Notes under the pieces: generated by a model
Seen by the model: only the letters and a program-made list of their open reading frames with translations
What the model was told of the DNA's origin: nothing
Databases searched by the model: none
Made by a program: the position numbers and the translations under genes
Shown: piece by piece, positions 1 through 64,000 of the stretch
Numbering within the stretch: the first letter of the stretch is position 1
How the letters are laid out: every line of letters starts with the position of its first letter
From: Penicillus capitatus
Taxonomy: Eukaryota; Plantae; Chlorophyta
DNA: 64,000 nt
Assembly (NCBI GenBank): GCA_965649825.1
Contig: OZ287694.1
Coordinates: 1,115,197 to 1,179,196, forward strand
Direction: 5' to 3'

Positions 1-293
1 GCGAGCACGCAAGGGGGATGGGACCCATCCGTCAGTTGATGCAAGAGATCCGGGAAGACATGAACCGATATGATCGCCGCAGAGAAGAATGGATCCGACA
101 GGGCTTGATAGAGGGCCCTTCTAAAAGGTCTCGGCAGGACCCCGAAGGGAGTTCTTCTAAAAGGCCCCGGCGGGACTCGGAAGGGGGCCCTTCTAAAAGG
201 TCTCGGCAGGACTCCGAAGGGAGTTCTTCTAAAAGGTCGCGACGGGACTCGGAAGGGGGATCTTCTAAAAGATCCCGTCGTCGACTGAACTGA
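1..293 (+). CDS. 3' part of the cassette orphan ORF (identical to the C-terminus of 45921-47096)
   Basis: Open frame from position 3 (EHARGMGPIRQ...) to TGA at 291-293; same translation as copy 2. Confidence 0.75.
   Translation, partial: EHARGMGPIRQLMQEIREDMNRYDRRREEWIRQGLIEGPSKRSRQDPEGSSSKRPRRDSEGGPSKRSRQDSEGSSSKRSRRDSEGGSSKRSRRRLN
117..293 (+). repeat. 36-bp coding tandem repeat, ~4.9 units, (P/S)SKRxRxDxEG(S/G)
   Basis: Units start at 117, 153, 189, 225 and 261, in an A-B-A-B' pattern. Confidence 0.95.
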
Positions 294-794
294 CTCGCCC
301 CGCCTGTTGCGGGTTAGGTTGAGAAAAGGTCAGGCCCAGGTTCGGCCGTCTGTTCGGACAGTCACGACTGCACGGTGGTTGCTGAGCGCGTTGTTGACTG
401 GTTCACCTCGCGCTTCTGCAAAAGGGCTAGTGGCGTCGTCGTGCTGGCGACGGGTTCCCAAGCACGCGGCGCCAATCCCGGTTTTGCCGTTCGTTAACCA
501 GTCGAAGGCGGGTCCTCGATTGGTGACGCCGTTCCTGGGCCTCCGCACGTTACACACGCGGAGTGATGATCTGACAATCACACTAGCATCCCGAAGCTTT
601 TTCGAGTTCACTTTCTACTGTTTCAGATTGCGCAAGAGCAGAATAATAGGCAAGGCTAGGGTTGGGAGCCTTTTGGCGAAAACGTCTCGGTGATGGATGT
701 GACTTGTCTCGGTGCTCGGCGACGGGTTCACCTTGCACCGATGGACGGACGTTCTGACGCTGCTGCCTCGGAGACTGGTTTCTCCTACGCGTGG

Positions 795-1056
795 TGTCAT
801 TGGCTGTATCCGTTCTAGCCACACTCGAAGGCGGGTCCTCGAGTGAACGGCACCCCTTCCCCGCGCCTCGGGTGTACATCTGGAATCTAGGTTCGCAAAA
901 GCATCAAGTTCTGAGTTAGAAGTGCATGGTTGTCATCGGCTGTGTTCGCTCTAGCCACACTCGAAGGCGGGTCCTCGAGTGAACGGCACCGCTTCGCTGC
1001 GCCTCGGGTGTACATCTGGTATCCAGGTTTGAAAATGCATCAAGTTCTGAGTTAGA
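795..1056 (+). repeat. 136-bp period tandem duplication, each unit carrying a CACTCGA-N10-TCGAGTG hairpin
   Basis: TGTCAT...TTCTGAGTTAGA at 795-920 and 931-1056; hairpins at 822-845 and 958-981. Confidence 0.9.
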
Positions 1057-1185
1057 CTGTTAACGCAGATATCAATCAATCATATGAATCGAGACTCGTT
1101 TTTCCTGTCTGACTGCAATACTTACTCCTTTGTCTGTTGCGTTACCGTTTCCGTAGGGGAACGCAATGTCAATTACGGTTCTCCT

Positions 1186-1190
1186 TGTAA
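1186..1190 (+). promoter_or_regulatory. Candidate TGTAA polyadenylation signal of the cassette transcript
   Basis: First TGTAA seen downstream of the ORF stop; retained in copy 2 (45024-45028, minus). UGUAA is the known chlorophyte signal. Confidence 0.4.
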
Positions 1191-1427
1191 CGCCTGTTCC
1201 AGTCTCCATTGTTTGTATATAGCGTCGCATGTCGAAAGCCCGAATCCGTTCCCGACTTGTTAGAAATACGAACCACGGTCCGAAATCCTCGGACTCGAGC
1301 GCCGCACGTAACCAACAACTACCACGGACAAGAATCAACTTTTACGTTTGCGCGAAACCTTAGCAGCTTCTGTATTTCCGTCACTTTATCGACGTGATGC
1401 TGAATCTTATCCTTTGAGTTTTCACAT

Positions 1428-1524
1428 ATCGCCTCCGATACGGTCGATTGCGTTCGATCGCCTCCGATACGGTCGATTGCGTTCGATCGCCTCCGATACG
1501 GTCGATTGCGTTCGATCGCCTCCG
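1428..1524. repeat. 29-bp tandem repeat ATCGCCTCCGATACGGTCGATTGCGTTCG x3.3
   Basis: Perfect units at 1428, 1457 and 1486 plus a partial unit; copy 2 has only 1.3 units. Confidence 0.95.
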
Positions 1525-1899
1525 CTTACATGCTTGGCGTGGGAGAAGTCGTCTTGAGGCTGTTCTTCTTTTCCATACCACGAATTTGGACTTCCTTCGA
1601 GAATTTCTTGCAGGTTAGCCATTTTACTTGTCACAGCGAATGTCTCCGTGTTTGCCATTTTTTCGTGGCGAGAACTGAAGCTGGTGAGAACTAACTGCTC
1701 ATATCGATCAGAACTGAATCGATAGTTCGAATTTTTTTGAGAAAAAAGCAACGTTGCCCATTAAGAAGACACTCCGACACGTGCCTTCCACGAGAGCCCT
1801 TAGTACGTATGCACAGAACCAGACAATGTTTTCTGCGGAGGCGGGTTCCCTTTAAATGCGTCGTCAAAATGTCGTCGTCGATGAGAAAGGGACAGTGCA

Positions 1900-3106
1900 A
1901 TGCATGCGTTTACTATTCCAATTTGTAGAATCACGCGACTTCACGTCGTCCAAAGACGTAGATCGAAGGCAATGGCCCGAGAAATTGACGCTGAGATTCG
2001 CGATTACTTACAGCGAACGTCGGAGGTCAATGCGCCGCCGTCAGACTTGAAAGCGCTACACCGTCTACGTTGCAATAATAAAATTGTCGGACTTTTGACA
2101 GACAAGTGCGTTTCTCACTCTTCTTTATTCTCTCACTCTATTTTAAATCAGTATCGTCACCCAGCTCGTGAAGTTCTCAGATGTTTTTGTGGCACATACT
2201 ACTGATCGCGTCATCGATGTTGCGCCGCATCTGTCTACATGTGAGCAGCGCACTGATGCCATCGCCAGTATCCCACTCTATCATACGACCTGAAGAGCAT
2301 TCCGACCGATATAGGTGTGATGGAGTCGTTGCGTGAGGCCAAGGTGATCCGCGGTTGGCGCAACGAGCTGTATCCCGTCGTCGCTGAGTTCCACGATGCT
2401 CCCTTCTTCCTCGTCAGCAATGACACATCGTCGTTCCGGTCTCTTAATCGCTAACTTTTAGATCGAACGCGCCGCTGCAGTGACGCTGGGGATCAGAGCA
2501 TACGGTGTGCACATCAATGGGTACGTCAGAAAAGACGACGGTCTGTATATGTGGGTCGCCAAGAGATCTCCGACAAAACCTACATGGCCATCCAAACTCG
2601 ATCATATCGCAGCGGGCGGCCAAGTGTGACATCTCTCGCTCAGTTTTAAGTTGACATGACTGGAAAAGTGAATAGCCTTTCGGTGTGGGTTTGATGGAGA
2701 ATGTGATCAAGGAATGCGAAGAAGAAGCTGGTATTCCGCCGTCGCTTGCCGAAAAGACAATCGCAACCGGTGCTGTGAGTTACATGGCTCTACCAGGAGA
2801 AGGCGTCAAGCAAGATGTCCTCTTCACTTTCGATTTGCCACTTCCCCAGGACTTCATCCCACAACCCGTCGACGGAGAGGTACCATTGTCGCTACTATTG
2901 CAATTTTCTAATCGGATCCACAGGTGGAGTCCTTTTCGCTGCTGCCGATTTCGGAAGTGCAACATCTCGTACGCCGGACAAGGGATTACAAGCCGAACTG
3001 CGCCGTCGTGATTATCGATTTCTTCCTGCGCCACGGTCTTGTCTCTCCCGATCAGAAAGGATATCTAGCTTTGCTCGATTCTCTTCGACGTGGTCCGTTA
3101 TCGTAA
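1900..3106 (+). CDS. Nudix hydrolase 20/24-like (DUF4743 + Nudix), multi-exon
   Basis: Spliced motifs GWRNELYPV, YGVHINGYV, ENVIKECEEEAGIP (Nudix box), DVLFTFDL, YKPNCAVVIIDFFLRHG; stop TAA at 3104-3106. Start could be 1900 or 1972. Confidence 0.88.
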
Positions 3107-3133
3107 AAGTTTTCATCCACTTTGGCCGTTTCG

Positions 3134-5241
3134 ATGTCGACGATGACGCGACGCAGGAATCGTTCGAGCGACGATACGTCGTCAAAATCGACGCTATCGG
3201 GGGATCCATTTCGTCACCTCGACGACAAACTCGCCGGCGTTATCTTCGGCTGCACGGACGACACTTACGACGAATGCATAGAAGAAGGCGTTTTCGGTTT
3301 GCCCATGGGGCACATCTCTTACGTCCAAGGTATTAAACTGGGCACGCCGATCTTTCTCTTCAACTACAGTCGACGCGAATTGCATGGCGTCTTTGCTGCT
3401 GCATCGACAGGCCAGATAAATCTACGGCCACACGGCTGGACGAGCGGGACGACGGAGAAGACGAGCTTTCCGGCGCAGGTGCGCGTCCGACGACATAAAA
3501 AAGGAACACCATTGAAAGAGCACCAGTTTAAGAAGGCCATTCAGCAGAACTACGATTGCGACGGGCCGCTTTTTCAATTTGAATTGGATGAGGGGCAAGT
3601 CAAACTTCTCTGTCAATTATTTAAATCTACAGTTCCTCGAACTCAGAGGACAAAGCCAATCACACCGAAGCCGCCGCCAGTGATCCAATCACATGTAGCG
3701 CAGCGTTGTCACTCTGTCGATGACAATAAAGTGAATGTGGCAGCACAGAAGCCGTTATCTCAGAGTACATCTCGCCCAATGAGATTGTCCAGTAGAAGAT
3801 CTCGTCGTCCGCTCATTCCCAGCAGCTCGGGTACAGAGAAAAATGAAAGTTCAGTATTGCAGGGACCAAGTAAGTGTGATGGACCTTGGTTTGTCGAAGA
3901 TCATGGTTGTGTTGTCTATTGTAGACGATAAGAGAAGCAGCGGCCGAAGATCGCAGAAGAATCTGACAAACACTCGATCGTACAGATCTACCATTTCGCC
4001 AGCACAGGTAGCACCTCTGAGAGAGAAGAATGTATGTGCGAGTATTTTGACAGAGTGTGAAAGTGTCCCCTGGTCCGACGGGGTTGACACCACAAAATCC
4101 GGTTGGATTGCCGGTAAACTATACGCAACTTCGTCGTCCGCGGCGAACGTTGGGCGAAGCTAATGGTATCCTCAGTGAGGCAGCTGTGGAGCGCCTTGAT
4201 GGGAAGTATCGTACGAAGAAATCACTGTCCTTATCAGAACCTCCATCTCGACAGAGAAGAGAAGTCCTTCCCCCACAGGACGATCTTCTCACCCAGTTCC
4301 TTCAATCGACTCAGAAGGATGAAAGATTCTTTGCACACAAAACCGAAGATACATTGCTGCTCATCGGAGGCATTGATGAAGAAGACAGTTTTTCACGCAT
4401 CGAGGTCTTACAGGAAGATCGGCAGTCCTGGAAGGCATCACTCTTCATTCCGAACCTGCGTACCATTGGCAGTCGAGCCGTCAGCATTAACGATTGTATT
4501 ATTCTCCTCGGAGGTGAAGAGCAGGAGCATGAGTCGACATGTGCTGTCGAGATGCTAAAATCTGGATGGAAGAGATGGAAATCGATGCAGCCTATGCCAC
4601 ATGCTCGACAGCAATTTTCTGCGTGTCCCTTTGGAACATCGATCTTCACAGTGGGAGGTGGCAACGCCTTCCGTGAGATGGTTATTTGTGAGTATCTTGA
4701 TGACAATCGCAATTCGTGGATGCCTGCACCGTCACTCATCCAAGGGAGATATGGATGCGCCTCCTGTTCATCTGCCTCAGTTCTTTTCGCAGCTGGAGGT
4801 GGTCGTAGAAGCACTGTCCTGAGCACCGTCGAGATGCTGGATGACCGATGTCGCAAATGGCAAAAGATTCCTTCCATGAACGCAGCCAGAAAGCACCACG
4901 CAATGATCTCTTTTCAGGACAAGCTATGGGTGTTGGGTGGAGAAGACAGCGAGGGCGCCTATCTCTCCTCTGTCGAAGCTTACGATCTGCGGAATCAACA
5001 ATGGAAAGCTATGCCGTCTCTCATGAACCCCAGGGCTTACTTTACTGCTGAGGTGCTGGACAACACGCTCCATGTTCTGGGCGGTTCCTCAAGTGCCAAC
5101 GTCGCAGATTTCCGAATTCTGGCTGGAGAACAATACAGTTGCGGAGATGCGACATGGATCGAAGGCCTTTCTGTTGGGAGCACAGGAAAGAGAGGCCATC
5201 ACACCTCCTGTGTCATCCGCGCTAGTCATTCAATGAATTGA
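3134..5241 (+). CDS. DCD (development and cell death) domain plus kelch-repeat protein
   Basis: LAGVIFGCTDDTYDEC...FGLP...LFLFNY...LHGVF...FPAQV (DCD) followed by ~6 kelch repeats (GG doublets, W...M...R) in ORF 4057-5241. Confidence 0.88.
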
Positions 5242-5242
5242 C

Positions 5243-5247
5243 TGTAA
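5243..5247 (+). promoter_or_regulatory. TGTAA poly(A) signal after the DCD-kelch gene
   Basis: TGTAA one base after the TGA stop. Confidence 0.5.
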
Positions 5248-5422
5248 ACACGTTTGAATGACAAGACAGTTCTAAAGACATTCCGGAGAGTCATCACACT
5301 CACAGGCACCACAGATGGCTACGATCGACGTTTCGCATAAGAATAAATGATATATCTAGAAGCAGCAGAAGACAAAGAGACACACAAAGAATCTATGCTA
5401 CCCACAAAACAGCATTATCTGC

Positions 5423-8400
5423 TCAGTTCCGCTTTGATCCAGTCTTTTCCTGTCGGTCCGCGTTCGGCAATCTGACAGAGGGGCCTACTACAGGAGAGGG
5501 GTAGAGATGGCATAAGGACGCGATGTGATGTGACTTGCCTGTCCTGTCATTGGCTCTTTGCACAGTAGAGGGCCGTACGATTCCTTCGGACAAGAGCGAT
5601 TCGAGCTGAACACTGGATGGTGATTGAGAGAACTGCCCTCGAGAATCTAATGGTCCCAAGTGGTTTTGCGTTGCTTCTTCGTAAAGTCGATGAAATGCAT
5701 CATCATGCACGATTTCTTTAAGCAGTTCTGGTTGCATTTTAGTACTCAAGATTTGACGGAACCAATCCCTAGACACACATACCCAAGTTGTCTATTCAGT
5801 TATGTTCATCAGCACGGCACGTACGTGGCTTTCATGCCAGATCGAGTAGCAGTCGAGAGAGGAGTCACACTCTCAGGGGTTGTTTGTTCTGCACCATACC
5901 GCTGCAGTGCTCGCGGAGGCGTTAACAAATGAGAGAGCTCGTTTCTATCGGCGGCGGTTGGCGTTTTTAGAACAGGTTTAGCAGTACGAGAGTCCGAAGG
6001 GATAGCCTTGACGGGTGTTGGATCCTGTTGACTGAGCTCCTCCCCTTCGAGTTCCCTACACACACCATCCATCAGCAGATCAGAAAAGCGCATTTCGTCC
6101 TCGACCTCAAGTCGACCCATTCTGTCAGCTCAGTCGGTTTTCCTTTATCACACGTTAGACGATGCTCATTCGTTTGTCTATTGAAACCAGTCACTTCTGC
6201 CTTGCGCCACTCTGCGTGGTCAGGCCATCGACGCCAGATTTGACATCCAATCAGTGCCCATCCCAATCGATCCAATGCCATACCTACAAGCCATTTTGAG
6301 AAAGAGTGAGGGTGTGAGCGAGTCATGCGTGTTTTCCTACCAATACTCTCTCCAGGTTGAATCTCCACAGAGTCTTTCTGATCTATGGGCAGTTTCTTGG
6401 AATTCTCAAACTCACTGGCGCTTCCTTGCGTCACAGGGGGGACAACGAATGGCGTCTCTGCCGCCGTCGTCGCCACCGAATGGGTTTTCTTATATTCCGT
6501 TGGTGAAATCACTCTTTCAGATTCTGATCGTTTTTGTGCAGTCGAGAGACTCTTCTGCCTATTCCATTCTGTGGCAGATGTCTCTCCCATCAATAGCTGC
6601 GTCAAAGTGCCGTTACGATGTTGGCGACGCACACCTCTTGTCGTCATCTGATCTCCATCCCCAGTGGATGTCGACGTTCCTCTAGCCACAGGCGTCTCCA
6701 GGTCAATTCCTCTAAGTTTCTGAGGATAGGGCTCGTAGACAGAAGAGGACGGAGCAGTTCCATCTTTGAGCTCTTGACTGTACCGTCCTGATGAAAGATA
6801 ATGCTCAAAATCGAGAAGACACTTCTCATAGTTAAGGCGCATGTTGTACGAAGCAGAGGTTTGTCCTTTCAGATTGACATTCAGAGTGCGGCAGACATCT
6901 TTCCAGAGCTTCACACTGGTGACAACATCATAGCCTCCTCTCTGCTGAACCTCATGAAAAACCTGCATCATCCCTGTCCACATCCACTGCCCTCATCGAC
7001 GCGATCTGCTTACTTTGTAGAGATCCAGATCTTTGCCTGAAAAGACAGGGCATTTGAATTTCCCTTTCAGTCTCTGCATGAAGTTGTGGATGAGAATAGG
7101 AAATTCGTACGGACCGGGAAGCAAAGCCATCATCTCTGGTGGCACAGGACCGGACGGATTCTTTGGATCGTAGTATACAAGTTCCTGAAGCGCCGATCCG
7201 CGTCGTCGTGGTCGCCCTGACGGTTTACCTCCTTCAATATCTGCCAAGGGATCGTAATCTGGATCGCCGACAGACTGCACATCATCTGCATCCACCATGT
7301 CTGCCAGATATTCCGTTCGGTGTTGCTTGGCCAAGGCACGCGCCTGACGCGATCTGGATTCGATCTGCCGCATGCGCGTCTCTTCGAGCTTTTTCTGTTC
7401 TTCCGGGTCGACTTCGATCTCCCATGGCGACACTTTCATCGATGCTCCACTGTGGTCGTTGTCCCACTCGACGGTCAAGCTTTCCCACGGATCATATGCT
7501 TCGCCCTGGACGGACTGTTTGACGCTCGAAATGGTACCCTTGTAGTAAATGCCACTGGGTCCACGTGTCAAGCTCTTGCCTCCGAAGAACATTTTGAATC
7601 GATCTCCCGTTTTCCATTTCGTCTTGCGGCTCTGTTCGAAAGCCGAAATCTTCACAATGTAATCTGGTAAGGCATTGTCCACGTGGATGGGCAAAGCAAT
7701 CGTGTTTGAGGCATCTTGGAGGGATGCCATAAGAAGCCACATGCATGGCTGGACTGGCAGAGATGTGTCTTCTGCCAAAGCTGTTCCCTCCGGAGGGGCA
7801 TCTGGATAGGGACTGCGATAAGAGATGCAGCAAACACGGAAATACTCAACAGGCGAGAGCTGCTCGGCACGTCTCTGTGCAGCTGAAACGATTTTGGGAT
7901 GGGTGGACTGACGAAAGCAAGAAGCAGCGGTCGATGCTGCCAATGTCTGGTGGGAAACCTCGAGATAACGTTCTAGATGGGCCAGACAACCTGTTCTCAA
8001 GAAAACGACGTGTTCAGATGGCATCGGAAAATACAATGGACACCTAAGGCCAATCCTGCCACACAGTCTGAGCATCGAGAACCTCACTTGGCATCTTGAA
8101 CCATAATGTTAAAGGCTAATCGATGAACGGAATGGGCCGGAGAATGGACAAAACTCTGAAACAGTGTCAGATGTGCGATGATGCCGTGGAGCGAAGGACA
8201 GTCGAGTAAACTATCCTTCCACGCTTCCCTCAACGACTTCCACTCTTCGCGCACTGTCCCGTGATCGCAGACCACTTCCATCATCCGACACACCTCTTTG
8301 GATACAACCGTCGTCTCTTCTGCATTCTAAAGGGGTCCATGTCTCAAGCATCGACGGACGGGAACGATGGAACCAAACCGCGATTTTATCTAGCAATGAG

Positions 8401-11400
8401 CAGATGTCGATGTGGACGTATTTTTCCGTTTCCCACAAAGGAATGGTGGAGAGCAGTGCCCGAACGCAGGTCAAGACACGTGTGGCCGGATGGACATCTC
8501 CAGGCGGCTCCGCAATTTCGCCCTCGCCTCTTAGCAACGGAAACCGAACGTCAGAATACCCATCCATCCTGAAAGCTTCGAGCATGGCAGGTTCAAGTTT
8601 ATGGTATCCCAGGGAGATGATATTGAGTGTGGAACTGTCAGAGAGTGATCGATTTCTCTCCAGCTGGACTGGCTTCGGAATGTGATGCATCGCTTCTAAG
8701 AGTGATTTCTCGCATTCCAGTTCTCCTTTCTCCAGCCAATCGATGAACTGAGCGATGGATTCTCCTTCATACCATCCCCAGAAGATCCTCTCTGAACGGT
8801 TACGGTGACGGTAGCGTTGAGTGGTTGCAGATACAGACAGACTCTGCGCATAGGCCAGGCGGTTCTCTACGTAGATACGGAAACATCCAGAAACGTCACC
8901 CAGTACCCAGTAATGATTTCCTTTGAAATCCTGTCCTAGTGTGCTCAACACACCCAACCTGTAAACACACACAACTCAGGACAGGAGCATTGCGGATATC
9001 GCATCGTGTACTTGTGGGCTGAAAACCAGTGGCTCCACTTTTCGACACTCAAATTCGCTCCCTTTCTCTCAAAAGACAGACTCATGGATTCGAGCACAGC
9101 CACATTTAGAGGCTTCTCTTCGTAAGACTGAAGTTTTTGGACAGTAAGTTTGTCGACTAAACTATTCAGATGTTCACGGAATACGTCTGTGGACACGACC
9201 ATGTCGACCAGTGTGCACAGGATCTTCAGCTTTGCGTGAACTGTCAAGTCTAGATACTCATGTCCGTGTAGAAATGCCGCAGCGCTGCGTGTGTGCTCAT
9301 CCACGTATTCCGCTTGCGATTTCAGCAACAATAGACTTGTGGACTGTGTCCAGTGTGGCGTTGAGGATGCCTTGACATCCATTGTGGCATGCGTCAATGT
9401 CTCTTTGCCAAATGATGCGCGTCCTTGGAGGACTCGACAGAGGGCCACGTGAATATCCTGCAGGAGCAGGGCAGAGGCTTTTCCCTGTGTATCTTGAACA
9501 GCATTCTTTGGATCTTTTGTCAGTTGCGTTTTGATGTCGCTGCGTTTGATGCTGCAGTACATTGGACACAAAGCAGCCTCGAATCTCCAAAAGGGAAAAG
9601 GTGGCAACTCCAGGCGCACATGAAATGTCATCAGAAAATTCCAGCAACTCAATGCCATGCCTATCAACTCCTGAGGGATTCTGAATGTTGAGACGACTGG
9701 AGGTGGAGAACCGCGTCGTCGATCCGCTTCTTGCTCTTTTCTAAGCTGTTCCTGTGCTTTTCTCTCTCGGCGTGTTTTTTGGGCCTCACTCTCACCAGCT
9801 TTCTTAGAACGGTGCCGCTTGCCGCTTTCATGAATATAATCTTCGTCTTCGTCTTCCTAGAAACAGTGCACCGTAGCACATCTTTATCTAAGGAGATGCC
9901 GTTCTCCTCTCTCTACTTTCATGTTTGTATCCATATCACAGTTGGGATCGAAAAGGGGGTCATCTTCATCCATTTCGGACAGAGAAGCTGAAATCTCATT
10001 AGCAGGAGAAGGAGATTGAATGCGCTGTTTCTTTCGGCTCACGCTTTTCTCTCGGTTTCCAATCTTCGCCATAACATTTTTCTCGCCGGTTTTGCTTGAC
10101 GGCACTGCAGATTTGTGACTCCTCAGTGACCGTTGCGGTGTCTGCGCCTTGATCGTCACTTCCTCCGATTCTAATCACACACAACGTCGATCCATATATA
10201 ATTTCACACTGCTCGCGCACGTGGACTTTCGTTGGTTTCTTGACTGAAAGTGGAGGCACCAGAATCGGCAACAACAGACACGCCGTTCTCTTCTTTTGTC
10301 GTCTTGGAGCAAGACAATGAATGTTTTGGCATAGATCGAAGTGTCTCTTCTTTCAAGGGTTCACTCTCCATGATAATTTCCACGACTTCATCAGGAATTG
10401 AAGGCGATGTGCCTCCTATGCAATCAGAGAGCGATGACTCAGCACAAAACAATGAGCCTGTTTCTGGTCGATTGATAGCAGATAGGGACATCATGAACTT
10501 ATGAAACGTCCCAGAAACAAATCGTACGTAATAGTCAGCCGGATTCAACAACTTATACCTGAACCACACACCACGGGTCAGAAACGCCATTTTAGAATGT
10601 CAGATCACCAAGCATGACGTGTAATTAACCAAATACCGGGAAGAGGACCATACTGAAAACACCAGTCCACCAGGACATCCAGACACAAAGGATACGGCTC
10701 GTCATCTGCATACCAAACACAGCACTGTTGACAAAGACGTCTGGTATGGGACAGTTTTCACCCTGCGTTTCATCAGGGACGATCAACTGACCCAAAGCCT
10801 GTATCTCTGTCATATTATCTGATGTGACATCCTCTAGAGCAACGTATTTTGTCGGTTCTTTCCTGAATCGAATGCAGAAATGATTCAAAAACCTCACTGG
10901 GAGCTCCGCAGATTCTGCCCAGACAGCAACTCTTCCTTAATAGATACAGAGACGAGGTGTACAGGTCACCTTTTCTCAGAGAGAAATGCTCGGGTACGTG
11001 TGCTTCGTCAGAGAGCTGCCTTTCCGCTGCCTCGTCTCTGGGCAATCCCGCCTCGTCCCACTTGGCTTCGAAATGCAGCTCCGTCTTGCGGCAGACCTCT
11101 CGGACAGGGGCATCGTTGGGACCGTTGTTATACGTGTAACAATTTTTCCAGACGCGCGAGACCTCCTTGAACACGTCTTCCGCCTTTCTGTAGTAACTGC
11201 GGAGGTCCCAGTTATTTTTCTGCCCGGTCTCGAGTCGTTTATATATGGTGCCGAGATCGATAGGACAGGAAATGACGGCGGGGTAGTCTGGTACGTTATC
11301 GGCTACGGGATCGACGGGTTTGTTAAAGAGCAGCTTTGCGCCTTTCGTCTTCATAACCCTCTGAACAATGGACTTGGCACTGTCGAGCTGGGGTCCATGA

Positions 11401-11411
11401 GAATGGGGCAT
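5423..11411 (-). CDS. Multi-domain chromatin protein: bromodomain, RFTS-like, DDT, WHIM1/WSD, BRWD/ARF-type Tudor-like, ARID, Tudor/Agenet
   Basis: Bromo: FNKPVDP...PDY...PIDLGTI...VWKNCYTYN. RFTS-like: DWCFQYG.PGIWLIT.HAW|YKLLNPADYY. DDT: WNFLMTF..RLEL.PF. WHIM1: YLDLTVHAKLKILCTL. WSD: LGQDFKGNHYW. Tudor-like: WKTGDRFKMFF...DPWESLTVEWD...VSPWEIE. ARID: DLDLYK...GGYDVV...WKDVC. Single-gene status and ends are inferred. Confidence 0.8.
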
Positions 11412-11963
11412 GGCCACAGCGGCGACGCCGTGTTCAAGAAAAATGAGCGATTAGACGCGGAATCGTAGTCGGCTCGAACGACGAAGCAGCAGAAACGACC
11501 CGAACGGACCAACACGTGAAGATGCGACACCGCTGATGTCACATCACGCACGCCAACGGCTGAACGTGACGTGCATCGACGGAAGAGCGAGCGCCGCCGC
11601 TCAGTCAACCGAGGCCCCGTACGAGACAGAGACATCCGACCAATGGCATCCACAAAAACAACTCCAGACAAGCAGCCGCGAACCTGAGAGAAATCCGTCG
11701 CCTCGAACAATGGGAAAAGACTCTGAATCGAATGCATCGTCGACATTGACGAAGCGCAAAGGGTGCCTGCTGCAGCAGGATGATTGAGTGTCTCTTAAAG
11801 TGTGAGAGACGTTGCTAGTAGTCAGTCTCTCACTCTTTTGTACATACACATAAACCGAGACGTCTCTTCAATAGCTTTCATCTGTGTCTACGATGTCTGT
11901 GGTCGAAGCGGTTTTCATTCCATAACATCGTCCGTTGTCGTACACCATTCTATTTCCGAGGCG

Positions 11964-14171
11964 ATGCTCGAGTTTGCCGTTTTGATTTCCGTTCTCGTTT
12001 TGGCAGGCGTTGAACTGCGTCGGCGCTCGAGTCACAAATCGCATGACGATCCGGACAAGAAGAGCGATGCCTCGGAGAAGGAATCACCGGAGAAGCCATC
12101 GGCGGCGACGACGACGACCAAAGACTACTGCGTTTCGCTCCTGATACCTTGCATCGTTGGCCTGCTGCTGCTCCTTGCCTATTACGCGATTCCGCCTACC
12201 CAAATCCGCTCGTTGCTGAAGATCCAGGGTTGTATCCCTCCCTCACCCGACACCCGAGCAACGGATTGGGATTACCGTCACAATACGGCAGAGTTACACA
12301 ATGTGAGTGGGAGTCCTGTAGCCCAAGTGCTGTTCAATCAAGGAGTGCTGCTGAGATGGGGTTACACCTTAGAAGGCTCCCATCAAGCCTTTGAGACGGC
12401 TATCTCTGTCGACGCCTCGTGTGCCATGTGTCACTGGGGAATAGCTTACGCTGCATCTCCCTTTGCCAATATTGTGGCATTGCCAGACAGCATTCGTTAT
12501 CCACATTTCTCAACGGACATGAACCGTGAGGCACGGCGGTTCCTCCAGAAGGCTGAAGAACTGCCTAAGCGATCGCTGAAAGAGGCAAAGTATATCGATG
12601 CCATGTGGATACGCTTTCCCGAAGTGCAAGAGGTGGAGAGAAAGCACCAGGAGTGGCTGGAATTTATGCATGGTGCTCGCATGCTCGACATCTGGAAGGA
12701 AGATCCCGCCGATCTCATTGCAGGCGCATTGGCTATAGAGGCATTTGTGAACTGCATGCCATGGGACTACTATATCCCACATTTGGAAAATCGTCCATCT
12801 TTGGAAGACATCTCGTGGTCGGATCTTATCGATCAGACCTTCCCAGATCAACAGAACGGCAAAGCTCAGTTCACTGCGATCACAAAGATCTCGTTCGACA
12901 ATCGAGTGTTCCAAGGATTACCTCTAGATCCTGCACACGAAGCAAAGAAAGTGCAGAATCAAGCAATGCGTCCTCTGGCAAGAGTGGTCGAGCAATTGGT
13001 GTTGAGAGCGTTAGAAATGGAAGAGGCACATCCGATGGTGACACATCTCCACATTCATCTCACTGAAGCGTCGATGGCTGATGAACCTGGCAAGGCATTT
13101 CTTTCTGCTTCGAAGCTCGATGCTGTGAGCCATCAATGGAAGTCAGCCCATCTCGTCCATATGCCAAGTCACACCTTCTATCGGGTAGGGGAGTATGCGA
13201 AAGCTGTGAAATCTAACGAGCTTGCGTACCTCGTCGATATCGAAACTTCCCAAAAGTACTGTGCACATACCTATGTGCCCGAGCACAATGTCAAAGTCCT
13301 CGTTGCTGCGGCCTCGATGGGCGGACTTCTGCAGAAGGCAGAGGAGTATGCACACGTTCTGAGAGGCATAGGCAAAAAGATAACACTTCGCAAGTACTTA
13401 CCAGATGGCTGGGACTATGTTTCATTGGTCGACATCTGGGGTCAGTTCGGTCAGTGGGACAAGATCCTCCAGATGGATATGCCTTCCGATGGAGCCAGAG
13501 GTGGCACTCCGTCAGAGGGCCTCATTTACAGCACAGCCATTTATCACTTCTCTCGCTACATGGCATTGACGCATCGTCCGATCCGTCGTGCACCTCGTGC
13601 ATTGCTGACAGATGCCGATGCCAACGTCGAACTAGCAGCATTCCAGGAAGCGGCAGCCAAGGTCTCCAAGAGACCCAACACAGTCCCTGGTGAAGGACTG
13701 GGTATCTACTCCGCTGCTTACTACGAAAGGATCCAAGTTGCATCGCACTACACCGAGATACGTGCCTCTCTGTTAAAGGGAAACACCGTATGTGATCCGC
13801 AAACATTACCTGAGTCGAGATGTGACGTGACGTGATTGTGTGTTCATTGTTAGACACAGGCAATCGTGCTCATGGAGGAGATCATCCGTCTGGCGAACGA
13901 GATGGGATATATGGAACCCCCGTGGACACAACAAGCGCCTCGGCAGTGCCTCGGGTACATCCTTCTGCATGATGGACAGTATGAAGCAGCCAAGAAAGTG
14001 TATCATCGGGATTTAGTCGAGAATCCGAGAAATCCGTGGTCGACACTCGGATTGGCTCAAGTCTACGAGGCCCTGCACCAGAAAGATGAACAGGAACAGA
14101 TGATGGTGAAGTATCAAAGCATGGATGCTGCAGATATCGGTTGCAGCTGTCCGATGCTGCGTATGGAGTGA
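11964..14171 (+). CDS. N-terminally membrane-anchored TPR-like protein of an uncharacterised family
   Basis: Two hydrophobic N-terminal segments, then QVLFNQG...WGY...CAMCHWGIAYA, HLHIHLTE, HLVHMPSHTFYRVGEY, and C-terminal NPRNPWSTLGL; one intron at ~13789-13859. Confidence 0.8.
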
Positions 14172-16164
14172 ATCTGACCATCTCTATACTCTCTCCTCCG
14201 CACGCATCACAAGATCCCATCGACGTTTCGTTCAAGAATCCGTCGATCGACCTTCGAAGTTTCCTCTTGTGTTTTGCAGTAGATCCAAGCACTCGACGCT
14301 CGGTTTGGGTTCTCTTTTTTGTCGGACTTAGCCGATGCTCTCTCTCGGTGCTAAACAAGCGTGTCTTTTTTTGAAGAATGGATGAGTGGTAATGTTTGTG
14401 TTGATGCATCGCGTGTCTTGCTGTAGAGACGAGACATTTTTGATCGGGTGCTCACAATGAACCGTTACGTTTGTTCGTTTAAGTGCATGCGTCGTCTTTG
14501 CAGTTAGGCCTGCACGCGCTAGAAGCGTTCGTGTCGAACATCCTGCCTAGTATCCCCTACCGAGATATCCTACGCCTTTCTCGTCGACATTCCTGATCCG
14601 TTGTAGCAAAATCCGCCTTCGCTGTCACAAGAGGGTAACCGTCAACTGGCACATATCGGAAGGAGAGCATCTTGCCTCTCAGTGCCTCGAAGACAGGAAA
14701 GCGGCTACACAGCCACACATTGCTCTGTCTATTGGTTTAGCAATCTGTTCACGTCTATCCAACCCACGCATGTTCAGAGAAGCCCGTTTTTTATTCCGCC
14801 TGTACTTATGTATGTACATCCATCATTCTCAAACAGTCACGGTGGATCTTCTATGACTTGATCATGCCGGCCTTCTCTGTGAAAGATATCTTCTTCGGTC
14901 GAAAGAAACAGATGTTTATTTCGAAGAAGGGGCGGTATGTTATGGACATCTATCTCCATTATTGATCGCCTGCCTTTGCTCTTCCGAAAAGGATGGGCGC
15001 AAATGCCTTTAGAGGGAATGCTGTCTCTTCGGCCTTTATCGTTTGCGACTCTTGTCGCGCTTTATTCGGCATCGCTTGAAGTTTTCTATAAAGCAGCCGC
15101 ATTTTTCTATATTAAATGATGGGTACGTTGCTTCAGTCTAGGTCTTTCCCCATTCCATGCAAAGAGAAAAGCATGTGTTCATTAACATCAGCGAGAACGC
15201 TCTCGTCATGCATGAGACTTCGAAAAAGCGTTTGTGAAAGAGAGGAATCACTACAGCGAGACGTAATAAGGTATTGCTGAATACTTTTGCACAAAATCCA
15301 GAACTAAAAACCAAAGCGAGTGGTGGACATGCCGAAAAGTCACCATAGGAAATCCTTTGCGAAATCACAAGCGTACAGCGCTGCTGCCATCGCAATCTTA
15401 TACACACCGTATGTTCTATTAGCACCTCTTGATAAACTTTGTCCAGACAATCCAGGATGGGAAAACAAGAATATATATGGTCTTGACACAGAAATCTAGC
15501 TAAGATATCTAATTTGTCAGCTCTTGTCTCTTCAACGGTCCAGAGCGAGACGATGAGATCTGAGCTGCATTCCTTGTTTCTAACGACTAATCGAACGAGA
15601 CAACCCTTGTAAGTGGGACTTGGACGCATAACTGCGCGCTAGTAACGTTGACCAGAATCAGAGGATGTGACGTTGTATATGCATAGCATCGATGTCTTTG
15701 CAAGAATAGTTATCCGTTTTCACAGGATGAGAAGTTCTGGTGTGTTTGACAATGAGAGCAAGCAAACAAGCAAGCAAATAATCCTAGTTTGGGTTCGTCG
15801 GAAAGACAACGGAGTACCATACATTGGGAGCATAGGACGACGACGACGGTAGTTATAAGAATAACGATAACCTGAAACGAATCCCAACACCAGATATCTC
15901 ATAGAGCTGCTTGAAGCTGTTATTCATATTAGAGCAGCAGCTGGTTGACCGACCGATCGACCGCTTGTTCATCCATCATCACCATCGACTGTCATCACTT
16001 TCAGAAAAAAAGTGATCGCCCAAAGCAAAAACCTCTGACCCATGCGATCATCAATTTTGAAAAACAACGAACTCAAAAGGTTCAACACCAAACAAAAGGG
16101 AAATCTTGGACCTTCTGCTACTACTCTTCTTGATGCTGTCAGTGTTTGCTGTCTGTCATATATA

Positions 16165-16169
16165 TTACA
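16165..16169 (-). promoter_or_regulatory. Candidate TGTAA poly(A) signal downstream of the kinase
   Basis: TTACA on the + strand, ~73 nt after the kinase stop. Confidence 0.4.
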
Positions 16170-16241
16170 CCCATCAATGCGATGATCCTGTGGCACCAAA
16201 TCTGCAGACAACACAGACGCAGGCTGTTAGATATCTGTGTA

Positions 16242-17465
16242 CTACTGCGTCCATGGACTGTACTTTATTTGATCTTCGATGTGGAGATTCCACAGTTCCA
16301 CATGTGGAAGCATGGCATTCAGACGTCGATGAATATCTTTAAAGTCTGGCCGCTTTCTCCAGTCTTGGTGCCAGCAATCCTGGATGAGTTCCGAGTATGG
16401 ACCCGGGACAAATCTCGGAATTTCGGGTCGGACGCCTTGAACAATGGCAACGAGAATGGCGGCTGATGTTTTGCGATGGAAAGGACGCCTGGCTGTGATA
16501 AACTCCAATAAAATCATACCGAAAGAAAACACATCTGCTGCACTGCGTAATTCGCCATCCCGCAGCACTTCCGGAGGCATATGATCTACTGTCCCCCACA
16601 GACCCGTTTGTAACATTTTGTTCTTCTTGAGTCTTCGACTGGCACCGAAATCGCCAATTTTGGCTACAAAACCATAAGGAGATGCTATATCAGTTTTGAG
16701 GAATACGTTCTGAGTTTTCAGGTCTCCGTGAACGACGCCATTGCGATGAAGACAGACCATAGCTTCTGAGATTTGGCTCGAAATGGCAAGAATCTTTTCC
16801 AAGTGCGGACGCATCAGGTCGCTATCTCGATGAAATCGCTTGTTGTGGATTCCGTCATAGAGCGATCCCACGTCACAGTATTCCATCATGATCCACGTCT
16901 CTTTTGTCGGATAGATATCACTACCCTCTTTCGACGGAATCCCTTTTGCGAGTTCCGAGAAGCTGCCAGACGAAACAGAGTCCCAACTCAGCGACAAGAA
17001 GGAGTTCTCTCGTCCAGACACATTGCTTGTATCGACATTTTCCCGCACAGCAATGATTTGGACGAGATTCGGGTGTGTGATGCCTGAGATAAATACTTCT
17101 GGAATCTCGGTCTCTCTATCTATGCAAGTGCTGACAATTTTGACGGCAACAGAATGTCCACTAAGGTCTGCGACATAGACGGTCCCGCTAGCACCGGATC
17201 CCAGTGCGCGTCCGAGAATAACGTTTGTAAACACCAGGTCTTCGTTCTTCAGCTTGCCGAATATATAGCGGCGGTTTGTGCTCCAACGTTTCTTATATTT
17301 CTTCAGAACATGCCTCCATTCTTCCGAACGCAACGACGTGGATGCCCAACTGTTGTTGCGACGAATGAGGCCGCAGGAAAAACGCTCAGCTCGAGAGGAT
17401 TTTAAGGAAGACGCATCGGCCTCGTCGAAGGAATGCTTCTTTTTCTTCGACAACCAGAACTTCAT
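16242..17465 (-). CDS. Intronless TKL/MAP3K-like protein kinase
   Basis: LGSGASGTVY, VAVK, HGDLKTQNVFL, KIGDFG, GTVDHMPPE, DVFSFG, CW...RP.F; first ATG at 17465. Confidence 0.92.
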   Translation of the reverse strand: MKFWLSKKKKHSFDEADASSLKSSRAERFSCGLIRRNNSWASTSLRSEEWRHVLKKYKKRWSTNRRYIFGKLKNEDLVFTNVILGRALGSGASGTVYVADLSGHSVAVKIVSTCIDRETEIPEVFISGITHPNLVQIIAVRENVDTSNVSGRENSFLSLSWDSVSSGSFSELAKGIPSKEGSDIYPTKETWIMMEYCDVGSLYDGIHNKRFHRDSDLMRPHLEKILAISSQISEAMVCLHRNGVVHGDLKTQNVFLKTDIASPYGFVAKIGDFGASRRLKKNKMLQTGLWGTVDHMPPEVLRDGELRSAADVFSFGMILLEFITARRPFHRKTSAAILVAIVQGVRPEIPRFVPGPYSELIQDCWHQDWRKRPDFKDIHRRLNAMLPHVELWNLHIEDQIKYSPWTQ

Positions 17466-17521
17466 ATCGCTATTAGAGCTAAAAGACTTGAAACGAAGTC
17501 CGTTTGAGGGGCGCCTCAAAT

Positions 17522-20500
17522 CTACAGTATCCTAACCGACGGCGGCACGGGCACCGTCGAGGGCTGACAACGGTCGCCAGTCGCTGACGAACACCCTTCG
17601 TCGTTGTAGAGAAGCTTAAAGAGCCCTGTGCCTGTCGGCATCGGAATTCCCATAATGATGGATTCGCTCACGCCCGTCACATTGTCGACGCGTCCGTGCA
17701 GCGCTGCATCGAACAAATGGTCTGCGGTTTTCTCGAACGATGCTGCATGCAGTACACTGTCTTTCATTCGACTGATACCCGTCCGAGTGATGCCGAGCAC
17801 CTCTCCCTGACCGTCACACAAATGGTGATCAAAATGCGCGAATCCGTGAACAGAGAACTGTGCCTTGTACGTCATACAGTCTGCCAGAAGCATGGTATGA
17901 CGGTGGTCGACAAACATTCCGAAGGCGACCATGGTTCCCTCAATCTCGGAGATGATCCTCGATCGAGCAGCTTCGATCCCAAGCACGCGCTCTGTCTCCA
18001 TAACGTGATTGGTGACTGTCTCACTCCCTGTGACGCCAGGAACGGACATGACCTCTGACAAATTTGTCCCTGAACATCCATCAGCGATGAAATGCGGCGT
18101 TGGTGCGACATTCACCTTCTGCTAAGATTCTGTAGGTCCCTTGTCCGGGGCAGTGCGGATCGGCGACTTCTTGAATCACGGCGCGTTCCACAGAGGACAA
18201 TCCCGCGACAATGACCTATCCACGCATACCCCTTGTATGTCGCCCTCCATGTGGCTTGTATGTTTGTGCGACCTCCGGTAGTGCTTGCTCGAGTCTGTGG
18301 ATTTCGAGGGGCAGATCGGCGGCTTTTCCTTTAAGGGCATCCTCCAAGGCATACACAATGAGATGCGTGGTCGATTCCACATGCACCGCCTCTGGTTTCA
18401 GCTTGAGCTTCGGCGCACTGAGAATGGCGTCTCGAATACTGTACGCATTGATCTCCAACTGCAGCTGGGCAATGATCTCCACGTCCAATGTCACACAAAT
18501 ACAGACATCATCTAGCATTACAACGGTCACATCGAGGGAACTCTCGCGAAGATACTCTTCGAACGTTGCGTCAGGGTCGTGACCATGGATTTCGATATCT
18601 GGCCAAGTTTCGTCGACTCCAATCGGCTCTTGATGATTCGAGCAAACACAGGATTGTCTTTGCATTCGAGTGTGACATGAATGATGGGCGTGCTGATATT
18701 CTTGGAGGCATTAATGATTTCTTTGATTCTGGGAACACCTTGAGTAATCTGCATACTTGCAACGCCGGCAAAATGAAAAGTCTTTAAGGTCATCTGCGTG
18801 CCTAACATCCCACAGACTCCATTGCCATCGTTACACAGCCCCTATCTTAAATGCCATGCCTGGCTCTCCGATGCTCTGTGCTGCGATGGCTCCGGCTGTC
18901 GTGCCCGGATGAATGAGCTTCGATCGGTATCCTCTCAGCAAACTCTGAACAAACCGATCAAATTCGACACGTGTGATGCCTTCTGAACAAGCCAGATACT
19001 CCAGGCGCTCCTCTCCACGTGTGTCATTGCTCAACTGGTAACGCTCTCTCCCCTAGAAGGCCATTCCGTCTTTGAACCCCCGTTGTTCATAATCGATGCA
19101 TCCGACAGCTTGGTAACGCTGAAGCTGTTTTTGAAGAAAATCATCGAGGCTGTGTCTAAAATGCTCGCTCAGGATGGACCCTGTTCCGCTTCCTGATGCC
19201 GACTCTGAGATGCTATGGACGTGCTCTATCATCCGTTTCATTTCATCGGGCAGCGGAACAGACCACTCTCTAGAAACTGGATCCCTTAAGTCGCCTCTTA
19301 AGCTCAGCGCCTTCACTCGACTCAACAAATGACTACCATAGGATTCACGATTCAGAAATTAAAGCTGTCGCATATCAAGCATGTACTCACTCGAAATTGA
19401 TAGGCGCTCCATCTTTGCACTCCATCAGTGGAGGATCGAGAGCGTCATCACCATACTTTAACTGTACAATGGAGGACGAGGCGTCTCGAACGGTTAGATC
19501 GTAGTGGACATAGAGATCTTCCAGTGCTTTGATCAATCGACGGGACATGTATCCCGTTTCCGCTGTTTTGACAGCAGTATCCACCAATCCCTCTCGCCCA
19601 GCCATGGTATGAAAGAAGAACTCTGTCGGCGTCAAACCCGAATAGAAAGAATTGGCCACAAATCCTTTGGCCTGAGGTGCCTTGTCGCCCTTGGGAAAAT
19701 GCGGCAGCGAACGTCGGGTGAAGCCATCTGGTGTCCTTGTGCCGCTCACTGTCTGCTGCCCCACACAGGCAATCATCTGAGCAATGTTAATGGGAGAGCC
19801 TTTAGATCCGCAGAGACTCATGATGAGACAGCTGTTGTGTTCGTTTAGAGACTGCATACAGAGTCTGCCTGCTTCCGAACGGATCTCGTTAAGCTCTGCC
19901 GTGATTTTGGCCTCCAGGGTCTCCTCTTCATTCATGCCAGGTTCAGGAATGAGACTGCCTTTCTTGTACTGTGAAATGAAGGTGTCACATCGATGGTAGC
20001 TCTGGTCCATTTTTCTGTTGTTCTCCTCTTGCAGCTGATGGGACGGCGTCACATCATCGATGCCAATAGAGAAACCGCGCTCCCCCATGAAACGTGCCGA
20101 GAGCTTCGAAAGGCGTTTCATGACTTCTGCAGCCACCCGTCCGCCGTAATCATTTTTGAGCACGCCAAAAAGGCCACCTGATACAAAGGGGACCACCATT
20201 AGGCCCGATTCTCGGACAGTGTCTATCTGTCTTCTCACCTTGATTGCCTCCCAATACCACTTTGCCCAGTCTGCCTGAGATATGTTCGCTGTTGATGAAG
20301 TGGACGTAGCCATCATTGGAGCACAGTTGTTCATCATGTCTGCTATAGAATTTCTCCTTGATCTCCACATTCACAAAGACTCTGCATGCTGCATTCGGCC
20401 GAACCAGGACACTGAAAAGTTGCTTTCCTGTCCATAGCTCAATGGGCTTGAGAATGGCCGGAGGTGGCATGTGGATTTCTTGCCGAGCATCCACCATGAA

Positions 20501-22558
20501 GCAGCAGTACATGGCAAACTGTGCTCGTGTCAGATAGACATCTTTGCTTGTGATGAGATAGGCACAGGTTAAGAAATCTTGTGTGGCACTGACAAGCAGT
20601 TCTCCATTCTTAGGAGCACTGAGATTGTGATCGGTGCCCATCAAGAGCAATGCCTCAGCTCTTGCTTCTTCTGTCTGGGGCAAGTGCAGATTCATCTCAT
20701 CTCCGTCAAAATCTGCATTATACTGCACAACAGGAATATGACAATCAGGCAGGCACAAGGGAGAATATGTTTACTGGATTGCATACGCATTCGTTGAAGC
20801 GAAGGGTTCTCCATGGACGCACCTTGACCTTGTGCGCCATCATGGACACACGGTGCAAAGAGGGCTGTCGATTGAACAGGACAATATCACCATCGTTCAG
20901 ATGACGCTCGACGACATCCCCTGGCTACACCCACACTTGAAAGAGAGAGATTCGTTTTCTCTGGCCAAACTTGCAGTTCTCGAGCAATCTTGCGGCGGTC
21001 GGCATACTTTAAGAAGAACTTGCTGCCGTCGAGTTTCTCTACGAGATTCGCTCCTGGATGCATAAACTGAGAGAAGAGTCAACTCAAGGGTCACGTGGGA
21101 TGACAGAAGACCTGTCCATTGAGGATGCATTGCTGGAGGTGGGGTATGTTATGCTGATTGACGCGCTCTGGATACGTCAGTGTTTTGGCGATGTATAGAG
21201 GAACTGCCAGTTCGTCGATACCGAGATTCGGATCTGGTGAAATGACCGTCCGTCCACTGAAATCCACTCTCTTTCCACTCAGATTCCCTCTGAATCGTCC
21301 CGATTTGCCTTTCAGCCGTTGAACATAGCCACTGACATCAACACCATCACCAAAGGGCTAAGATCGGCAGGAGAGCAGTACCGAACACGGCGTTGTGGTT
21401 GAAGAAGAGGCGACAGTCCAGGTAGATCGCTATTGAGTACGACGGCGAGTTCGATTTGCATAGCATCCCAGATCTCCACGACAGATGTAGCGGCAATGCC
21501 TTGTTCAAATCCTGCCCTGAGCCTCGTGTTGTAGTCCAGAATCTGAGAGTGCATGGAATTGCAGGATGGCAAGGAGAGTGTGCAGCAACTTGTGTGAGAC
21601 GCATGGAGATATCATCTTCGTTACTCCCGACGCCTTCCATCTCCACGGAGGGACGAATGCAGACCGGCGGGACAGGGATCCTTGTGACGATCAGGTTTTC
21701 GGGGCGGCCTCCCAGGCACAAGAACTCCACATCTTCATCAGGTATGCTCTGAAAGAGATGCAATACTCTCAGCGGATTCAGATCGTCCGTGACCTGCAGT
21801 AGGCAGACATCTTCTTAAGTGTGTCACCTCGGCTTAGGGGAGAGGCCTTGGAGAGGAGGCGCTCTATGGAGCTGTTGTATAGAATGGCTTGCTCAAATTC
21901 TGTTCTTTGCAGCTCGGACGTACGATACTTGTAGGCATCGTGCATGAGTTTGTAAACGCCGCCTGCTTTCTTGACGACTGCATTCTCTGCACCGCAATAG
22001 GGACACAGACGAATCTGATTCCCAACCGATTTGCATCTATGTCACTCTTTTGAGACAAACGCATTAGCAGGAGTAAAGATTTGTGAACTTGGCATTGATT
22101 TTCTTGAAGATGGCTTTTCGGCCCAGTGGCTCCAATCTCGGATTTCTCAATTTTCTGAGGAACTCCTGTTTGTCTGTCGGCACGAGGAGCACTCTGGCGC
22201 ACGTCTTGCAAATGACTTGGAGAATTTTGAGGGTGTAAGAGAGGTAGCCAATGTGAAAGAGTGGGAGGAGAAGTTGGATGTGACCAAAATGCCCAGTGCA
22301 TTCTGAGAGAGACTGGTGGCATGTGGCACAGAGTGCTGTCTTGCTGCTGACGCCGAGTCTGGCATCCAAGACACTGCCAATGTGTGGTGTCCTCTCTGGC
22401 ATCTTGTAGAGTTTTGACTCATACACCAGCATCTCACTTCCCTTCTCGATCTCGACGGCGCCGTGCAACGCGAATTCGATCTTGGCGATCTTCTGCGGCG
22501 CAGGACGCGGCAGATAGGGCTCCTTTGAATAGACAACGCGAAAAGCATGCTCCGACAT
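17522..22558 (-). CDS. RPC1: RNA polymerase III largest subunit, multi-exon
   Basis: N-terminal KEPY...KIAKIEF and C..C...C.GHFG; [13 protein letters not shown]; [17 protein letters not shown]; TLKTFHFAG; C-terminal LGIEAAR...ASFEKT.DHLFDAA...IIMG.PMP.GTG and no CTD heptads. Confidence 0.95.
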
Positions 22559-23238
22559 CGCAAGCGACTAGCCGGTCACATCAAAAGAGAAAAACAAGAC
22601 GGCATCCATGCGACGGTCATATCAGCGCTTCTAGACAAGTCCTACAGCTGGCAATCGCGTGGTAACTTCCCGTTTTCAAAAATGCTGGTCAGACGACAGC
22701 ATTCTGTATGCGTTTGCGACCATGCGATGTTGCTGCACCTCTTTTTGAAGTCCAGAGGGTCGAGTTTATTGGAGTCGCTTTTTTGTCTGCGCGTCGGTTT
22801 TTCGACCATTGTTTTCGGGCAAGATGATTATTGCACGAAGGGACGATCAAAGTGCGTTCTAAGATGCCTTGAAGAGCTCGTAGATACTGCAAAAGTCTGA
22901 GCAATTTTGATGGCGTGCCTTTTTGCAAGCATCAGCCAGATGGTCTTTCTATGCAGCAAAGGTGCATGGTCCATTCGCAAAATCGATTACAAATAATGCA
23001 ATGTATCAACGCGCGACTGCTGCGCTGCATTGTGCAGACACTGCTTAATCCTGATCGGCTCAAAACAAGGAGGGGCGGAAAACTCAGACGCGCCGTCCTT
23101 GCCGGAAAAAAAAACGAATGCTGCATGTGAACTTCATGCATGCTGAATGGATCAGCAAAGTTCCACAGAATGAAAAATCAAACGCAGTCGGACAACTGCT
23201 GACATCACTAAACTCCGCCGATCTTCTCTTCGTCCAAA

Positions 23239-23895
23239 CTATCTGCGTCCCGAAGGTGCTGGCCTCGGTCTTGTTATCGTTGTTGTATTTGTCGTGACGT
23301 TCGCCGTCACCGTCGCCGTACTCGGCGGACTGGGGTTCGGACTCGTCGCTCTGAAGTCGTCAAGCGTAACGCCGTCGGGCAGCAAAACGACTGAAACTCC
23401 TTCGGGGAGGGACCCAAAGAGAAACTCCTTTCCGGTAAAGATGTATGGCACTTTCGCCCAGATTAAGGCGATAACGACTCGGGCATTCACTTCCTCGCAT
23501 TGTGGAAGACGCAATCTCAATCCTTCCGGATACGCTTCGGATGCCGAGCACCTTTGGAACGATTGACGATTCCCTTCCACGCATTGCGGGCGGTAAGAGC
23601 AAGCCTCGAGAGTCTTCAAGAGAATGTTCGTGCATGCATCGGACACGAAGCACGCCTCCACGGATCCCCGTTTCGGACACATAGCTTCAATGATCGCCGG
23701 CGCAGTTGCACTATCACTGACTGTTTGTCCGTCTGATGCGAAACGATTTTGGAGGATCCGTCTTCTGCCTCGATGACCGACACTGCACGAAACCGAAAAG
23801 CAGGGGTACCCCAAGAGTCGTCTCGATATGCTGAGCGATGCGTCCACTCTAGATATGACAACTGTTTCTCCCGTTGTGTGGGAGTCGCCTTGCAA
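23239..23895 (-). CDS. Hypothetical ORF (218 aa); coding strand uncertain
   Basis: Longest ORF in this interval; no family recognised. The opposite strand has a 33-residue hydrophobic stretch. Confidence 0.25.
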   Translation of the reverse strand: MQGDSHTTGETVVISRVDASLSISRRLLGYPCFSVSCSVGHRGRRRILQNRFASDGQTVSDSATAPAIIEAMCPKRGSVEACFVSDACTNILLKTLEACSYRPQCVEGNRQSFQRCSASEAYPEGLRLRLPQCEEVNARVVIALIWAKVPYIFTGKEFLFGSLPEGVSVVLLPDGVTLDDFRATSPNPSPPSTATVTANVTTNTTTITRPRPAPSGRR

Positions 23896-25677
23896 TGCTA
23901 AACAGTCACGAAATCCACCTAATTGCGCAAAAACTCATCAAGAATAAATCATACCTGAACAGGCAGAAATGCAGAACAGTGCAATCTAAAGGCAACAATG
24001 AGTTTAGTCGAGCATGGTAAAGTTCTGCCAGGCAGTGAGCAAATGCCACTCACCAAGCGACGAAGCGAGATCTGCGACGAAGAGTTCGGCATGGTGTTAC
24101 GTTTTATATGAAGTTGCGTTTCTCCTCGCAAGGTCAACCCGTACGCAATTCCTATGCTTCAGGCGAAAGAAAGGTTTTAACGCGGAATGAACAAGTCTCT
24201 TGGTTTAAATACCAACTGGCCGACCAATTTTATCTCCTTGGATTCAGAGGATCTTCCTATTTTCTCGTGTTGTAGAGTGGGCTAACCCACACGCGTCGTT
24301 TCCCTGCATGCGTCTGAGCGCATCTCCTCGGAACATGGCACTGCGATGCACCTGTGGACACGTGGCGTCGAACTGCATCTTTCCATGCAGGACTCGGGTC
24401 AGTTACGGGATGTCAGCGGTACATGTACCGCGTGTTCATATCTTGTCTTGTATTCTCTGTCGCCCACTAAAGCGAAAAATCGTCTGCTACAGAACGAAAA
24501 GCAAGGAGGGATGGTAGCTGGTAGCCGTCTGCGAAGAGCCCGCTTTCAAATACAGTCAAAGTTGTTTCCGTACGCGTGCAATTCATCCTACGCCTCGGCG
24601 CCTTATTGGTCCGATGGTTTTCAACTTTTCTCCCTTCACTGACGACGTCCATGTGTTACGCTTGTGAATTTCATATGTAGTAGTTGTAGAGAGAATTCAC
24701 AGAAGTCCTCTTAGTTTTGAAGGACGCCGACAGACATGTTCTTTGTGTGCTAAGATCAAGCAAGATTCGCCCAACAGTCAACACTTGATAGAGACTCCTC
24801 TCCAACACCGCCGCTTCGTTGTTAACATTGCGGCCTGCACGAGACCCTCCTTGCTTGACTGAGTATATCTTCTAGCACTTTGCACAATCTCTGCATGGTA
24901 GGTTATGCGGCGAAAGCCCGTACATTATACTCTGCTAAACTGTATTGTAGCTCAACAAATTGTTGAAATGCAAACAGTCATTGTTCGACATTTCTCATCT
25001 TTAAAATATCCACAGGCATTAATTCTGTTGGTATAAGGGATTACATGCAGACAATGTCACCCTGCTTTCACTTCATAGACATGCATGCATTTCCACAGGT
25101 GATTTAACATGTATCTATTTTCGAATGCCGTAGACGTCCGAAGCGGTCAACACGGATAATCTTTTTCTTTGACGTATTTCTTGGACGGGTTTACGGTCGT
25201 CGAGGAACAAACTCGCAAGTATGAAGATCAAAAAAATTCGGAATACTTGTACCTTAATTCGTAACGTCAAAAAATAACGGGTAGCGGCTCGCGCTAAAGA
25301 TGTTTAGACTCACGACCGGCCTTTCTTGTTGTGACTGCTTGGCAAATTCGTTTCAGTCCGTCTTTATCAAGACCCTTGAAAGCTACGTGGTGCTAGTCGG
25401 AGTAAACGGGACCGTAACGCAGACAGGTGTTTGATTTCAGGTCAGCTCCGTACGACATGACTGCGCCACTGACACCTGTAGCATGTGTTCGTCGTAGCTG
25501 CGTAGAGAGGAAACGGCCTCATAAGTTCCGACTCTTGCTAAATCTGATCTGAGACTCTGTGTTCTTTGCCTCTTCGAAACAAAAGACGACCGTCGGAGAA
25601 CGCGTTTGCACAGATCACTCAGGACGCACCGTGAAACGGCAGCAGATTCTTCGATTCTGCTCGACAGCCGTCTGAGA

Positions 25678-28600
25678 ATGAACATTATGCGCAGTGCCCA
25701 CAACTTTGTGCTCATTTCTTCGCTGTTGTTCATTCTTGCTACCGCGGAGACGCCCAAAAAAGGTAACTGATTTTGTGGACAGAATTCGTACTCGACGTGA
25801 TTCCGCTTCTCTGTAACCTATGTGTGTTTCGTTGTGTTAATTAATGCGACCTCTCTGTGCATGCGTTTGAATCGTTTTGACGCTCCGCGGATCGCAAATC
25901 GCAATTTAGTCGACTGTCAGGCAGACAGAAGAAGACGCTTGGAGCGAGTCGTACTATCCTTTCTCGCATGTGAGAGTCTCGCAGTGATCCTTCCGGTTGG
26001 CCTTGATGAAACACCCTTTCGTTCGCAGTCCGGCTTGATGCTTCTGAAACTTGTTCTGCCTGTGTTTAGAATGGCGACAGGGCAATTCAGGTGTACGAGT
26101 CGGTGTTTTAACCACACCGCAACCATCTAAAAACAGACTGTCTAAGAACGGTCGCACACGTTCTCCACAGGTACGACTGAAAGAGGCGGCATCGGATTCA
26201 CAAGAGAATAAGAGATATCATCTCGCTTTAGGTGGAGTTGGAATCTCGCAGTCTGTTACAGCAAGTGGAAGACACTTCTGCAGCTAAAAGAAATGGTGAG
26301 GATCTCAGGGTCATGTTGTCACCTACGTGGGTCTCACTTTAACAGATAACCCATGTACGCTTAAGGAAGAGGAAATTTCTACAATGCTAAATGAAAAGAC
26401 AAGGACATGGGCAGTCGACATGGCTGCCCTGAAAGCAGTGACCGATGACATCGACGCGATCATCAGATGCACGCAAAAGGGCGACGTGGTTCTGTTGTCA
26501 GATGTGGACAAAGTCCGTCTGCCGAAAACAGTGACAATACCATGGAAGCTAACTCTGAGTGCCTTTGTCGATAAAGTACCTGTCAAAGATGCCATTTTGC
26601 CGGCGGCGGAGAGGAAGACGACAATCGTATGTCCGCCTAAGAGCGATGCTTTTCAAGTCAGGTAAGGAAAGTGATCTGTCTCTGTGTTTAAGTGACAGCG
26701 AGTGTTGGTTTCAAAAAGGGCGAAGAGTTTCGTGCTGGCTAATGTCGCCTTCACGAATTGCACATTGCAGGGCACACACAGGTCGATCATTGAGGTAGAG
26801 GGCTGCTCCTCTCTCAATGCGCAAAGCGTCATCAAACTGCATCACGTAACTTTCGAGCACAATACTCTGGATGGAGCGCGCGCTCTATCCATTTCCAGTC
26901 CGCCATGTCACTCAGTGGAAATGGTGGATGTTTCTTTTTCAAAAAACTCGTGCGGAGATGCATGCTTCGCGCATCTCGCACAGGAAAACAAGCTAGAAGA
27001 CGTAACTGTGCTCCACAATCGCGCGTTGACTGGACGGTCCTATTCACTGATATTTGCCCCTTCCGAATCCAGCACATCGATCGATGGAATGACGGCGCAA
27101 AGAAATGAACTGACAGTCTTCAGAGCTGTCAAAGGACAGTTGAAGTTACTGAAGGCGACATTCAAGGGAAACTCGGGACATTCGGCCATTGTGCTCGAAG
27201 AAGTCACCAAAGCCGTCGTCACTGACAGTCTTTTTCGTGGTAATTCCGCCATCATGTCTGGTGCTGGAATTCTGTCGATTGGCACGAAACGGCTCGAAGT
27301 GTCCCACAGCAGTTTCCTGTCGAACAAGGCAGAGAATGGCGCCGGTATCGCATCTGCACAAGGCAGTGTTTCGATTGACGATTGCCGTTTCCTGCAAAAC
27401 ATCGCTGCAGGCAACGCTGGCGCCGTCCTTATCGCCAATGGCAGTCTAGACCTTAAGTCGGTGCGTTTCGAGAACAATGTTGCCTCAAGACACGGAGGAG
27501 CTCTTCATCTCGATGCATGCGAGTCATCTCAAATCTTTGCTATCCAATGTCACGAAAATGCGGCTGGAGACGGAGGGTGTTTATGGGCATCATCATCGAG
27601 AGAACTTTCCATCCGAAACTCCTCCTTCACAAACAACTCCGCAGTCAATAGTGGTGCTCTCTACTTTGCTAATGTCTCGAACAGTAGGATCAGCAACTCG
27701 ACCGTCACGCTTAACACCGCCCGAGAGAAAGGAGGTGGAATGCTCCTCGTCGGATCAACCAACATCGAATTCCATAACTCTGTCGCAATGAATAACACGG
27801 CCAAAGATGGAGGTGGTCTTGGATGCGAGAAAACAGAAAACTTGACAATCTGTCGTTGTTCGTTCGAGAATAATGTCGCTGAATTGAATGGTGCTGGTGC
27901 TTGGATTTCGCAAGAAAGCAGCGTTTTCGTGGAAGAAACGAACTGGATTCTGAACCTTGCAGGGCTTAAAGGAGGTGCTCTCACCGTCGACAAGTCGAAT
28001 ATCACTTCGCGAGCATCGACTTATTCCCACAACCAAGCTTCACTCGGTGCCGCTCTGAGGTTTTTAGAAGCAGAAACGGTTGTTTTGGAACACGACACAG
28101 TACTGAACAACGAAGCACGTATCGCAGGAGGAGGAATTCTTGCTGAAACTTCAACTATTACCCTGCAAAGTTGTCAGATAGAATTAAATTTGTCACCCTG
28201 TTGTGCCGGTTTCTATCTCGCGGACACTGAGACCATTATCAAAAACACCACGTTTGAGCAGAACATTGCTTATTCCGGGAGTTCGGCTGGTCTGTATTCT
28301 CAGTTCAGCAGTTTGACATTGGAGGACTCGAGATTCGAGCTCAACTATGCAAGTCAAGCTGGAGGAGCGATGTCGATCTTCCACAGTCAACAGGCTACAG
28401 CAAGAAACATCACAGTGCGAGACAACAGGAGTGGGACGAGTGCAGCTGGAATTAGCGTTTCTCACGAGTCTCGGTTTCAAATCTATGATTCGGTGCTGGA
28501 AAACAACACAGCCTATAACTTCGGTGCACTGGCTGTATTGAATTCCGATGCCCGTGTGATTGGTTGCAGTTTCCGACAAAACAACGCCAAGAAGGGAGCA

Positions 28601-31600
28601 GCCGTGGGACTGCGCGGAGGCAAACTCTTTCTCGAGAGTTCAACAATGATGTTCAATCGCGCAAGCAAAGAAGACGGTGGTGTATATGGTGAAGGAGGCG
28701 AACTCAATGCAACAAACGTCGTCTTCTCCGATAACACGGCACGGTTGTATGGAGGAAGCTTATCTGGAACTGCTTCAAGCGTATTCGTCATCTCGAACTG
28801 CTCGTTCTTGAACAATCGAGCGGACAGAGGTGGATGTTTTCGAATGCAATCGAACTCCAGTATCACTATTTTAGAGAGCAAGATCGAGAACAACACGGCA
28901 ATCCATGGCGGCGGCGGGGGTTACCTCGAGGATTCCACCATGGTGGTCAGAATGAGTACATTTTACAGAAACAGTGGATCTGAGGGCGGATCACTGTCGC
29001 TGAGCAATTCTACTCTTAGAACGTTTTCCTCCAGCTTCAAGGAAGAGAAAGCATCTCTGTTTGGAGGAGCGCTCTCGGCGAACGCACAAAGCTCATTGAC
29101 AGGCATAAACACATCGTTCTCAAATTGCTCATCTGGGTCAGGTGGGGCTGTCTCTATCTCCAAGTCGCACGTTGCAGGTGCAGAGTTTCAAATCCATGCA
29201 TACAGTGCAAACGCCAATGGTAAAGGCGTGTTTGCAACTGACTCGTCAACTTTTACGTGCTCCAAATGCTCTTTTGATGACAACAAAGCCAATCGGCATG
29301 GAGGTGCCATTGCATTCAATTCGACGAAATCCCAAAGACTTGCAGTGCAGTTGAACAACTGTTCGTTCAGGAATAATCTCGGCGACCTTGGAGGTGCGTT
29401 TCACTTAATGAATGCCTTCTCTTTATCAATCCTTCTTAGGTGCCTTGCACGTTTCTGGGAGATACGAATCTGAAAACTGTTCGCGTTTGGACCCGTCATG
29501 TACGAGAGTTGTGCTGACAGACATCAGCTTTTCCTCAAACAAGGCAAAGACATCTGGCGGCGCGATATTTGTGGAAGATCCAGATGTCCTTCGATATTCA
29601 TGCCCAGCAAAGGAAGTGGAAACTGGACCGCTTTGGCTTGACAGCAATGTCTCTCAAATCTTGACACCGTTGATGTCAGGTAAGGACTTTTGTCGTGAAT
29701 GGAGCCAGAACCAAGCTGGTGATTACGGCCCAGTCGTCGGATCTTACGCCAGAACTGTCAGAGTGTATACTGAAGACAATGCTGAAAACCATACCGAAAC
29801 ATTCGTGCGTGAAAATAGTCTTTTAATCGACAACCACAGAAGTGGAGATCCGTTGCCGCGGTTTATCCTAGAAGTTCTCGATGGTCTAGAGCAAGGAACT
29901 CCACTTGGAGAACGAGATGAGTATGTCGAGGCAACGATGTACTCTCCCAACGACGCTTTCTTTACTGGAAGCGTGAAAATCGTTCTCAATCCGAAACAGA
30001 GCGAACTCCCTGCCATTTACAGTCTTCAACAGCCAGGCTCTTACGAAGTGATCGTTAACTTTACCGAACCTGATCTGCCAAGAGTGGTCATTCAAATCAA
30101 CGTTCGAAGCTGCACCATTGGAGAATCCGTTCAAGAAAGTGGGAAGCTGTGTGTGCCCTGCAGTGGGACCCAGTACAATTTTGACAGCAATGCTTCAGCT
30201 TGTACACCTTGTCCCGCGAATGGGAACTGTACTTCTAATGCCATTTTCCCCAACAGAGGGTATTGGCATCGAACGCCGTGCTCACATGACATTCAGGAAT
30301 GCATCTCCAAAGAAGCATGCGATTTCCCTGAACGAGACATGGAGCTGTTTACCATCCAACAGGAGATGCGAAACTGTCACTTCAATAAGACATTGGATAA
30401 AACATACGCAGAGACTTTGTGCAGAGAGGTATTGGTTCTCAATTCACAGTGATGCATAATGAGAATGGGGTCTTCCATGCAGGGTTACAAGGGAACGCTT
30501 TGTGGCTCTTGTGATGTCGGGTATGGACATTCACGCGGTTTGCACTGCAGCAAGTGCCACGACGATCCAGAAGTGATTTTACTGTTCATTGGCACATTGT
30601 TCGTTCTGCTGTTGCTCTCGAGCTTCACAATTGCGAGCAACTTACAAACTCAAGTACCGGAATGTAGCAGTGTTAACAGGAGCAGCAAGGCAAGAAGTTT
30701 TCACAGTCGTCTTCGCTCACTGCGAAGAGAATCAGCAACAGAAGTGCCAGTCAATTTTCAGATGGTGGAGATGCTGAGCACAGGACGTGTACCACCTGAG
30801 CTTATCAGCCCAGACTTGTTTCTGACAACCATAAGTATGGAAGAAAAGACAAAGGATTCAACAGGGTTGAAGGCCAATGTCGTCGAGGTTTTTAAGGTGC
30901 GTTGCAGAATATCTGTCAGTAAGCTTCAGGCAGCACGCCGTTCCTGTAGATTGCTATCAATTTCCTCCAAGTCATTGGGGCTGCTGTCTTCATCAATGCC
31001 AATTGGACCACATGGATGCGTTCGGTGCTTTCAGCTGCAGGCAAACCTATGACAACACTGATATACTCTGCTGAGTTTTTCGCGTCCGTAGATTTCTTCA
31101 GTGGTGCTGCTATGGATGGCATGATGCTCTCTGCTGATTGTCTCTTTGCCTCAGACCATCAACCACCGAGATCGATTCTCCGTACCATTATCTTCTTGGT
31201 CGTCCCTGCAGCTGCGTTAATGTTGTACTTTGTCTTTTGGGCAATTTGGACGTACCGATCCAAGCAGAGCATCGCATACTTTGCCAAAGCCCTGATGCTG
31301 AGCACTCTGGCCGTGGTGTACTTGACCTATATCTCTATCACCAAGACAGCAGTCGACACAGTCCACTGCATTGGAGTCCACGATTCAATCGACGTCGAAG
31401 ACGATCATGTGAGCCGTTACTGGGCGATGGACACATCCCTGAAGTGTTACGAAGGCTCTCATGCCATCCTCGCCTCCACAGCTGGTTGGCCAATCATTTT
31501 TCTCTTCACATTTGGCATCCCACTTGCCCTCGCTTACGCCCTTTTGAGAATTGAAAATCGTTGTCCCGAGCAAGACAGCAATGGGTTATTCGCCGAAGCT

Positions 31601-32143
31601 TCTGGTTTTCTTTACCGAGCTTACAAAGAACGTTTTTTCTGGTGGGAATCGGTCGTCATGTTCCGCAAGGCGGCGCTGACCATCATCGTTGCTTTCTCTT
31701 ATCCCTTAGGAACCAATCTTCAAGGCATCATTGCTGTCTGCCTGTTGACATTTGCCACGTATTTTCATGTTCTGTGCCGCCCTTTCAGGGACGAGGATGA
31801 TTATCTGAATGGATATGAAACGGCCTCTCTCTTTGTTTCGGTGTTGACTTTTGCATCGGGTCTTTTCTTCAACGACGAACGCACTTCTGATGTTGTTCGT
31901 GTTCTGCTGACGATATTTCTCTCTGTGGCCATCGGCGGACTCCTTTGTCTTTTTGCTTACACGCTTTTGGCTTGCGTCATGACGCATGTGAAGGCCGCAC
32001 TGGTGGATGAAGGTATTGAAGAGGCACATCATTGGGGAATCTGTCGCTGCGTGAAGGTTTATGCTTCGATGATCATATCGGCATTCTTCGCTCGTCTTTC
32101 CAAGTATTTTCATCCCGCACCGGATGATTATCGCAGTAACTGA
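25678..32143 (+). CDS. Large cell-surface receptor-like protein: signal peptide, Pmp-like beta-helix repeats, Cys-rich repeats, multipass TM domain
   Basis: About 20 FxxNxA...GG(A/G/S)(I/L/V) motifs in 26702-29600; CVPCSGTQY...CTPCPANGNC; 7 or more TM segments in 30560-32100. Signal-peptide exon 25678-25762 (MNIMRSAHNFVLISSLLFILATAE) splices in phase (G|AT) to 26346. Confidence 0.82.
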
Positions 32144-32929
32144 CGATTTGGAAAGACGCCCGCGTAAGGTCTACTTTTGTCTGTTTTTGGTTTTTTGTAA
32201 AGGGCGATTCGTATCGACAAATATTGAATTGCATGTGCATCATGCACGCCGTCATCATTTTTGTGTTAGATCCTTTTTGGAAAGAACTGAATTTTCGGCA
32301 TCGCTTTGCACAGTACGAATCTGTGGATGACCTGATGGGGAGTATTATTTTTGTGGTATTTCACAGCGATTCTTAAGCATCAGCGACTGCTTTCGCTTTT
32401 GATTGACAGACGAAGTTTTACTATTCACCAGTTCCTCAAATGTGTTATCCCATTGCCGAGAACAACACCTAGAAGTCCTCAGACGGCGCAGAAGAGTTCC
32501 CTTTCCACATCTTTCTGCTCAAGAGGACAAGCGATGAAGAATCTTTCCGTCGAAAACGTATTCTCTGAAAACGTTTGTTGGACGTTGCAACTCCAACATG
32601 TTTAAAAGCATCGACAGTTGGTTAAACGTTGTCATTGCGAAGTGATCATCGTCGAGCTCCGCGAGGAATCTCGCTGAACGTGCGCACACATACTCAACGT
32701 GTCTCTATTCTCAGTCATGAACGCTCACGGGCCACTCACTCAGCATTTCGTCGTGAGATGGATACTATTCATCGAAGAAGCGATGTCTTTACAGACAAAC
32801 GACTGTCATCCAATTCATGAGCCACACCGCGACAATATCACCCACCATCATCACTTAACAGCGCCTTTACTGCAGCTTCGGCGACGTCTTGTCCTCATGG
32901 CATTCAGTGTTAAAATACGACGGGTGATT

Positions 32930-33402
32930 TCAGGGTGACTGCCACAGACGCACATCGCCCAGTGCGATGATCGCACCGTCGACATCTTTCGACAGTTCGA
33001 TGCTGCTGGCCATGCGCGAATTGGCGCTGATGTTTTCTGCCGACTGTTGCAGATCATCGAGTTCCATACCCGCCAAAGGCGGCAGCTTTTTCATGATCTC
33101 TTTTGTGACGAATATGTGGGTATCCCACGCACCGCGACCGTTCGGCGCCACAATCATCGATGTATGGCGCAGCTCGTCATTCTAAGAGCACTCGACATGA
33201 ACACGCTCGTTCCAAGACCATCCCATACTTCGGCGAGCACGTCACTCAATATCTGTCCCTTGACTCCCTTGACGGTGTGACGCAGACCTTCTTTGTCGAC
33301 TAGCGTGATAGTGATGATATGTTGCGGAGTAGAGGCGACGCTGCTCAACCAGCCAACACCGACGCGGAAAGGACTAAAGCACGAGAGTCTGCGTAACGCC
33401 AT
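32930..33402 (-). CDS. Adrenodoxin-fold protein lacking Fe-S cysteines; likely the complex I ferredoxin-bridge subunit
   Basis: Mitochondrial-type presequence; ITLVDKEGLRHTVKG..GQILSDVL; GRGAWDTHIFV where CSTCHV is expected; NSRMAS for SRLGC; C-terminus VRLWQSP resembles plant ...KPWDIP as recalled. One ~47-nt intron. Confidence 0.72.
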
Positions 33403-33474
33403 GGCAAGCGAACGAACAAACAACGAGGCGACGCGACACTCAATGATGATTAACCAGACGACATTACCAAAACA

Positions 33475-36400
33475 TCAATCGGCTGGATTCGCCCTGTGGG
33501 TGAAGCGCAGGACGCGTTTCTGACGGCTGAGAATCTCTTTCTGGACAGAGGCCAATTCGTGAAGCGATAACTCCAGTGCGCTCTGCGATTCGTGCAGTTC
33601 CTTTTCGAGTCGTGATAGAGACTGCGAACAAGACGACATCGGTTTCGGATCTGTTTTTACATGGCGACGTACTTTCGTGATTTCCCGATCATCGTTGTCG
33701 TCATCGGACACTGCGTCTTCCTTTTCGGTTCCGAATCTTTGCATCAGGGACGACACAATGGCGTCCAAATCGCTATCGTCCGGCTTGAAGAGTTCGTTGT
33801 CGGTTAGATATCGCGAATTGAAAACGATAGGCTTTCGGAGAAGCTCCGTGAATGTCGTGTCTTCCAGACAGCGATGGAGCACCTTCTTCATCGTGGCAGC
33901 ATCGATTTCCTCTTTGCAAAACTGCACAAATCGCCTCAGTGCATTCAAGACGATACGTCTTCTGAGATCACCTTTATGCTCTTCTTCGTCACGGGCACGT
34001 CGTCATCATCGTGATCGGTTTCGTCATCGAGAGTGCCGTATCGATGTAGCATGGCCCCGAGGCGATCGTAAGGAACGTAGTTTGCATCGGTCATCCGTCC
34101 GATGAAGTCACGCCATTTCTGTCTTGCCATGCCGAAGATCTCGGTGTGGATGTTGGTTGTCTCGGAGGTATTCTCTTTCACCACAGAGAAGGCATCAACG
34201 ATAATAGCCAGCAGGAAGTTAAGCAAGACGAGAAAGACAAGGAGCTCAAAGGACCAGAAAAACAACGTCCCTGCCAACGATTGCAGCCCTGAGAGTTCCT
34301 TAAGCTGCGCGTTGACGCTGATATCTCCCAAAAGAATCTCGAAGCAGGTATTGACAGATCGGCCAAAAGAAGAGAAGCTTCGGATGGAGCTGCCGAATAT
34401 GAGATGGGCCATCATGGCATAGCCAAAGAAGACCAATCCGCCAACGACAGAAAAATGCAGTAGATCTGGACCTGCTAGAGCGATAGAGCGCGTGACGACT
34501 CCCAGACGTGGCTGGAAATCCATCTTCTTCAGCATCCGAGCGATCAGAAGCAACATGCTCAATCCATTCACCGCATAGTACCATGTCAGACTACGGACCA
34601 GCCGCTTCATTTTGTTGATCCCTGTGTTGACGAGACGAAGGCCTTCCCCATCGCTTGCGAGCTTCAAGTACGCTGCAGGGGGATTCAAGGAACGATAGAC
34701 GTTGTAGCTGGAAGCAGATGTCGACATCAGGGTATGACTAATGAGCGGCTCACCTCAAGTCGATATCAAAAGGCGTGGCATGACGGGTGACGTGTCCCCA
34801 CCACATGATAACGGAGATAAGAAGTAGTACATTCGAAGTGAAATCGATCCACTCCCACGAGGAAAAGCATCGCTTCATCGCCAAATCGAGCGACGACGAT
34901 GAGTGGAAGATCGCACAGATCGCCATCACGAACCACCCGACGACGAGGCCTGTCAGAGCAATTTCCAGAGCCAGGCGTACAAAATCGCCGGTGGTTTGGT
35001 AAAGATCAGCCCGAGCTGTCGTGATCTGATTCGAGACATGAATGGTGCCGCCATCTGAGAAATCGAATTTGACCTCCAAGTAGCCGAAGATATTCAACTC
35101 AGCGTTGTAGACCACTAGCTCTGCCGTCACCGTCTTCGTGTTTTCGTCAAGAAATAGGCCTTCGACTATGTATCGGTACCATCGATCCGCCTCGTATTCT
35201 GATAGGTTGATATCGAACCAGATCGGAAATCCTTTTGCTCTTCCCTCCAGATCGAACGAACGGAATCCGTATGGCACGGCGCGCATGTTGAAGAGCTCGA
35301 TGCAGAAAGGAGGGTCATTGACGTAGCGCTCTGTTGAGGCGTAGGGATCCAGTCGGTGATAACTCGGAGATGGCAATTCTGAGCAGTTATAGAAGCGGAT
35401 CGCGCTCTCGGTGTTGTCGAGATCTGGATCGTACAGTGTCGTTCCCGCCTTGAAGATCGGATCCACGCCGTAAGACTCCGTGCTCTTCTCGCGGCGGCAA
35501 TCGTTTTCGATATCAGCAAATCGAGATTCTGGGCATTTAGTTGGTTTCGTGCGGACTGTATGTAGCAGCATGCCGGCGACAATGCGGTTGTTGAGTCCCA
35601 CATACCGCTCTCGACTGTGAACGTTCGCTTCTTCTCGATAATTATCGACTTCGAACTCACGGGCCACAACGGTGTCCATAGAACAGCGATACGTCGAAAG
35701 GTGCGTGTCTTTTTCCGAGATCAGTCGATCCCGTCTGGCAAGTCTCCACAGCTCGGCAGCCTGGGTACAATTCCAAAGGGCGATCTGCCGATACGTCACG
35801 GTACCTGTTCGATCGAGATCAGATTTTGTTGGTAGGCGATCTTGATGGCGTTCATTTGTTCGCGAAGAGCGACGTGAATTGCGGTCTGAGCCTCGAGCGA
35901 TCTCGCCGTCAACTCTTCTAATGCTCTGACGGTCTCTGTGGCCTCTTCCACTGCTTTCAGCGTCTCGTTCTGTTTACCGATGATCTCGATCAACAGACCC
36001 TCGACAGATTCCTGTCCGATCGCGATTTCTTGTCTCCCTTGATTAATGACCTCTTCCAGAGAATTGTCCTCTTCACGCTGTTTTACGAGATCGTTCGCGG
36101 TCTGGACCTCTTGCTCCAAAGAGACGACCTGACAACGACTGACCGTCGATCGTGGCGAACTCATTACTCAAAAAGCATGCCTGTGTTTTTAGCTCAGATT
36201 GGCCGATTCGCAAAGCTTCTATGCCTTGGGAGAGATCCGTAAGGTACTCCGTAATGGATTCATCGGCCGTTTCCCTCAACCGTCTTCTCCCCGGAGGCGA
36301 ATCGCCTGCCGATTCTGCTAATTCCTGCGCAATGAACATCGATTCAAAATCGAAAGCGATGCACGGATGCGATCACACTTGGAGACTCTTATATTCTGTT

Positions 36401-38628
36401 GTTGCAAGGGCGTCTTCGAGAGACTCGCAAGCATCGCATGCACACAGCTTGTCGGCGTGACATGTGTCACTGCATGAACAGAGAGCGGTACAGTCATCCT
36501 GGAAGCTACACCTGTGCAATAACCAATGTCAGAACCGATGATGCCGCTGAACCGAACTGTTTTGAGCATTCTTCAGATGTCAGATTTAAAGAGTCGGGGC
36601 ACGTGTAGGAATCGGTGTTGTTAGCTCTAGTACACAGAGTTTGGTCGATGCAGTTGCCCACGTATTGCGGCCCCCGCTCAGGTAAGTTACATCTCAAATA
36701 TGCATCTGCTCCGCCGTTCCACTCGACATGGTTGTATTCGATGAATGTCGGAAAAAGTTCCGTTTCGAGTTTTTCGATGATCGGAGAGGCGCCATACATC
36801 GATCGCATCTCCGAAACGGCATCCAATCGCGCAACTTCGTTTTGTTGGCCTCGGATTTCATCGATCCGAGATCTCGATCGCGAGATGAGCTCCGATAGAT
36901 TCGATGCCTGAATGGAGCTCTTCGTCAATCGCTGTTGGGCTATGAGCAATGTCGGGTCCAGATATCCGATCGGCCCATCTGAAAAGTATTTCGCAAGTGT
37001 ATCGTACCTAGGATAGTCAGGCGCATCTTTGTTCGGATCATTGCACGCATCGCTTGCTTTGTGTGGTTCAATTGGATATCCGTATCAGGCGTCGTGCCGT
37101 CGACATTTACGAAGACCGCATCGTATAGCTCCGGCGCCATGGATTCGATGTATTTTCGCTGTTCCGCTTTTTTCTGTGCCCGCTTGCCGATTTTGCCGTT
37201 GTACCCGTCTGATCCACCAAGGCGCTTCACAGACAGCATATAGCGCACTTCCGCAAGACGATCTTCAATGGACTGCGCTGTTTGATTGACAATCCTCTCG
37301 CAGATCTCTCCAGGCGACAATGGACTGCCACCGTCGTCCGTTTCATCGAGAAATGCACCTTAGCAGACGAGAAGATATTTAAAAGAGATTCCTTCGGATA
37401 CTTCTCTACCGGGCGTTTCATCATCGCATTTCGTTTCGAAATTGTTTTCGCTGCACAAACAAACAGCTCTGCGATACTGCTCTGCGGCTAAGGCATTCTC
37501 GATATGAAGGGTCTCGTTTTGTGCATCAAAGTCTATCGATCTAAGGCGCCCTTCCTGTAAATCAACGAGATACTGAGTCAGTGTTTCGTTAAAGATCTTC
37601 TCCGATTGTTGCATCGTGTAATTTAAGGCTGGTGTCTTGGCCACCCGAATCGCCTCCTGCGATTGATCGAACAACGATAAGGAGAGGACATTAGGCGAGA
37701 AATGGATCTGCCTCAAGAATGTCGATCTCGAAGTCTTGATCTGCCCGAGCTGCCAAGTAAGCTCCGTACTTCCGATTCCAAGCTGCTTGTTCCTTAAGAC
37801 GATCGACGACGCGGACAGCACCGCGGATCTTATCGAAAAAATCTCGTTTGATGCGGATCTCCCATTTTCCGTCTGGGATGTCGTTGAGAACCACGTGCAT
37901 TTCGCCTTTTATCGATGCAAATCTTTGCGCCTCGTCGAAATAGCAGTCCATTCCGTGGGGAGCTCCGTCTGCCGGGCACAGATTCCAAGAAGCCTGCTGC
38001 ATAAGCTCAGCCGATGCAATAGACTTCACAGGATGATGAAAATCGAAGTAGAGATCAATTTGCAACATCGTCAGATGTTGGACTTCAGGCAGCTTCCCGC
38101 AATCCGCACGGCAGCCAAAACGGCCATAGGATGCAAACTCAAACGGTGTCGCACAGATACCGTCACCACACACCGGATCACGCCATAGATTCTGAACATG
38201 CGACCGATCAGCGCCGTGCATCGGAGAGAACGACCGACACCTGTAGTGTCTGCTGGATCCATCTCAACACCGCATCGCTCGATGTCATAGAGGCAGTTGT
38301 TGGAACGATGGCCTGGATCGTGGCATGGACTTGAAATGCGGTATGAGCGTTGCTTTGGAGATAGAGGACGGCGAGGAGCAGAACCATGAAGCCGAGAAAC
38401 GCAAAGAGCGCCTCGTAGCTCTTCCAACGTTCGACTTCGTGTTTGTATTTCGAATGCAGGGCTCGGGCGATGCGACGCGCTCGGCATGTAGATTCGTCGT
38501 CATCTGAGCTCGCGAACGCACCATCGGCCGGAATCCACAATTCGTCATTGATCGCGTCGCTCTTTCGAAATCGGATCGATAAAAGATGACGATTCTCACG
38601 GCATGCTCACCTGTCTTTCTTGCTTCAT
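33475..38628 (-). CDS. PKD2: Polycystin-2 (TRPP) cation channel with a large TM1-TM2 extracellular loop
   Basis: TM1 then DPVCGDGIC..PFEF...GRFGCRADCG; polycystin domain NNRIVAGMLLH, GLFLDENT, YNAELN; S4-S6 PRLGVVTR...AHLIFG...TCFEILLGD...VLLNFLLAII. Start exon MKQERQ at 38628 is inferred. Confidence 0.9.
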
Positions 38629-38763
38629 GGAATTCGCATGAAGCGACAACCACGTGTTTGTTTAAGGGAACGAATTCGATTGATCATAAGCGTCATTGCG
38701 TTTACAAAAAAATCAAAAGAGAATGAAATGCGTGTTTTTGCCCAAGCGTTTCATTCTTGCACT

Positions 38764-40070
38764 TCAGAATCTTTTAGAAGCTACGACGACAGGCCTCAGG
38801 TATGCCAATGGATCGAACTTGGCACCCAAGTTCGTCAATCGTGTGAAGTACGTGATGAAGTCCACTTCATAGTCTAGAGAGACAGACGGATACACCATTT
38901 ACTGGTTGCGGAAAATGCACATAAGGAGGAATCTGTCTCACTTGTTCGAGTGAGGGTTCTTTTGCTTCTATCATAGTTCTCCTTCCATTTAGCAAATTCT
39001 GGATCGGTTGCCAGATATGCTTCGGCTTGATCTGGATCTGGCTGTGCAGCAGTGTACACGACATAACCAGGTCGCTCGTAAAATGGTGGCTTGTAACCAA
39101 AACCGCCCTCTGGCTTGGCTCCCAATTGCAGCAGGAATGTTTTGATGTCATTCACCGAGGCATCCAAAGGAGGTATGCGTCCCGCGGGACCAGGAGTATT
39201 GGAATCCAACCTTCCAATTTTCACTGGCCACGTTGCACCGAATGCCGTCTGCAGCAACTGTGCATCTTCTTCGGATGCTGTTCTCTTCCTCTACGACAAA
39301 CAAAGCTAAAGGTGTTTATTATACCTCTATGCTGTCGCACTTTCTGTACACGCCATTCTTTGCTGACTGCTAGACGTGCGGTGAGCACCAACAGATCTGC
39401 CCAGCTGATTGGACCTTGCCCATTTGCTGCATTCTTTTCATCCACTGTTGTTTTGATATCCTTCAGCTTAGCCACTAATGGTTTTAACATGGCGTTTTCC
39501 GATCGATTGAGTTCTTCGCTGTTGAAAACAACGTCTCGTCAATGCGCGACCGATCACTGACATACTCGAGAACAATCGATCCATCTAGTCCACCTGTCTC
39601 GGCCGTGTAGTCAAAAGTCCCGGCATCGTTGAAGACTAAACGCATAGCTAAGGGAGCGTCGGCCGCAGTTAGTACCTTCAAAAAAGAACAATTCACTCGT
39701 TATGATCTGCAACGAAACCTCGAGTTACTGGAGCAAGGGCTCGTTCAGTACGTTCCTGCACTTCTTCACGTTGTTGTCTTGCCTGAGCAGCCGAAAGCTT
39801 CTCGGGAAGGATGGTAAAATTAAACTCGTCAGCCGTAGCCGTGTCTGGAATAGCCAAAGTTGAAGCAAACAGACCACCTAATCGAGAGAGCGTCGAAATA
39901 GTAGGCAAATGCGATAGTTGACCCGCGATCAGGGCAGTTCGTCGTCGGATTTGCACATCGTCGACGTCGTTCTGAGCCGCTCGCACTGCGACGCTGTTCA
40001 CTTGATGGTGTTGCTTCTTCAAAGTTATGCGCACTAAGGGGGGCTGCACGGACGATCGAGCGGCAATCAT
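38764..40070 (-). CDS. Thylakoid lumenal 29-kDa peroxidase-like protein (TL29/APX4-like)
   Basis: Transit peptide with RRR; MRLVFNDAGTFD...GGLDGSI; GPISWADL; LATDPEF...YDRS..T..|NYEVDFIT; stop TGA at 38764. Confidence 0.85.
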
Positions 40071-42609
40071 CTTGCACAGAGCAATAAGTTACGATGGGTC
40101 GATCTCTCGAATGCGCATAGGAGATGACAAATGATTGTGCATTCACGTCATATCTTACCAGTTAATCGATCGTAGGAGCACATCATAAAACGAAAAAGAT
40201 ATACAGGCTCAGGCTTTGTTGCGATCGGCGAATGTCTCTGATGAAATCCTTCAAGAAAAACGTCGTTACATGTGACGATGCTCGGACTGAGTTACATGTC
40301 TTCTTCGCGAGCAAGACTTCGAATACTGAATGTCGAAGAATCCACTTGAAAAAGAATCGATTGGCCATGCTGAATGACGCTGAGAAAAAAGACCTGTGCA
40401 TAATGAAAAAACATAATTGATCCTTCGGTCCATGCACCAGAGAACATACAAACAAGGTCCGACAAATGCGTGTTTTAAAACAGACTTCTCTCATGCGCAG
40501 CATTTGCTGTATCTCGTCCTAATAAAGATCGCTGGATGCCTTAGTCTCTCCATTTCAGATTCAGTCGATTTAAGTCGTTTGGACGACGAGTCGACAAAAA
40601 AGAGCACGTATCTTCGGATCAAAATCTAACGCGTTGTGATCAGTTATAGGAATCGATCAACATGTTTCGCATAGAAAATTGCATAGAGCAAGCGCATCTT
40701 CGTCTGCGATCGATATTAGTATCACATGAACAGGCATTCGCGAAACAAAGTATGTTATTGACGCTGTATCAGGCATCCAAACTGCACGGGTATTCGCATG
40801 ATAAAAGCCAGAGGATCAAAATACGGGAAGCATAAGCGTACGGATGCCAAACAAACACTGAATGATGTCGACTAGCCGCGATTATCAGTGACGTTAAAGA
40901 GAAAGCAGAAAGTGATACAAAAAGACTGACTGCATTGCTTCTAAAGATAAAATCGACAAACGTCGAAACTAGAAATCATTCAACTTTGGTTTTCGGTCAC
41001 ATTAAACCAAGACTGAGCAGCACATCAGGTTGTTTGGAGTGTAGACCGACTCCATCGACGTCCGACGACACGATCAAGCTCGATCTTCCGCCGGAACGCA
41101 TAAAAGATCACACTGGATAATGGATAATGTTTCGACAGACGCTATATAGTAAGTTTTAATCGGCCAATCTGTCTCCGATGTTTTGCATATCGTTCGACCA
41201 GTCACGTTATTCGTCCAAGTGAAACGGACACCAGTCAGGAATCGATCGATCGACTTGCGTAAGAATTAAAGGGTCGGAGACATCTCAAACTGTGTAGTAG
41301 TGACAAGCGTGATATCGATTCGATATCGATCTTGATTCACGCCCATCAATCGATCGATTCGATGACGATCTCGATTCGCGGCTATCGATCGATTCGAAAT
41401 CCGAAGTGAATTAACGTCGATCTTTCGGCGTCGTAAAACGTGATCGTCGCTCGTTTACTGGTATTCACATATTCTCGTCGACTACGCACAAATCGATGAC
41501 TCGCCGTGCACGGGACTCATTCTTGCTTCCCTGGGTAATAACTCATGTCAACCCCAGTATCAAAAAGGACCGCTCTATCATCAGATTTTCATTTTGTAAT
41601 TGTTTCCGGTTTCGATCGGCACTACCGGCTGACACGACGACCATTTGTGTCTTCGTCGTCAATTTTGTCTGCATTGACATACAGCAAATGGACCTTAAGC
41701 GCGAAGGCAACGAGCAATCATCGAAGCTCCTTCGACTGTCTATTCGCGAATCCCGTCGCATTGAACATTCACGATAGGATATCGGTAAATATTTATGTCC
41801 CTGCGATGACGAAATCCCAATCATCTGCTTCCTTATCAACGACGATTCTTCATGCGAGAAAGCGACACGCGAGCTTCTCTTCACCGAAAGATTGCGGCCC
41901 AATCCAGGCATGAAATCGACAGCAGGTGGTCAGACTCAGACTTAGACTGTCATTATCCAAGCCGAATGTTTTAATGTGGGATGCGACATGGCAAAGACTA
42001 CGTTTTATTCTCTTTGCAAGACACACGTCACGTTCAACAGGAACTCACGCGGAAGAAGAAACCACAGACTCTTCGAGAAAGCTCGCCTGAAGTCATCGCC
42101 AAAACCGATACGAACTCGCCCTCCTTTTGGCCCGTCTTCCCGCTGACGAAATGGAAGGCTGCCACCGTCCGTCCGAAGCTTGTCAGCTTGCGTATGCGAA
42201 CAAATTTAATCGTGCGTACCGGTTCTTACCAAGTCCGGGATTTGAACAGTTGTCTTGAAGCACGTTCTGCGTGTGCCACGCCGGAGTCTGCCGACTGTCC
42301 TTGCCGAAAGCGCTGAAGTCGATTTCAGCACGCTCTCCAATCGAGTCGCTGCTTAGCGTGTTTGACAGGGAAGTCGAATTGGCAGGAACAATCCATGCGG
42401 ATGACCTAGGTACGCTCTAGACGCCGGACAGCTGTTGTATTCGTGGCAGGTTCCTAAGGCCGCGGCAGACCGCTAAGGATAAAAGGCATGCGAAGCCGAC
42501 TTCATTCACTATTCAGCCGCACCGGGCAAAGTAACCACTATCGGTATTTAGATTCTGACGAGCTCGTATTGCGTCGGGACAGCTTTGGTTCACTAAGACT
42601 AAGGCGAAG

Positions 42610-43583
42610 ATGCATCGAAGGTCGATCCTTCTCCTCTCCCTCGTGTTCTGCACTCAGCACGCCTTTGCAGTAATAGTATGCATGGTGTAACAATCCGCTG
42701 GTCGAATGGCAGTGCTCAGGTCCGCGAGATATCGAGCTCTGTAGGGAGGTCCCTAGTGCAGACCAGCGGCTCTTTGATTGTGGGCTCCCAAGCGGAGGGA
42801 GCTGGCTCGAGCGCCAGCGCATCCGGAAACCTGGTCGCATCCGGTCCGGGCGTTGTTTCCGTCCAGGCGGAAGCTGTCGCCCAAGAGTTCTCCGTTGCGG
42901 AAGCGAGCAACACGCTTGTGATAGCCATCGCGAGTGCGATTGCTGAGGTCGAATCGGGGGGCGACGCCATTTCCATCGCGGATTCCGTTGCACTCGCCTT
43001 CGCGGAGGCCATCGCCGACGCCTTTATTGAAGCGGTATCTGTTCAGCTGACTTCGACGGGAGACGGCACCAGCGCATGCGGCCAGGCAACCATCCCTCCC
43101 GACAGGGCAGCCACAGCCGCTGCCACGGTCCTCGTCGAGGTGCCCCTTCCTTTTTGGACGCTGATGATCCGATCTATCGAGCTGGCTGCTGACTAGGTTC
43201 TTTCCCAGGCCTCGAACTCCATCTCATTCGCCAGCCCGTCTGCCGCGATCGAGGCCATTGTGGCAGTGACTGTTGCCTCTTTCGAATCGGCGCAGAGCAA
43301 GTTGTGCCTAAACGGAGTCGGTCAAGCAAACTCTTCCTCATCCGAGCTCTCCGTCTCCCTTGAGATTCCATATGCGCAAGTCATCGCTATGGCTTTGGCA
43401 TTTGTCACCCCTCGAGTCGTCGTCGACGAAATCGCCGTGTCGGTCGTAGATGGCGTCCTCGTTGTATTGACGGTCGATGGACGGGACGTGCTAGAAGTCC
43501 TGAATCGTGAGAACACTCTCACTACTTCACGTGCCTTACGTTCTGAACGTCATAGGAATAATCATTATTCCCCCCGATCCTAG
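42610..43583 (+). CDS. Secreted Ala/Ser/Val-rich protein of unknown function, 3 exons
   Basis: Signal peptide MHRRSILLLSLVFCTQHAFA (42610-42669); phase-0 introns 42670-42719 and 43140-43196 join ORFs 42678-43196 and 43260-43583 in frame. Confidence 0.7.
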
Positions 43584-45920
43584 CGGAGGACTTTGATGGA
43601 CGAAGAAGGAATCAGACAATCCCCAGGCGCGTCTTCTACGCTTTGAAGGGGTATCCTGTTTATGAACCGAATGTCATTACTCATGCCTTCATAAAGGCGC
43701 GAGAAGCGAACGTACGTTAAGAGCCGGCATTTCCATGATTCTGTCTGAGTCTTTTCCGCATTGATCGACGTGAATAGTCAGTCCTATTTCTCTCACAAAT
43801 CACCGCTTTCAATAGCTTGGCTCTATTCCCACGCCATGTACGACAGTGCTGGCCGATCCTTCACTTCGAGCGATTAGACAAAACGGGCGACTGAGTCGAC
43901 GAAAGCGCGATCATGGTACACTTCGTGCGGCCTTCGTCTTCAGTGCTCCTGAAAACCTCGATTTGATATAAGAGTATGTGCAGCCGTCTCAACGAAGGAA
44001 TTGGACTGGACAGTTCTCTACCGGGTGTCACGCACGACATCCGTCGACGGTGTCTGACACTTGGACCGTACTCCCTTCTCGTGCCGTATTCAGACGGCTG
44101 CGTCACGTTGGGCAGCACGATTCGCGCGCGTTTGTTCTTTTGCGACAGGGGCCGACACGCTTGGACGAAACGCGTCTAAGTCAAGAAACCACTCAAAATC
44201 ACCATCTAGACGTCGAGGTTCCTTCCTCCATATGTTCAAGTCCTCGTTTGCTCCGGGCTTCGGTCTTTGTCAGTCCGTCCGCGAACAGAGTATCCACGAA
44301 CGAGTTTGAACAAATCGCAATCATCTGGGCTTTAACTCCTGCAGTGATTGATGCATTTACCGTCTCCTCACTGGATGCAGCTTTTGTACCGTCACATGAC
44401 CAGGTCGAATGTGAATGCAAATCTTCTGCTGAGCAAGCTTACCGAGACTTGCACGACGGCTCTCTTCTGCGACAAACTTTCCTATCTCCGTCTGGAAGGG
44501 TTGCAGCAATGTGCTAACGACGTTGCTTTCTTCTCAAAAATTCGAACTGTCTATTCGGTTCTGACCGATACGAGCAGTTAGTTCTCATCACCTTCAGTTC
44601 TCGCCACGAAAAAATGGCAAAAACGGAGGCATCCGCTGTGACAAGTAAAATGGCCGACCTGCAAGAAATTCTCGAAGGAAGTCCAAATTCGTGCTATGGA
44701 AAAGAAGAACAGCCTCAAGACGACTTCTCCCACGCCAAGCATGTAAGCGGAGGCGATCGAACGCAATCGACCGTATCGGAGGCGATATGTGAAAACGCAA
44801 AGGATAAGATTCAGCATCACGTCGATAAAGTGACGGAAATACGGAAGCTGCTAAGGTTTCGCGCGAACGTAAAAGTTGATTCTTGTCTGTGGTAGTTGTT
44901 GGTTACGTGCGGCGCTCGAGTCCGAGGATTTCGGACCGTGGTTCGTATTTCTAACAAGTCGGGAACGGATTCGGGCTTTCGACATGCGACGCTATATACA
45001 AACAATGGAGACTGGAACAGGCGTTACAAGGAGAACCGTAATTGACATTGCGTTCCTCTACGGAAACGGTAACGCAACAGACAAAGGAGTAAGTATTGCA
45101 GCCAGACAGGAAAAACGAATCTCAATTGATATGATTGATTGATATCTGCGTTGACAGTCTAACTCAGAACTTGATGCATTTTCAAACCTGAATACCAGAT
45201 GTACACCCGAGGCGCAGCGAAGCGGTGCCTCTCACTCGAGGACCCGCCTTCGAGTGTGGCTAGAGCGAACACAGCCGATGACAACCATGCACTTCTAACT
45301 CAGAACTTGATGCTTTTGCGAACCTAGATTCCAGATGTACACCCGAGGCGCGGGGAAGGGGTGCCGTTCACTCGAGGACCCGCCTTCGAGTGTGGCTAGA
45401 ACGGATACAGCCAATGACACCACGCGTAGGAGAAACCAGTCTCCGAGGCAGCAGCGTCAGAACGTCCGTCCATCGGTGCAAGGTGAACCCGTCGCCGAGC
45501 ACCGAGACAAGTCACATCCATCACCGAGACGTTTTCGCCAAAAGGCTCCCAACCCTAGCCTTGCCTATTATTCTGCTCTTGCGCAATCTGAAACAGTAGA
45601 AAGTGAACTCGAAAAAGCTTCGGGATGCTAGTGTGATTGTCAGATCATCACTCCGCGTGTGTAACGTGCGGAGGCCCAGGAACGGCGTCACCAATCGAGG
45701 ACCCGCCTTCGACTGGTTAACGAACGGCAAAACCGGGATTGGCGCCGCGTGCTTGGGAACCCGTCGCCAGCACGACGACGCCACTAGCCCTTTTGCAGAA
45801 GCGCGAGGTGAACCAGTCAACAACGCGCTCAGCAACCACCGTGCAGTCGTGACTGTCCGAACAGACGGCCGAACCTGGGCCTGACCTTTTCTCAACCTAA
45901 CCCGCAACAGGCGGGGCGAG

Positions 45921-47096
45921 TCAGTTCAGTCGACGACGGGATCTTTTAGAAGATCCCCCTTCCGAGTCCCGTCGCGACCTTTTAGAAGAACTCCCTTCGG
46001 AGTCCTGCCGAGACCTTTTAGAAGGGCCCCCTTCCGAGTCCCGCCGGGGCCTTTTAGAAGAACTCCCTTCGGGGTCCTGCCGAGACCTTTTAGAAGGGCC
46101 CTCTATCAAGCCCTGTCGGATCCATTCTTCTCTGCGGCGATCATATCGGTTCATGTCTTCCCGGATCTCTTGCATCAACTGACGGATGGGTCCCATCCCC
46201 CTTGCGTGCTCGCGGTCGAAGTTCGCCACGATCTGTTCGGTGGGGCGAACGCCGGTGTCTGCCCTTTGGTCCGCTGGCTCGTCGTACGGCTCGTCGTACC
46301 TCAAGTCGAATGCGCGCATGTACTCAGCCCACCCGGACCGGACCCGAACGCGACTCTGGCTGCGGACGTCGTCGTCAGTGCGGATTGATGCTTCGTCCGC
46401 GGCCGTTGGGACGGGCAGGGTTGGCGGCCAGTCGCGCGCTTGCACGTTGAAAAAACCGCGAACAGGCGGCAACGGAGCGGATGAACCAGGAGTGCGAAGC
46501 CCGGATGGGGGCGAGTATACGTACTGCTCTTGCTCATCAATCTCAATGGCATCAGCTGGATGCGGCTCTTGGCCACCGGCTGTTTGATCCAGTCCGTCTA
46601 GATACGCCTCCAACCCGTAGACGTGTCTGCACGCATGGGTGTGGGGGGAATAGACGGGTGCTGGCTGGCCGTCAGAGGCCTGCCATGGTGAGTACGGCGC
46701 CGCTGCGTTCCCGCCCGAAACGTGCGAGCCAGGGGCTGACACCGGCGCCGTTTGAGCTTGGGGAGTCGAGGGAACCGAGTGGTTCGACGAAACGGCAGGA
46801 GAGCGGTAGGCTCGAGCGAAGACGCCCTGGTGGCGTTCTGACGCGCCTTGCTCGTAGTTGTGCGCAGACGCGCTGCGCATCGCCGTCAGACCGGTGTAGC
46901 CTGACGGGACGGAACTGATGTGGGATCCGGAGTGTGCGCGCAGCCCTGTAAGACCGGTGTACCCGGAGGGAACAGAACTATCGGATCTGGAGCGCGCACT
47001 TTGCTCCGACAGAGAACTATACCAATGGACGGCAGAACCGCGACGGGATGCTGCCGGGCTTGAGGAATGATGCGAACCAGCGTTGGAGGCATTCAT
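45921..47096 (-). CDS. Cassette orphan ORF, 391 aa, intronless, mostly low complexity, Arg/Ser-rich repeat tail
   Basis: ATG in A-rich context, 119 nt downstream of a TATA box. The SSVPSGYTGLT duplication has 6 synonymous and 0 non-synonymous differences. Confidence 0.8.
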   Translation of the reverse strand: MNASNAGSHHSSSPAASRRGSAVHWYSSLSEQSARSRSDSSVPSGYTGLTGLRAHSGSHISSVPSGYTGLTAMRSASAHNYEQGASERHQGVFARAYRSPAVSSNHSVPSTPQAQTAPVSAPGSHVSGGNAAAPYSPWQASDGQPAPVYSPHTHACRHVYGLEAYLDGLDQTAGGQEPHPADAIEIDEQEQYVYSPPSGLRTPGSSAPLPPVRGFFNVQARDWPPTLPVPTAADEASIRTDDDVRSQSRVRVRSGWAEYMRAFDLRYDEPYDEPADQRADTGVRPTEQIVANFDREHARGMGPIRQLMQEIREDMNRYDRRREEWIRQGLIEGPSKRSRQDPEGSSSKRPRRDSEGGPSKRSRQDSEGSSSKRSRRDSEGGSSKRSRRRLN

Positions 47097-47214
47097 TCTT
47101 GGTTTTTTGCTTCTATTCTAGTTTTTGCAGAAGGCAGAGAGAAAACCGAGAGAAAGAGCACAGAGAACACAACAGCGCGAAAGACAATAAGTCGAAAAAC
47201 TGATCTGCGTGCGG

Positions 47215-47222
47215 CTTATATA
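47215..47222 (-). promoter_or_regulatory. TATA box (TATATAAG) of the cassette ORF
   Basis: CTTATATA on the + strand, directly downstream of the repeat array and followed by TCAGTT and a pyrimidine-rich leader. Confidence 0.6.
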
Positions 47223-47231
47223 CCCGCGCAA

Positions 47232-47633
47232 GGTAGGTGATGTACGGAAGACGCGACACTTGCCCATCCCGCGCTCCGATTGGTCCGTCCGGGAAGTCTT
47301 GCAAGGAAACGGGACGTTTTGCAAGGAAAAGGAAGCTATGTGGTGTACGGACGACGTGACACTTGCCCATCCCGCGCTCCGATTGGTCCGTTTGGGAAGT
47401 TTTGCAAGGAAACGGGAAGTTTTTTGCAAGGAAAAGGAAGGTAGGTGATGTACGGATGACGTGACACTTGCCCCTCCGATCGTCTGTCCGGGAAGTCTTG
47501 CAAGGAAAAGGGACGTTTTGCAAGGAAAAGGAAGGTATGTGGTGTACGGACGACGTGACACTTGCCCATACCGCGCTCCGATTGGCCCGTCCCGGAAGTT
47601 ATGCAAGGAAAAGGAAGGTATGTGGTGTACGAC
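47232..47633 (-). repeat. Tandem array, ~4.2 units of 83-105 bp, enhancer-like
   Basis: Units at ~47232, 47336, 47441, 47535 and a partial unit at 47618. All share TGTACGG..GACACTTGCCC and GCAAGGAAAAGGAAG; three carry ATTGG (CCAAT on the sense strand). Confidence 0.9.
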
Positions 47634-48131
47634 AACAAAATCCGCGGCTGTCAAAAAATAGTGTCATTAAACTCATAATGTTCTTAATCACCGGCGGGCG
47701 CGCGAGGCCGATCGACGGCGGGGAGCGAGCGATGCCGATCGACGGAATTCTATCCAAAAGAGTCAAGATTTTCTGAATGCAAACTAATGTTGATGGAGAC
47801 GGGGGCTCCTTGTTTTTAATTGCCTTCCTGTCAAACAATCAAGGTAGTGGTCGAGGTGTGACACATCATCCGTCTTCATCGTGTGTCCTTGCGCGCGATT
47901 CACACACGGATTGCCCAATGCACATCCATACAACCTTTCTTTGTCTTTCGAACGACAGCCAACGATAGACCTCGGTTAAAAGAAACAGGCGGCAGTTTCA
48001 TGGACGGAGGGCAGCATTGGACAGTGACACGCTGTCGTTGCGATCAAGTTGCTAGCGGTTCGTCGCTGCAGTGAGAGACGCGGAAACGAAAGAGAACAGA
48101 AGTTGTACACGGTTCGCAAAAAACATTTTGA

Positions 48132-49493
48132 CTAGTGCTGTGTCCACTGAATCGTCTTCAGATCCACGCCTTCTTGCGTGAACTCCCACAGCGGACTGAT
48201 CTCCCGCAGTTTGTTCACCTGACGACAGGTCAACTCAATTGCTCGATCGATCTCGGCCTCTGTCGTAAAACGACCAATTCCAAATCTCAGCGACGTATGG
48301 GCCATCTCCTCATCCACTCCCAGAGCACGCAGAACGTATGATGGTTCCAAACTGGCACTTGTACAGGCGCTGCCACTCGAAATAGCAATGTCCTTCAATC
48401 CCATGATCAAGCTCTCTCCTTCCACGCAGGCGAAGGAGAGATTAATGTTGCCGGGATAACGATGTGTGATATCTTCGGCGCCGTTAAGCACAACGGACTG
48501 AAGCTGACGCATGATGCCATCTTTCAATCGTTGGCCCAACCTTTCCACATGTCGTCTGTCGTTTTCCATCTCTTCCATCGCCACTTCACATGCCTTGCCA
48601 AATCCCACAACCAAAGGAGTCGGTACTGTTCCAGAACGCAGACCTCGTTCCTGCCCACCTCCATTCATCTGAGGCTCCAGTCGGACACGAGGGCGACGAC
48701 GAACGTAAAGGGCACCGATCCCTTTGGGTCCATAGAGTTTGTGTCCACTGATGGACATCAGATCGATGCCCATCGCATTGACATCGATCGGCACTTTACC
48801 CACTCCTTGCGCAGCATCTGTGTGCAAAAAGACTTTCTTCTCTTTGCACAGCTTCGAAATCTCATGTATCGGTTGGATCACACCAATCTCGTTGTTTACC
48901 ATCATCACACTCACCAGAGCCGTATCTGGTCTCAGTGCTTTCTCCACCTCCTTCAGATCGACCAGTCCGTTGCTTCGGACAGGGAGATAGGTCACTTCAA
49001 ATCCTTGCTCCTGTAGATGGCGACAGGAATCCAACACACATTTGTGCTCCGTCTGTGTCGTCAATACATGACGCTTCTTCTCTTTATAAAAATTGGCGAT
49101 GCCCTTGATGGCCACGTTATTGGATTCCGTTGCCCCAGATGTGAAAACAATCTCCTTTGGATCCGCGCCGATGAGTCGTGCCACCTGGCCTCGGGCTTGT
49201 TCCATGGCTGTTTCGCTCTCCCAGCCATAGAAATGCGAACGCGAGTGAGGGTTGCCAAACTGTTCCGTAAAATACGGCAGCATAGCATCGAGGACCCGTG
49301 GGTCAACAGGTGTCGTCGACTGCATGTCGAGAAACAGTGGCATGCCTTTGAGACGGACACCTTTCACTTCTACGGTCTCTTCTGGCTGCACTAGAGAGGC
49401 AAGACCGCGACGGCGTGTCTCTGAGGTCGACGTTGCAGCGCAGACGCAACGGAGTGCCGCATAGGAACGGCGACGCAAAACGGATAACAGCAT
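48132..49493 (-). CDS. NFS1: Mitochondrial cysteine desulfurase, intronless
   Basis: [41 protein letters not shown] (PLP lysine), SSGSACTS, C-terminal IQWTQH. Confidence 0.97.
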
Positions 49494-49507
49494 CCTTCCC
49501 GATGTGG

Positions 49508-49933
49508 TCAAATCGCTGTCATTATCTTTTTTCTTTCAGATCGTACAGCATCTCCGATGGCGCATACGAAATCGAGTCGTGCGAAACCGACTGTAAAGCA
49601 ATGCGACATTGACGACAAGCCTCTCGTGTTCGGAACTTTCGCCTCTCCTCCCAAAAAGACGCGACCAACTGACGTTAATGGCGACTCGGGTAACCGATCA
49701 TGTCGACAGAGGAAGGCCAATTCGTAAGCTGCGGTGTTGTAGATAACGAGAGCGGACACAGTTTGAGTTGCGGGAAGAATATTCGTCGCATGGTGATGAT
49801 GCGCGATGACGACAGCCCGCTGCGTCTGGTCAGGGATGTTGCACCAGGCGGACATCGTAACGTCGTGACCGATGGACAACGACGCGATGCGACGAAAGAG
49901 AACACGATGACGCAAGAGCCGCCGCAATTCCAT
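49508..49933 (-). CDS. Hypothetical 141-aa protein with an Arg-rich N-terminus (alternative ATG at 50089)
   Basis: Open frame [20 protein letters not shown]... resembling an organellar presequence; fills the RPL31-NFS1 gap; no family recognised. Confidence 0.4.
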
Positions 49934-50151
49934 CCCTTTCAGTCGAACGCTTTGACACGAGTGATCGAGAAATGGCGAAAGACATATGTCGATCGAGTGC
50001 CGCGACACCACTCCGATGATGATGTGACTTTTCGAAACCCAAAAAAGAGAAACCCTCGCTCTTAGACAACAACGATATGTATATTGCATCCAGTCTTTAC
50101 TTAAAGCGATGGGACAGATGAAGAAAGTGTATGAACAGAGTGAGAGATCTT

Positions 50152-50602
50152 CTACTCTTGTTCAATGATCTCAACCGATTTGCCTTTCGTTGTCTGATCT
50201 TCCGCCACCGTCACGTAGGCAAAGAACTTCTCCTACAAAGACAGTCCTTTCTGTGAGTCTCGCACAAATTAGAGTGTGACAGACGGCGGCGTCTTCATCA
50301 TCGTTTATTCTCCTCGAGATGTGAACACGGATGCGGTTTGGAATACTGCGAATTCCCTGTCGCATCAAAATTGAGTGGGAAAGAGTGAGAGGGGCTGCAT
50401 CTACCCGACTCCACACAGCCTTGTTCAGTTTGACATCGAGTCGGACATCCTTCGTGCACATCGCCCTTTCTGCAAACATGCGAATCTTCTTGATCGCTCT
50501 CGGCGCTTTCTTCTTGAATGCGGTTTTGTGGCAGAGTTTTTTCAGGTTGATGGTGTAGGCGCGTGTCACGGGCTCGCGCGTCGATTTTTTGCGATCGGCC
50601 AT
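50152..50602 (-). CDS. RPL31: 60S ribosomal protein L31, 3 exons
   Basis: VTRAYTINL...[14 protein letters not shown]...M.TKDVRLD..LNKAVWS|.GIR..P.RIRV; last exon EKFFAYVTV ends in TAG at 50152. Confidence 0.96.
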
Positions 50603-50672
50603 TGAAACGAAGGCGGCGACAACGACGAAATGTGTTCGATTGCAGTCATCAAGGTACCTCGAGTTTCAACGG

Positions 50673-51314
50673 ATGATCTCTCGGGCGAAGCTTTCTTCCT
50701 CCGGCGATGCCATTCGAGGCACGCCGCTTCGAAATCCGAGCAGTCCGCTACTCTCGGCCTCTCGGGTCGCTGAACCGATCATGAGTAGGGTTTCGTTTTT
50801 TCGAGTTAACGACCCTCGATCCTCATGTATGTATGTGTCCGTGGCTTATCGTAGTGAGTCGAAGGTGCGATTTGACGGGCAAGTCAGCAAATAATGGATA
50901 TAAACTGAGTTTCTCGCACAAACGAAACAAGCACAGACAGGAGGTGAATTTGCAAACTAAGAGGATCTACTGGGACAAGGGACAGCGCTGGGTGAAGCTG
51001 AAGATCTCGACACAGGTATGCACGTCCATATATGGCATTTGAGGTGAGATGACAAGCAGACGCTTCGGACGATGGAAAAGCTCGGCCTGGATAAAATGGC
51101 AAAGGATGCTGGGATCGATTTGTGGAAACTGCCATTTAAAGATGCCCGTCCAGAACGGCTTCAGTATAAGAAAGAGCATGCCAGAGAGGTACCGCTGCCA
51201 AAGCCAGGTCCATACGCCATAAAAAACCCCGAAAAGATTGCTGCATCTCGAAAGAAGCCTCTGAAAGGAATCTACCTGGAAGGTGGCCGAATTGAATGGA
51301 CACGAGATTATTGA
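50673..51314 (+). CDS. RPL28: Ribosomal protein bL28, probably plastid-targeted, with algal C-terminal extension
   Basis: SRRCDLTGKSANNGYKLSFSHKR...VNLQTKRIYW..GQRWVKLKIST|.ALRTMEK.GL; transit-peptide exon from 50673 is inferred. Confidence 0.9.
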
Positions 51315-51848
51315 CGGACGAGTTCGCTGTGGCATTCATTAAACAAAAAGAATTGTTGCATCATCTCACCACCCGTTCGTTTTTGCTGTTTGTTTGTACG
51401 CTGCTGCTGCTGTTGTAGTAGTTGTTTGGCTGATGCCTATACATAAAGAGAGTGAGAGAGATAATGATCCACCGATCCGTTCATCCAAATAATGTTTGTG
51501 TCATCGGCTAGACTGAAAGAATGCAGTTAGGCAGACAGACAGCAGACAGATAGACTGGGAGACTTGTCAAGATGCGATCACACACGGACGTTCGGGCGAA
51601 TCAATACCACACGCAATTAAGAAAGAACGGTTCTTGACGATCAAAGAAAATATAAAAAGTTGAACAATGCAAAATCTGAGCACTGCACGTACGCACACAG
51701 CAGAAACAAACAATCGATCATCTCCCGAAGATGATGATGTCTCCTTGAAAACCATGCCTCAACAAAAATTGCGCTGAACATCGCTCTCTCTCATTGTGTA
51801 TACTACAGAGAACGAGCTGCCTTGATAACAACAGCATCCTTCATCCGT

Positions 51849-53266
51849 TCATTTCTGATAGGTGCCCAACGTTCTCACTTGCTGTAGCATATCAGCTGGC
51901 AAGTCTGTGCGTTTCTCCCCCTGCAACAGACAAACAAACATACCGTCTAAATCAGAATCTCGCAGAGATGCGTGATGGATGTGCTGCTCACTTTCTTGTT
52001 CCTAGATTGAGTCTGTGTCATTTGAGCCAGACGGAGGAGATTCCTCCATTTGTCTTTGAGGTCGACTGGACTTCTACTTGCTAACTCTTTGAATTCCAGT
52101 CTTTTGATATCCGCCCAATGTCCCTCTCCACAGATCGACACGCCCTTAATCAACATCCGAGTCTCTTCTATACTCCATGGGTTATGTTGTTTTCTTCTCC
52201 TTGTGTGCAGACCACTCTCTCTTCTGTCCACGGCGAAATGGCTACTTCTCTTTCGCTTTGGATGATGGTGACGACGATGTCTTGAAAGATGACAAGATCT
52301 CTTGTTGTTGGCAGTACTGCTGTGACTATTGCGCTTGACGTCGACACGGACATCGGAATTTTCATTGCATGCGGTGGGTTTCTTTGCCTTGTGAATGCAA
52401 TGCTTGAAATTCTCGCTGTCCCCAATGTCATCGTCTTCATCTTTCTCATCATCCGTCGCTCCGCTGTGCGGCATCCAATTCACAAATTCATCGGTAAATT
52501 TCCCTACGGGATGGACACGTCTTCTGCAAGCTGAAGAGCGGCAAACAGGTGTCGTTCGTGTTTGCCTCTTGTTCGGCCTGCCAGATTGAGTCGATCGCAC
52601 GGGAAGTGCTAATTTCATTTCATGAACATGTCGATTGAAGACAAGCTCCCTTTCGAGAAAATCGCATCCCTCCATAGGACTCTGTCTTGTCAACGGTACT
52701 TGAGTGTCACTGCTATCACCCCGAAGACGCACACCGTTATCGGATGTCGCCTTTCTTTGCACGACGGTCTGGCACTCTTCTACACTTCCTACCTTTGTCA
52801 ATGCAGACATACTCGTGCCGCCACCGCTGCCACTGCGTCCAAGTACGGTCTCCTCGGATGCACTCCACTCGGAGGCCACGTTGAAGGAAGGACTGTCGCT
52901 TTCGATACCGCAAAGACTCTTCACCATTCCAGAAATTCTCTCTTCCTCTCCCTCGTCGTCATCGCCGTCTTCATCGTCCTCTACGAGTTCGAATTCAGAC
53001 TTTGGCCAGCTCTGGTATTCGGTCAAGGAATGATTGGTGCCCGTCATGAGAAACGGCGATGCGTTGTCGAAGCGGCGAATGTCTTCTGCTCCTCTCAGCA
53101 ATGGACTGGAGATTGAGGCATAGGGGTGATGTTTGATTTTGTTCGACTGCCCGGGATGGATCGGCCAACCGGCGTTGTAGTCTGGCAATCCGAAGCCAGG
53201 AACGGACAAGTCCGGTCGCGTCGACCAGCGCGCGACGGAAAGTGCCGGCCTAGAGCCCAGATACAT
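51849..53266 (-). CDS. Telomere-repeat-binding-like Myb (telobox) protein
   Basis: PWSIEETRMLIKGV...G.GHWADIK...RSPVDLKDKWRNL; inferred last exon GEKRTDLPADMLQQVR. Confidence 0.85.
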
Positions 53267-53456
53267 TGTCCTAGCTCTGCTGCGGCCAAAACAACGACGA
53301 CAAAGAATCAAAACAAACGCACGAAGCGCTGTGGCAGAGACAAGACGGAGTGGTGGTGGTAGTCGAGCGCTAAATGACCAAGCCTACAGTGACGTAGCCT
53401 TAGTGATGGTGACACACACGAACTAGGGTTTTGCACCACAGGCTAAGTTCTGGTCT

Positions 53457-54413
53457 CTAAATTGACAAAGCGATGACTGACGTGAGCCAGTTCGCGAATG
53501 GAAACGCGACCACGCGAAACGATGAAGTCTGCCACGCAGCGCATCTCGTCCTCAGAGATGTACACGTACTAGGCACAACAGCCCAAGTGCCCTTCCTCAG
53601 CACAGTTACAGCCTCCCATTTCAAGCATACCTTTCCGCGGTCGTCCATGACGCCTGTCAATCGCCCGGCTGCCTCGAGTGCCTCGATGCGATGAATCACT
53701 TCTTGTGTCTTGATACCGAACTCGACAGCCGTGTCCTCCAACACCACGATCTTACGAGACATGATCGCGTCCACAAACTGCTGCAATGCGTTCTAGGAGG
53801 AAGGGAGGGCGAGATGTGTGAGGCGTGTATGGGTTCGGTGGTGATGACCTCTTCGTCTGCTGCTTCTTCGTTTTCCCCTTGTTCTTCGACGGTAATGAAC
53901 TCTGCCCATTTGGCAGCTTCCTCTTCTTCACGCTGACGACGTTCCTCAGCTTTACGCAGTCTCTCTGCCGCTTCCATCTCTTCTTGGACTTCCCGTTCGG
54001 CATCGCGGGCGCGACGCTTCTCCTCGTACTCCTGTGATCAGATGCGATGTCCAATGAACGATTGGCCGTTGGGAAAGTACTTGAATGCGTCGCTGTCGAT
54101 CGCCTAAAACTTCGTCAGGCGGTGCCGCGGCCTCTGCGGGAACTTCGTCGTCTGAATCATCAAGGCGCGCCGCCTCTCGTCTTCTTTCACGAAATCGAGC
54201 ACGCCGTCCCTAAAAGAGAACTCATGACAACGGCGGAAGGTAGAGCGACCCACTTACGCGTTGTTGTTGTTGCTGTTGCGGAATACCCTGCCTCGGCGCC
54301 TCGCGGTTGACGGAGTCATCCTTAACACTCTTTAGAAAGAAAAGAAAATAAACAGAGGCTGCTAAGATGACCAGCAACGAAAAAGCAGAAAGCGCGATAC
54401 CCAGAACCGACAT
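53457..54413 (-). CDS. DDRGK1: DDRGK domain protein (UFMylation adaptor)
   Basis: N-terminal TM anchor, charged coiled coil, KIVVLEDTAVEFG..TQEVI.RI..LE..GRLTGVMDDRGK. Confidence 0.95.
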
Positions 54414-54443
54414 TTAAACAATCTCCCTCGACCGATTCTGCAC

Positions 54444-54874
54444 ATGCAAATACAACAACTCACCTTCGCGTCAGACATTCCTCGGGCGCGACATGGTACA
54501 ACACTGCCGCCTTCTCGGACGACATCGCGACAGGCAAGGTCAGTCGTCGGTTGAGAGTACAGGGTTGAAGGCGTCCGTTCTCTCAGGTGGAATGCCGTGC
54601 GAACAGTGGTCGCCATGAAAAGCGATCGCGACGGGTTCCGTGCGAAGTAAAGATCATTACCCCGCCGCCGAAGTCACTGGGTACCCATCGGCTGCCGCAC
54701 AACACGCATAATGGGGACAAGATCGAAGTGGATGGGGAATCCTATATCGTCGCCTCAGTCGTTCTAAAGTACAAGCGACACGGTGGCAGATACGTCAGAA
54801 ATCAGACACGGCTAAACGTCCAAAGTCTGCCTATGTACTTCATCACAACGCATCTCGAAAACATGATGTCCTGA
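54444..54874 (+). CDS. Small plastid-type protein resembling the N-terminal part of cyanobacterial DUF6464
   Basis: PCEV.I.TPPP.SLG...L...G..IEVDG.SY.V......Y....GRY.....L.VQS; transit-like first exon 54444-54533. Family call is from memory. Confidence 0.55.
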
Positions 54875-55068
54875 GTACCGAACGACGAGAAAGACATGAT
54901 GGCCATTCCAAAGCCAAACGCATGTTCGCTGTTCTTTCTTTAATCGTGGATCGTGTAAAGCGAATGAGAGATGTGCATCGCGTCGATTCGAAGACTCGTG
55001 GTATTGACGTGTCTGACCGTCACACGTCGGGATTCGTCATGGCACGCTGACGACTCTGTGATGCGGAC

Positions 55069-56577
55069 ATGACATCAGCATGTCTGGCGAGAACGAACAG
55101 ACGGAATGCGGATGCGAGACGTCGTTCCTCCGATGGCGACGTGACGCTCGGGAGGATGCACCACGTCTCATACCGTGAGCGTCGTGTATCCTCCGATTCC
55201 ATCTCTCCTTGCATTGTATCCAGGACAGATGGAGGGAAACTCGATTCGAGGTGCTTGGAATATCACCTACTGCAGTTCGACGCTTGGAAAAAGGATGATG
55301 AATCGGTCGCCGACGATGCTGCCTTCGTTGACGCGTCGGAGACTCGGCCAAATCGTCGCGATGTCGACAGCGCTCGTCCGAATCGTGGAAGCAAGACGTC
55401 ACGTAGATTCGAGGTGCGCTATTCGGCCCAGCGGTATGCCACGGATTCGAAGTGCTGTTGTTGTAGAGATGGAGGCATGAAAAACAAGAGGCGTTTCAGA
55501 AACTGCAAGCCGAGATGGACGATTTGAAAAAGGCCAATGCACAACTGCAAATCCGGCAGCAGACAATGGAGCAGCAGTCCGACAGCCTGCGAGCAGAAAT
55601 CTCGCAGCTGCGTTCCGATAAAGCCTCCGCCGTGCTGCACGCCAAAACCGTCGAAGAAGCGTCGGAAACGCGCGAAGCCGGGCGCATCGGTCTCGTCGCT
55701 GAACAGACTGAACAGCTAAGAGAGGTGTATGTGCGAGTCGATTGGGTCTCTTGGCAACATCTTTGGATCGTTATAGGCACTCGAAGAAGTGCGGACTCTT
55801 CGCGGAAGACTCGCTGAACTGGAGCGGCAGAATACGGCGCTGAAATTGCTGTACTGCGACGAAACGGAGCGTGTCACAAGACAGGAACACGATCGAAAGA
55901 AACTCGAGACGCAGCTGGACGAACTTCAAGTCTAGACGATAGCCTTCCTCCCTTGCAGCTCGATCCACGGATATCTGTAGAGGGAACTCCGAACGTGTCA
56001 ACAGCGCAGTTCAGCGTGGGAAGAGGCGATCGAGAGTCTTAAGAAAGAAAGAGACGACGCGCAAAGCAGATGTACAGAACTGCAGAAGGAAACAGCTTCC
56101 ATTCATGAAGAGCTAACACGCTGTCAAGGTATCCCTTTCGCTTGGGTACACAACGATGCATTCTGCATTTGACGCACAGACGGCCGGCAAAAGGATGTCG
56201 CGAAACTCAAAGCTGAGATTATGTCCTGTCAGAAACGCGAGATCGATAATCAGACGCTCTTGAGCGAGGCGCAGAGAGAACTGAACGAAACGCGATCGGC
56301 ATTGGAAGAAACTGCAGGCAGATCGGCGACGTTGCAGCATCAGATGGACTCCCTAACCGAGAACAACGCCTCACTGACCGCACAACTCGAGGTGCGTTAT
56401 GCACGTATGTACTGCAGAATGGAAGCTCTGATCTCGTCTTGTCAGGCGACAGAGAGTCATGTCCATTCCCTCGTTAAGCACATCAGTCAGGTGCAGAATG
56501 AAAATGCCGAGGTTAAGGCTGCCCTACGAGGCTCTGGGAGTCATCATTACGGTACCTTAACGCGAAAAGAAACCTGA
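55069..56577 (+). CDS. Coiled-coil protein of unknown function, multi-exon
   Basis: Heptad-rich exons (DDLKKANAQLQ..., RLAELERQNTALK..., QRELNETRSALEE...); ends uncertain. Confidence 0.6.
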
Positions 56578-57071
56578 ACCCTACTTGCGCAGAAATGTTA
56601 ACAGCGTCGCTTTGTGACAGCTTAAATGCGTGTTCAGACAGCGCTCGATGTCTTGCATAAACAATGTGCAGCTGGCTGTGTGGTCTATTTGAGTTTCTTT
56701 TTCGGTCTCAGTTGACTTGTGTGGCCACATTTTTTCTTGCGACAATTTGAGGCTCTCGAATGCATACGCGCATAGCACCTGAATACAGAGCAAACAGATG
56801 GAGGATGGTGTCTTCTTTGGGAGTGTCTCTACTTTCGGCAGATGAGTTTGTCTTGGTTGTACTTTCTGGCCAAGATTTGGAGAGATGGCTCGATGATGCC
56901 GCCCAACAGACGTCCTGTCAGGTGCAAGGTACAATCTGAACGCCGCCAACCAGCGTATCCTTATCAAATCTGTTTTTAATCAGAGACACTGTTATTACCC
57001 TTTTCGATCACATAGTCTGAAAGCACACTGTCCTCTTTCAGCACTCGACCAGCAAACGACAGACACTGATC

Positions 57072-57302
57072 ATGACTCGGAAGGCCTATGTGTCAACCAC
57101 AGCTTCGCAGTGTCCTATTGTCCTGCCGTCGGGGCGGACCTTCTCTGGTCTGAAGGAGTTCCTTTACGGAAGCGACACTTTGACTTGGGTCGACAGTGAT
57201 GGTATGGGTCTGTCCCTGAATGCCCCGCACGAAAACTTGCATCTTGTGACTTTGAATGCCGCGCTTTCACCGTGGATGAACGAACAAACACGCCGCCAGT
57301 AG
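57072..57302 (+). CDS. Small hypothetical ORF (76 aa) upstream of neurochondrin
   Basis: ATG to stop with normal composition; no family recognised. Confidence 0.3.
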   Translation: MTRKAYVSTTASQCPIVLPSGRTFSGLKEFLYGSDTLTWVDSDGMGLSLNAPHENLHLVTLNAALSPWMNEQTRRQ

Positions 57303-57351
57303 AATCCGTCCGATGGACGATGATGATAGACGAACAATTCATTCATTCAGG

Positions 57352-59487
57352 ATGCCGACGGGTACAGAATTCCAGCAGAACTTCGAGAGTTGCCTGTCTC
57401 TGCTCCGATGCCCATCCGACGAACGCAAGTAGGCGACAATCATTAGTCTATCTCTGCGGAACACTTGGCGATCCTATAGATTCGCTGGATTGCTCATCGC
57501 GAGCAAACTTCTCACACAGTGTGATGAGGTGGCATTGGAACGTTTGCTCGAAGCTGTTGGGCCGCATTTCGTCGAGAGAATGCTTTACCCGCTCAATTCA
57601 GGTGTGTTCGATGGCAATCGTCGATGCAGATGTGTGAGCACGTGCACAGACTTCGTGCAGCGAGAAGGGTCGGAGATCGAGATGAAGGTCGCTATGATCG
57701 GACTCGCCTTTTCCCTTATGAATGCTGTCTGCATTCCCTCCATCGTCGCCAAACATGGAGAAGCGTTTCAGCTCTTTCTTCACTACAGTTGCAAAGTGTG
57801 TATAATCTGCTTCAGCAGCGAACATCGTGATGCTGGTGGATAGTTATGGGAGAAAAGAAGAAGCTTCTGCGAAGCTGCGTGCGAACTGGGATTCAAACCC
57901 GAAGTCTGTCGATTTGAGAAAACACATAGCGAAAAGCGTTTTGGATTCAGATGCTGCACGAGATTTTTGGAGATTCTCTGGAATTCATGATCGCCTTTCT
58001 TAAGGACACTGGCAATACCGATCTGCTGGAACCGCAACAGATTTCAAAGTGCATCGGCGCGGCACGGTTCGCTCTGCAAGTACAAGAGCATCTTGTTGAG
58101 TGATGACTAAGTGCTTTACTTTTCGATGAATCAGTGCTCCGAACACAGCATTCCAGCTATGGACCTGTGCCATACCCTCCTTTGTGAAGCAGCATGGATG
58201 AAGAGATTATTGACAGGTCGCTGTCATCTCATCATGATCCTCGTTATTGCAGCTGCTTGTCCAGAGTGTCCAGATGACATCTTGGATCTCTTGCAGCTCT
58301 TGTCGCAGTTTCTTGTCATAGAGAAGAGTGAGATGCAGAAAGGAAAGGAAGCCGTCACATCAAGGGAAGACCGAGCAAAGCTACAGCTTCAGGCTTTAAG
58401 CACACTCGTCTCCATTCTTTCGACATCGGAGGTTTAGCCAACGCCTTCTGCCCCTTCACTATCACACTTCTTTCTAGACGATTGTTGCAGATGCGTTTGA
58501 ACGAGATGCTAAACAAGATCCACCTCGGCATCGTTCGTTTTGCAGGAATGTTCGCAGAGGAGTCCATCAAATGCTGTCTAGCAAAAGCAGTCCTGTTCAG
58601 ATGCACTCCATATTCTGTCTTCTCCATTCTACCATCAGCGTTCTTGACGTGACAACTGTTTTTGGAAGCTCTGCTTGCGTGGAGTCCATTCCCAAAGATG
58701 AAAACCATCGACGGGAGAGCATACTGTTGGAAAATGAAGATTGGCAGCTCTTTCATCTTTGCACCACACGGGCACAGGTGGAACTGAGTTTGTTGCTGCA
58801 AGATGTTCAGCACCCTGACGAAAGAATCACCAGATCAGAGGTATGTCGCTCTGGTGATCTGAATCAACAATCATGTAGTGTCATCCAAAGGGTCGTCTGC
58901 TCAATGCCGCAGAATCGTCCTCTCCTGGGCCACGAAGCCAACCCGCTGGAGAAACGGCATTGTGTTTTCATACAAGCGGCGAACGAGCGCTGTCGCTGTT
59001 GCCGATCTATCTGATGCTGTTCGAAGCGTTCATCGATCTGCTTGTACAGACAGAGAGCTCAAACCCGGCGCTGGATGGTGTTTTCGCCGATGTGGACGAA
59101 GCTGTGCTGCACCTGATGCTGTTTATGAAGGATCTCTCCGAGTCCAATGGCACCGCATTCACGAATCGGAACGCCGATCTCGTTGTCGGTTGCATACGAC
59201 TCATTGGCAGATACTTGGCAGAAGTGCCAATAGCACACCAGGATATCACAAAGGAGCTCATGCCTTTCATGATCTCCTACGCCAAAGGAGAAGCTGTGCC
59301 CTTCCTCATTCCTGCCCTCTACCAACTCACCGGTAACAAACACCCTGCAATCCTCTGAGAAACGAACCGCCCTCTGCCAATGACAGATGTCGAGCAAGAT
59401 GGACACGAGGAATGGGAAAAGATGTCCAGCGATGCAACCGTCGCTTCGTTTCTGGCCCCTTATTTCGATCAACTCCACATCGGGTAA
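57352..59487 (+). CDS. NCDN: Neurochondrin-like ARM-repeat protein, multi-exon
   Basis: Spliced N-terminus FESCLSLLRCPSDERK|FAGLLIASKLL...AVGPHFVERML; later VGCIRLIGRYLAE...FLIPAL. The 3' end may instead be 59533. Confidence 0.75.
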
Positions 59488-59599
59488 AATGAACATTCTT
59501 CTGTCCTGTCACATCACAAGGCATGGAAGCTAAAGGCTTAACAGAGAACAACAACATCGTTTATGTCCTCTTTCTTGACACTCCTTTTGAGCATCTGTT

Positions 59600-59977
59600 C
59601 TATTTTGGATTTCTCAGAACGAGAATAACAGAATCCCCTCTCAAGAACAGCTTGCTGATAAAACGCTCTCGGTTAACAGGCTGCGCTCCTTTTTTCCCTT
59701 TCCCTGTCTTGGGAATCTAATATCCCAGTTTGAGACTGGTCACACTTGTCAGTCACACAAATCTCACCTCTGTCCAGAGCTCCTTCACATTTTCTAAGAT
59801 CATGTTCATGTGCCGGTCAAATGCTTTGACATGGGCCAAGAGCTTTCGATTGTTGCGCAGATTGATCAGCACTTGAGAATTGGATTTCACCGATGTGGTC
59901 AGAACCGAAAGCGGTCCCGTGCGAAACTCGGTTTCTTCCTGTTTCTCTTTTTCATCGATCTCCATCGCCGTCGCCAT
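59600..59977 (-). CDS. SMD2: Small nuclear ribonucleoprotein Sm D2, 2 exons
   Basis: [46 protein letters not shown]|IPKTGKGKK...[24 protein letters not shown]. Confidence 0.97.
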
Positions 59978-60039
59978 CTCGACAACGCGCGCGACGCTCA
60001 AAAATCGCTCATTCCCAATTCGATCTGTTCACATTATAA

Positions 60040-61054
60040 ATGTCCGCGGAATGGTTTCCCTCCAGGGCCGTCGTCGACTGGCTCGTCGGGCCGACCTACG
60101 AAGGCACGTTCCCCATCCATCATATCCATAGACTGCTGCCTTATGTCGCATCTGCAGATCCCAGGACGGAAGACTGGCCTCTGATGGATATGCGCTACCC
60201 CCTTGCCATCACTGTGGCTTATCTCGTGAGCATCGCTCTGGGCAATCTTCTGATGCGTCGCCGGAAGGCTTTTCGACTCAAATACCTCACAACCATTCAC
60301 AATGCAGTCCTGTTCAGTCTCAGTCTCTACATGTGCCTGGAGACTCTTCAACAGGTACCCGTTTCTGATGTGACGTGGAAGTCGATGAGAAGCTGTTTCT
60401 GGTGTCTAGTCTGCTGTGGAGTTTGAGTGGAGCCGTTCATTCAACTTTGCCTGTCCCGTCATTAAACCTGGACCATTTTCCCCTGCCGCACAGCGTTTAG
60501 CAAATGTACTGTGGATACATTACATCTCCAAGGCTTACGAATTTGTGGACACCTTGATCATGGTGTTCAAGAAGAAGACACAGCAGATCACTTTTCTCCA
60601 TGTCTACCACCACGCCACAACTTTCTTCCCTGTCTGGTGGTCCGTCGTCAAATATGGTCCAGGCGGCGCAGCCTACTTCTGCTGTGCCCTCAACTCGTTC
60701 ATACACGTCGGAATGTATGCCGTATGCCCTTATCTTCGTGTACACGACGCCTATCTTGTGGCAGGTATGGCTACTATCTGTTGGCAGGACTGGGATACAA
60801 AGCGATCGCAATAAAACCATTCATTACATACAGTCAGATGATTCAGTTTCTGTGCTTCATCACACAAGTGAGAGATGGTGTCTGATCATGGACGTCACAT
60901 CGGTATGCTCTAGGCTTCATACATGCTCCTGACTGATTGCTATCGTCCACGTCTGACCGTCGTCTTCCTGCTCTTTCAGTGTATCGTCTTTTTTGTGCTG
61001 TTCTCAAATTTTGCTTACCGAACATACTGGCATCCCAAGCCCAAAACGCCATAG
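60040..61054 (+). CDS. ELO-family fatty-acid elongase (PUFA elongase-like)
   Basis: SKAYEFVDTLIMV.KKK..QITFLHVYHH, ALNSFIHV.MY.YY, ITYSQMIQF; several TM segments; Lys-containing C-terminus. Confidence 0.93.
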
Positions 61055-61536
61055 AACTGAAAACGTGAGAAGATACGTTTGTCAAGAGATGACACGGCAT
61101 GTCGCGTGTGGGAAAGTGTGTGTATGTGTGGACAGATCGTTTATTGATTGATTACAAAGAGGTCCGTTTTGACGACAGAGTCATATGTCAAGCGCAGACG
61201 ATACGCATCTAGACGCCGTGTGACATATTCTCTCTCATTTCTATCTCCCAGTCGATATACGATAGGGGGCGTTCGTTATTTGACTACCATACATAAGTGT
61301 CGATTTTTTTTACATTTTAGAGGAGCCTCGCTTCATCTCGGTCACGATGACGATAACAAAACAACGAACATTCCACGACATACGCATATCCCAAAATTTC
61401 TGCCGAGAGGGCGAATAAGAGCAAAGACGATCCTCTTTCGACGATGGGCGGAGACTAACGTCATTTGTTCGGCTAGAAAGGAGTGAGCAACGATGCGACA
61501 CGCAACAGGCCGAGACAGTCCATAACCCAATGCCCT

Positions 61537-61926
61537 TCAGAGATGTACCATCATCATGCCTTTGTCCGCAGCACGGCATCGGGACAGCTTCTCCGTCACA
61601 GCGGGAGATTGTTTGTATGGCGCGTTGAAGCTCAGACTGCGCTCCCAAACTTTCCCCGATTCAAGGCGCTTCAGTCGACTGGCTTGCGTCCTTCGTTTTT
61701 TGTGCGAATTTCGAAATCTTTTCGAACAGGACTGAGTGAAATCGCCCTTCTCGATGGCCAACAGACAATCCACGCACACTTGATGGCTTCCCATGTGCAC
61801 CCATTCTTCCTTTTCTTCGGTACTTAGTTTAAAGTAGACTTTGGATGACCTCTTGCCACATCCGGCGCAGCGAGCGACGCGGCAAAGACGCCAAGGGAGG
61901 AATTTAAGACAGAATGGAAATGCCAT
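61537..61926 (-). CDS. Hypothetical basic protein with CxxC...CxxC
   Basis: CAGC...CVDC pair; otherwise unrecognised and possibly spliced. Confidence 0.3.
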   Translation of the reverse strand: MAFPFCLKFLPWRLCRVARCAGCGKRSSKVYFKLSTEEKEEWVHMGSHQVCVDCLLAIEKGDFTQSCSKRFRNSHKKRRTQASRLKRLESGKVWERSLSFNAPYKQSPAVTEKLSRCRAADKGMMMVHL

Positions 61927-62663
61927 GCGTCGGACTCGAAACGCTACACGACACAATAAAGCTAAACTGCGTCGTGGTACCCCGCCAGTTTTTCACAGGA
62001 GAGGTTAGCAATCAAGCGGAGCCGTACGGTGAACCGCGACCCGAATGCGCGAAACGGCTCGCCGTTGTTTTCTTAAGTACTAACCGGAAGGCGAAGCAGG
62101 GGTGAGAGAGATATTCACTTCAAATCGACTACCGTTGTGTCTAAAAAAATGCAGTCAATGGCACACATGGTGCTGCATCGGTGACTGGGCTGTTTAAGAA
62201 TGGACGCCTGGCTTCGAGGCAACGTCGATGGGCGAATCGCAACCGTCGTTCGAGGAACGACCGATTCAGCAACGAAAAGCGCTCTGTAGCATGTCGTTCG
62301 GCGACACCGCACATTGGCGGAAATGCAGAACTACCGTTATGGTCGCTACGGTGTGCATGGGGTGGATAGAATTCATGCTCCTTTCAATTGTCATGCAACG
62401 GTATTGGCTTGCAGGCAGCGACTCTCCGATATAGTTCTTGTGTTTTTCTGTCTGCGACGCGTTCAGACGAGAGAACCGTTGTGCGAAGCCGCTGGCGTCA
62501 CTCAGCGCTGGTCTATTTGCTGTCCGTGCAGAAGTGCCACGCGTCCTGAATACCGTCGCGAGTCACGTCACATCGAAATCGAAAAGATCAGCGTTTCTAA
62601 GTTTGCGCAAAGAGAAATGAGACACACTGTTCCGATGACCGATAGGAAACTATGCCGCACTCG

Positions 62664-64000
62664 CTAGAGCGTCAGAGAAACCGGAATCTTTAGGATTCTG
62701 TGAAAGCAGCGTAAATCGATGGTTCCATCTGTTAGCTGCGCTTCCCATCTCTCTTTTCCTCGCATTCTCTCCATTTGACGTGGACTCTTCTCGTCGTTAT
62801 AGCCGCCGACTGCATAGAGATCGTCCCTAAGGAAGAGAAGAGCCCCTTCGTTTCGAGCGTAGTTCATGTCAGGGCCGTTTCTCCATTTCTGCGCTCTGAA
62901 ATCGAAAATCTCGACGATTGGTAGTTCGACGTTCTGCGCCGAGCAGCCGCCGACAATGAAGAGCGCATCTCCATCGGATGCTCCAGAGAGGCAGCGTCGT
63001 GATGTGGGTAGGGACCCAATCGTTGTCCACGATCCCTGTGTCATACATACAGCTGACCCACACATCAGTAATGGCATCCACGCACCTGTCGAGGATCGTA
63101 CTGCTCGACCGTGTCCACGTTTCCCCTGCCTTGCCCACAAAGGCCTCCGAAGATGTAAAGGGCATTTCTACTGCTGTCCGATGTCACACCATGATAGTAC
63201 CTTCAGCCTACAAAGTGAACCAGAGACACTCCATCTGTCCATCATTACCTGAGATCTGTCGAAGATCTGAATTCTTGCCACGTATCTCGCTCGGGGTGAT
63301 AGATCTCGGACGTGGGATTGGCTCGATGCATCTCTCCAATCACATAGAGCTTTCCGTTGAGACTTGCAGCTGGAACGCCTGTTCGACAACCAGACATAGG
63401 CGACAGACTCTCCCATCTCTCTGGAAGCATCGATCCTTTGACGTGCAGGAATGGCAGATGGTTACTTACTCGTCTGGAAACTGTAGCATCGGACGATATC
63501 GGTCGCCGTTGTCCGTTCCATGCCTCCAAACAAGTAGAGTTTCTGATCGAACAATGCCGAGGCGCCCCACACAAATGGCCCCTCTAAAACAGCAACAACG
63601 ATGTGACGGGGTGACGGGTTTTATGAAAGTGACAAACCATTTCGAAAGTCGACGATCTTCTGCCACGTCCTTCTCTCAGCATCGAAGACATCTACCTGGG
63701 ATAGAAGCGAAGCCAGTTCACACGAGAGCTCTTTGAGAGTGATCGAAAGAAACGCACTGTCGGAGAGCTTTTCTGTTGTCGGAGACCTCCCACGATGGCC
63801 ATCTGTTCGGCAACGGCATGAACGGGAGCCATTGCCGGCGCAGCAGACATTCCTGACACGGATGGCATAACTGGCCGCTGCGGAAGGGTGTTGTACGGAA
63901 CGGCCAGAGGGATGCTTGCGTTGACCTGTGTCGCAGAAAGGACCGGACTCCAAATGTGAGGATGTCCATAGGCATAGGGCAGCACCGCTGGAGGTACTGG
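62664..64000 (-). CDS. Kelch-repeat protein, 5' part beyond the window
   Basis: AIVGG, LNGKLYVIG, ALFIVGG..., W..GPDMN.AR, LYAVGG repeats across several exons. Confidence 0.85.

Follow-up and report, generated by a model that had tools for sequence, protein, structure and literature searches.

The window, that is, the whole 64,000-nt stretch of DNA that was analysed, holds a block of host genes bracketed by two inverted copies (arms) of one kilobase-scale unit (Table 1). The block genes comprise a DCD-domain gene, a Kelch gene, an ARID/BRWD/DDT-WHIM chromatin gene, a protein kinase gene, RPC1, and genes for a Chlam_PMP-repeat protein and a PKD channel. The arms sit exactly at both ends of this one segment, and the 42,765 nt between them are unique. 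An open reading frame at 26702-29473 was considered as RPC1 and rejected, as it belongs to the Chlam_PMP-repeat protein; RPC1 lies elsewhere in the block. Beside arm 2, an intact gene on the minus strand (48132-49511) encodes an NFS1/IscS-like cysteine desulfurase, a class-V aminotransferase (Aminotran_5, E=3e-90). Scans of the window for Rfam and tRNA features returned none.

Table 1. Features of the inverted arms and the block between them. Positions are those of the window unless prefixed by L002, a locus in the left flank (window position = L002 position - 7186).
Feature	Position	Strand	Remarks
Arm 1, derived copy, inner 1,754 nt	1..1754	+	extends 2,453 nt to the left, L002 4733-7186
Orphan gene copy 1, 3' end (last 97 codons and stop)	1..293	+	whole 391-codon ORF begins at L002 6305
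Arm 1 non-coding 3' tail	294..1754	+	136-nt x2 repeat at 795-1056; 29-nt repeat at 1428-1524
Block, 42,765 nt, inverted relative to the related genome	1755..44519		
RPC1	~17.5-24 kb	-	
Chlam_PMP-repeat protein	26.7-32.1 kb		
PKD channel	33.5-35.8 kb		
Arm 2, complete parental copy, 4,011 nt	44520..48530	-	tail, orphan gene, promoter repeats, NFS1 3' flank, last 134 NFS1 codons
Orphan gene copy 2, 391 aa	45921..47096	-	
Putative promoter	47215..47611	-	TATATAAG at 47215-47222; ~3.8 x 103-nt tandem repeat at 47230-47611
27-nt CGATCG-rich minisatellite	47693..47745	-	2 copies in arm 2 vs 7 in arm 1; 138-nt length difference
Duplicated part of NFS1, codons 320-453	48132..48530	-	within the intact gene at arm 2

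Within the window, a repeat search recovered the arms as two matching inverted stretches, 1-1466 with 44748-46213 (1466 nt, 99%) and 1486-1745 with 44527-44786 (260 nt, 93%). The gap between the two reflects a 29-nt tandem repeat of the tail that varies in copy number, by 58 nt in total, with 3.3 copies in arm 1 and 1.3 copies in arm 2. Such paired inverted arms are beyond the reach of chance. Both arms have the same inner end (...AAAGCAACGT), reached at window positions 1754 and 44520, past which the flanks are unrelated. The initial annotation had described inverted copies at 1-1754 and 44520-46213 that share this sharp inner end, and that description is confirmed. The repeat does not end at position 1, which is the edge of the window and cuts through arm 1, so that the inner end alone was visible there. 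By exact-protein look-up, the window was located on the ENA contig ERZ25074695:ctg340529_34x (1.84 Mb), the left flank being represented by loci L002 and L007. On this source contig the homology runs a further 2,453 nt to the left, where L002 4733-7186 matches window 46214-48530 reversed, bringing the full unit to 4,208 nt in copy 1 (L002 4733-8940) and 4,011 nt in copy 2. Homology therefore continues left of the window and into a host gene, NFS1, the outcome that the initial annotation had named as refuting its reading in favour of a plain segmental duplication.

From its outer to its inner end, the unit consists of the NFS1 3' end and 3' flank, a minisatellite, the 103-nt repeats, TATATAAG, an orphan open reading frame and a non-coding tail of ~1.46 kb. 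Most copies of the 103-nt repeat contain a CCAAT-containing motif. The orphan product has a Ser-rich, repeat-variable N-terminal half, 12-aa repeats of the SKRSRQDSEG type, and a basic tail (SKRSRRRL). Its C-terminal segment is conserved and helix-like (IRxLMQEIREDMNRYDRRREEW), reading IR..L.EIREDM.R..RR in the alignment of its relatives. No Pfam domain matched the protein. Both copies of the gene are intact and lie three substitutions apart (Leu29Met, Arg37Gly, and one synonymous change). Four relatives were found among 5.8 billion proteins, all from two ENA samples: its own paralogue and proteins of 505, 365 (41% identical), and 348 aa (37% identical), none of them with a recognised domain. 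Exact-match and back-translated scans of JGI metagenomes found no relatives of the gene. The orphan gene is lineage-specific and probably encodes a fast-evolving nuclear protein.

The outer end of the unit falls within the coding sequence of NFS1, at about codon 320 of 453. On the arm 1 side, a stranded 134-codon 3' fragment of the gene (L002 4733-5131) abuts unrelated sequence. Since NFS1 is whole beside arm 2 alone, the outer context of arm 2 is parental and arm 1 is derived at that end.

The orientation of the block could be compared with that in a related genome, ERZ26696514:ctg303793 (1.18 Mb), which is ~85% identical to the window in flanking DNA, carries the 365-aa orphan relative, and has a near-identical second contig, ctg303802. 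Read in order, the related contig has first the Rgp1-side flank, which is the left flank of the window reversed (L004 13211-21098 corresponds to L002 4141 back to a point ~10.98 kb to the left of the window, which L002 does not reach and L007 covers). The orphan gene follows, and then the equivalent of window 41169 back to 32876. A further 14 kb on, one 16.3-kb alignment covers window 18001 back to 1878, and NFS1 (window 48083-50116) lies 168 bp past the equivalent of window 1878. The order in the relative is accordingly NFS1, block start to block end, and Rgp1 flank, while in the window NFS1 is followed by arm 2, block end to block start, arm 1, and the Rgp1 flank. Because the block has opposite orientations between the same outer flanks, the 42,765-nt block is inverted with respect to the relative, a call that rests on one metagenome assembly. 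A side remark of the initial annotation, that the copies could flip the RPC1/PKD2 block, thereby gains support in substance. The relative lacks window 41590-44519 and ~0.6 kb of the other flank, and the orphan cassette lies near that spot. An intact form of the predicted ancestral junction between block end and Rgp1 flank was present in none of the genomes found; a protein search and a cluster look-up aimed at this junction gave orthologues in the more distant relative only. No open reading frame longer than 112 codons spans the reconstructed junction.

A third copy of the unit is found in the same sample, on contig ctg340142_10x (10x coverage, vs 34x), and is ~90% identical. Its order is NFS1, orphan gene, and tail, from which it passes over the 1754|1755 boundary into the equivalent of window 1755-1939; the sole interruption is a young LTR retrotransposon whose 186-bp LTRs are identical and which has a 5-bp target duplication. 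When 1755-1960 is aligned three ways, the flank of arm 1 agrees with the third copy at 90 sites, against 2 for the flank of arm 2, which makes the inner junction of arm 1 (1754|1755) ancestral and that of arm 2 new. The old junctions are therefore the inner one of arm 1 and the outer one of arm 2, and the new ones are 44520|44519 and L002 4733|4732. Together with the stranded NFS1 stump, the new junctions indicate that the arrangement in the window is derived. The third copy keeps the order of NFS1, orphan gene, tail, and block start, and the relative carries one orphan copy, at a different site; the exact pre-inversion state appeared in none of the genomes recovered.

The third copy is an insertion in its own right. 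It ends at the equivalents of window 50094 and 1939, exactly at the break between two sequences, P and Q, that adjoin each other at a paralogous site 27 kb away. A reading of ctg340142_10x as an orthologous 'sister' locus was rejected on these grounds, the NFS1-orphan segment there being inserted between P and Q. The NFS1 of this copy has an in-frame stop, and its protein identity (89.7%) is not above its DNA identity (90.7%), which marks it as a pseudogene. With a coverage of 10x against 34x, the contig may or may not come from the same genome as the window, and it was used solely as a record of the source order.

Over aligned positions the arms are 98.9% identical, with 44 substitutions and two differences in minisatellite length between them, and each of their four flanks is unique. 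The substitutions are unevenly spread. Across the central 1,511 nt (L002 6658 to window 982) there are none, while their density is 2.9% in 983-1427, 7.9% in 1578-1754, and ~1.6% in the outer 450 nt, identity dropping to 92% at the inner edge. When the 44 substitutions were placed at random, a difference-free run of this length arose in none of 200,000 placements (analytic P ~4e-8). In the three-way alignment with the third copy, sites at which arm 1 and arm 2 agree against the third copy dominate throughout the arms, and among 164 sites at the inner edge 14 are arm-specific and 17 shared. The arms being each other's nearest relatives, with 14 against 17 such sites at the inner edge, the duplication is younger than the split from the third copy, yet old; these counts would put its age at roughly half the depth of that split. 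The central identical tract and the identity gradient indicate that the arms exchange sequence, and the interior appears to have been homogenised since the duplication, most simply via gene conversion between the arms. The near-identity reported in the initial annotation thus holds, and is complete, in the centre, but elsewhere it is uneven, and the recent mobilisation proposed there is not supported: with inner edges ~8% different, the duplication is not recent, and its likeness in the interior fits an old duplication that has been homogenised.

The related genome adds a further rearrangement. In its main genome, the orphan cassette lies in the distal block, between the equivalents of window 41169 and ~41302, so that the cassette occupies opposite ends of the same 40-kb block in the two genomes. 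A 160-nt piece (L002 5351-5510) that is upstream of the promoter in the window is found downstream of the tail in the relative, which amounts to a circular permutation, and a 7-nt overlap (AATCCGT/AATCAGT) is present at both junctions of the relative's cassette. Because a minor contig from the relative's sample, L010, has a window-like order, the cassette arrangement of the relative is probably derived. The ends of the block and the cassette have been hit repeatedly. Around the cassette lie CGATCG-rich minisatellites with 27-, 29-, 33-, 39-, and 68-nt units, which may, speculatively, be fragile or recombinogenic. Movement of the cassette as a whole, by way of a circular DNA intermediate or by template switching at these minisatellites, is a very unlikely proposal. 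If true, it would amount to an enzyme-free 'jumping gene' driven by host repair, seeding rearrangements again and again. The permuted relocation gives a modest pointer to the ways in which gene-sized pieces are moved in the absence of a transposase.

For the window itself, we consider it an even call that the arms are an inverted segmental duplication made at the breakpoints of a lineage-specific 42.8-kb inversion, in one step, by a staggered break. The ancestral order would have been NFS1, orphan gene, tail, block (DCD ... RPC1 ... PKD), and Rgp1 side. The staggered breakpoint would have had two cuts 4.2 kb apart, one near codon 320 of NFS1 and one where the tail ends (1754|1755), and the second breakpoint would have separated the block end (44519) from the Rgp1-side flank (L002 4732). 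After fill-in and end joining, the block would have been inverted, with the stretch between the offset cuts present on either side of it in opposite orientations, NFS1 intact beside arm 2, and the 134-codon stump beside arm 1. Schematically, A-U-B-C would become A-U-B(inverted)-U(inverted)-C, where U is the stretch between the offset cuts at one breakpoint. Gene conversion between the arms would later have held the central 1.5 kb at full identity, the edges meanwhile diverging. A plain inversion cut at NFS1 codon 320 would destroy an essential gene, and the intact copy left by the duplication may account for the survival of this form. In Drosophila, inverted duplications of breakpoint sequence occur at 17 of 29 inversions and are explained by staggered breaks (Ranz et al., 2007, PLoS Biol 5:e152, PMC1885836). 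Often just one breakpoint is duplicated there (12 cases), and many of the copies have decayed, with a mean identity of ~88%. Against a staggered break in the present case, 4.2 kb exceeds all D. yakuba duplications, which reach at most 1.9 kb (PMC1885836).

The same arrangement could also have been reached in two steps, and we regard this as possible, if tentatively. Here the NFS1 3' end, orphan gene, and tail would first have been copied, in inverted orientation, to a site between the block end and the Rgp1 flank, and non-allelic homologous recombination would later have flipped the block, which may still alternate between orientations. The arms are sufficiently long and similar for this (4 kb, 98.9% identical where aligned, 1,511 nt without a difference), the identity gradient reflects exchange between them, and the third copy documents at least one more, independent copying of the region. 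Polymorphic inversions mediated recurrently by inverted repeats are reportedly known in humans. On the other hand, this route needs two events where one would do, the first of them without independent evidence, and its intermediate, with two copies and the block uninverted, appeared in no genome found. As the final structure, with the same four junctions, equals the outcome of duplication plus recombination, the one-step origin is unprovable from sequence. It is highly improbable that the metagenome assembly contains a mis-join or a false inverted duplication here. The contig does come from a single metagenome assembly, but the 44 substitutions, two minisatellite length differences, and four unique flanks speak against an artefact, and fold-backs yield perfect palindromes at contig ends rather than diverged copies 43 kb apart. 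Arms of 4.2 kb are short relative to typical long reads.

The initial annotation had favoured a non-autonomous or new type of mobile element, in which case the arms would be two insertions of a cassette, for example via a circular DNA intermediate. Two observations agree with such an element. The site of the cassette varies: here it has NFS1 on one side and the block start on the other, and in the relative it lies within the distal block, its parts circularly permuted. The third copy, moreover, is flanked by sequences that directly adjoin each other at an empty paralogous site. However, the ends differ every time, running from L002 4733 to window 1754 here, between the equivalents of window 50094 and 1939 in the third copy, and from ~L002 5351 to window 1273 in the relative, and in two of the three cases the neighbouring NFS1 is included, partly or completely. 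Terminal inverted repeats are absent, the head of the unit scoring 10 against its reversed tail (shuffles, 9.5 +/- 1.6), and so is a target-site duplication, the flanks ...GGGATAG and TGCCCAT... sharing nothing; by contrast, the LTR retrotransposon inside the third copy shows a clear 5-bp duplication. In a Pfam search, no transposase, reverse transcriptase, integrase, or HUH domain was found. The absence of these enzymes and of terminal inverted repeats, which the initial annotation had itself remarked on, is borne out; the element that it proposed is unsupported, with an outer end inside an NFS1 exon, variable ends, and two copies on the contig. A further copy is the one on the 10x contig of the same sample. 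A tblastn search of 79 kb of the contig with the four orphan proteins recovered the two arms alone, and a suspected third, decayed orphan copy at window 41.2-44.5 kb was dropped, as the same search at E<=1 gave nothing beyond the arms and the local open reading frames look unrelated. The family as a whole, with four related proteins among 5.8 billion and none in the JGI metagenomes, also tells against an element. Lack of shared termini, of a target-site duplication, and of enzymes, together with the low copy number on the contig and the inconsistent ends, led us to reject a mobile element, which we hold to be very unlikely.

The candidate 'new mobile element' is struck off and replaced by a well-documented type of event: the feature belongs to a known kind of structure, inverted segmental duplications associated with an inversion. 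It provides a base-resolved, non-animal example of an inversion with an inverted duplication at its breakpoints. If the arms did arise in one step from a staggered break, the duplication would have rescued the essential NFS1 from the break and doubled a fast-evolving orphan gene. Under the one-step and the two-step route alike, the arms can mediate further flips. They mark a site at which assemblies of this organism may differ in orientation and where heterozygotes would show suppressed recombination over the block genes, RPC1 and PKD included.

Several known systems resemble the locus in part. Like Pack-MULE and Helitron-type elements, the unit is kilobase-scale, contains host gene fragments, has no enzyme of its own, and occurs in more than one place; unlike them, it lacks terminal inverted repeats, a target-site duplication, and TC...CTRR ends, its copies do not share their ends, and there are just two or three of them. 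The arms of inverted repeats and palindromes, such as those of sex chromosomes, are homogenised by gene conversion. As in sex-chromosome palindromes, identity here peaks in the interior of the arms and declines to an edge, although the arms measure just 4 kb and the spacer is made up of 43 kb of essential single-copy genes. The locus is also like inversions brought about by inverted segmental duplications, in that near-identical inverted repeats on the kilobase scale bracket the segment and exchange sequence. At 4.0-4.2 kb, with high identity and exchange, the arms have the properties of recombination-competent inverted repeats (at least about 1 kb, high identity, exchange). In contrast to recombination-mediated inversions in humans, the repeats may here be the product of the inversion and not its cause. 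The closest parallel is with the staggered-break inversions of Drosophila, in which, as here, a non-repetitive and presumably once single-copy sequence, with a gene and a gene fragment, is found inverted at both ends of the segment, one breakpoint is duplicated, and one copy holds the ancestral outer junction while the other holds the ancestral inner one (Ranz et al., 2007, PMC1885836). The present case differs from those in Drosophila in the length of the duplication (4.2 kb, vs at most 1.9 kb in D. yakuba), in its host, a microbial eukaryote, and in that both copies of the orphan gene are intact and partly kept identical by conversion.

The cassette gene and its neighbour recur elsewhere. 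On ERZ25074695 ctg340142_10x, a third copy, ~90% identical to its window counterpart, forms an insertion with sequence P on one side and sequence Q on the other; at a paralogous site 27 kb away, P and Q are directly joined. There is also a direct-orientation duplication of P itself (LRR_14 genes, >6 kb). In the third copy, the NFS1/IscS-like cysteine desulfurase gene (NFS1) is a pseudogene with an in-frame stop. A young Ty3/gypsy-type LTR retrotransposon has inserted at window-equivalent 1802-1806, flanked by a 5-bp target-site duplication; its 186-bp LTRs are 100% identical to each other. A LINE (Exo_endo_phos_2 and RVT_1; ORF1 of 421 aa) is found 8 kb beyond it.

Features in the window, in L002 (source-contig locus to its left) and in the loci of ERZ25074695 ctg340142_10x (L003, L011) and ERZ26696514 ctg303793 (L004, L009)
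Feature	Location	Strand	Remark
Third copy: NFS1, orphan gene, first 185 bp of block	L003 6857-17881; L011 15958-22965		
Ty3/gypsy-type LTR retrotransposon	L003 12812-17731		gag-protease, RT-RNaseH, integrase
Short ORF, arm 1	window 1422-1751	-	begins near arm's inner end
Short ORF, arm 2	window 44523-44790	+	begins near arm's inner end
Chlam_PMP (polymorphic membrane protein) repeat protein gene	window 26702-32143	+	large
Inferred ancestral block-end/Rgp1-flank junction, ~3.5 kb spanning it	window 41590-44519 + L002 4141-4732		
Ala/Ser/Val-rich ORF, 172 aa	window 42678-43196		lineage-specific
ORF	window 43978-44517		ends 2 nt short of arm 2
103-nt tandem repeat, ~3.8 copies	window 47230-47611; L002 5760-6160		upstream of orphan gene
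Homology limit	window ~50094-50116		just upstream of NFS1 gene region
Orphan cassette insertion, distal block	L004 8707-13211		outgroup
NFS1	L009 16155-16323		outgroup; coordinates of the junction at which NFS1 directly adjoins block start

Beside the NFS1 gene region, within which a 193-codon ORF (49508-50089) is counted, the window's matches to the related genome (ERZ26696514 ctg303793, ~85% identical) and to the third copy end at nearly the same base. Past this limit all three sequences differ from one another, and the related genome has a reverse-transcriptase ORF at the corresponding spot; it is a further variable or breakpoint-prone spot. In the related genome, nothing corresponds to the sequence spanning the inferred ancestral junction between the block end and the Rgp1 flank (the outer flank beside arm 1); the ORFs in this sequence are lineage-specific only.

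In the two arms, the inverted 4.2-kb copies bracketing the block, the inner-end ORF products begin MANTE.../MAKTE... and share the stretch MA[ND]LQEILEGSPNS.... The reading frame continues into GTAAGC, which could be a splice donor. Since differences between the arms are mainly non-synonymous, this ORF is probably not a conserved gene. Within the block, the Chlam_PMP gene has at least three paralogues on the same 1.84-Mb contig (78%, 40% and 33% identity).

A TATATAAG box and the ATG of the orphan gene (391 codons, no Pfam domain) stand immediately downstream of the 103-nt repeat. Most repeat copies contain the CCAAT-bearing motif GACCAATCGGAGCGCGG and, likewise, GTGACACTTGCCC; by its arrangement the array looks like a repeated enhancer/promoter module. 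In the related genome, the order within the cassette (orphan gene, promoter repeats and tail) is a circular permutation of that in the window, with a 7-nt AATCCGT/AATCAGT overlap at both junctions.
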